Positions 1 to 64,000 of a stretch of 64,000 nt of DNA are shown here, in pieces. The notes beneath the pieces were generated by a model. It was not told where the DNA came from, made no database searches, and worked only from the letters and a program-made list of their open reading frames with translations. Both the position numbers and the translations under genes were made by a program. How positions within the stretch are numbered: the stretch's first letter is position 1; each line of letters starts with the position of its first letter. The stretch lies in the NCBI GenBank assembly GCA_964016885.1, contig OZ024740.1, positions 391,592,001-391,656,000 of the forward strand, read 5' to 3'. The DNA is from Eledone cirrhosa (lineage: Eukaryota).

Positions 1-2
1 AT

Positions 3-854
3 TACAATGAAGCGTTAGGTAGAGCCGGGTATAGAAATAAAATTAAATACATCGATAATAATAATAATATACAAAATAACCAAAATAATAACAACTTTAA
101 TTATGGTAACAATTTCAACAACCATAATAGAAAATATTACTATAACTCCGAAAGTCGAAAAAGAAATAGAACTAGGAATATATTATGGTTCGCTCCCCCT
201 TTCTCACTAAATATTAAAACCCCTATTGCTAAACTATTCTTTAAAGCTCTTGACAAACGATTCCCTAGAATACATAAATATTACTCAATTTTTAATAGAC
301 ATACTATAAAATTAACCTACTCTTCCACCAAAAATTTAGCGCAAAATATTAATAGAATTAATAATAGAAATTTAAAACCTAACCACAATACCAATAATAA
401 CCCAAGCAATATTCAATCGAATAACTGTAACTGTAGAAATAAATCCAACTGTCCGTTAAATAACAACTGCTTAGCTAAAAATGTAGTTTATAATTGTAAT
501 ATTAAAACTAATTTATATTCATTTAACTATGTCGGTTCTACCTCTACAGAATTTAAATCCCGCTTCAATAATCATAAAAATTCTTTTACAGATCAAAACA
601 AAAAATCTTCAACTTCGCTACCTAGCCTATTATGGGACCTAAAACGAGATAATGTTGAATATTCGCTGATTTGGAATATTATTTCATAAGCTACTCCTTT
701 TAATTCCTCTTCAGAAAATTGTGACCTTTGTATAGAGGAAATATTTTTTATATTAAAGACCAAAAATTCCCTTAATTTAAGGAATAATTTATTCAGTTGC
801 TGCAGGCATAGATTGAACTCAACGCTTAAATATAAATATAAATTTAAAATGTAG
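3..854 (+). pseudogene. Penelope-like element (Naiad-type) C-terminus: RT thumb/linker plus GIY-YIG endonuclease, one in-frame TAA
   Basis: Manual translation of frame +3 (absent from ORF track): YNEALGRAGY..RNILWFAPPFS..CNCRNKSNCPLNNNC..VVY..YVGST..FKSRFNNHKNSF..CDLCIEE..LNLRNNLFSCCRH; TAA at 687-689, TAG at 852-854; runs off window start. Confidence 0.85.
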
Positions 855-2748
855 TTTAATTAATTAAGTAATTTAGTTAATATATCTAACCTGTCGATAA
901 ATCATTAGATTCCTTCACCTTTTTCATTTTCTTTGGTTAAGTACCCAAATATAAATAAATATAATAAACTATTCTAGAAAAGTTTATCCTTTCAATATCT
1001 TGAATAAAATATACGTAAGATAAATCTCTATACTAAACATATTATTTTAGCTTAAAATATTCTATAATATTTAAAGAGTTTTTAAAACTTTTTAAAAAAT
1101 TTTTGGAGTTGTTGAAATTTTAAAGATTTTTTAAAAAATTTTTTGAAATTTTTTAAGGTTTTTTAAAATTTTTTAAAATTTCTTTATTTTTTATATTTAT
1201 TTTAAAACTTTTTAATATTTTGATATCTGTAGAATCCTTGTTTTTTAAGTTATATTGATATAATATTTTATTTTTTATTAGATTTATTTTTTATTAGATT
1301 CATTTTATTTATTTTTTTATTAGATTCATATTATTTTTTATTTTTATTTTTATTTTTATTAGATTTGTTTTTATTAGATTTGTTTTTATTCAGATAGCTT
1401 CTCATAATTTTTATTAGATTTATTTTTTATTCTGATAGCTTCTCATAATTTTCAAAAGTTTGTCCTTTCAATATCTTGATAAAAATATACGTAAGATTAA
1501 TTTCTATACTAAATATATTAAACATATTATTTTAACTTAAAATATTCCATAATATTTTGGGATATTTTAGTATTTTGATATTTGTAGAATTCGTTTGCTT
1601 TTTAAGTTATATTGATATAATTATATTTCCAAAATATAATCCTTTTGTATTTTATATACTCAATTGTACTATGTTATATGTTAATTATATCTATATACGG
1701 CTAATGTATCTATATGTGTGTGTTGACATACATATACATGTGTTATATGTTTTTTATGATTATATGTCTGTCTGTATATATGCATGAGTGACGCGTGTAT
1801 ACCAATTGAAGATGCACACATATCTATTCATGTATAGCTAAGAATTATAGATGTGAATGTACAGGCTTACACATGCAGTTTTTGATTGCAGATATGCATA
1901 ACTTAACAGCCATAAATGCATGAAAGTTAATCCCATATATTTATATATATATACTAAAAACTTTTAATTTTTAATTAATAACACAGGGAATGTATGGCAA
2001 AAAATCACTTATGCTTTGTATATATATATTATGTGCGGGAGTAGATATAATGTGTATTTTCTGAGTGAGTGTGTATATATATATATATTTATGTACCTTT
2101 GCCTATGTGTATGTAATATGCGATAGATAATCTCTCTAGCAATATATATATTTTATAATGTTTAAATTCCAATTTTTAATATATTGATCTCAATTTTAAA
2201 CTAAATATCTAATCATAATTAAACAATGTGTAATTTCTCATATTATATATCTATATTCCATTCATGAATATTAATATTTCTAATTTTATTTATGCTTTTC
2301 ATCCCAATTGTTAACTCAACTTAATATGACATAACTTAAGGCTTTCGTTCTCTCCCCCTCTCTCTATCTCTATATATCTCTTTCTGGATTTTTTTTCTCT
2401 GTATGATGGTTTGATATCTCCCCGTTATTTTTCCTCTGTTCTCTTTTCTTTTTGTTTTCTTCTTTTTCTTTATCTATCTCTCCCTTTCTTTTCTCCACGT
2501 TTCTCTCTCTCTCTCCATCCTTTTACTTACTCTTAACACTATGACTTACTAAAGTAAACAAACCACTATCCTGATGGCCTCCAAAAACAACGGTCAATTT
2601 TTAAAAGGGGTACGTCAATGTCTATTTATAAAACTGTTATATTGTATTTTGTCTGATGAAGGCATACCATAATGTAACTTGGTATCCTTGAAATATATAT
2701 AATGAAATAAATATGGTTTTATAAATATAGTTTCCATTTATTAATATC

Positions 2749-2750
<2 letters not shown>
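855..2750 (+). mobile_element. Long AT-rich 3' region of the Naiad-type element, ending in a hammerhead and (TA)n
   Basis: Both ends are homologous to the minus-strand copy at 13794-15527; hammerhead core at 2653-2701; abuts (TA)n. Confidence 0.7.
2647..2707 (+). ncRNA. Minimal type-I hammerhead ribozyme motif
   Basis: ttttgt-CTGATGA-aggcatacca..tggtatcctt-GAAA-tatata-TA-atgaaa. Confidence 0.7.
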
Positions 2751-3215
<465 letters not shown>

Positions 3216-3952
3216 TGAGACGTACACGAGGGAAAAAAGTACTTTTCTCTCGGATCTTTCTATTTAAATTAACTGTATAGAACAAGATTACTCAATATGT
3301 GCAATCTACCGGACTTGCAATGCTATTGTACTTCATTGTGCATCCGCAACAAAGAGAGAATAACAGTTTCCATCAGTGCTGTAACGAAAAACAGAAAACA
3401 ATCTATGAAATGCTTTTCTTATATGAAAATTCTGTTTCAATGAAAGCTATGAGAATATCGCAAAAGTGTGCGCGCAAGTATACTCTCCTGAAATTTAATG
3501 CACCCAAAATTTTATTTATACTCACACACATAATTATTTTTTTCCTTTTTAATAGACGTATTTTACAGAGGTGAGTATTGGGATTTTGTGATGTTTATGT
3601 CATTCTCTAAACCCTTACGGTTTTCAGTCATATTGTGCTGGATGATCTTCATTTATATAGTAGCATACACATGGTTTGTCTAAGATCTGACCATTCTCTA
3701 AATATCACACTAAGGAAACAATATTTTGCTGACAGTTTGTCTTCCACAAAACCCATCTATTTTAGGAAAAAAGTCGAAAACAGGATATTTTGTTGTCCAT
3801 GTATTTCCTATTATCATTAGTAGGGTTATTACAGACATTTGTGAATTCTGTGTGGAGTTAGAGCTGATAAATTTGAACATGGATGCCTTGTCGTCTTTAT
3901 ACCTAACTGTGTTATCGCCCCTTGAGTCAAGTTTGTATTTTGTATTTTTAAA

Positions 3953-4440
3953 TAATTGTTTCTACTTTTGGCACAAGGACAACAATTACCCAGTACATTA
4001 CTGGTACTTTATTTTATCGACCCCGTAAGGATGAAAGGCAAAGTTAACCTCGGCGGGATTTGAACTCAGATCATAAAGGGACATAACTCTTTGTTGCAAA
4101 GCATGGCATCAGACCCTCTACCGATACTGCCAATCCACCATCCATTAGAGTTTCTAATTTTGGCACAAGGCCAGTGATTACCCCAGTGCATCACTGGTAC
4201 TTTCATTTTATCGACCTCGTAAGTGAAAGGTAAAGTAAACCTCGGCGGATTTGAACTCAGAACGCAAAGGGCCATGCTGCAAAGCATGGTGTCTGACGCT
4301 CTACCGATACTGCCAAACCACCGCCCCATTTTGAAATAATTGTTTCTACTTTTGGCACAAGGCCAGCAATTATCCAGTACATTACTGGTACTTTATTTTA
4401 TCGACCCCGTAAGGCAAAGTTAACCTCGGCGGGATTTGAA
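3953..4440 (-). mobile_element. Three tandem tRNA-type SINE copies (MetaSINE-like core): 3953-4140, 4150-4327, partial 4338-4440
   Basis: Reverse complement shows A box TGGCAGTATCGG, B box GAGTTCAAATCC and core GCCTTTCATCCTTACGGGGTCGATAAAA. Confidence 0.85.
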
Positions 4441-5351
4441 ATACTGATGAAACAAGTGTAGTTTAAATTACTGAAGCCAATTGACCGATTAAACCATTGA
4501 GGAAGATACTCTAGCATGGCCGCAGTACAGTGACTGAAACCAGTCAAATAAATATAATTTGAAATGAGAAGAAACCAAGAAACTAACATTGTTAGCCAAT
4601 TAATCAATACTGATTATCAATGAAATTGGAAATATATAAAAACGAAATGCCCATCGAGAAATACAAATTTAAAGTCTTAAGAAGGTGACAGTTTTCTCTT
4701 AGTTATTCTGCAGTTTTCTGTTCAGTAGATTAGATAATGAAGCGAACAGAATTTTAGGACCTGATTTGTAAATATTAGTTCATTCAGGAATTCTCACTTT
4801 GAAAGAGGAATCATACGGAAAGAAAATAAAAGCTTTATTAGTTGATAACGACTAGGCGTATTTAATATTAATGTGCTTCTTGTGAAAAGGATATAGATGA
4901 TTTCAAAAGAAATTATTCATAGAAGTTACTCAGAAGATAAACTTAATTAAGAGGTATTAACACAAATGATGGCTATTCACCTTTTCATATCATCTTAACA
5001 GGGACAAAAGTTTTCTTAGTGAAAGAAATCTATTTTATCTTTAGACGTAAATAGTTATATATATCTAGTGGAAGACGAAGATATTCTTAGCTTTCATTTG
5101 GTATCTTATGAACGGAATACATTTGTAATTATTGCCTTGAATATACCTGATTTATGAAAATATTTATGCGTAAACAAACGATCATTAAATACTTAATGAG
5201 CTTGCATATTTATAATTTGCGAAAATGCTTATTGCCTAAATTAGTGAGTTAATAGTATCAGAAGTAATTATCACAGTTTTAGCGAAGTTGTTCGTCGATC
5301 AATGTGATCGGGTATATGTTTTTATGGTACAACCTCCCAGTAAGAAGCTGG

Positions 5352-5453
<102 letters not shown>

Positions 5454-5465
5454 CAATGATGCAAT

Positions 5466-5593
5466 GATATTAAATAAATGGAAACTATATTTATAAAACT
5501 ATATTTATTCTATTATATATATTTCAAGGGTACCAAAAATTTGGTACGCTCTCATTAGATAAAATACAAAGTTTGTTTTATAAATATTGACAT
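5466..5593 (-). mobile_element. Solo 3' end of the Naiad family with degenerate hammerhead (CTAATGA)
   Basis: Homologous to 2615-2750 and 13794-13940; adjoins (TA)n. Confidence 0.7.
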
Positions 5594-5693
5594 AATAAGC
5601 AAGAAAGAAGAACTTAACGGTTCAAGTTTTTCCTGGATAGTAAAGGAAACATTTCTATTGGTTGAATTACCAACAAATTGAATATCCCTTTTG

Positions 5694-5767
<74 letters not shown>

Positions 5768-5876
5768 AAATCGTTAAGCTGCAATGAATTATGAATTTGA
5801 ATTATAATTAAGAATAAGATTTTTGTGATACTATTATAAAGATGAATATATATATATATATCTGTTATTTTAATAA

Positions 5877-5914
<38 letters not shown>

Positions 5915-5969
5915 TTATGTATATATTATAAAGTGTACGATAAAGTTATATATTTATATATATAGCGTG

Positions 5970-6572
5970 TGTAACCGAGACTGTACCAACATGTAGAAAT
6001 ATATATATATATATATATACATGTCTAATATGTAAACATGTAAACGTGCCAGAAAATATAAATTTCTCTGTACATTGAAAACATGATAAACAGCTTTTAT
6101 CGATTTTCGGATCTTACTAGGCCCTCATCAAAGGCGCGTATATCATCCAAACAATTATAAGGAAACGCAGATTTGATGTACTTATATACCCCTTCACTCT
6201 TAGTATTATTCTGAAATGACGTACTAATTTGCATATTAAAAGTATGTATATTTGTATAGACATTGATGAGTCTCGGTTATTCACTTTCTATATACAGATA
6301 CAACTTAATCTTACACTTCGGCGGCTAGCGCTTTTCTTAATATATATCTTAACTAACTACCAACACAAGCGCTAATTATATGCAAATTAGTTCGTCCATT
6401 TCAGAATATAACTAAGATTAAATGTATATAAAAGCCCATAAAATACGCGTTTCCTTGTGGGTGTTTGGATGATGTACACACCTTCTGGGTCAAAGAAATC
6501 GATTAAAAGTGTTTAATATGCCTAGAAACGTATTTATTTATTTACATATTGGTGCAGTCTCGGGTACTCATT
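5970..6572. repeat. Old, diverged fold-back element (arms ~5970-6238 and ~6375-6572) with hammerhead remnant at 6092-6135 (-)
   Basis: Matching inverted blocks gagactgtaccaacatgta/tacatattggtgcagtctc and tattctgaaatgacgtactaatttgcatat/atatgcaaattagttcgtccatttcagaata; minus strand TTGATGA..GAAA-ATCGAT-A. Confidence 0.65.
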
Positions 6573-6712
6573 CTGTAAACATACAGATATAATTATACAT
6601 ATACTTGAAAAGGCTTATTGAAAACCCAAGCCAAAACCGGTCGGGATTTTACACATCTCTATAACCACTCTACATCTCCCCATATAGTGGTCTCCTCGGT
6701 CTCAGCACCACA

Positions 6713-6788
<76 letters not shown>

Positions 6789-7799
6789 TGTGCATGTGTG
6801 TGTGTATATATACATATTTATGTAAGTATATATTAGGTTATGTTCTATTGTTAGCTAAGTTCAAATTCTGGTGGTGAAAATTTGATTTCCATTCCTTTGT
6901 AGTTAACAAAATAATTGCCAAATATATACTGGACTGGTCGACCCATTATGTACAAGACAGGTGTTTCTGTTGAAAGTTTATGAATAATTATTAAATTGTA
7001 CTATCTAAACTTATTATTCTTTTAAAAAATACATATTTTCATATAGAAAACATAATTATCTAACCAATAAACGAAGGAGAAAATCGAAATGTCTACTCAC
7101 TCGCTCTATTGAAACAGCTGCAGTTGTTATATAGTAAAAAAAATATTTTTATGGAAGATAATTAATGTTTGATTGGAGACCAACTTAATATTTCTAAATT
7201 AAGATTACCGAACATAATTGAAATAGAAAATACATCTCAGCGAACAAATTAAGCCTTAGTCTGCTACTTCATTCGATTTATCCTAAAGCATTTCAAGGTT
7301 GCTGTTGTTGTTATTCATTTTTTTGTTTTGTTTTTATGAATCTCAATGAAGTCAAATTTTGCATTTGTAAAAAATCAAGACTAGCTTCAATATCCGTTAT
7401 TGCTGAACAGTAATTTGTATTTGTCATTCTCTGTCAATAGACTGATGGGTAAGTTCTAGCGCAGACTTAAACATGTAAACATATTGATTTAGAGCTATAT
7501 GAAGCAATGAAACAAACTTTAATTGCTAAAAATCAGGCAAGATATAACATTTTAGAGAAAGATGTAGAAATATAATAATTCTGTCTTTTCCAAAAGCGTT
7601 AGAAATCTAGCTTCGAGCAGCAATTTAAAATGGGCTATGTTTCAACAAAGGGTTGTTTCCCGTAAAAAGTTTAATATGCTAGAGAATTAGTAGTAGTAGT
7701 AATGGAAATATTGTTTTGTGATTTTAACTGCAATGTTCAATAACAGCTTCTCTCAATTTAACTCTTAAGAATATACATTCTTAAATTAATAGTAGTATA

Positions 7800-7980
7800 T
7801 TGGCAGTATCGGTAGAGGGTCGGACACCATGATTTCTAGCATAGAGTTACGGCCCTTGCCATTCTGAGTTCAAATCCCGCCGAGGTTAACTTTGCTTTTC
7901 ATCCTTACGGGGTCGATAAAATAAAGTACCAGTAATGTACTAGTTAATTGCTGGCCTTGTGCCAAAAGTAGAAACAATTA
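7800..7980 (+). mobile_element. tRNA-type SINE (MetaSINE-like)
   Basis: A box, B box, conserved core, 3' end ccaaaagtagaaacaatta. Confidence 0.9.
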
Positions 7981-9274
7981 TTTAATTGCATAATATATTT
8001 GTACATAATATATTTCGATATGAAAGCGGGATGCTTCCTCAAACGCGACATGGGTAAAATAAATTGTCACACGACTGGGAGTCACGTTTAATGTATCTTT
8101 ACTTTTAATATCCAAGACGAGTTGCTGAAAATGCAATATCCTGCGTTTTAGTGCTTAGAAGCCGGACTGTTCTGTTTGTTATGTTATTATCAACAATAAT
8201 TTATCAATTTATCCTGTTGGCTTCCAATTCGACAAGAATGAAATAATACAGCAAATAACACTGAGTGTATTGTTCTTTGAACAATCTCTATTCAGTCGTG
8301 CCAAATTCTTACCACGACCAGCAGTGTCTATATGAACACCGATATAGATTCTAATCCCAGGAGAGACGAGCAATGAATGTTGTTACTACACAAGATATTG
8401 GCAGAGTGTATTAATGTCAAGGCAATTAGCTAAATCATTCATTTCTTTGTTCACGTTTGCGAACCGTGCTGACAATTGAGTTTAAATTGCTGTGTGCGAA
8501 TATAAAAGGAAAGAACTCTATAGAAGAGAACGTGTGTGTGCTTCAGATTTTAAGTACTTCTATTTCTTTGCAATAAGGGTTGGCAGAAACCACTATATTA
8601 CTAGAGCCAATAAAGCCTTTGAAAAATTCTATGCTGCTTAGAAGTTATTTCATATTTTTATTACAAAAAGTAAGGTTAGTATTACGGTTAAGTTTTATTG
8701 ATCATAGAACACGTCACAAATTATTAACTCCGGCGCTCAGCCACATACCCATAACATTTCCTTTTTCCGGTTTGAAGTAAGGTAAATATCAAACAAAATG
8801 CAGCAGTCCCATCTTTTGATATGTTATTCATCCGCTGGTAAAATAATAAATGGTTTGTGGAATAGTCAGTCTGTTTAGCATAAATATTTGATAGGAACAA
8901 TGTTTATGCCATTGCACGAAACCATTAGAACATAAAACGACAGGTTGTAAATATTGAGTCAATTAACTAATACTAGTTTATACCACTTAAGTTAATGTTA
9001 TAATGACACTTCTAAGTAACTTTGAAACAACAGATGCAGTATCCGAATGTTCTGTTTCCTTTGATGTAAGTTCATTTCCTGTTTGTGCCGTTTTACACTG
9101 ATTACTTATTGTTCGATTATGCCATGTTATATAATAAGCTATAAGCATTTTTTTTTGTATTAGCTGAATTTCAATGATTAATAGTTCATATTGTTTTACT
9201 GTTTTCTTTCATTTATTTGTAGCCATACTAACGCACCACCATGTTCTCCAGTTTTGGTAGCATTACTTACATGA

Positions 9275-9432
9275 GAGGCAGCAAATTGGCAGAGTCGTTA
9301 GAAGTCAGATAGAATGCTTTGTGGTATTCGTTTTGCCTCTTTACTCTCTGAATTCAATTCCCGCCGAGGTCAACTTTACTTTTCATCCATTCCAGGTCGA
9401 TAAAAAGGACCGGTCCAGCACTGGAGTCGATT
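9275..9432 (+). mobile_element. Diverged SINE of a related subfamily
   Basis: ttggcagagtcgttag..cccgccgaggtcaactttacttttcatcc..ggtcgataaaa. Confidence 0.7.
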
Positions 9433-11563
9433 CTTCTTCTATATCTCTTTCTCACTTCCATTCTCTCACTCTGGGAGAAGGATAGAGAGAGAAAATAGGC
9501 TTCCTCAGGTTTTAAAAATGCTCTAGAAACGCCGTGTAACAATACGGCGCCACCTCTGAATACCTTAGGAGTTATGGGACCGCGCATGCACTTACACGAG
9601 AACTCAATATTCTCCTGGATAAAATCGTGTGGCTAACGATTCCACTCGTCAAATCTAATGTTTTCTTTTACAGCTATGTTGGATTGAATAAATTGACTAC
9701 AGAAATAATACAGAGCTGAAGACAAACCACAAAAGCTCGACCTTTCGGCTAATGGTCTGCTAACCTACCAATTTCATCTATATCAGATGTGGGATTTTGT
9801 AGATGAACGACGAAATGTTTTGACCTTTTATATTATACGATACTATCAAGTAATAAAACAAAAGTAAATGTAACATTATATGTGTGTTTTAATGGCTATC
9901 ATTACTATTACACAATGTAATTATTTCAGTTTCAGCACATGATCTTAGGTAAAATCACTAGCTAAACAATAACACAAAATAGTTAAATGTTTATCAAGTT
10001 AGATGACACAAGATACTTTTTAACGGGAGGAGCTGCTTTAAAAATAATATCTTATTCTAATAGTATCCTTGTTCTTCACATTGTTCATGCTGAATGTTTT
10101 CTTTCTTTTACATTTTCTTCTTTCTTTTGCTATTATGATACTGTAAATGTGTTTTGAAAATTTGAATAGAATAAATCATAATCTTTTATTTTTGATAAAC
10201 GAAGGAAGAGAGCAGTTCGCAATACTGAAACGGTGGGCACAGCAGAGTTGGTAGAATCTAATCAGAGAGATTTCCATCAGCACACGTTGTGATATACGAT
10301 CTGGCAGGAATACACTGATTCAAGTGATGGGGGACGAGTGGAATGCGGAGAATACCAGCACTTGCTAACACCAATTTTCTCGAAAGCTATGTACCAGTGG
10401 TGTGTACATTAGGAAAGTGGGTCGCCAGTAAAAGGTGATGGATTTCTAGATTAAACACCTTAAAATAGTTTACGTCTTTGTATTTCACCAGGAGCTAATG
10501 TGCTTCTCATCCATTTGGGGCAGATAGAAACACACTAGTAACATACTAGCATTTATTAAATAGAATATAACCCTTTCCTATAAACAACATTGCACTTAGT
10601 AAATAAACCAATATACATAGAATGGCCTAGACTCCATACGATTAAACAATCGTTTCCTTTAAGTGAGTGTAAATATATAGGGCTAAAATTATACATAAAT
10701 GTATATCTAGCAACTATGGATTGCTATTAATTACATTGAAAACAGAAACCCCAAAATGAATATATACGAATCGTGTGCATAAGCAAACCGGCATTAGGTA
10801 TTGGTAAATCTTGAACTTGGAGCTTAATATTCCTATCGCGGGGAAAGTCTTAATTTTCATCTCATAAATGCAGTTGAATGTCCTTGTACATAAGTTCAAT
10901 TTTCGGTATCGAATATTTGCGAAAATTAAATTATGACTAGCGAGGCGTTAAAATAATCTAAATAAATAAGGATTTTAACGAGTAGATTTTCTTGGACATT
11001 ATCTAATATTGAACCATTTGGTGAAACTTTATACTCCGGGTAATAGAACACTAGGAAATACAATTATATATAATTACTAGAAAATACGTTAACCATGACT
11101 ATAGAAGCAATAAAATACACCTTCTAGTAAGATAATGAAAATATTACACTAGTGGTACTTATAATCTCCCTGTCTTGAAGAAAAATTATGAATATGATAG
11201 CAACAGAAGTAAACACAAATATATTGTTGAAGAAGACTGATAGATTCTTTTCTGTTGTTATTTATATCTGATACAGAATGTATGTTGTGTTCGAGCTGGT
11301 AAACATTATATGAAAAGACTGACAATAAATATTTGCTATGTGTAGAACAGATGATCAAAATGAAATTAAAAAGAATCCATTGTCACTCTCACCCTGTCTT
11401 TTTCTTTTTCTTTTCTCTCTACTTCGCTTTGTCTACTTAATTATCTTTATATGTCCCTAAATATACTATTATTTTTATTTCTTCGTTTATACTCTTCCAC
11501 ACTCTCATTCACTCTCTTATACAACCTAATGAAGTAAAAATGACCTAAAATCTCATATACATC

Positions 11564-11685
<122 letters not shown>

Positions 11686-12317
11686 CAAATTTATACGGGA
11701 ACAATATATATATATATATATATATCTTTCCCTCCCCCATCTAGCTCTCCATCCATCTTTCTATTTATCTATCTCCATATAATATCTCTTTATTTATTCC
11801 CTATCAGGCTATTTTGCTTTCTGTGACTATTTATATATCCATTTTTTCCTCTTTTTTATTTTCCCTCTTTCTTCTACTATTCCACTTTCCCTGAATTGTA
11901 AGCATTATTTTCCTCGGATATTTATGTCTTGTTGCTTCACCTACCTTACCAAACACTCATTCTCTCTCCTCCTCCTCTCTCTCTTTTTCTCTGCCTCCCC
12001 TCTCTTTCCCCCTCTTCCTCTTCTTATACATTCATATCTCTTCTGTATCCTGGTTAATTCTCTATCTGTTCATGATATCCTCTCTATTTCCCTAATTAAT
12101 ACAGTTTCATAAACTTCTGCCCGAGTAAGCATAACAGTAAAAAGAGAAATTATGGAAGAAAGATGGCGAGTGTTTCGTGCTTGTCGTCTTGATAGACATA
12201 TATACTCTGTTATTTCTCCCTGATTTCTTTAAAAACAATGCAAATTGTGAGTTATTAAACCGCATCAACAATAACATTGTGTATTACCGTTTTTGAAATG
12301 ATTGGATATAGAATTAT

Positions 12318-12413
<96 letters not shown>

Positions 12414-12427
12414 ATGTATGCATGCAT

Positions 12428-12470
<43 letters not shown>

Positions 12471-12471
12471 T

Positions 12472-12670
12472 AAGGAATTGTGGTAAGGAATCAGATGGAC
12501 CACAACGCACCAGAGTACTCAATACTTAGGGTAGTAGAGTGGGAAATAGGAAAAAGTATGACCCCCGACGGCAGAGCTCAAGCCATTTCGACGGCTATTT
12601 CTGGACACAATGTCTAGAAATAGCCGTCGAAACGGCTTGAGCTCTGCCGTCGGGGTCATACTTTTTCCTA
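12472..12670 (-). mobile_element. Family A hairpin element (hammerhead stem II/III fold-back) in (TA)n
   Basis: Arms ~12547-12607 and ~12611-12670; tail shared with copies at 17761, 29050, 35730, 40988, 54148. Confidence 0.8.
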
Positions 12671-12680
12671 TATATATATA

Positions 12681-13560
12681 TTTGAAAAAAGGAAAAGAAT
12701 GACTTCACTTGTAGTTCTAAACAATTTAATTTTATGATAACATAATTTTACAATTTGGTTTTGTAGATCTAGTAAGTTCTTTGTTAACTTCGGTGGGGAG
12801 ATTTTAAAGAGTCCTGGTTAACTTTCCTGGAGAACTTTCTCGCATTCGTCGGTGGCGATTGTCAAACTGATCCCAATTGTGTTGTGATGTCTGACTCTAT
12901 ATATAAGAGATTTGGGAATATGGTGGTGGTGGTGGTGGTGGTGGTGGTGGTGGGGGGGGGGTTATGAGTGTGCGAGTGAAGGAGGAAAGAAGGAGTGAAA
13001 ACCTAGCGGACACATACGAGATATGGTGAAGTAAGGACAAGTTATCCTCCCGAGAAAATTCCAAATTAAAGAGATAACATCGGAACCGAACGAAGAAACC
13101 AAAATAAGACTAAATTTAGCACTCCAGAAACTTGAGACTGAAATCACCCTACTCTGTCTAAGAGTGCCAAAAGTTAAAGAAATTTTTGAAAAGTGCGACA
13201 CCACCATTCGAGAAGAAATAAACAAAAGAAGCAGCGGCAATGTGAGTGAAAAACTCTTTCATCTTTGGAAGAGCGATACAACCAGAGTGGAATTAAAATC
13301 AAAGAAAATCTTGGAGTCAAGAACACAATGGCTACAAGAATACGAAAAGAACTGTGGGAAAGACCAAATAAAATCCAGACAACAAGCCCATAGGAAACTC
13401 TCAAATTCGGGAAAATTCTGAAACAGAAAAAATATATAAAAATCTCCCCAACAAAGTTAACAAAGAATTTACTAGATCTGCAAAACCAAATTGTAAAATT
13501 ATAATATTATAAAATTAAATTGTTTAGAACTACCAAGGATTTCACACATTTTCCAATATA
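12681..13560. mobile_element. Inverted-repeat-bounded element (arms 12711-12805 and 13439-13533) containing a decayed ORF fragment at ~12990-13421 (+)
   Basis: ~95-bp inverted arms; interior translates LADTYEIW../VILPRKFQIKEITSEPNEETKIRLNLALQKLETEI; flanked by (TA)n. Confidence 0.6.
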
Positions 13561-13793
13561 TATATATGTGTGAAAAGATTCAGAACTCCGACGGCTGGGC
13601 TCCGGCTGTTTCGACTGCCAGATCCGAACAGCACCGAGTACTCTGGTGGGTTATGGTCCACCTGTTTTTTTACCACACCATCTCTTCTGATATATATGTA
13701 TATATATATGCAAAAGTTTTATTTAAAATTGTTGGGTTACAACAAGTAAATATTTTATAACTGATATAAAGCACTCAACAAGTTTTGGAGTAG

Positions 13794-15890
13794 ATATACG
13801 ATATTAAACAAATGGAAACTATATTTATAAAACCATATTTATTTCATTATACATATTTCGGGGATACCATATTAAAAATATGGCATGCCTTCTTCAGATA
13901 AAATACAATATATAAACAGTTTTGTAAATAATGTTGACGTACCATAAATATTGATCAACTTTTATGTAAGAAGTTGGTTTGGTAGTGAAATGTTTATAAA
14001 TATTTAGTGTTAAGCACAGTTAAAAAGAAAGACGGAGAAAAAGAAGAAATGTATGTAAAGAAAAACAGAGAGAAATAGAGAGAGATAGGGGAGAGAGAAA
14101 TAGTGAGGAGGTGAAAAAAGAGACGCAGCTGAGGCAACAGATGAATAATAATAATTCATCATACAAATTGAGAGATTTAGGAGGGAGGGAGTACTGTAAT
14201 TATTTAGTTATAGTGTTAAGGAGACGGAGAGAAATAAAAAATGAAGAGAAAACAGAGAGAGAGAGAAAGATAGAGGTGGGGGGAAAAAGAGGTAGACCAA
14301 ATAATAATAATTATTATATATGGGGAGGTGAGAGAAATAGGAGAGAAGTAAGAGAGAAAACAAGAGAGAAACTCGAGAGGCAAAGTTAAAATAACCGATA
14401 CTTAGACTTCATCAAATATAAAGAGGGAGGAGAAGAAAGAGCTATATCTAGAGAGAGGGATGATAGATTTACATCTTTACGTTATGTCCTATCAATTTGA
14501 ATTATCAATTCATATGAATTGGGTATTATAATGTAAATATCAATATTCATGAATGAGACATAGATATATAATGTGTGAAAAATAATGACCATATGTTTAG
14601 TTTAAAATTCTGAGGTCGATGTACCAAAAACTGAGATAAAACTTCAAAAAATACGGAAATATATAAGTATATATGTACTTTCCGGAAAAGGAAAGAAAGA
14701 GAAAAAGAGAAGGTCATCTCAAGTTCTAGTTGATACTATAGACATACCCATGATCTTACGTGATCAACTCTGTAATTTCTTGTTTCACATAAAAAATTGT
14801 TTCCCTTGTGTTATAAAAGATTTTACTATATATATATATACATAAAAAATATATATTAATACTCCTGCCCTCACATACATGATTATCGTTCATGTATAGA
14901 ATATTATGCATATCTGTAACATATCCAGAACTATACCCACACATACATATATATATATATATGTATGCACACATATATGTACATGGACAGATAAAATAAA
15001 CAGATAAAATAAAATATACTCTGTAATCATTCCATATTCATATTAATACATATGGCCTTTGTACAGAGACAACCAGATATTAATATATCAGCACAGAGAT
15101 ATCAAAACGTTAAAAATATTTTCATCACTCCCTAGAGTATCTCGGGCCGTAAAAAACACAGTATGCACCCCATATCAACCACAGAAATCTACCCTTCCAA
15201 TTTATCTGACAATATATTGCCAAGTTCATTAGAAGCAATCAGAATCAAAAAGCAAACAAAAACCAAAAATTATTCAACAAAACTTATTTAGCAGAAATCA
15301 TTTAAAAGATTTAGGAGACCCTGTTGTTCTACAGATGCTCTTATATTTAGTATAGAAGTTTATCTAGCGTAAAATTTATTCAATAGATTGGGAGCATCTA
15401 CATTTTAGGGTAGTTTAATTACATCATTAGTATATATTTATGAAGAAGGTTTAAAAGAAAAAGTTGAAGGAATCGAAAGATTTATCGTCAGGTTTCATAG
15501 ATTAATTAAATATCTTAACTAATTATACTACATTTTAAATTTATATTTATATTTAAACGTTGAGTTCAATCTATGTCTGCAGCAACTGAATAAATTGCTC
15601 CTTAAATTAAGGGAATTTTTAGATTTTAATATAAAGAATATCTCCTCCACACAGAGGTCACATGTCTCAGATGAGGAATTAAAAGGAATCCCTCTTGAGA
15701 CAATATTCCAAAACATCGAATACCCAACGTTATCATGTTTAAGTTGCCAGAGTAAGCCTGATATTGAAGTTGAAGATTTCTTGTTTGGATCTGTGAAAGA
15801 ATTCTTATGAAGAATTCTTATGAAGAAATCTTCAACTTCACTATCAGGCTTACTCTGGCAACTTAAACATGACAACGTTGGGTATTCGAT
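13794..15890 (-). mobile_element. 5'-truncated Naiad-type copy: GIY-YIG C-terminus (15528-15820), long 3' region, hammerhead 13843-13903, 5' fold-back 15715-15890
   Basis: ORF 15528..15875 HKNSF..CDLCVEE..LNLRSNLFSCCRH is paralogous to 3-854; minus strand CTGAAGA..GAAA-tatgta-TA. Confidence 0.85.
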
Positions 15891-15891
15891 C

Positions 15892-16110
15892 GTTCAATCG
15901 ACTGACAGGAAGGTGCTGATGACAGCTAATAAGCTAGAAACTAGTTCATCGTTCCTTTGTCTTGTCAGTGTTGAGCAAAAGGGCAACGATGGTTGCCGAA
16001 CTAACCGAACATTATAATAAATGTTCGGTAAACCCATACGTACATATATATATATATATGTGCATGTATGTATATACATACTACTGTACGTCTGTATACA
16101 TATATGTATG
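15892..16110 (+). mobile_element. Family B fragment with hammerhead at 15913-15949
   Basis: gtg-CTGATGA-cagctaataagcta-GAAA-CTAG-TT-cat; homologous to 19190-19460. Confidence 0.7.
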
Positions 16111-16122
16111 TACGTATACATA

Positions 16123-16197
<75 letters not shown>

Positions 16198-16335
16198 GCA
16201 GTATTAATGTGCTGACATAGACGTAACAGGGGTCGTGTGTTGGAGCATATTTGAGATACTTATGTATAATGTACATTCGTTTAGCTTCGCTATGGAATTT
16301 TAATTAACTGTGATCATGTCGCTGCTAGTAGATAC

Positions 16336-16688
16336 AAAGGGAGATCACCCTGAAGACACCATTTCTGGATATTTATCCGTCCTCATAGTGGCTTACTATT
16401 TTACTGCCAACACAAAATAAGATGAAAACCCACTTTGAAATACATTTGGAAAGCTACATGCTGCAATATACAACCTTTGTTGCGTCTCACGCCATGTCAA
16501 TGAATTACTACGGTTTATCAATTTGAGCCGGTCAGCTTTTGCTCTGTATGCAATTGAGCATCATCAGCCCATGTCCATAAGCCAAAAATCTAGAAGGTTT
16601 AAGCTTATTTTATCTAGGAAACAAATGAATAAACCTATCGGAGGCGGATAAAAATCCAGAAATGGTGCCATCAGTTTGATCTCCCTTT
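16336..16688. mobile_element. Candidate MITE with ~50-bp imperfect terminal inverted repeats
   Basis: aaagggagatcaccctgaagacaccatttctggatatttatccg versus cggataaaaatccagaaatggtgccatcagtttgatctcccttt. Confidence 0.55.
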
Positions 16689-16840
16689 ATTGCTAAGAAT
16701 AACAGTGGCATGATCAAAGATAATTAAAGATTCATGGTGAGCTTACAAGGATGTTTATAATACATAAACATATCGATAAACATTTCGTATATGCCCCAAT
16801 ATACAATCCCTCATTTATGTATGTATATATATATATATAC

Positions 16841-16893
<53 letters not shown>

Positions 16894-16979
16894 TGTGTCT
16901 GTGTGTGTGAGTGTGTGTGTGTGCGTGTGTATGTGTGTACATTCATAGACGATATATGTTGTAATCATTATGTATTCGG

Positions 16980-17166
16980 GGTGGTGAATTGGCAGTATCG
17001 GTAGAGAGTCGGACGCCATGCTTTGCAGCATAGTTACGTCCCTTTACGATCTGAGTTCAAATCCCGCCGAGGTTAACTTTGCCTTTCTTCCTTACGGGGT
17101 CGATAAAATAAAGTACCAGTAATGTACTGGGTAATTGCTGGCCTTGTGCCAAAAGTAGAAACAATT
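16980..17166 (+). mobile_element. Full SINE with 13-bp target-site duplication ATTATGTATTCGG
   Basis: A and B boxes, core; duplication at 16967-16979 and 17164-17176. Confidence 0.9.
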
Positions 17167-17214
17167 ATGTATTCGGAAACATCCGATATATTTACACACA
17201 GACAAACACACACT

Positions 17215-17250
<36 letters not shown>

Positions 17251-17312
17251 GACAGATATCTCCATATATGTGCAAATATATATGTATATATATATTTACA
17301 TATATATATATA

Positions 17313-17619
17313 TTAGAAAGTGAGGTTTTTTTTAGAAAATGAAAAATAACCGAGGTGTCCTACACGAGTGAAAGTATAAAGAAAAAAGCTGAAATCGAAA
17401 ATGCAACTGGAGTCTTATTTAAAAAATATATATATTTATTTGGTTCCTTTACCGGTTTCGCTGAGATGGAGGGTCTGTGGTTTTTCTCACTGTGAGAAAA
17501 CCACAGACCCTCCATCTCAACTCTACTTTTGAAAAGCAGAAGAACTGCGAAACCGGTAAAGGAACAAAATAAATATATATTTTAAAAAAAATAAGACTCC
17601 AGTTGCATTTTCGATTTCA
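17313..17619. mobile_element. Fold-back element (apex 17491) with U3-A8 hammerhead at 17526-17561 (+); related single-arm copy ~35905-36060
   Basis: ctt-TTGAAAA-gcag aagaa ctgc-GAAA-CCGG-TA-aag; arms 17390-17490 and 17492-17619. Confidence 0.75.
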
Positions 17620-18014
<395 letters not shown>

Positions 18015-18236
18015 GTGTTTGACTGACTGAACATACACATGCTCTTTCTCCATTTTGCTCCTACATCTTCTTATTCTCTATATTTCTATTTCTTCTCATA
18101 TTTCTCATTAATTCGATCTTCTGATGAAGGACTACTGTCTGAAGCGTGAAGACTCTTTCCCTAATATATCAAGCGATAAATTAATATGTGTCTTCATTAT
18201 CCCGGGCAGTTTGTTTTGTTGCTTTCGTTTCCTTTT

Positions 18237-18278
<42 letters not shown>

Positions 18279-18281
<3 letters not shown>

Positions 18282-19773
18282 ACTAGAAATTGATTAACAT
18301 ATAAATAAACATGAATAATCACAGGAGATAATTTTTACAAGTGTGTAACCACACATAGCTAGGTAGGTAACTAAATAAAGTTGACCAGAACTTCAAAAAT
18401 AGATACCTTATAATATGATTAATGCAAAAAATGAAAGAAATTTCATTTCCCACTCTTAGTAAGGCTGTTACTTAAATATAAGTATGTACACGTACATACA
18501 TATATGTATACAGACGTACAGTAGTATGTATATATATATACATACATGCACACATATATATATGTACGTATGGATTCACCGAACATTTATTATAATGCTC
18601 GGTGTGTTTGTAAACAAACATCCCGTATTAAACCGTAGTGTCTAGCAACCATCGTTGCTCGTTTGTTCAACACTGACAAAGGAACGCTGTACTAGTTTCA
18701 AGCTTATTAGCTATCGTCAGTAACTTATACCTTCCTGCCAGATTGTTGAACGTATATACTTACCTTATGCATATTAACGGCTGAGTAGCCAAATTTGCAT
18801 ATCGAGTGGGTTAATCGGCCGGGTGCACCGAAAACGATAAACGGAAAAAATGAAAGAAATTTCATTTCCCACTCTTAGTACGGCTGTTACTTAAATATAA
18901 GTATGTACACGTACATACATATATGTATACAGACGTACAGTAGTATGTATATATACATACATGCACACATATATATATGTACGTATGGATTTACCGAATA
19001 TTTATTATAATGCTCGGTGTGTTTGTAAACAAACATCCCGTATTAAGCCGTAGTGTCTAGCAACCATCGTTGCTCGTTTGTTCAACACTGACAAAGGAAC
19101 GCTGTACTAGTTTCAAGCTTATTAGCTATCGTCAGCAATATGCAAATTAGGCTACTCAGCCGTTAATATGCATAAGGTAAGTATATATGTTCAACAATCT
19201 GGCAGGAAGGTATACGTTGCTGACGATAGCTAATAAGCTTGAAACTAGTACAGCGTTCCTTTGTCAGTGTTGAACAAACGAGCAACGATGGTTGCTAGAC
19301 ACTACGGTTTAATACGGGATGTTTGTTTACAAACACACCGAGCATTATAATAAATGTTCGGTGAATCCATACGTACATATATATATGTGTGCATGTATGT
19401 ATATATATATACATACTACTGTACGTCTGTATACCTATATGCTTGTACGTGTACATACTAATATGATTAATCTTCCCTGTATATATTCCATTAAAGAAAT
19501 ATATTTCACCAATTAATCGAATGGTAAACCACAGATGCCGAGACTTGGATTTTCAACAAGGAAGGCATCTGTGGTTTACCATTCGATTAATTGGTGAAAT
19601 ATATTTCTTTAATGGAATATATACAGGGAAGATTAATCATATTATAAGGTATCTATTTTTGAAGTTCTGGTCAACTTTATTTAGTTACCTACCTAGCTAT
19701 GTGTGGTTACACACTTGTAAAAAATATCTCCTGTGATTATTCATGTTTATTTATATGTTAATCAATTTCTAGT

Positions 19774-19856
<83 letters not shown>

Positions 19857-20019
19857 TATGCATAGTGCATATTGAATGATATACAGGATGTTTATGAAAT
19901 GCTCGGACCTACTCGTTAGAATCTTAGAGCTTATTTTGCGGGTGATATGGCGCATGTCTTTCTGGCATGACACCCATAATTTTGATTTAGATTAAATTCA
20001 TTTGATTTATCTTAATTTT

Positions 20020-20022
<3 letters not shown>
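18279..20022. mobile_element. Family B compound insertion: inverted and tandem segments, three hammerheads (18684-18724 -, 19099-19138 -, 19214-19256 +), perfect 81-bp hairpin 19459-19644
   Basis: 18279-18423 is the reverse complement of 19632-19775; 18426-18720 is repeated at 18845-19135; flanked by (TA)n. Confidence 0.8.
19214..19256 (+). ncRNA. Minimal type-I hammerhead ribozyme motif
   Basis: acgttg-CTGACGA-tAGCTaataAGCTt-GAAA-CTAG-TA-cagcgt; 6-bp helix I; palindromic ACTAGT. Confidence 0.8.
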
Positions 20023-20065
<43 letters not shown>

Positions 20066-20222
20066 TATTAAGGATACTATTTATGGTTATGTATATACTA
20101 AAACTTTTTATAGTTATATATATTTTAAACCCTAAACAGTGAAAGACAGTAATTTATTACTACCTTATTACCAGTAAGATAAATAGCTCAATGTAATAAC
20201 ATCAGTTGTTCTACAGAGCAGT

Positions 20223-20869
<647 letters not shown>

Positions 20870-20872
20870 AAT

Positions 20873-20961
<89 letters not shown>

Positions 20962-21075
20962 TATATATATATATATATATGTCTGCTAATATACAAATCA
21001 GGCCGATCAGTCACTGTGTATTTTTGAAAATAGCATATATTTTAACTAGTTCTGACAGTTTGGTAGGTGAACAGT

Positions 21076-21125
21076 GAGCTGTACTGATGAAGGGTGATAC
21101 CCCGAAACATTAGTGTCTGCAGTTC
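21076..21125 (+). ncRNA. Type-I hammerhead ribozyme motif
   Basis: gagctgta-CTGATGA-agggtgatacccc-GAAA-cattagtg-TC-tgcagttc; 8-bp helix I including G-U pairs. Confidence 0.75.
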
Positions 21126-21239
21126 TGTTCGCATGCCAACATAAGAGCAAGAATGAAGGGTTCATTCTACTGACATGGCTATACAATTGAGGCTTGTTTG
21201 CATAATTGCAAACGAATCGAATGTTAGTATTAATATTCA

Positions 21240-21345
21240 ATCTGAGTTCAAATTCCGCCGAGGTTAACTTTGCCTGTCAATAAAATAAAGTACCAGTAAT
21301 GTACTGGGTAATTGCTGGCCTTGTGCCAAAAGTAGAAACAATTAT
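21240..21345 (+). mobile_element. 5'-truncated SINE with target-site duplication TATTAATATTC
   Basis: B box and 3' end; duplication on both sides. Confidence 0.75.
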
Positions 21346-21417
21346 TAATATTCGAAAAACTCAGAATACATTTATTGTATTCAGCCATGTAGAGCGACAT
21401 TTTCTTTTATATATATA

Positions 21418-21551
21418 TATTATAAGGTATCTATTTTTGAAGTTCTGGTTAACTTTATTTAGTTACCTACCTAGCTATGCGTGCTTACACGCTTGTAAAA
21501 ATTATCTTCTGTGATTATTCATGTTTATTTATATGTTAATTAATTTCTAGT

Positions 21552-21614
<63 letters not shown>

Positions 21615-21657
21615 TATGCATATTGCATATTGAATGATATACAGGATGTTTATGAAA
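21418..21657 (+). mobile_element. Family B 3' fragment
   Basis: Near-identical to 19640-19897, including the internal (TA)n(GA)n. Confidence 0.75.
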
Positions 21658-22185
21658 GACATTTGCAGGCCTTTCACTATGCATTTTAAGGTTGTGACCA
21701 TCGTCACATACCTAGCTTCAGCAAAACAGGGGGAGGTAATCGACGATGTTGCCACTTGTTAGTGTTTATCGAGATTACATATCTCCATTCCTTTGCTGAA
21801 GATAAAGTAAGCTAGATTCTTTTAGAATTCTCCTTGTATTTATGAGCTGATGAAACGCATTTTCATACGGAGCTGTAGCTGGCTCGGCATGAACTAAACA
21901 TTTGTATTGGTGCTCCTACATAGCGATATACATATAGATGTATGTATTGTATATTGAATAATATACGGGATGCTTATGAAAAAAATTTGAAGGCTCATAA
22001 ACATAAGCAGAATTCTCTAAGAATTGGATGTTATGTAAATTCCAAACAAAGAGTTGTGTTTCAATATTAGAAACCAGCTCTCTCTCTCCATTGGTAAAAA
22101 TGTATACAATATTAAAACCAGAAGAAAATACATACATATATATACATACATACATACATACATATATACAAACATATACACATAG

Positions 22186-22301
<116 letters not shown>

Positions 22302-24577
22302 CAAACATACATGCATACCTACATACATATATACATACATACATAAAACCAGAAGAACATACATATATACATACATATATACATACATACATATATACAT
22401 ACATACATACATACATACATACATACATAAAACCAGAAGAACATACATACATACCTGTGTGCGTATATTTGTTGGATATTATTTGTGAACACGTTATACC
22501 TGTTATCGGTATACCGGAAAGATAAAAATTCAAAGCTGACCTTGGTGGGGTTTGCGTTCAGAATACAAGGAGCTGGAATTAACACCACAAGGTATTTTGT
22601 TCGACCCTCTAACACTTTTGCCAATTCACCGATACATACGTATACATATTTCTACGATGTGCTTTGAATTCAACGTCCTATCATTAGATTCAAAAGCTAT
22701 ATATATATTTGTTTTGCTTTTTTCTTTATTGATGAGATCGTACTTTCATTGAATAATAAATAATTTCAGACATCCTCCTGAGAAGTTTAATTGCAGCTAG
22801 TGTATCCCTATTATTGTTACAAAGTATAATATTGATTTCTTACTTTGGAGCAGGGCTACGTATTTTCAGGGGAAAAATTTAATCAATAAAATCGAATTCT
22901 TACATACTTGCAAGCAATTATGAACCCCAGAGTGGTCTGAGAAATTTGACTATAGAATTTAAAATGAAAATAAATACTGTAAAACATTTAGTCTAGCCAT
23001 CATTTTGCTATCCGACTAGTATACTATATCGGAAATCAGTGAACGTTTTAGTTATATATGTCTTTAAAAACGTATGAATTAATAATTATCTCACAAAAAC
23101 ATAATCGATTTCTTGACCTTTCCTGATCAGATGGTTTCATTATTGAGTGATTATCTCTATTCATTTCTATTTATACATGGTGTAAAAGTTGAGCTTAACA
23201 ATCCAAATCAATTGAAACTTTGTAAGCTATATAGTACTCTCTTCTTTTCTTTTTTTTTACAGCATTTTAATATCCCTTTTCCTATTTTCTTTTATGATCC
23301 AAGGAAAAATCACAAGTAGAAGCGGGTCGACATTAAATTCAAGTTTCATTCAACATTCTAGATTTGTGAGATCATATACTGTAGTCTCTTGAAAGATCTT
23401 CAGATAATTTATATAATTATTGTAATTATTTAATAGTGAATCAGAGTTGTTTGTCATTATGTATTCATTCTTCGCAAAAATATGTTTGAATCAATAAATG
23501 ATCTTAACCACCATCTTTCAGTTCAACTAATAACTACCAACTAGATAATTGCATGTTATTTTACTGACTTCATGTCTTCATGTCTGATGGAAGGCACTAC
23601 ATAGTTGATAATTGATTCATTATTTAGGAGTTCTATGTTCAAATACTTCCATTAGTAGGACTAGACAAATTGCATTAAGATAAATGATGTTATTGTGAGT
23701 CTAAGAGGTAGAGATATCACTTTAATATCATAATGACACTGCAAAATACAGTATGCGCTTTAGTCCTGCCTTATTAGAAGTAAATATGATCTATTACGCC
23801 TAGGTATTTATTAACAGTATTCAGCGTATAGAGAAAGAAAATTAAATAGCTTAGAATATTATCCATTAGTCTACGTTTTTATTGCTTTTTACATTTTCTT
23901 TATTGGAATCGTCAGATGATTTTTTCTGAAATCCTAACAGCCTAATTCAACTATTCTTGCGTTTAGTTACTTTTTACTGTATTTAATTTTTATAGGAAAA
24001 TTACTAAATTGTATTGAGAAAATTATTTGTAAATCTTAATTTTTATAAGTAATTTTTTCAGCTCATCACTCAAGTTTCTGAAGACTATTCTGATAAACTC
24101 TAATATACCTAAATATTTCCATTGTTGTACTTGTTTGAAAACAATGAATAGATTTTCTTTAAGTTTGTAAATTAATTTTTAAGTTTAATTCTTAATGTTT
24201 TAATTAACTTTTAATTTCTTTGAGATCCCCTAAAAACCTTTTCGAGCTCATTTCGTTTTTTTCCCCCAGCTAAGCGGAAAATTTTAAGTAAATTGATTTT
24301 TTTTTGTATGGATGTTATTCGGTACATCACTCATTTTATGTCAACAAAATAAGATCACAAATCGAGCAGACCAGTATTGATTTCAAATTATGATATATAA
24401 TGACAAAACAATATAGTAAGTAAGCCAATATACGAGTGTGAATTTTATTGTGAACTCACATATACAAATATGCATGAGAGTTTGTGTGTGTAATATATAT
24501 GAGTGTATACATACATACACACACACACACACATATATATATGAATATATGTATATGTATATATATATGAAAATATG

Positions 24578-24631
<54 letters not shown>

Positions 24632-24635
<4 letters not shown>

Positions 24636-26230
24636 AAAGAACACAAGAGCGTCTACAACATCAAAAAGATTTTTATTGGCTTACAATGTTTCTTCCTTAC
24701 GTAACCGTAGGATTCGTCAGAGCTATAAAAGGGGTTTGATTGGTGTTATGGACTCTACCAACCAAACATTCAAGAACAAAGAGTAAAGAGAGTAAAGAGC
24801 AAAAGTAGGGGACGATAAGTCTAATTTTAGTGCGGGAGGGTGGGGTGTGGGTCCTTGTTTACTAGCTGCGGTCATATTCATTCCCGGGAGTCGAGTGGTT
24901 AGCTGAACCATAGATGGGGTGGCGTCGATAGTATGGTGCAGAGGCTACACAAACACAAAGGGCATACAATATATATATATATAACGGAGGAGAAAGTACA
25001 TGAGGTAATTAGAAATGGAAAAAGAGTAATAATAATAATAATCTATAATTAATAATGTATAATAAGGCATGGGGAAGATTACACTATAATAAGGTATAAA
25101 AGTAAGAATAAGGTAAAATATAAAGGAGGATAAAAGTGGAAATAATAAAGATAAAAAATATATATGTAAAAAAAAAAAAAAAAAAATATATAGAGAATAT
25201 ATAAAGAAATATAAGCGAATATTTGGAGGGGCAAACACAAAGTAAAAAAACCGATTTTTTCAAATAAAAATAAAAATATTATAATTATGGGGGAGAAAAC
25301 GGGATAGAGAAATATGATCAAATGTGATTAGTTGAGAGAATATAAGATGATAATAGTTATGTCAAGTTTATACATCTTAATAATAAATAATCTGTGTATC
25401 AGAGTTACAGAACCTTCAATTCACTTACAGGTTCAAGCCACGTGGCATGGTCCATTGTTTATCTGTGCGGTCATGCGCGTTTGTTTTAGACACCACAGCA
25501 GATGCACAAGTTCGTAAATTCCAATGCAGATAGAAATCTATTTTTGCTCACCCGGACATTGACGGAGGATCCAATATTCCTAGTTCAATATGTGTGTGGT
25601 GTTATTTTGGTCGCACAAATCAATCACTTGGTTCAATATTATGGAGTATGGTTTTCTGGTCTTCGTAACAGTGTCAGTGGTTGTATATCTCGAAATCACA
25701 AGGATCACAGTACTCCGGTTTGGTGTGATTATCGGTCATCCAGCTATGTTGTTGGTGGTTGGATTCAATTCTATTAGCCCGAACATTGAACTTTGGTGTC
25801 GATAGAACATTAACGAGGCAGGGTGAGATATATACCTATATATATATATATATATATAACAGTTACATAACCTAAAACAGCTGCTATCTACAAACTTTTA
25901 GTTATGCAGGCATTCAATATTCCAATGTTATTATTTACTGTCATTTCATCAGAATAATATTACTGAGGACCTATTTAGTTTTTATAGAGAATATTAGGAG
26001 GGAGGGGTGAAGTTGTTAGAAGAATAGTTGAAGGAGTGGTTTTTCGATAGCAGTGAGAATTCTTGGTGGCAGTGAGTAATTAGATTCCCATCTGTTGTTT
26101 TGACATTTTTTATAGAATATATTATTGGTTATTTTTCTAAATCTATAGAAGGATTAGAGATAGTAAAGATATGGGTGGTTGGTTTTGTGTTTGCACTTAA
26201 TTAACATTCAGACTTAAATTTTTCTTTCAA
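24632..26230 (-). mobile_element. Highly decayed Penelope-like remnant with terminal hammerhead at 24679-24723
   Basis: Minus strand gct-CTGACGA..GAAA-catt-GTA-agc; minus-strand ..WTMPRGLNL* near 25425-25455 resembles a GIY-YIG C-terminus. Confidence 0.45.
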
Positions 26231-26592
26231 GTGTACGTATCCTTTCACCCACGCATTCATACACAAATATATTTGCACACCTCTACAAAATACATATACT
26301 CACAATTCACATATTCATACTTACATATATATATACACATGCATACACATATATATACACACATGTATTCATGTACATACATACGCGCTCATGTGTACAC
26401 ACATACACATACATACACATCTATATACACATACATACATACACACACACACATATATATAAGCACTTTAATACATGAATACACTTACATCTAACTATAC
26501 ACATCAAACATATATATATATTTACTTATTTATATACATTTTCACATATAATATAATAGATAATGATAATAATAATAATATTAAAAGGCCCA

Positions 26593-26626
<34 letters not shown>

Positions 26627-27720
26627 CAATACACATATCCATCAATACAAACACAAACTAACACTTATTAAGAGTTTAAATATAAGTAAAAATAAAAATA
26701 TAATACATATATTATTTACAGTATAAAATGATAAAGAAATGAGTAAAAATAAACATATAATATATAATATACTATATAATTATATAATTTATAATCTCCG
26801 GTCAATTTGCACAAACAATATAAATATTACAATAACACTATAATAACAATATTATAATATATTGGCATATAACTTAACGAATCATATAAAGTTACACACA
26901 GGGCGAGAAAAAAAAAATATCATATAGAACTAAATTGTGTTGAAAAAATTGTGCTGGAAAAATATCTATACCGTTGTAAGAAAACAGACGTAGGTCAAGT
27001 TTTTATACAATTGGTAGAAATAAATATTATCTAAACATTACAAAAATTATAAAAATATAAACATATTACAGAATTTACAAAATTTAACATAAGGGTACAT
27101 TGAATAATCGGTAAATATTTAAGATCTATAGTACGATTACATAGAGTGATATGATATAACAACTTCAATATCAAATAATGAACATAGTATAATATACATA
27201 ATTACATGGTTGGTAGACAGACATATGTGAATAAGTGAATAAGAACCAGACAGAAACTACGCACGGTAGTAAAAATATATAAATAAAATCAACCAGAAAT
27301 CGAAAAACAAAAACAAATATATTTACTAAGGTGTCACAAGCAGTTAAGTAAAAAAATTAGGAATCAAACCCGGATAAATGACTAGAAAACCCTATTAAAT
27401 TAATTAATATTGAAAGTATTTAAAATACATAATAAGTCAATACAAAATTAGCTATGGTTTAAGTAATCAAAATCTCCAAAGTTTAAGATATCTCAATAAA
27501 AATATCCAGAATAGAATGAAATATTCTACTATCAGTTGAATAACGTTATCTAATAAACGGACTTTAAATAGAACTATGGTAGGCCAATGGGGACAGAAAA
27601 AAGAAAGGTATGAAGGATACGAAGGAGCATAAAATCATAATCAATATACTGTATTATACAAAAGAAAGGAGTATAAAAGGGAATTGAATATAATTATAGT
27701 ACAATTGAATAGCTTTACTT

Positions 27721-27758
27721 GCCCTGATGAGTCCTTAATAGGACGAAACATTGTTGGC
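27721..27758 (+). ncRNA. Minimal type-I hammerhead ribozyme motif
   Basis: gcc-CTGATGA-GTCC ttaata GGAC-GAAA-catt-GTT-ggc; about 50 nt upstream of (TA)n. Confidence 0.85.
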
Positions 27759-27829
27759 TAATAAAGACTTTTGATGTATTGAAGGCTTCTTTGGTTTATT
27801 TTCATAATATATATATATATATAAATATA

Positions 27830-27965
<136 letters not shown>

Positions 27966-28099
27966 GATATATATATTGGGAAATCCTTGGCACAGTTAGG
28001 TATATTTGAAAAAAAGGAAAAGAATGGCTTCACTTGTAGTGTTAACAAATTTTTTGATTTAATTTTATAATATTATAATATTATAACTCATAATATTAC

Positions 28100-28285
28100 A
28101 ATTGTTTCTACTTTTGGCACAAGGCCAGCAATTAACCAGTGCATTACTGGTACTTTATTTTATCGACCCAGTAAGGATGAAAGGCAAAGTTAACCTCGGC
28201 GGGATTTTATCTCAAATCATAAAGGGAGGTAACTCTATGCTTCAAAGCATGGTGTCCGACCCTCTACCGATACTGCCAATCCACA
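28100..28285 (-). mobile_element. SINE lying between short inverted arms (28005-28047 and 28302-28343)
   Basis: SINE boxes and core; arms match the terminus at 12681-12720. Confidence 0.8.
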
Positions 28286-28340
28286 ATTAAATAAAAGAAA
28301 ATGTTAACACTACAAGTGAAGTCATTCTTTTCTTTTTTTT

Positions 28341-29049
<709 letters not shown>

Positions 29050-29208
29050 ACGAAGGAAATGTGGTAAGGAACCAGGTGGACCATAACGCACCAAAGTACT
29101 CAATACTTGGGGTAGTAGAGTGGGTAATAGGAACCAGGATAAATTTTCATTTAGTCCAGAATTAGCCGTCGAAACGGCTTGAGCTCAGCCGTCGGGGTCT
29201 TACTGATT

Positions 29209-29212
<4 letters not shown>
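29050..29212 (-). mobile_element. Family A element with one arm largely deleted
   Basis: Family tail plus aattagccgtcgaaacggcttgagctcagccgtcgggg. Confidence 0.75.
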
Positions 29213-29254
<42 letters not shown>

Positions 29255-29539
29255 TGTACAAATAGACAGAGAGGTATACCGTGTGTAATGGAATTTCAAT
29301 TACTTGCCAATATATTAAATGTTAAATGAAACTATTCATAAGCGATCAAGAAAATAATCTATGTTGAAGCGGTATATTCAACAGATACTTGATAATCAAG
29401 TACATAAGCATAAAACAGGCACGTTGAACGCGTAACTGCCATAGAACCGTCAGATACATTCTATTCTTTAATTACAACATATTGCTTTATTTCAACGTTT
29501 AAGTACTTTCGAATCATGCGTGTGTGTATATGTGTGTGT

Positions 29540-29618
<79 letters not shown>

Positions 29619-30264
29619 TGTGCGTGTGTGTGTGTGTGCGTATGTGTGTGTGCGTGTGTGCGTGTGTGTGCGTGTGTGCGTGTGTGTGTCTGTGTTAAAT
29701 AATTCTTGAATATGTTTTTGTAATTAATAAATTCATTTATATAAGGATGTACTATTCCAAAACAGAAACATACACATACATATCAGTGTGTGTGCGTGTG
29801 GGTGTCTGTGTGTCTGTGTATATGTGGGTGTCTAGAAAGAAAGGAGAGGAAGAAATACCAATAGATAGGTGGAAAGAGAGAGCAAAAGAGACAAGGAAGG
29901 ACAGAAAGAGAAAGAGAGGGTAAAAGAGACAAGGAAGGACAGACAGAGAAAGAGAGAGTCAATATTTCTGGAAAAGTGTGAGCGTGGGCTTGTATAGTAT
30001 TTTAGAAGCAGATGAAAACAAACTCTGAAATTCAATTGCTATCACATGATTTCAAGATTACAAAGACGACCATTATAATATTTCAAAAATTTACATATAT
30101 CGATGTAGGTAAACAATGAATTTTGATTCTTCTGCACAAATTTTATTGTAGGTTGGACGTAAGCATACACAAAATCTGCACGACAATATAATCATAAGAA
30201 TATAGAAAAATCATATTCTGCAAATTATACTCAACTCAGGTCCTCTTTCTTTCTCTCTCTCTGT

Positions 30265-30336
<72 letters not shown>

Positions 30337-30347
30337 CACACACACAT

Positions 30348-30625
30348 AGGTCCTCAGATATGTCTTGATTCTACGAAGCAGAAAATCAGCTTCGTAGAAT
30401 CAAGACGTATCTGAGGACCTTGCGATTTTCAGAGTCAGATTCGATCATTACATTGATCGTGCCTCGAGCTGGTCGCCAGAGAAACAATTGTAATATGTCC
30501 AATAAATTCCATTCGTCGCAACACTGATTCTCTTTTTTTCTGTGATATCATACTCTGCTCTATGAGAGCATCGAGTGCTCATACGGCCTACTGCAGACGG
30601 ACGCTTTAAGCATCCAACACCAATT
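30348..30625 (+). mobile_element. Short element with 5' hairpin (30348-30420) and hammerhead at 30404-30499
   Basis: gacgtat-CTGAGGA-(~63 nt)-GAAA-CAATTG-TA-atatgtc; ends at (TA)n. Confidence 0.7.
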
Positions 30626-31749
30626 ATATATATATATATATATATACTTATAATTATGTAAGTTCTGGAGAATTGGTTTCCCTGAAAGTAGAGAAAATGA
30701 GTGAACACTCTCAAAGAGAGTTTCGGTTTTGGAATTTGATAGGAGGTTATCTATTGATTGAGATTTTGAACTTGCCTTATTTAGACTCTACTCTACGTGC
30801 AGAACCTTCGCATCAGGCATTAACATTATGCATGGGAAGAAGGCAAGCACTGTTATTCAACTTACGACTAATTAATTAGTCAAAATAAATCTCAACGCCA
30901 GAAGAACGGTATTGATTTTCACATATGGTACCATCCAAAAGAGACAAGAATTCCCATATTCCCCAGTTAGATCACTGCTCATTAACATGTATTGATAAAG
31001 TTCTAATTCTTTTTACGCTCATAAGGGAATTGAACCACGAAATACCTTAGGGCATCTTGATCTGGGGTGTTATTGGTTAACTGTAATGTTACCTTGAGAG
31101 TGTGACAAAATTAATGTAGTCAAGTATTGTTGGTCGTAAAAAAACGCATTAGATCTGATTCCCGCGGTTTGACAAATAATAGACTGCATCGTCTGGTAGA
31201 ATATTCATTACTTTAACAGTTAGGGTTGATAGAGCTTGTCAATAATTTCATATTTTGGCGAACATAAATCAGAAATATTGATCAACAATATTAACATTGC
31301 ATTGCAAAATCAGATTACAGTTTGTTTTCAGTTGGCTAAATACAGCCTTTCTCACAGAGATCATATATGAGTCGGGTCAGCGATTCAAATCAGAGGGAAA
31401 TTACGTGAGTGTTAATGAATAATAAGAGTTGAGTATATTTAATGTAAGATCAAATAAATTTATATTTGATTTGATCGGGATCACGCTATAGAGAACAAGG
31501 AAGTAAAGGGTAAAGTGGTGCGTTGATTAGAAAACTTTAGAAATTTTCTTCGTCGTTGAACAGAAATATTCTGTACTATGACGATCAGGCGAAAATATTG
31601 AAATCTGTTCTCATGACTCATATTATGGTGGCGCAGTCTTCCCCACCAAAAATTGTCGTTGTCTAAGAACAATAACATTACAAATTTTTCTTATTATCAT
31701 GAACCTACACACACATATATAAAACACATACATACACACAAGCTAACAA

Positions 31750-32300
<551 letters not shown>

Positions 32301-32315
32301 CATACATACATATAC

Positions 32316-32358
<43 letters not shown>

Positions 32359-32679
32359 GTAGTGATGCTCTGACATAGCGTGGTTGATACGTGATTGGGG
32401 TTGTATATTGAATTCTTTGGGAAATGTCCATGTAAATAAACATTTCTATAGCCTCGCTATAGATTTTAGAAGTGATTATTAATTCCCCACTAACTAGTAT
32501 TGATTAACCAAAGGAGAGAACTCTCACCGTACCATTTCTGGTTCTTTAGCCGTCTTAAGCGAGCATTACTCCTTCTTAGATGTTAAGAAGAAAATAAGCT
32601 AAAACTTATAGGTTTTATGCTTATGAACATCGGCTGACGAATCTCATTTGCATACAGAACAAAAATTGACGGGCTCTAA

Positions 32680-32785
32680 TTAATTGTTTCTACTTTTGGC
32701 ACAAGGCCAGCAATTACCCCAGTGTATTACTGGTACTTTATTTTATCGACCCTGTAAGGATGAAAGGCAAAGTTAACCTCGGCGG
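32680..32785 (-). mobile_element. SINE 3' half (other partial copies at 34523-34586 - and 45337-45411 +; diverged copies ~22515-22630 - and ~46845-46965 -)
   Basis: Core and 3' end match the family. Confidence 0.75.
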
Positions 32786-33371
32786 AGAGGTAGAGATGCT
32801 CTTACATAACGTGATTGATACGGGAGTAGGGTTGTATATTTAATCATATACGAAATATCCAGGTAAATGAATATTTCTATAGCCTCGCTATGAATTTTTG
32901 ATGAATATCAAACAGGTCCGCTCGGAAATGATCAACCAAGTATCGGCCAGGTACACCTGCCGAGTCGGATGTTAACAAAGATACACGTAAAGTCTTGCAG
33001 CATGGAAGTTAGATTTAGGACCACATAGACTTGTGATACTGCAGATGAATGAACAGATATTAAAATAGGAACAGAAGCAGGTGGAAATGTTCCAAGCTGC
33101 ATGTGTCTATGGTTTGAAGGAACTAAATTTATTTTAAAACGAGCTAATATGGTAGCATTTATGTAGTCGCTTGACTTGTCTTGAAGAGGGGACATATTTA
33201 AGAATGTAGTTCAGAGCCATTATATATGAAAGTCGGGTAGAAATGTGCTAGAATATCTTTGATCATAGACTTATTCATTCAGGGATAATCTGAAGCGAAA
33301 AAATACACAGCAACAACATAATTAAGGTATAAATGCAAATAGAACATTTATTTTGAATGAACGAAAGTCAG

Positions 33372-33391
33372 ATGTCGTCGTCGTTGTTGTT

Positions 33392-33480
<89 letters not shown>

Positions 33481-33484
33481 GGTG

Positions 33485-33530
<46 letters not shown>

Positions 33531-33602
33531 CAGCAGCAGCAGCAGAAACAGCAGTAGTAGTAGTGGTAGTAATGGTAGTAGTGGTGGTGGTGGTAGTAGT
33601 AC

Positions 33603-33638
<36 letters not shown>
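33372..33638. repeat. (GTA)n/(GTG)n trinucleotide array
   Basis: Direct reading. Confidence 0.95.
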
Positions 33639-33802
33639 GAGAGCATTTACACTATTATATACAAGGAGTTTGTAAGAAAGTTTGAAAAAAGAAAGCTAAA
33701 AAAGCTAAAGTTGAAAACAGTCTTACATCCAATACATCATTGAAAGAAAATCTGTTACATACAAATATAATATGCGCGCGCATGTGTGTGTGTGAGAGAT
33801 AG

Positions 33803-33875
<73 letters not shown>

Positions 33876-34693
33876 GAGAGAGAGATAGAGAGAGAGAGTG
33901 TGTGTGTGTGTGGGCGTATGTGAACACGCAAATATATGTGTGCCTACGTACGTGTACGGAAATGTTGATGCATGGTCGATGATGTAATTGACGCATAAAT
34001 TTAGAGAAATATTCATAATTTTCATGAATATACAATACTGATTATATATTCACTGAAATACATCAAGGTTTCATATTATATAGTACTAGGATATATAAAC
34101 CACCTTTAACCTTTGCACGCTTTCTCATAATGTTTGGAGATCACTGCAGTTGGTGCCTAGATTGAAGAACTATATATTAATGCATAGAGGTACCAGTCAA
34201 TTAGGAAGCCTCTAGGTGGTCATTCGATCTGCTAGAAATATCACCTGGGATCACACTCTACCTTCATAAATATGGAAACGACAAATATTTGGAATGCATG
34301 TTATATGTCTACTGGGTTTCAGGATTGAATTGATGAGAATCTATGATCTATGATGAGAATCTATGATCTATGATGAGAATCTTGATCTTTGTATTCAGGA
34401 GCCAAAGCAGAGCTTCTACTTCATAGCTGAACATGATAGGCATGACAGCCAAATCTTCCTCAAAACATGTCTTACTGTCTACAAAGCAGACACTATAAGA
34501 AGGTATTAATCTGGTAAAAACATAATTGTTTCTACTTTTGGCACAAGGCCAGCAATTACCCAGTGCATTACTGGTACTTTATTTTAAAAACATAATGACA
34601 ACCATAGACACACACGTATGCACATTCAAATAAATACATACATGAATACACATATATACATACATATACATATATATACATATACATCCATAT

Positions 34694-34740
<47 letters not shown>

Positions 34741-34791
34741 TATATACATATTTATATATATATACATATATATACACACATATATATATTA

Positions 34792-35028
34792 ATTTATTAA
34801 AATAACAGATTAAAGTTTAAGCAAAGAATCGCTGCTTTCACCCTTAACTGGATCTTCTAAAAACTGGGTTTTCAGAAGATCAAGTTAAGGGTGAAAGAAG
34901 CGATTCTTTGCTTAAACTTTAATCTGTTATTTTAATAAATATTTGCTCTACGGTTCTTATATATTTGATATATATTTATCCTTATCGAGCCCTCTTTGGA
35001 TTTTAGTCTTCAAATTTATTATTATTAC

Positions 35029-35030
<2 letters not shown>
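34792..35030 (+). mobile_element. Fold-back element (hairpin 34792-34940) with 3' tail, between TA-rich arrays
   Basis: ~73-bp arms with few mismatches, apex near 34866. Confidence 0.7.
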
Positions 35031-35082
<52 letters not shown>

Positions 35083-35098
35083 TGTGTGTGCACGCGCG

Positions 35099-35147
<49 letters not shown>

Positions 35148-35525
35148 ATATATGTATATATATATATATATAAATACATATATATATATACACACACACA
35201 CGCGCACACACGCGTGCACACACACACATATATATATACACTGTGATGAATTACAAGGTAAGAGACCTCAGTACAAAGTTGAACGAAGTTTATAAGTTAT
35301 ATAATCTACAACATGGTTGTAGATTATATAAATCAAATATTTCATTGTTATTCGTAGTGTTATCCCTATTGATTGTAAAATATCGCCGTTAGAAATACAT
35401 AAAACGTGGGAGCATCAGACAAAATGTATGGACATTTAAAATGACCACATAAATGACTACACGAGAGTATGATCCATGAAAAATAACTCAAACGACGTAG
35501 ATAATATATAACACAAACACGCACC

Positions 35526-35710
35526 GGTGGATTGGCAGTATCGGTAGAGGGTCGGACGCCATGCTTTCCAGCATAGTTACGTCCCTTTACGATCTGAGTT
35601 CAAATCCCGCCGGGTTGACTTTGCCTTTCATCCTTACGGGGTCGATAAAATAAAGTACCAGTAATGCACTGGGTAATTGCTGGCCTTGTGCCTAAAGTAG
35701 AAACAATTAT
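35526..35710 (+). mobile_element. Full SINE
   Basis: A and B boxes, core, 3' end. Confidence 0.9.
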
Positions 35711-35729
35711 ATATATATATATATATATA

Positions 35730-35870
35730 AAGAAAGAATAGTGGTAAGGAACCAAATGGACCATAACGCACTAGAGTCCTCAATACTTAGGGTAGTAGAG
35801 TGGGTAATAGGAAAAAGTATGACCCCGACGGCAGAGCTCAAGCCGTTTCGACGGCTATTTCTGGAGTCCA

Positions 35871-35873
<3 letters not shown>
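35730..35873 (-). mobile_element. Family A element ending just past the stem II apex
   Basis: Single arm ..gacggctatttctggagtccagaa then (TA)n. Confidence 0.75.
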
Positions 35874-35906
<33 letters not shown>

Positions 35907-36079
35907 AAAAAAAGATGAAATCGAAAATGCAACTGGAGTCTTATTTTTTAAAAAATATATGTATTTATTTGGTTCCTTTACCGGTTTCGCTGTTCTTCTG
36001 CTTTACAAAAGTAGAGTTGAGATGGAGGGTTTGTGGTTTTTCTCACATCTGGTTGGTCTTTGAATGTTACTTGTTTTAT

Positions 36080-36730
36080 ATGGAGAAAAGTGGCTTGAAA
36101 TGCCAGGTTTTTAGAGACGTAGAGACAGAGTGGAAATTGTTCAGCGAAAGATTGCGGTCGAAAGAGCGTTATTGTCACGCCGGATGGCAGGGGAGGGGGA
36201 ATGGCTCAATCAAAAGGTCAAAGATGCTATCCAAGCATAGAAGGAGGCCTTCAAAACTTGGCTTGGAAATAAGTCCTTATTCATTCGCTTGTGAGCAGGC
36301 ACGATGAATTTGAGCAGACAGTAAATGCGCCCAAAGTTAAGACATGGTAGGCCTTTGGGGTTAAGTTGGAAGCCGACATCAGATCACTCAATAAAGTGTT
36401 CTGGCAGACAATACGCCTACATTGTAACAAGAAGTCTTCCCCCACACCTGCTATCAGGAACGTGTCTGGAGTTCTCGCTTTAGAGAGGTGCATCCTCGCG
36501 AGGTGGAAAGAATATTTTGCTGATCTCCTAAACCGACACCAGCATCTTCGATGTACACGAAGTGCATACACAATGACAATCGGGAGAGAAAATCCCAATT
36601 TTCAAAGTGGGAGACAAGATATATTGTTCCAATTACAGAGGGATCTCCTTGTTAAGCCGGTAAAGTCTATGCTAAGTGTCTGGCAAAGAGATGTAGGGAG
36701 ATTGTCGAGTCCAAGCTAGCTAATGAACAG
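36080..36730 (+). pseudogene. Decayed, internally deleted RTE-type LINE fragment
   Basis: DVETEWKLF, ILARWKEYFADLLN, NYRGISLL. Confidence 0.65.
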
Positions 36731-38132
<1,402 letters not shown>

Positions 38133-38171
38133 GTATATATATATGTATGTATATATATATATATATATGTA

Positions 38172-38216
<45 letters not shown>

Positions 38217-38224
<8 letters not shown>

Positions 38225-39418
38225 GATAAATCAAAGTGAATTTAATCTAAATCAAAATTATGGGTTTCATGCCAGAAAGGCATGCGCCATATCACCCGTA
38301 AAATAAGCTCCAAGATTCTAATGAATAGGTCCGAGCATTTTATAGAACTAGAAATTGATTAACATATAAATAAACATATGAAACAATCACAGGGGATAAT
38401 TTTTCTAAGTGTAAATAAAGCTAACTAGAACTTCAAAAATAGATACCTTATAATATGATTAATCTTCCCTGTATATATTCCATTAAAGAAATATATTTCA
38501 CCAATTAATCGAATGGTAAACCACGGAGGCCGATACTTGGATTTTCAACAAGGAAGAAGTCCAATCATATTATAAGGTATCTATTTTTGAAGTTCTGGTC
38601 AACTTTATTTAGTTACCTACCTAGCTATGCGTGCTTGCACACTTGTAAAAATTATCCCCTGTGATTGTTTCATATGTTTATTTATATGTTAATCAATTTC
38701 TAGTTGTTATAAAATGCTCGGACCTATTCATTAGAATCTTGGAGCTTATTTTACGGGTGATTTGGCGCATGCCTTTCTGGTATAACACCCATAATTTTGA
38801 TTTAGATTAAATTCACTTTGATTTATCTTAATTTTGGATATAGATATATAAATACGGCTCCTTAATTGTAGAGCTAACTCTGTTGAAAGGACTTGACTGC
38901 TGTTTCTAGTTGTCGATAACCCTATTCACGCCACTGGGACGAAGCTGGTATGATGTGTGTATTTCTAGTAGATAAAGCACGTGTTACTGGCCAGTCGCTG
39001 ATTTGAACTTAATGCGTAAACAGAGATGGCTGGACTTCTTCGTTGTTGAAAATCCAAGTATCGGCCTGTATACATATATGCATGTACGTGTACATACTAA
39101 TATGATTAATCTTCCCTGTATATATTCCATTAAAGAAATATATTTCACCAATTAATCGAATGGTAAATCACAGATGCCGAGACTTGGATTTTCAACAAGG
39201 AAGGCATCCGTGGTTTACCATTCGATTAATTGGTGAAATATATTTCTTTAATGGATTATATACAAGAAATATTAATCATATTATAAGGTATCTATTTTTG
39301 AAGTTCTGGTCAACTTTATTTAGTTACCTACCTAGCTATGTGTGCTTACACACTTGTAAAAATTATCCCCTGTGATTGTTTCATATGTTTATTTATATGT
39401 TAATCAATTTCTAGTTGT

Positions 39419-39420
<2 letters not shown>
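38217..39420. mobile_element. Family B cluster: large fold-back 38217-38836 and second copy of the internal hairpin 39098-39283
   Basis: Homology to 19459-20022 in both orientations. Confidence 0.8.
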
Positions 39421-39449
<29 letters not shown>

Positions 39450-40494
39450 ATATCTATCTCTCCCATCTATCTCTACATAACATATACATAAATGTGTGTT
39501 TTGGTAATTTGGGGATAAAAATATAATTATTGGGGAGCTGGGTGAGGCATTCCCCCTGCCACCCCCCGCCGTTCCACCGCCCCTGCAGACACACACACAT
39601 ATATATTACATAATAAACAACACAATATAATCATTCCATTATTGTGTTGTTTATTATGCAACTAAATAGCTCTGTACTATACATAGAGCACTCTTCTTTC
39701 CTTTACCTTTTCTACAGAAATACTTAACACACACACATATACACACACACACACACATATATATATCAAAATGAAAATCCGAAGGCAAGGTAAAATTTCC
39801 AATCATTTTAATCACGACACATGTTTCAATAAGAGATAGATCGATCGTGAAGACATGATCGATTATCACTGATCTCGTCAGGTGAAAATGAATTGTCTTC
39901 AAATTCTTGATATGAGGGAGAAAATTAGCAATGTTTACTCCCAGAGTTTATTCCCTCATATGAAGATCAAGCAGTCAAAATACGGCGACTGCTATCATCT
40001 TCAGTTAAGGTCATAAAACTATCAAGTTTCTATATCCCAATAGCTGCAAAAGTCGCTGGACATCAATCAAATCTGTAGAATTACAGTTGGTCACGGTTAA
40101 TGTGAGTGAGTACACACACACTTAACACCGACTCGAGGTCAAAGAAAAAATATATATACACATACCAACACAGTATCAGATCTGTAGAACTATAGACGGT
40201 CACAATTAGTGTGAGTAGGTACGCACACACTCTCACACACACTGAAGCGATGTCAAAGAAAAAATAATAAATATAAGAATATACCAACATAGCATTCACC
40301 GAAAGTTAGTTTACAAAACAACAAATGTTATATTGGTTAAATCTCAATTTAACGATGTAAATTGGAAATATTGGGTCAACCACAACCCTATACACACGCA
40401 AATAAGTTCAGTTCAGTGTTCTGCTATACGAGTATAGATTGAATTGTAACATCTGTATCTACAAATAGTGTATGTTATGGTATATACACATCTG

Positions 40495-40592
<98 letters not shown>

Positions 40593-40680
40593 GAAGGTGA
40601 GTTTTATTGTAGTATAATAAAGCAATGCAGATATCGGATAAGAAGCACTCTACAGTTTGTAGGACTGGAGTATACATAAT

Positions 40681-40946
40681 ATATAAGAACAAAAGATGGT
40701 TAAAAGAGTTCCATGTATTTTATTATGCGCATTTCAAAAAATGATATGGTAATGATATGTTGATTTCAAAAAATCATATGGTAATGATATGTTGATTTAA
40801 AACTGAACTATCCACACGTGTTTTTTAACCTTCATATCATGTCTTCCTGTTTTATCTGATGAAAACACAAATATTATTGCATGATGATATTTGTTTTTGA
40901 AATGCGCATAATAAAATACATGGAACTCTTTTAACCATCTTTTGTT

Positions 40947-40953
<7 letters not shown>
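40681..40953 (+). mobile_element. Short element with 60-bp inverted arms, 32-bp junction duplication and hammerhead
   Basis: Arms 40681-40740 and 40894-40953; ends at (TA)n. Confidence 0.8.
40850..40916 (+). ncRNA. Minimal type-I hammerhead ribozyme motif, apparently intact
   Basis: ttttat-CTGATGA-aaacacaaatatt..gatatttgttttt-GAAA-TGCGCA-TA-ataaaa; palindromic ATGCGCAT. Confidence 0.85.
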
Positions 40954-40987
<34 letters not shown>

Positions 40988-40991
<4 letters not shown>

Positions 40992-41184
40992 ATGTTCAAG
41001 ACCACGACGGCAGAGCTGAAGCCGTTTCGACGTCTATTTCTGAAATAGCTGTCGAAACGGCTTGAGCTTCGCCGTCGGGGATCTTGAACAATTTCCTGTT
41101 ACCCACTCTACTACCCTAAGTATTGAGTAATCTAGTGCGTTATGGTCCACCTGGTTCCTTACCACACTACCAAACTTCCTTCGC
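40988..41184 (+). mobile_element. Family A hairpin element
   Basis: Arms with tgttcaaga linker; apex ctatttc-t-gaaatag. Confidence 0.8.
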
Positions 41185-41632
41185 TATATATATATATATA
41201 TATATATAGAGAAAATTGAGGTTGGTAATGGCACATGGAATATATAAGAGACAGAATACTTTTTTGTGAAAAAACATAATTTTATAAGGTAAGGAAATAA
41301 TAAAGGGTATAAAAGATGACCGGTTTCGATGGGTCTGCAAAAGCCATCTTTTCAAATGTTGATTAATATTAAGAAAAATTAATAATACGAAGAGTTAAAA
41401 TTTGAGACTTGAAAATTCAAGTATAAAATTCATTGTGGGATTTCATAGCAGTTTTCATCTAGGTAGCAACAACAGGTTGACTGCTGTGTCCCTTTCTGGT
41501 AGTGAATGAGAAGTTATTTGGGGTGTGGGTTATTTTATAAAGGTCAGATTTAGCAATAGCCAGCTGCTGGTCAGTGAGGGGGTGGAAGCAATATACACAC
41601 ACATACCTTCATCCACACATACATACACATAC

Positions 41633-41673
<41 letters not shown>

Positions 41674-41734
41674 CACACATACATACACACACACATACAT
41701 ATACATACACACACACACACACATATATACACAT

Positions 41735-41783
<49 letters not shown>

Positions 41784-41814
41784 TATATATACATACACAT
41801 ACATCCAGATACAC

Positions 41815-41910
<96 letters not shown>

Positions 41911-42460
41911 CCCCACACATACATACACACACACATATATATATATACATACACACATACAAACATACACACACACACACACACACATATATATACACAC
42001 ATACACACACATATATATACACACACACACACACACACATGCATATATATATATATATACACATACGCATACATCCAGATACCCACATACATACACACAC
42101 ACACACACACACGCACACACAATACATACATCCACATGCACACACATACTCACACACACACACACACACATACATACACCCACACACAGAGAAATGGCCT
42201 TCAAATATATATATATATATATACATACAGACACATATATTTTTTCCATAATATAAGAAGTTGGGGCAGTGAAATTAAAATAATTCTGTGTGCGCATATA
42301 TATATAGATATACGTGTGTGCACGTGCAGGGTTTAACATGGATGTGTTGGTCACACAAAGGCATGGTCTGTCAATGAATAAACCTGATTCTACAGAATTG
42401 GTCTCTGGTCTTTAATAGTAGTGATTCCGTGCGTATGTGTGTTTATATTTTATGACAATT

Positions 42461-43522
42461 CTATTGGGGTGATAACCCGTTTAGTTTTGGTTTAAATTTG
42501 TTAAGGAATAGATTTTCTTTGTTTATTCTTTGTTGTTGTGTGAACGAATCTGAGCACTTGTAGAAGGGGAAGATTTTAAAGTTGGGTAGTGTCATTCCTG
42601 CGCAGTTCGCAATATGGCTGCTCAAGGGGATTTTTCTTGTGTTAGCGTCCCGGATTTGTTGGCGGTGGATGGTCATTCTTTTGCGTAATGAGGTGCCCGT
42701 CTGTCCTATGTAGTTGTGTTTGCACCCACCGCAAGTTATTGCGTAAATCAAGTTCTCCGAGTTGCAGGTGAAATTGTTTTTTACTGTAAATGTTTGGCCA
42801 TCTTTGAATGTAAATGTTTGTCCTTCAGTGAGGTAGAGGCACGTTCCACAGTTTGTTCTACCACATTTGGTAACTGTAGGGTTGAGGATTGGTTTGGGTA
42901 TATTTGGTCCAGTGAGAATGCGTTTAAGTGATTTGGGTTGTCTTTTACTTTTAAGGATCTTGTGTGTTTCAAGAATAGACTTCATTTTTACATCTTTAAG
43001 TAGGATGGGGAGGTTTTTGTGTAGGTGATCAAACATTTCGGTATTTCTGGGGTTGAAAGTGGATACATATGGCAGGGTGTTGAGTGTGGTTTTCTGTTTT
43101 GGATTGTTAAGTTGATGGGGATTTAGGTGTTTTGCCCTGTCTATTCCATTGTTGATTATTTCAAGTGGAAAGGCTCTTAAGATAAGGGTGTCTTTTAGTT
43201 CCTTTAGTCTTTGCTCCCGTTTAGGTGGATCTGATACTATGGTACATATACGTTTGGCCAAATTGTAAGGAATGTTAAGTTTTGTATGTTTTGGGTGACT
43301 TGATGTGAAAAAGAGGTATTGCTTGGAATCTGTGGGTTTATAGAATATATCTGTATCTAATTTCCCGTCTATTACAGAGATGAGAATATCCAAGAAGGCT
43401 AATTCCTTAGGATTGGATTCCATTGTGAATTGTATGTTATTATCTATGTTGTTTATCATGTTTTTAAACGTAGTAAGTGAGTTCATGTCTTCTTGCCATA
43501 GGATAAAGCAGTCGTCTAGATA
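42461..43522 (-). CDS. Penelope-like RT C-terminal part plus Cys linker and GIY-YIG endonuclease (5'-truncated, otherwise open)
   Basis: YLDDCFILW at 43522 downwards, FLDI, YKPTD, SSHP, KCGRTNCGTC, LIYAITCGGCKHNYIGQT, R..IH, KPKLN. Confidence 0.9.
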   Translation of the reverse strand, partial: YLDDCFILWQEDMNSLTTFKNMINNIDNNIQFTMESNPKELAFLDILISVIDGKLDTDIFYKPTDSKQYLFFTSSHPKHTKLNIPYNLAKRICTIVSDPPKREQRLKELKDTLILRAFPLEIINNGIDRAKHLNPHQLNNPKQKTTLNTLPYVSTFNPRNTEMFDHLHKNLPILLKDVKMKSILETHKILKSKRQPKSLKRILTGPNIPKPILNPTVTKCGRTNCGTCLYLTEGQTFTFKDGQTFTVKNNFTCNSENLIYAITCGGCKHNYIGQTGTSLRKRMTIHRQQIRDANTRKIPLSSHIANCAGMTLPNFKIFPFYKCSDSFTQQQRINKENLFLNKFKPKLNGLSPQ

Positions 43523-43571
43523 AAAAACAATTTAGCAGTCGTCTAGATAAAAAACAATAAAGCAGTCGTCT

Positions 43572-43896
43572 AGTAAAAAACAATTTCACCTGCAACTCGG
43601 AGAACTTGATTTACGCAATAACTTGCGGTGGGTGCAAACACAACTACATAGGACAGACGGGCACCTCATTACGCAAAAGAATGACCATCCACCGCCAACA
43701 AATCCGGGACGCTAACACAAGAAAAATCCCCTTGAGCAGCCATATTGCGAACTGCGCAGGAATGACACTACCCAACTTTAAAATCTTCCCCTTCTACAAG
43801 TGCTCAGATTCGTTCACACAACAACAAAGAATAAACAAAGAAAATCTATTCCTTAACAAATTTAAACCAAAACTAAACGGGTTATCACCCCAATAG
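43572..43896 (+). CDS. Inverted duplicate of the GIY-YIG domain
   Basis: Peptide identical to the C-terminus of 42461..43486. Confidence 0.85.
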
Positions 43897-44446
43897 AATT
43901 GTCATAAAATATAAACACACATACGCACGGAATCACTACTATTAAAGACCAGAGACCAATTCTGTAGAATCAGGTTTATTCATTGACAGACCATGCCTTT
44001 GTGTGACCAACACATCCATGTTAAACCCTGCACGTGCACACACGTATATCTATATATATATGCGCACACAGAATTATTTTAATTTCACTGCCCCAACTTC
44101 TTATATTATGGAAAAAATATATGTGTCTGTATGTATATATATATATATATATTTGAAGGCCATTTCTCTGTGTGTGGGTGTATGTATGTGTGTGTGTGTG
44201 TGTGTGAGTATGTGTGTGCATGTGGATGTATGTATTGTGTGTGCGTGTGTGTGTGTGTGTGTGTATGTATGTGGGTATCTGGATGTATGCGTATGTGTAT
44301 ATATATATATATATGCATGTGTGTGTGTGTGTGTGTGTATATATATGTGTGTGTATGTGTGTATATATATGTGTGTGTGTGTGTGTGTGTATGTTTGTAT
44401 GTGTGTATGTATATATATATATGTGTGTGTGTATGTATGTGTGGGG

Positions 44447-44540
<94 letters not shown>

Positions 44541-44571
44541 GTGTATCTGGATGTATGTGTATGTATATATA

Positions 44572-44620
<49 letters not shown>

Positions 44621-44681
44621 ATGTGTATATATGTGTGTGTGTGTGTGTGTGTATATGTATGTGTGTGTGTATGTATGTGTG

Positions 44682-44722
<41 letters not shown>

Positions 44723-44994
44723 GTATGTGTATGTATGTGTGGATGAAGGTATGTGTGTGTATATTGCTTCCACCCCCTCACTGACCAGCAGCTGGCTATT
44801 GCTAAATCTGACCTTTATAAAATAACCCACACCCCAAATAACTTCTCATTCACTACCAGAAAGGGACACAGCAGTCAACCTGTTGTTGCTACCTAGATGA
44901 AAACTGCTATGAAATCCCACAATGAATTTTATACTTGAATTTTCAAGTCTCAAATTTTAACTCTTCGTATTATTAATTTTTCTTAATATTAATC

Positions 44995-45042
44995 AACATT
45001 TGAAAAGATGGCTTTTGCAGACCCATCGAAACCGGTCATCTT
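44995..45042 (+). ncRNA. Minimal hammerhead motif, U3-A8 variant
   Basis: aacat-TTGAAAA-GATGG cttttgcagac CCATC-GAAA-CCGG-TC-atctt. Confidence 0.7.
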
Positions 45043-45178
45043 TTATACCCTTTATTATTTCCTTACCTTATAAAATTATGTTTTTTCACAAAAAAGTATT
45101 CTGTCTCTTATATATTCCATGTGCCATTACCAACCTCAATTTTCTCTATAACCTTCGTTTTGTGTAGAAAATTACACT

Positions 45179-45248
<70 letters not shown>

Positions 45249-45258
45249 CTGTGTGTGT

Positions 45259-45307
<49 letters not shown>

Positions 45308-47785
45308 AACACACACACATTATATATATGCATATAAGGGGTCGATAAAATAAAGTACCAGTAATACACTGCGATAATTGCTGGCCTTGTGCCAAAAAGT
45401 AGAAACAATTATATATATGCATGTGTGTCTGTATCTGTTTGGGTGTGTGTTTAATTTTTTTTTTCTACATTTTATTGCTGATGCTATTTGTTTATGTTTG
45501 GTAAGTCTATGTCTTATATCGAGAATTATTTCCCGAAACAGAATTACTACATTTATAAGACATTACATTATTTGCCTCGTATATTGAAGACATCTTTATC
45601 TAGCACTCATTGTCGCAGTCTTCACTGTCTGCACCTCTTATCTTTGTCATCCTCATCATAACCATCATCATGAGTATGATCATGATGATGGTCGTGGTAA
45701 TGATAATGGTAATGATGATGATGCTGGTGATGATGATTCTGCTGCTGCTGCTGCTGCTGATGATGATGATGATGTTAATGGTTATCATCATTATCACTAG
45801 CATCATTAATTTTCCTTCTCGTTACCACCATTAATTTTATCATTATTTTTTCCTTTTTTCATCTACTTCACAGTCATAGAGTCATTTGTTGTAGGGAACT
45901 TCTGTAATACAACTTTTTGGAAACGTCTAAAACATTATAAAAATGATGATCGCCAAAACAAAGGTATAGCGGAAGAAATGAATGAGAAAGACAATATTTT
46001 CCACTCGTGATTGTCGCCTCTAGCTTTGATTAAAACAAAAAAAAAATATGCCTAGAATTACATCTTGTATCTTTTCCTATTCAAAACGGAAAAAAATTGT
46101 TTGCTATCTTTAGAGGTTGTTCAATCGCATGAAAATCCCATCGTTGGATTATTTTTGGAAGAAATCTAAGAGAAAATTAGTTTTATGCTCATGTCTCAAC
46201 ACAATGTCATATGATTTCTGGATAGTTTTCTTTTATTTCAGCTCTATAGAATTGTACAATATTTCTCCACATATTTCAGAAGTAATCCCGAAATGTGAGG
46301 CTTTTTTGTTATAAAAATATGCCCAGAAACACAAATCTCTCATACTCTGTCTCTAATCATTCTCTGCCATTCATTCAACTCTTAATATTTTAAGCATAGA
46401 AGTAAGTCTTCCACTCATCACTTTGACCCGGATTTTTATGCACCAGTTGGTTTCACTCCAATTTATAAATAAAAAAAAAAAAAAAAGATTTTCTTCAAAA
46501 TTTTTTTTTTATTTTTTAAATTTAGACATTTCCGGTTGGTTGGTTGGTTCCACAACCGGACAGTTGTTCATATATTGTCAAAGTTCTTTCGTCACACATT
46601 CTGTGACCTCTTCAGTGACGGGATTTTTTTCTTTGTTTTGTGCCTCTCCTTTGTTCTTTCCTACGCCATCTTGTTTGGCGTCCAGTCGACTAAATTCATT
46701 CAAATATTAGGTAGTGGTTTTAAACAAGGAGTCTACTATCGAAGAATTAAGAGTACATTGTGCCGGAACATGTTTCACAAAGCCTCTCGCCTGACGCTAT
46801 AAGTATTCTGCCAATCCATCGCTCTAGACTGGTATGTTATTTCGTCGATACCGAAAAGATAAGAGGCAATGCTGACCTTGGTGGGATTTGAACTCGGAGC
46901 GCAGAAAATCGAAATATATACCACTAGTTTTTTTGTCATACGCTCTGATGACTGCCAGTTTGCCCGCTTTGAGTAAATAAAAACAGTTTCATGAAAATTT
47001 ATCTCCTTCACTTCCATTTGAGTCTTCGTTTCACCTATCATATATGCAGCTTCCAACAATTTATAGTTGATTGAGTTACAAATAGTTTATTGCCATATTA
47101 TCACTAGCAGAACAAGGTCCCATTCATCATAAAGTGAAAGCTTAAAGAATAAAACTGTGTCCATTGGGCGTTGAGAAGTGTTACTAACTTTTAGCATCGA
47201 TTATTAGCTAGCGTAGAAAAAGAACTTGGTCTTCAGCATGAACATCATCACAATGCTTACTATGATCATCATCATTATATGATAGGCCGTTAATATCAGC
47301 AGCAGCAGCAGCATCATTGATAACATCATTATTATCTTGAAAGCTGCTATCATCTTCAACAACATTATCCCCAAGAACATCATCAACAACATCATCATTT
47401 TCACCACAACATAATTTCTCCACCACCACCACCACCACTACCAACACCACCAACACCACCGCCGCCACCATCGCCACCATCAACGCCAACAGCCTCACTA
47501 ACTTCAATATACCTAGCGCACTATTTGTTTCATATTTTTCAATCTGTTAGACGCCAACCACTTACTGTAATTTTTCCCCGTCGTCATCTTAATAAGCATA
47601 ATTACCCCCTCCCCCACCACTACCACTAACACCATCATTATCATCATGATTGTTCGATTTACAGCACATCTTTTCTCGTCTTCTCAACTCTCTTTCTCAC
47701 TCTTTCTTTCTTGTACTCTCTCTCCCTCTGTATGTATGTATGTATGTATGTATGTATGTATGTATGTATGTATGTATGTATGTAT

Positions 47786-48190
47786 GATGACCCCTTAGCC
47801 TTTGTCAAGGCAGAATTCTAGGAGAAGGAAAACTCTGATATAACACCTGCAACCCTGATGGTATCCAATGATGTTGACTTGTTTTTCTTTTTGGTAAATA
47901 TCATCTTGGTTAAGAGAGTGGGACTGGCTTTGTGCAGTGCCTTTTCTCACTATAAAAGCTTCACGGCACAGGCATTGCTTTATATCTGGAGATCTCTCTG
48001 CACTTGTCGTCACATGGTACCAAAGGCAAAGCACTATGTGTCGATAATTGTCACAAGTGTAGTGTTTGTACCAGAGTTTTCAAGTCGCTGGCTGGACTAA
48101 AAAGTCACACTCGTTCAGCGCATCGGTAGGGGTTCTCCTACATGGATATAAAGTAGTGGCCGTACTCGAAAACGAGTTGGCAGCCACCAT
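47786..48190 (+). mobile_element. Non-coding ~400-bp RTE-related short element within (TATG)n
   Basis: Close copy at 56785-57244 (-); 5' motif tctaggagaaggaaaactctgat shared with 48945-49205 and 56520-56725. Confidence 0.7.
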
Positions 48191-48753
48191 GTATGTATGT
48201 ATGTATGTATGTATGTATGTATGTATGTATGTATGTATGTATGTATGTATGTATGTATGTATGTATGTCTGTATGTATGTATGTATGTATGTATGTATGT
48301 ATGTATGTATGTATGTATGCATGTATGTATTATGTATGTATGCATGTATGTATGTGTGTACATATGTATGTGTGAAGGTATGTATGTATATATGTATATA
48401 TATATATATGTATGTATGTATGTATGTATGCATACATGTATGTATGTGTGTATGTATGTATGTATGTATGTATGTATGTATGTATGTATGTATGTATGTA
48501 TGTATGTATGTATGGTAACATGTATCCCAGTACAACCTGTCACATGTATGTATGTATGTATGTATGTATGTATGTATGTATGTATGTATGTATGTATGGT
48601 ACTCTCTTTTGTTGACTCCGTGGAGAGCCATAACTCTATGCTGTAAAGCAATTATAGTAATACTGGACTGTAATACGATCGGCTTCAACTATACAAACTC
48701 TTGAAAGTCAACAGTTGACATAATCTTGTAATCTTGTATCAGTAATGACGGTA

Positions 48754-48784
<31 letters not shown>

Positions 48785-48944
48785 CGTGTAAGTGAGTAGA
48801 GTAGCGTGTGTGTGTGTTTGTTGTATGTATGAGTGTTGCTGTGTGCGCGCATATGTATGCGTGTGTGTGTATGTCGTACGTATAAGTGTCAATGAGTGAT
48901 TTTTTTTTTTTTTTTTTTTTTTGCGCGGGGACATAGAAATAATC

Positions 48945-49205
48945 GGGCTGGATGCCCGATCGCGCAGTTAAACCACTGGGAGTGAAGAACCCCTAGCCCT
49001 TGTCAGGGCATTCTTCTAGGAGAAGGCATCTCAGGAAACTGGGTTAACTCCGATATAAAACCTGCGGCTCAGTAGTTACCGATGATGTTGATCTTTTCTT
49101 CTTTTCGGGTTATAACTACTGTCGCTCAGAGAGTGGGATTGGCTCAGTGCACAGTCTTTCCTCACTTTAAAAATATTCGTCACGCACAGGCATTGCACGA
49201 GTGCA
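48945..49205 (+). mobile_element. RTE 5'-UTR-like module
   Basis: Homologous to 47790-47980; lies just upstream of the RTE ORF. Confidence 0.55.
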
Positions 49206-49292
49206 TTAATAATTATTAATAGTGTACTATTATTATTATTATTATTATTACTATTATTATTACTTTTTTTTTTTTTTTTTTTTCCCAATTCA

Positions 49293-52200
49293 ATGATGTT
49301 CCAGAACAATGTAAACGAGATAATTGGCAATTTAGGTTCTGGAACAAAAAAGATCATTGGCAATAAGGGCAGGGGCCCCAAGTTATCACAACCTGGGCCC
49401 GCCCGTCATCGTGCCATTGTAATAGAGCCAAACAGGGCATTTAGTCTTGGCTGCTGGAACGTACGGACGCTGCTTGACAGGGATTCTTTGGAGCGTCCTG
49501 AACGAAGGACCGCTCTTGTTGCAAAGGAGCTTCGACGTTACGATCTTGACATCGTGGCTTTATCTGAGACGAGGTTAGCTGGAGATGGTCATCTTACGGA
49601 ATTTTGTGGAGAATATACATTCTTCTGGAAAGGAAGAGATGAAGGAACCAGAAGAGAGGCTGGGGTAGGATTTTCTGTTAAGACTGTACTTGTGAATAAA
49701 TTAGAAGAATTCCCAGTAGGGATTAGTGAGCGTCTTATGTCCATGAGAGTTCCGCTGGACAAGGGAAGATATGCTACCCTGGTGAGTGTGTATGCTCCAA
49801 CTATGAATTCTGTCGATGAAGAAAAACTGTCCTTTTACCATGCCTTGAAAGGTGTTCTAAGAAATATCCCTCAAGCAGACAAAGTCATCGTGCTTGGTGA
49901 CTTTAATGCTAGAGTGGGTAGGGATTTTAAAACATGGAATGTAATCGGAAGGCATGGGGTGGGAAAGTGTAACAGCAATGGTATGCTCTTGCTGCAGATG
50001 TGTGAGGAGCTGGATCTGTGTGTTACCAACACCATGTTCCAACAAAAGAACAAATTCAAGACCACATGGATGCATCCTGCATCTAAGGAATGGCATCTTT
50101 TGGACTACGTCCTAGTCAGGATGCGTGACAGACAGGATGTGCAGTGTGTTCGTGTTCTTCGTGGAGCTGAGTGCTGGACGGACCACCACCTGGTACGCGC
50201 AAAAGTGAATCTAATCACCAAACGTAAAATCCGGGCTCCTGGTGTTACCCTGCCCAAAAGATTGAATGCTGCTCGTCTTAAGGATAAAAATGTGAAGAGG
50301 ACATTGGAAGAAGAGATGCATGCTGCAGATCTTGGTGAGGATTGGCCGACCCTTAAAAAGTCGGTTTATGATGTAGGCAGACGTGTTCTGGGATTGGTGC
50401 AGAGAAAACATCAGGACTGGTTTAATGAGAATGATGTACATATAGAAGACTTGTTGGCTGATAAGAGGCGTGCTCTGTCACGCTACTTGACGGCAAAACC
50501 ACAGGAGAGGAATACGTTGCATGAGGAGCTCAGGGATGTAAAATCACGTGTTAGGCGGAGTCTTTCTCAGATGAAGGATCAGTGGTGGAGTGAGAAGGCT
50601 GGTGAGATACAAACTGCGTCTGATTGCAATAACACAAAGCTGTTGTACAGTCTCTTGCGTGAGGTTTATGGACCGTCTTCTTCTCTGGTGACACCGATTC
50701 GCAGTAAGGATGGCAAAGAACTTCTTCGTGACTCACAGGGAATTCTACGAAGGTGGCGAGAGCACTTTGATTATCTTTTGAATCAGCCGTCTGTCGTCAG
50801 TGAAGATTTCCTCAATCTCATTCCGGAAAGTCCTGTGAAAGTAGCTCTCGCAGAACCTCCGACGCTTGTGAAGGTTGCAGTGGCTATTTCGAAGCTGAAC
50901 AGTGGAAGATCTCCAGGTATGGATGGCATACATGCTGAGCTCCTACAATATGGTGGTGAGAGACTCCTGCAACATCCTCACTCTTTGTTTGGAAGGATAT
51001 GGGCTAATGAATCCGTGCCTGAGGACTGGAGAGATGCAGTAATGGTGGTCTTGTACAAGGGAAAGGGTAACAGGAATGATTGTGGGAACTACAGAGGTAT
51101 ATCATTGCTTTCTGTCGTAGGGAAAGTTTTATGTAGAGTGCTTCTGGACCGTCTGCTGACACACATTGCAGATTGTGTCCTTCCTGAAAGTCAATCTGGT
51201 TTTCGTGCTGGACGCGGCACTACTGATATGATCTTCTCAGCTAGACAGCTCCAGGAGAAGTGCATTGAACAAGGCTTGGATCTGTATCAGGTTTTTGTCG
51301 ATCTGACAAAGGCGTTCGATACTGTCAACAGAGATGCATTATGGAAGGTTCTCCAGAAACTTGGTTGCCCTGATAAGTTCCTTGCTTTAGTTAGGTCTTT
51401 CCATGACGACATGAAGGCTTGGGTTAATGTCGGAGGTAACATGTCGGAGCCTATCTCAGTAAAAAATGGAGTGAAACAGAGGGATATTCCAGCACCGACC
51501 CTGTTTGCCATATAGTTTGCAATGGTTTTCTGTATTGCATTCAGGAATTGCGAGCATGGTGTTTACATCCGATATCGAACCTCAGGCAGCATATTTAACA
51601 TCAGGCGCTTTGCTGCAAAGACAAAAGTATTTACATCAGTCATAAGAGACCTCTTGTATGCAGATGATTTCGATCTTGTAGCGCACACAGAGAGTGATAT
51701 GCAGCACATTTTGAATGCATTTTCTGACGCTTGCACTGTCCTGGGTTTGACTGTCAGTCTCAAGAAAACCGTCGTCATGTACCAACCTGCCCCTAGTAAG
51801 CAGTACACTGAACCAAACATCTATGTGTATGGCAAACGACTTGGAGTGGTTGATTAGTTTGTCTACCTGGGAAGCACTGTCAATCGATACGGCAACCTTG
51901 ACAGTGAAATCTCACTTAGGATTAGGAAAGCAAGTGATGCTTTCGGAAAGCTAGAAAGGCGACTCTGGGGTCGGCGAGACATATGCAGGAGGACAAAGGT
52001 AAAGGTGTACAGGGCATGTGTACTCTCTTGTCTTCTTTATGCCTGCGAGACCTGGTTCACATATCGACGCCACCTTAAGCAATTGGAGCGTTTCCATCAG
52101 ATGTGTCTCAGACGGATCCATGGCGTTCACTGGAGGGACCACATCAGTGATGTCGAGATTTTGGAAAGCTCTATGTGTGACAGTATAGAAGCTCTTGTGC

Positions 52201-52838
52201 TTAAGCAACGACTCCGTTGGAGTGGTCACCTTGCCAGGATGAAGGATTCTAGAATACCAAAACAACTCTTCTATGGAGAGTTGGTTAAAGGAAAACGACC
52301 GCCACATAAACCAAAAAAGAGGTGTAAGGATTCCTTGAAAGCCTCTCTGAAAGACGCTAACATCTCTGCTGATACATGGGAAAATATTGCTGCTGATCGT
52401 AATAAATGGAGAAAGACTGTATATGAGGGAAAAGTTGCCTTTGAGGCATCTCGAATCGCACACGAGAAAGTAAAGCGGGACGTGAGGAAGGGCATTGCTG
52501 TTGCATTTCCAGACGGCGAGGGTCATCCTATGGTGCTGACATGCAGCGTATGTGCGAGACTCTGCCTAAGCAAAGCTGGACTCGAAAGTCATCTTCGCAG
52601 TCATAAAGTAAGACCAGTGGTTGACTACCAGGCTGCTGTTGGAGATGCTACTCATCATGCTTGCCAAACATGTGGTAGAGAATGTAAATCAGCAGGAGGG
52701 CTCAAGCGACATGCAAAAGTACACGAACTCCAACCACAGCCGACTATTCCCAGTGAATGTTTTGGTTGCCGACTCTGTGCAAGACATTTTAGATCATTGG
52801 CTGGGCTAAAAAGCCACATTCGATCGCAGCACTGTTAG
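49293..52838 (+). pseudogene. Near-intact RTE-clade LINE: APE endonuclease, RT and three C2H2 zinc fingers; two in-frame TAG stops
   Basis: WNVRTL, LSETR, YAPT, LGDFNARVG, TDH; YRGISLL, FVDLTKAFD, YADD, FVYLGS; three CxxC..HxxxH-type motifs; ORFs 49293, 51522 and 52005 share one frame with stops at 51513-51515 and 51855-51857. Confidence 0.93.
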
Positions 52839-52985
52839 TTGCTATCGTGTGTGTGTGTGTGTGTGTGTAGATATGCTTATGTGCGTGCGTGTGTGTATAT
52901 ATATATGAATATGCATATTATTATTGTTGTTGTCGTTATTATTATTATTGCTATTATTATTATTATTATTATTATTGTTGTTATT

Positions 52986-53971
52986 CCTTGAATCTCAGTC
53001 ATTGATGTTGGTTAACTGGAAAGTCCGTTGGATTGAATATCAAGCCACTACCTGCAGCCTCAGATATTCAGGACGTATCGGAGGGTTCTTGCTGTTCCAA
53101 GCAAGCATGCCTTTTGAAGCGTTCCAAAAAGCGTGAAGGGGCCGATTTTCTTTAACCATCCCTGGAAACTTTTGGAGATAGTCCCCAGTGCGCCTATGAC
53201 AATCGGGATCACTTTGACTTCATGGCAGTTCCAAATCCTTTTCACCTCCCACTTTAGGTCCTGGTATCGGTTAATTTTCTCCCTCTCCTTCTCTTGCACT
53301 CTCGTGTCGAACGGGCAGGCCACATCCACAATCAGACACGATCTTTTTTCTTTGTCCACAACCACCAGGTCAGGTCTATTGTGTTCCAGTTTTTTGTCCG
53401 TCTGTATCCTAAAATCCCACAGCACCTTCACCTGATTGTTCTCCATCACCGCCTCTGGCCTATGCTCATACCATTTCTCAGAATGTGGTAAATTGTTTAC
53501 TTTGCACAGGTGCCAGTGGATCACCCTGCCCATCACATCGTGTCTCCAGCCCTTATAGTGGGTCTGGGCTAGGTGTTTACACTCGGACACAATGTGAGCC
53601 ACAGTCTCTTCTCTCTCTCCACAGATCCTGCACAGTGGGCTAGCCTCCTCCTTGTAGATATGGTGCTTCAACCACTTCGTTTTGAGGGCCTGCTCCTGCG
53701 CAGCCATTAGCATTCCTTCTGTAGCCTTTTTGAGGTCTCCTCTTCTCAACCAGTTCCATGTCTGTGGATCTCTAAATTCAGTTTTCTCAAAGAAGGTACT
53801 ATGAAGGGATTTTCCCTTAAGGCTGCTCTTCCTCCTTGATGTTATTTCCTCCTTGGACATCCCCTGGCCTACTGTCCCCTCCTTCAGTACAGTTCTGAGC
53901 ATTGGCTCCTTACTATAGGTCACGTATTTGTATAGGTTGTTTTTCTCCATCTGAACACAGTCCTCTATGCT
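52986..53971 (-). mobile_element. 5'-truncated R4/Dong-type non-LTR element (CCHC plus restriction-like endonuclease) in (TAA)n
   Basis: CRIC..ETVAHIVSEC, RHD, LWDFRIQTD..HNRPDLV, DVACP, EK..Y.DL, PIVIGALG; TTA arrays on both flanks. Confidence 0.9.
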
Positions 53972-53972
53972 G

Positions 53973-54047
<75 letters not shown>

Positions 54048-54113
54048 GTTATTAATGTATGTGTGTATATGTGTGAGTGTATGTGTATGTATGTGTGTAT
54101 GTATATATGTATG

Positions 54114-54147
<34 letters not shown>

Positions 54148-54151
<4 letters not shown>

Positions 54152-54335
54152 AACCAGTAAGACCCCGACAGCTGAGCTCAAGCCGTTTCGACGGCTAATT
54201 CTGAGAATTAGCCGTCGAAACGGCTTGAGCTCAGCTGTCGGGGTCTTACTGGTTCCTATTACCCACTCTACTACCTCAAGTATTGAGTACTTTGGTGCGT
54301 TATGGTCCACCTGGTTCCTTACCACATTTCCTTCG

Positions 54336-54336
<1 letters not shown>
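54148..54336 (+). mobile_element. Family A hairpin element with perfect 55-bp arms (apex 54203)
   Basis: taggaaccagtaagacccc..ggctaattct-g-agaattagcc..ggggtcttactggttccta. Confidence 0.85.
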
Positions 54337-54369
<33 letters not shown>

Positions 54370-55499
54370 CTTTTTTTCTTTTCTTTTTTTTTTTTTAAAT
54401 TTATTTATTATTATTATTATTATTATTTTTTTTTTATTTTATTTTATTTATTTTTTTTTTCTTCTCGTGCAATGGCCATACTCGATAACGAGGGGGTAGC
54501 CATCATCATGTATGTATGTATGTGTGTATGTGTGTATGTATGTATGTATGTATGTGTGTATGTGTGTATGTGTGTATGTATGTATGTATGTGTGTATGTG
54601 TGTATGTGTGTATGTATGTATGTATGTATGTGTGTATGTGTGTATGAAGGTATGAATGTATTATGTGCGTGTTTCTCTCAACCTCCTCGCACTTCTCTCA
54701 TTTTACCGTTACATTTTCCTCTATTTCATAAAATGAGATGTGAAAAAGAACTCGCTATTATCTTTATTCTTATCTTGTTTAATTCTCTATCGACTTTATT
54801 CACCGTGAGAGTAAAGCATCTTTATAAAGAATTAAAGTGCAATTAAACTATGTCTGCTCCGGATATTCAGTAAAACGTTGTGGCTGATGAAGATGTGGTT
54901 GTTATTTATTTATTTATCATCATCATTATCATCATCATCATCATCTTTGTTGTTGAATCTTTCGAGGCGTGTTTCACTTCACTCCTGTAAGTTTGTTATA
55001 CTTTCTATTGTTATACAAAATTATACATTGAACCTTTGTTACCCTTACATAGATAAGCTAACCAGGACCTTCGGGAGTCGGTTAGCTTTCCCCCATATGT
55101 AACCCGTAGGGGCTAAACCTGTTTTTGTTTACCAAACACGCCCCGCATTTTTAAAATTAAAATCAAGATGGTGGACAGAAATAATTTTGCGTCTCTAAAC
55201 AAAATAGTCAGCTGCCTATAAAATGGAACAGCCAAAATACACAAAACAATGGCAGCAGCAATAGCAACAACAACATCAACAACAGCTCCAGTAACAACAG
55301 TGATAGTAACAACAACAGTACCAACCAAATTATAACATTTCGTGCAGCAGCCACAAATGAAGTAGAGTTTCCACCGCTACCAATGGCTACCACCATGAAC
55401 GCAATGACAGTAATCACAACGGACTAACGCCGCCACCACCACTACCACCACCACCACCACCACCACCAACACCACAATCACCACCACCAAGAATATTCA

Positions 55500-56345
55500 A
55501 TGCTCGAAAATAAAAAAAAAATGACTAATTTACTGAGAAGGTTGTACATGTGTACTTGACACGGAAAACACTGATCATAAAGGGAATAAATCATACTAAA
55601 AGCCTGACATGGAGTTATGACAAATTCGTAACATCTGACCTTGGATGATACTTCCATGCAATCCAGGAATAAGAAATCCCCACCAAGTACCTACTGCACA
55701 AACATGGAATGTCATCAGTTGAAAATAAATGTAGGCCGTGCAAAACAAAGACCAAAGATGTTAGCCAACTATGGGACAATCTCTTTTCGTTAATACCTTC
55801 CCATGAGGCATATGATAGCTAGAATGATCTGGAGGGTATTACGGGAAACGAAAATCAAATCAGATCGGGAGGAATATGTTGAGATTGATGGCCCAAAGGA
55901 ATACTGGTGGAAACTAAAAATAAAAAAAAACTCAAAATTAAAACACAACCGGCCTGATATTGTTGCGCGTGACTAGACATTACACTTCTACTCTGTTGTA
56001 GACATCAGTTGCCTACTTGATGCTAATGTGGTAAGAAAAAGAGAAGGAGGATATATACGGAAGCTTGGTGATGAGTTTGCAGATCCAGTATCCAAGCTAC
56101 ACGTTCAACTTCATGTCCGTTAATATTGGAGCTACAGTATAATATCAGACCAAAGTATTACTGTGGAATAAGAACGTAGCTCCTTAATTTAACAGCTACA
56201 AATAACCACGATATCTGGAACCTTCAAAATCTGTAAAACATTCTGACGATTCAAAGGATGAACACTTAGACAAAAACAACGACAATTTCCTTTTCTTTAA
56301 AACCTTGCCACCGGAAAGCTAGCCGGTCAAATGTAGACTCAAACT
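55500..56345 (+). pseudogene. Decayed R4/Dong-like endonuclease region
   Basis: EYWWKLKIKKNSKLKHNRPDIV..VVDISCLLDANV; multiple stops. Confidence 0.65.
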
Positions 56346-56519
56346 TAAGAGAAAGTAAGGGCATACATACAAACATATATACATACATGATGGCTGCAAA
56401 CTCTGCTAAGAGTACTGCAATCGCTTGTCAGGTTATAGAATTTGGTGTAGCCAGTCACACAAACCTGTAACAGGTTACGGCCAGTCACACAAACCTGTAA
56501 CAGACCCTGAACAAGCAAT

Positions 56520-57244
<725 letters not shown>

Positions 57245-57772
57245 ACATACATACATACATACATACATACATACATACACATATTTTATGCATCATAACT
57301 ACTTGTAAATTAAGAACAGAAATCTACATGAATTGATAATTATACAAAATATATATGAATTTACATTCATTAAAACTACATCTTTGACTACATTTAATTA
57401 ATCATAACGTTTATGAAAGTTAAATACAAATATTAATTTAGTTTTCGTGTTTCACTTTTAAACTTTAGTTTTAAATTTCAAATGAAAACCTGTCTATAAA
57501 TAAATATATTTTCGCTACTTTCCTGTTCCATTAGTAAGTGTATGTACTATTTATGTTCTATTGAAAGATTTAGCTATCTGAATCTAACATATGGATCGTA
57601 TCTGGAATAAATCATTACAATAAATTTTGGAATTAATGATTTTAATATTATATAGATAGATGTGTATGTGGGTGTTTGGATAAAAGATGCATAGTTTGGT
57701 GTATGTGTTGACAAGTTGATAACTGAAAGTAGATAGTTGTATATATTTATATGTACACACACACACACACGC

Positions 57773-57812
<40 letters not shown>

Positions 57813-58439
57813 TGGACAGATGGTTTCATGAATCGATAGCTACGTCGAAAGGTGGAGAGATGGGTGGAAACTTGCCTAAATTATTTGTTCAATGACTGGC
57901 TGTGAAAAACTAAAATGCTGTTTACGACCTCCCTAATGCCACTCCAACCAAGTAATATCAGAGAATGTTGAAAATCAAAATTTATCCAAGACGAAATTTG
58001 ACCTCAGAATGCAAAGGACCAAATAATACATTTTTATTTAAACACAGAACCAATTAGTTAAGGAATGTAAAGTACTGATATAATCAATGTTAGATTTATA
58101 TATTTAAATTTTAGATTCTAAAAAATTAAGTCGACAACTGCAGTAGAATTATAATGAAGGCAGTTTAGTATATTATTAAAAAGAGCCTCGTTTATTACAA
58201 GTGTCCCTGCTGGGGAGTGTGATGATTGAGTGTATGCTGCTCACTATACATCAAATGTCGCAAGTAACTTCCTAGCGCAACACATCTGGTTCATAATAAT
58301 TCTCTTCTCAATACTGGTGCTGCCTGCTTTCTCAAGTACAGGACCATCAGAATAGGGGCTGACCTTGTTTATGGTAAGGTTTATATAGCCCGCTATTTAT
58401 TTCAAAGTTAACTACTTTATTATTTATATCTATCGTTAT

Positions 58440-59180
58440 ATTTTAGCCATTTTCTTTAAAAAAAACCAACTATGTAAGTGCTTCTTTGTTCTTACTAGGT
58501 TTCAATTATTGCGTTTAAAAAAGAGAAGACTTCATGCAGATTGCTTAGTAAAAGAAGATCAACTATGTCAATAACCTGGGCCGAATCACTAGATCCTATT
58601 GTAATATCAAAGTTATCAGGGCGATTCTTCCTGGTTCAAAGGTTACCGTCAAATTCTATCATTGTTTTTCTCCCGACCAGGATGATGTCAATTTCAGTTC
58701 TAGTTAGATTGCTCCTACTTTTTGTCATAATTAAAGAGCTCTTTAAAAGGTTACTGGAGATAGAGGAATAATAATTGTATATGTCAAATTGTATGAAGCT
58801 AATTAGATTTTTATCTTCTAGCTTAGCAAACCAATTTATTACCTCATTTGTGTTACCCCAAATACTCGAGTTTATTATTTGTTTAATAGGGCAGTGAATT
58901 GGCAGTATCGGTAGAGGGTCGGGCGCTATTCTTTGACGCATAGAGTTACGGCCCTTGCCATTCTGAGTTCAAATCCCGCCGAGGTTAACTTTGCCTTTCA
59001 TCCTTACGGGATCGATAAAATAAAGTACCAGTAATGCACTGGGTAATTGCTGGCCTTGTGCCAAAAGTAGAAACAATTATTTGTTTAATAGTAGAAATTA
59101 TCCTTTCCAGTACTGTTTTGCTAATTTTCCCTCATGTAGGACATCTCGTTTTTTTTTCATCTTAAAAAAGCCCTCATTTT
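58440..59180 (-). pseudogene. Naiad-type Penelope RT fragment interrupted by a SINE
   Basis: WGNTNEVINWF, FIQFDIYNYYSSIS, FDITIGSSDSAQV. Confidence 0.75.
58890..59075 (+). mobile_element. Full SINE with 16-bp target-site duplication ATTATTTGTTTAATAG
   Basis: Duplication at 58874-58889 and 59076-59091. Confidence 0.92.
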
Positions 59181-59214
<34 letters not shown>

Positions 59215-59220
<6 letters not shown>

Positions 59221-59622
59221 TTTGATAACTTTGATAGATTTTGGCCAGTATTGGCCCAGGCCATCTCTAACTTAACACCACTTAATAAACACCACCATGG
59301 CCCACTCAAGAAAGAAGTGATTGTTTGCGGAGACATATCCGGGTGTAGGAGGTTTATCTGGGATTTCTTGAAGGAATTTGACCAAAGACATCTTGAACTT
59401 TATGGGGTCTGTTTCTGTTTTAATGTGTTTTGGTGTAATGTTAAAGAAAGTGGGGCCAATTGAGGTGAAATAACTGTGCCGTATTGTTGTTATGAGATGT
59501 GTGTTTGATTTTTGTTGTGATAGCCTTGGGTGTAGTTTAAAGGTGATGCCAACATCATTTGGGCAACGCTGATGAAATATTTTCCACATCATACAGATAA
59601 TGTATCGCCCACGACGGCGTTA
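59215..59622 (-). pseudogene. 3' end of a CR1/L2-group LINE
   Basis: RRRGRYIICMMWKI..GPTFFNITPKHI..FKMSLVKFLQEIPDKPPTPGY. Confidence 0.65.
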
Positions 59623-59649
59623 TAAAATAATATATATACATTGTGTATG

Positions 59650-59784
<135 letters not shown>

Positions 59785-60695
59785 TTATATATATATTTAT
59801 ATATATATACATAAGTATGTATATATCCGTGTTAAGTAACCTGATATTTGAAAAGAGAAGGAAGGAAGGTTTGTATCTATTACTAACTCTTAAAATAATC
59901 TTCGCCGTCACACATTCAAAAGAGTAAGAGCTCTTAGTACAATTCAAATTTTTATTGTCGTAGTACAATTCAAATTGTTATTGTCGTAGACATTGTTGTA
60001 GCTTTTAACTTAACAAATTCATATTGTTTGCAGAGCCATCGTTTTGGCTATATCTGTACTGAATTGGCAATATAAGTTAAACACTGCATTCATTATCCAC
60101 AAATATTTATTACTTCTTTCGAAGCCTCCTGAGCGTTTTAACGCCGGTTTTTATTGTCATTATTCTATGAACAATTGATTTTATGTTCACTATCAAAATT
60201 TCTCTTGTTATTGGTGTTGTTCGTCTTCTTTGATTTAAACCATCATTGTTTCCCGTGTTCTTGTTGATTTTAATGTTGATTTTAATGTTATTACTGTTGT
60301 AAAAAATTGAACGTAAAAATAAGGTGGTAATTACTTCGCTTGAAAATCCTTGACATTCTCATAATTGGAACGAAACTTTCTTATTAATATTAAGTAGCAT
60401 TTCGAACAACAAATTGCTTAATGAAAGTATTTCTACAGGAAAATTTAAAGAAAATCACGCAATGTCAAGTAACAATGCTTTTGTTTTATTTTGGTTGTCA
60501 AAATAGTGAATTTTTATTTATGATTTTTGTAAAGAGTTTTACTACTGATTCTGTTTATGAATCAATAAAATTGTAGTTTTATAGCTATTAACTATAGCTA
60601 TAACCAAATAAACACATAATCGAAGAGAAATAGAAATCATTGACCCATGGATTCAACGGTTGTCGTACATCATCCTGAATTCAAGTTAATTCTAA

Positions 60696-60810
60696 TTACA
60701 ATGATGGTCATTTTACAATGATGGTCATTTTATATTGATGGTCATTTGACAATGATGGTCATTTTACAATAATGGTCATTTTACAATAATGGTCATTTTA
60801 CAATGATGGT
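60696..60810. repeat. 17-bp minisatellite (ttacaatgatggtcatt), 6-7 copies
   Basis: Direct reading. Confidence 0.9.
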
Positions 60811-60959
60811 GCGATGCTACCTTCACGTTGCACCTATTTCTCGACGAGATTAAATGGCAATTTTTAGTGTATATTGCATTGTTTTAGTGTGGTAAAATGG
60901 ATTTTAGCCGCAATCAAATCTTTGTTGCAACAGCGGCTTTTTTCTTTTTCTTCTCTTCT

Positions 60960-62150
60960 TTGAATGGCTTATTACGAGGAAGAAGAACGGCACTCGAGAC
61001 ACTTTTCATGAACCCAAAAACTGCTGGGAAGAAGATAAGATGGTATCCCAAGCCTGGAAACCTTGTCGGAATACATATAATAGAGCAAATTCCACTAAAC
61101 GCATTCAAGACTCAAATGGTTCGTTTGCCAGTTTCCACATACAACTTTGTGGGTGGATCCAAGCTATCGTATAAGGCACTCGTATAAGTTACTGCTCAGG
61201 GAGAATAGAATCTGAAATATCATGAATACGAAACGACTTTCTTAATCACCCAAACCTGTTTGCTCCACGTGAAATTAGCTTCCTTCACAACAGCAGTAAA
61301 TAGAACTGAAATTCTAGCACTGTATGGAATACCTCCTTTAATCATAAATTCAAGCAAATGTCTATATATCAACAACTCAAGTCATCCTCAAATCTGATGG
61401 TGAAACATCATTCGACATTTCATGGGAGTGCTCCATGGGGACACACTCACTCCCTTTCTATTCATTGTATCGGTGAATCTCATTAGACAGCATAAATGAA
61501 AAAAGTCTCCATCTCCATCTAAGACATAGTGAAAGGCATCCAGCGCAACATTTCACAGACCTCTTCTTTGTAGATGACCTTTCAATTACCACAGAAGCAG
61601 TGTCAGATGTAGAATCACTGTTGCAATGTCTGGAAAAGGCTGCAGCACATGTGGGTCTCTACAGAAGCGAAGGGAAATCTGAATACATCTCCACCACTCC
61701 TCACACTTCCGAACTTAGGTCATTATCCCGTAAAAACATCACGAGGGTGAATGATTTCAAATATCTGGGATCATACATTATAAACTCACATACGAATTTT
61801 CGTATTCGAAAAGTACTGGCATGGAAGGCTTGCAACAAACTAGACAAGATATGGCGCAGCAACATACATAAAAAATATGAATTGAACTATTCCAAGCACT
61901 AGTTGAATCAATGGAGTTGAGACCCTGGAAATTAACAACTGTCCTATAAAGGCGATCGGATGGTACATACACCAACCTCCTTCGTAGAGCAGAAAATTTA
62001 CACTGAGGAGTGCATGAAACCCTACAACAAATATAGAGAAAGCTGAAACCAATATCTATGCGTTTATGCCAGAAACGACTAGAATTAACTGGACACTGTT
62101 ATCGAGCAGACAAAGGGTCATTTCGTCCCTCCTCTTGTGGAGGCCGACAG
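60960..62150 (+). pseudogene. Decayed RTE-group RT fragment
   Basis: GVLHGDTLTPFLF, TDLFFVDDLSI, DFKYLGSYI, AWKACNKLDKIW. Confidence 0.7.
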
Positions 62151-62214
62151 AAAGAGACTCACTTCCCAACTTATAATTGGAATTCAGCTTCGAACATAGC
62201 TGTATACAAATATA

Positions 62215-62615
<401 letters not shown>

Positions 62616-62929
62616 GCATGTGTCTGTGTATATGCGTGTGTATAAATGGATCCGTACCGTCTGGTAGAATCGTATGGATGTCATAGTGAATTACGGAGTT
62701 TGGGGGAGCATTTTAGACCTTGCAGATCCCATCCCACACACTCCAGATCTGAACATGCCCGATTTCTTCTAAAGAAAGAGAAAGAGATATAGCGGGATTA
62801 CTGGTTGCATGAATGTAACAAAACGAGACAATGTTTGTGTATATAATATTTAATTAACGGTAGATAGAATACTTGACATGTCAAAGATAGATGTTAGAAT
62901 GAAACAAAGTTAGTAGTTACCGTTTTGAT

Positions 62930-63120
62930 TGCCAGGCAAACGCGGCTGGCAGAGGGCGCCTGGCCTTAGCCAGGCGCCTGTTGGCCAAATTAATGGCAGA
63001 GCCAAATGAGAAGACTCTTGACCTGGTGCCGAAAAGGCAAAGAGAGAGGAAGGAAGCTTAACGTTGTTAGTTTTATAGGGCTCTGACCGGAAGTTGCAGA
63101 AAGGGTTCCACTTCCCGTCT
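62930..63120. promoter_or_regulatory. GC-richer island with CTCF-like and ETS-like motifs
   Basis: ctggcagagggcgcc at 62946-62960, accggaagt at 63086-63094; motif matches only. Confidence 0.3.
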
Positions 63121-64000
63121 AGATCCCAATCAAAACAAGGGAGACAACCGCTACATAACCTCCCGCCAGAATTTTAGTGTATAAAAATCGAAATGAAAAT
63201 ATGTAGCAAGTTGGCGAGAATGTTGTAACAGGCATGGAAATTACGACAAAAGAATGTCTGGAAAAATCAATGATAGATATCAAGGTAACCAACCGCTCTT
63301 GGCCAGAGAACGACTGGACATCCATCTATCCATCACCCAAAGACACAATGTAATAAAGTAAAAGTAATAGAAGAGCTCAAAGCTCAAAATATAGTTCACA
63401 GGTGTGTAATCACATGACAGCAGGAAAGAAAGTGTGTTCCAGAGAATGAATGCAGGTGGTTTCTGTTCTGTGGTATATCGTGAAATTTCCAACCTCCGAA
63501 TGGATTTTCTCACAGGAAGAGTGCTGCAAAAATGAATTCTCTGGCTTTGGTGAAGCTGTATTGATGTATTGCTGTTGCTGCTGCTGTTGTCTCGCTGAGT
63601 GAGCGTATTCGGTGTTCAAATTCACAGTAAAAAAATTTTTTTTTAGAAAAAATGAGTTGCGCAAAGTGCTAGAAATAGCAGCCGAAGTTGATGGTCGATG
63701 TTGAGAATGCGTTGACCTGGAAGGGTCAAGAGGCCAGCGACCAGAGAAATAAGCATTCTTAATAAATGCGCGGTTATCAACGGTAAATTTACATTGTAAA
63801 TTTATAAACCGGCAAATAGAAGAATATAGCTTAAGGCTGAAGAATCCCTGGTGATAAATGGCGTGCGGCTGTCTGTGAGTAAAGACATCTCAGTGAATCG
63901 AGAATTTATGCTGCCTACACGTGCCAATACAAGGTTGAAAAAAAAATATTTCTAACGCGCGAGAAAATGATAGTGCAATTTTGAAAGTGACAATGATGAA

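Follow-up and report, generated by a model that had tools for sequence, protein, structure and literature searches.

We found that the hairpin at 54148 belongs to a family of short repeats (family A) with seven copies in the window, the 64,000-nt stretch of Eledone cirrhosa DNA analysed here, and that these copies may be understood as the joined products of two cDNAs. The reading that we prefer, with a probability of about one half, is twin priming at two start sites, followed by a stop in a presumed hammerhead stem II and by end-joining of the two cDNAs with trimming or short fold-backs. The observations that bear on it are the architecture of the copies, the two fixed 3' ends, the asymmetric copies, the differences between apices, and the pairing of arms within copies. 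As far as sequence can tell, the asymmetric copies favour two independent cDNAs over one.

BLAST and profile searches recovered copies at 12472(-), 13570(+), 17761(+), 29046(-), 35730(-), 40988(+) and 54148(+), every one flanked on both sides by (TA)n (Table 1). The first-pass annotation had counted six; the one overlooked was the diverged copy at 13570-13690, which was detected by nhmmer (E 6.8e-9 and 1.7e-4). Its four full hairpins (12472, 17761, 40988 and 54148) were all borne out, and 35730, described as halting just past the apex, was measured to continue 7-9 nt beyond it. An inverted piece is joined head to head at the 5' end in 7/7 copies (7-9 nt in 35730), and in 54148 the inverted repeat between 54150 and 54256 is perfect, its halves meeting at a single nucleotide, 54203. 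The copies are stumps of about 120-220 nt, all without an ORF; an open frame does run through the direct arm, and its residues are not conserved from copy to copy. The evidence base is these seven copies, the only ones readable in full. A MITE was considered and rejected, as one arm is internal with 80-89 nt beyond it and 3/7 copies are not symmetric. Between 12680 and 13560 lies an older inverted repeat (79%) around a 128-codon frame; the (TA)n on either side of it holds a family A copy, and in both copies the inverted arm faces inward.

Table 1. Family A copies, the parts of copy 54148, and the neighbouring Penelope-like element (PLE) fragment
Feature	Position	Strand	Remarks
Copy 54148, inverted tail-less arm	54150..54202	-	outer end adjoins (TA)n at the fixed site
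Copy 54148, apex	54203..54203		1-nt centre, 13-14 nt upstream of GAAA
Copy 54148, direct arm	54204..54256	+	
Direct arm, presumed stem II 3' strand	54204-54216	+	
Direct arm, GAAA	54217-54220	+	
Direct arm, stem III and palindromic loop	54220-54238	+	
Direct arm, predicted cut site	C54239	+	
Direct arm, GGGGT	54240-54244	+	stem I 3' strand
Direct arm, subfamily linker	54245-54256	+	
Copy 54148, one-sided 3' tail	54257..54336	+	80 nt, terminates in (TA)n
Full hairpin	12472..12671	-	81-nt tail; arms differ at 2 sites over 50-nt core
Full hairpin	17761..17963	+	82-nt tail; 8 arm differences
Full hairpin	40988..41184	+	89-nt tail; 8 arm differences
Diverged seventh copy	13570..13690	+	inverted arm up to 14 nt above GAAA; direct arm tail only, from 54285 equivalent; before it a 13-nt fold-back on an 8-bp palindrome
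Asymmetric copy	29046..29213	-	inverted arm 29138-29213, furthest upstream reach of all copies, terminating in 9-bp stem and 4-nt loop; direct arm from 54249 equivalent
Copy with short inverted piece	35730..35873	-	direct arm and tail; inverted piece at 5' end only 7-9 nt
PLE fragment, not family A	41209..45182	-	RT/GIY-YIG frame 42461-43531 (-), PF01541 E 3.9e-6

The two arms of a copy do not end alike. In each of the four full hairpins one arm is flush with (TA)n while the other is longer by 80, 81, 82 or 89 nt, and the outer end of the inverted arm is one fixed site. We looked for the same ends in public sequencing runs, 14 of the 24 listed (from 10 studies) holding part of the 54148 stretch, and compared contigs from four of the runs (39, 1, 13,179 and 3 records). 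Among the loose-end rows listed for run X3 (10 rows, with 133 more unlisted), at least 74 contigs pass into (TA)n after 54259 and at least 27 do so at the corresponding end of a variant linker; run X1 gave 3 contigs with (TA)n after the 54259-type end. The other end was seen in at least 91 X3 contigs, which leave the 54148 sequence at 54326 and continue as a run resembling the tail end and then as (TA)n. Family A is very abundant, with 13,179 contigs in one run. Since symmetric hairpins break unitigs, their share is not readable from contig data, and the listed runs holding the 54148 stretch included no RNA data set. For the 54148 subfamily stretch, 0.6-1.0 of its words were present in runs under seven organism codes, three of them at 1.00.

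The plus strand of 54148 reads C, GAAA, a stem III of 6 positions that encloses a palindromic GAGCTC loop, a GUC triplet, C54239 and GGGGT. In agreement with the first-pass annotation, none of the copies contains CUGANGA: 0/44 CTGANGA matches in the window fall inside family A, and 0/7 copies have the core and the stem I 5' strand, with GAAA, stem III and the NUH triplet present. Since the 5' half is absent in 7/7 copies, the copies as they stand cannot, on this reading, be active ribozymes. The half-hammerhead is modestly above chance, as 71/5000 shuffles match it at >=5 bp (at least 5 bp), and the 6-bp version was not met in copy 35730. No hammerhead appeared among the Rfam matches listed (150 of 193); Rfam microRNA models over the hairpins all scored below gathering scores and were rejected.

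The stem II pairing named by the annotation is forced by the inverted repeat and so is not independent evidence. As the whole element is an inverted repeat the pairing proves nothing alone, and it is circular because no unfolded parent was found. On folding, the presumed stem II strand paired with the stem III 5' strand instead, and the direct arm folded no better than shuffles. Only 29046 has an independent 9-bp stem with a 4-nt loop, which is either natural or a fold-back; it may be the tip of a natural 22-bp stem II, and long stems do occur in this genome, stem II of the 40856 hammerhead being about 15 bp long. A short direct repeat common to the presumed stem II and stem III strands was dismissed as not above chance (394/3000 shuffles).

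The motif might be no hammerhead remnant at all. The apex zone might then simply mark where a short template RNA has its 5' end, or where synthesis stalls for reasons that have nothing to do with a ribozyme stem. The missing CUGANGA, the listed Rfam matches, the shuffle count and the folding results all suit this explanation. We nevertheless regard it as very unlikely, since the C before GAAA, the A-U closing pair, the GUC triplet and the palindromic loop are traits of PLE hammerheads in the available part of PMC4209133, and the motif lies about 100 nt from the 3' end, in agreement with the Hydra-clade table in the available part of the PMC8557442 supplement. Complete type I hammerheads are also present in neighbouring repeats (15916, 19220, 21084 and 40856), against 0 in each of 10 shuffles. 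The hammerhead at 19220 has inverted partners at 19135 and 18720, and 21074-21128 folds well (z -3.2).

We compared the 8 arms of the 4 full hairpins over a 50-nt core. Pairing each arm with its partner in the same copy was the unique best of 105 matchings (18 differences), which bears out the earlier expectation that arms pair, and linkers agree, within copies. The arms differ at 0, 8, 8 and 2 sites (54148, 17761, 40988 and 12472), a mean of 4.5, as against means of 9.3 for left-left and 11.5 for right-right comparisons. The pairing is not without exceptions, as L17761 differs at 6 sites from L12472 and R35730 but at 8 from its own partner, and in the arm tree 54148/29046 is the sole well-supported clade, the 40988 and 17761 arms not being resolved. 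The arms had also been called copy-specific; they do agree within a copy, but the linkers are subfamily traits: L12472 and R35730 are identical, and 2 changes separate L29046 from either arm of 54148. Gene conversion between arms as the source of the common linkers was rejected, as arm-private changes persist. By analogy, the arms appear to resemble the paired LTRs of a retroelement, which match when inserted and diverge with time.

The segments between the two GAAA elements of the four full hairpins measure 39, 43, 25 and 27 nt, in keeping with the earlier remark that the apex loops differ, and these lengths place the turn 12-21 nt above GAAA. The near-symmetric apices have centres of 1-5 nt, and inner ends as a whole cluster 11-33 nt upstream of GAAA. 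Apices differ within both same-subfamily pairs, 54148/29046 and 12472/35730. As the arms pair within copies and the apices differ inside subfamilies, the arm was probably rebuilt at insertion. The within-copy pairing thus agrees with the first-pass view that the arm is regenerated per insertion or subfamily and does not descend from one ancient hairpin.

The alternative is an inherited non-autonomous hairpin, in which a subfamily master consisting of hairpin and tail would be retrotransposed whole, the apex differences arising by jumps of the reverse transcriptase across the RNA stem or by later deletions at the palindrome centre. This would account for linkers that are subfamily traits and not private, and for the C-to-T variant of both 54148 arms, which recurs in other runs (X2 record 9 and X6 record 20, 0 differences). 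Each of the five apices could derive from the longer 29046 stem-loop by loss of its centre, and 35730 reads as a plain truncation just past the apex. We still judge inheritance unlikely. No variant column was left-only or right-only among 10 arms; 54148 has 0 arm differences and yet lacks about 20 nt that 29046 has; and the asymmetric copies would demand repeated loss of the same arm. A neighbouring family (19459-19644, 39098-39283 and 38451-38556) has a long hairpin with the same loop in separate copies, and since 19459-19644 and 39098-39283 keep that loop, their hairpin is, to judge from this conservation, inherited; family A does not keep one loop.

Two copies decided our view of how the arms arose. 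Stem III, GAAA and the presumed stem II strand are all present on the tail-less arm of 29046 and of 13570, while the tail-bearing arm starts only at the 54249 and 54285 equivalents, so that the earlier statement that family A always turns back at stem II does not hold for them. A single snap-back cDNA must contain all of both arms, and here neither arm does; the inverted arm of 29046 and 13570 would thus not be a snap-back copy. The opposite-strand joints listed from the public contigs were only 54204>54270 and 54209>54253 (2 contigs each, all X3), and both share the form of 29046 and 13570. The four short tail arms begin -8 to +28 nt from the outer end of the inverted arm (54257). These asymmetric copies could instead be hairpins with later partial loss of one arm.

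Short fold-backs were also seen at the joints. Copy 13570 has an 8-bp palindrome, and the 13 nt leading up to its centre repeat the sequence beyond it in inverted form; scored against copy 17761, 27/20000 random fillers did equally well (a post hoc comparison), and the score against its own diverged arm was lower. The 9-bp stem and 4-nt loop of 29046 was equalled by 35/20000 random fillers (also post hoc). Short self-priming or fold-backs at cDNA ends appear real in 13570, 29046 and 35730. When broken DNA is repaired by end-joining, short inserts of the fold-back type are known to arise (available parts of PMC11724301 and PMC5728401).

The first-pass annotation had proposed that nascent cDNA snaps back on stem II and self-primes. 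The short fold-backs in 13570, 29046 and 35730 and the clustering of inner ends near GAAA speak for one part of this, but the long inverted arm is not well explained as a self-primed copy of the tail-bearing cDNA on stem II, 2/7 tail arms being incomplete. In its full form the model has one cDNA from the tail end fold back in or near stem II and self-prime the whole inverted arm, after which the endonuclease would cut or resolve the arm at the fixed site and the hairpin tip would be trimmed, which is near the proposal of Arkhipova et al. 2013. The near-symmetric apices of the four full hairpins, with their 1-5-nt centres, are what it predicts, and the fold-backs in the three other copies suit it. 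From the available literature, palindromes at inverted PLE junctions have been read as self-priming on an antisense template (PMC3846280), and the tail has been ascribed to endonuclease-mediated resolution (PMC8557442).

We consider this model improbable too. The asymmetric 29046 and 13570, the two X3 joints and the 41209-45182 element would all require later deletions. A seamless snap-back on stem II predicts one loop per subfamily and is not supported, since the apices differ in both pairs. With the 29046 arm as reference, the parent-consistent reach of the tail-less arm is longer by 1 nt in 54148, by 2 nt in 40988 and by up to 5 nt in 17761 (possibly 0 with a mutation), 12472 being ambiguous. 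In other families the inner ends lie at the CUGA core (28583), 27 nt upstream of the core (30384), 3 nt upstream of it on one arm (19135), at the stem II base on one arm (40730) and, in the 41209-45182 element, deep in the ORF (43574); being near but outside stem II, they indicate that inversion does not need stem II. The inverted repeats at 28377-28789 and 30348-30420 belong to other families, with the apex at and 27 nt upstream of a CTGANGA core.

No CUGANGA parent, which snap-back on stem II would call for, was found. The annotation had suggested searching for unfolded parents with CTGANGA, and none came from the descriptor scan of the window (no complete hammerhead in family A), the nhmmer profile (7 copies only, none longer) or the collection scans. 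The next nhmmer match, 6638-6676 (E 0.19), was rejected since no related core was seen on reading. Pattern scans of viral contigs, metagenomes and prokaryote genomes each gave 0 matches. When the metagenome pattern was relaxed, 121 stretches came up, and the 120 loci examined match over the pattern alone and were set aside as chance. Three family A motifs were absent from the available part of the PMC8557442 supplement (Naiad, Chlamys and Hydra consensus), in which a motif split across line ends would escape. X6 records 18 and 19 extend 139 and 134 nt past the first base with no inverted joint listed, where a parent and plain flank are indistinguishable.

Under twin priming, a family A copy would be the 5'-truncated remnant of a PLE that targets (TA)n, cut down to a stump of its 3' end, the pLTR, which bears the hammerhead. 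The PLE enzyme would nick both strands of a (TA)n tract and prime two cDNAs. One would begin at the tail end; the other would begin internally, about 80 nt further upstream, and would become the inverted tail-less arm, halting within the presumed stem II at 14-33 nt above GAAA. The tail cDNA would stop near the other's start, as in 29046 and 13570, or run to the same zone and give a symmetric hairpin. Joining of the two cDNA ends with trimming, filler or 7-13-nt fold-backs would then leave each insertion its own apex and a linker common to the subfamily. Extension of both strands by a PLE enzyme, with starts at two sites that mark the limits of the tail, is taken from the literature; the order of priming, the use of one shared RNA template, the identity of stem II and the reason why synthesis would stop there are, like twin priming in family A itself, what we infer. 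Against it stands the symmetry of the inner ends, which fold-back predicts and for which twin priming needs an extra assumption: in the five apex-bearing copies the inner ends lie 0-2 nt apart under one hand reading (4/120 permutations), though a second hand reading did not bear this out (32/120). The 7-9-nt inverted piece of 35730, moreover, does not start at the fixed site.

A more elaborate version is offered tentatively, and we would rather doubt than defend it. One RNA would be copied into both cDNAs by a PLE dimer, with the tail-less inverted arm as the primary product and a long stem II stopping synthesis; the symmetric hairpin would form in one of two ways, either by fold-back of the inverted cDNA, whose copy would then reach the tail cDNA by way of a short natural overlap between them, or by displacement of the first RT by a second. 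This tail-less-arm-first polarity is the reverse of that in the first-pass annotation. If true, three features of PLE insertions (tail, inversion and palindrome at the junction) would follow from one twin-priming scheme, and the hammerhead would gain a cleavage-independent role.

The same layout is met in a larger element. The 41209-45182 PLE fragment has 1.57-kb inverted arms that are 99.4% identical; the long arm is flush on (TA)n without extension, and the shorter inverted arm, 43574-45146, carries a 36-nt extension, for which no second copy was found in the window and which we take to be a tail. Its junction has an 11-nt microhomology and a 25-nt tandem repeat. On this evidence the element seems to repeat the logic of the asymmetric copies. 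Tandem repeats of 18, 23 and 25 nt occur at the junctions of three inverted structures (15785-15835, 40728-40810 and 43495-43600), suggesting repeated re-priming during joining.

The window as a whole is microsatellite-rich, mostly 26-46% GC per 2 kb, with 115 (TA)n tracts of at least 5 units, and it is full of Penelope-like relics, with more than 10 other local inverted repeats. At 15528-15950 a frame without a Pfam hit ends in a CxLCxxE motif followed by the hammerhead at 15916, and presumably resembles Hydra-clade PLE ends. The minus-strand fragment at 53063-53950 is the 3' part of a non-LTR retrotransposon. A CCHC finger and a motif of a restriction-like endonuclease were recognised by eye, and Pfam gave zf-RVT alone, below cut-off; the fragment is truncated at a long (TAA)n tract, and we take it to be Dong/R4-like. 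A plus-strand non-LTR element at 49116-52838, with APE endonuclease and RT domains (PF03372, PF00078) split into two frames, is assumed to be RTE-like. The common SINE of the window resembles, we presume, octopus SINEs.

Twin priming is said to go back to the work of Ostertag and Kazazian in 2001 on LINE-1. In L1 twin priming the two pieces abut. Family A is alike in that two cDNAs from opposite target ends would give a 5' inversion, and the pieces of its asymmetric copies abut with a small overlap or gap. It is unlike LINE-1 in that the second start is a fixed site, and in that the two cDNAs often overlap fully, giving a palindrome. The twin-priming model for LINE-1 is described in the available part of bioRxiv 10.1101/2024.12.14.628481. 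Our full-text literature search, whose reach left out most subscription papers, found no paper on twin priming of inverted Penelope elements.

Family A is a new family, and its architecture is one already known for PLEs. Insertions of EN+ PLEs have an inverted 5'-truncated copy, often with a tail on one end only (available parts of Craig et al. 2021, PMC8557442; Arkhipova et al. 2013, PMC3846280). Like Penelope/Poseidon, Neptune, Hydra and Naiad, family A shows strong 5' truncation, a head-to-head inverted copy and a one-end extension, together with the (TA)n or AT-rich targets (7/7 family A copies) and the palindrome at the inverted junction described in the accessible text. Its tail is longer, 80-89 nt against the 30-40 given in the published parts available, and it is seen as ORF-less stumps only, with the inner ends within a 20-nt zone above GAAA. 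With PLE hammerheads it shares C11.1 before GAAA, the A-U closing pair, the palindromic loop 3 and the distance of about 100 nt to the 3' end. Unlike them it is without the stem I 5' strand and CUGANGA in 7/7 copies, and its helix III is longer (5-6 bp) than in most metazoan hammerheads. Animal non-LTR retrozymes (available part of bioRxiv 10.64898/2026.07.22.740005) are likewise small, non-coding, hammerhead-related and PLE-derived. They are, however, tandem with complete hammerheads, whereas family A is solitary and inverted with the core absent; as 7/7 copies are solitary and without CUGANGA, a retrozyme identity was rejected.

Self-priming at palindromic inverted PLE junctions was proposed in 2013 (available part of PMC3846280), and the idea in the first-pass annotation is close to it. 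The route by which PLEs build inverted structures is described as undefined in the available part of PMC8557442. The closest biochemical parallel comes from PAc, a Poseidon element of Anolis carolinensis (Frangieh et al. 2024), whose protein, in the available part of PMC11167929, cleaves and extends both strands in vitro. Reverse transcription by PAc begins at two sites, which set the limits of the tail; the protein is predicted to form a dimer, and the RNA that it copies is uncleaved. Family A is alike in its two fixed 3' ends bounding the tail, its AT-rich target and a template uncut at the hammerhead site; it differs in that the PAc start sites are 30-40 nt apart, and inverted copies are not explained in the part of that paper available to us. 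The asymmetric copies are a testable clue to the formation of inverted PLE structures, and family A is an abundant, compact test case for this open step of PLE transposition. Since it is both tiny and very abundant, a long-read census could separate twin priming, snap-back and inheritance. The asymmetric copies argue for cDNAs made independently of each other, two per insertion, in keeping with the biochemistry of PAc, which has two starts and acts on both strands.
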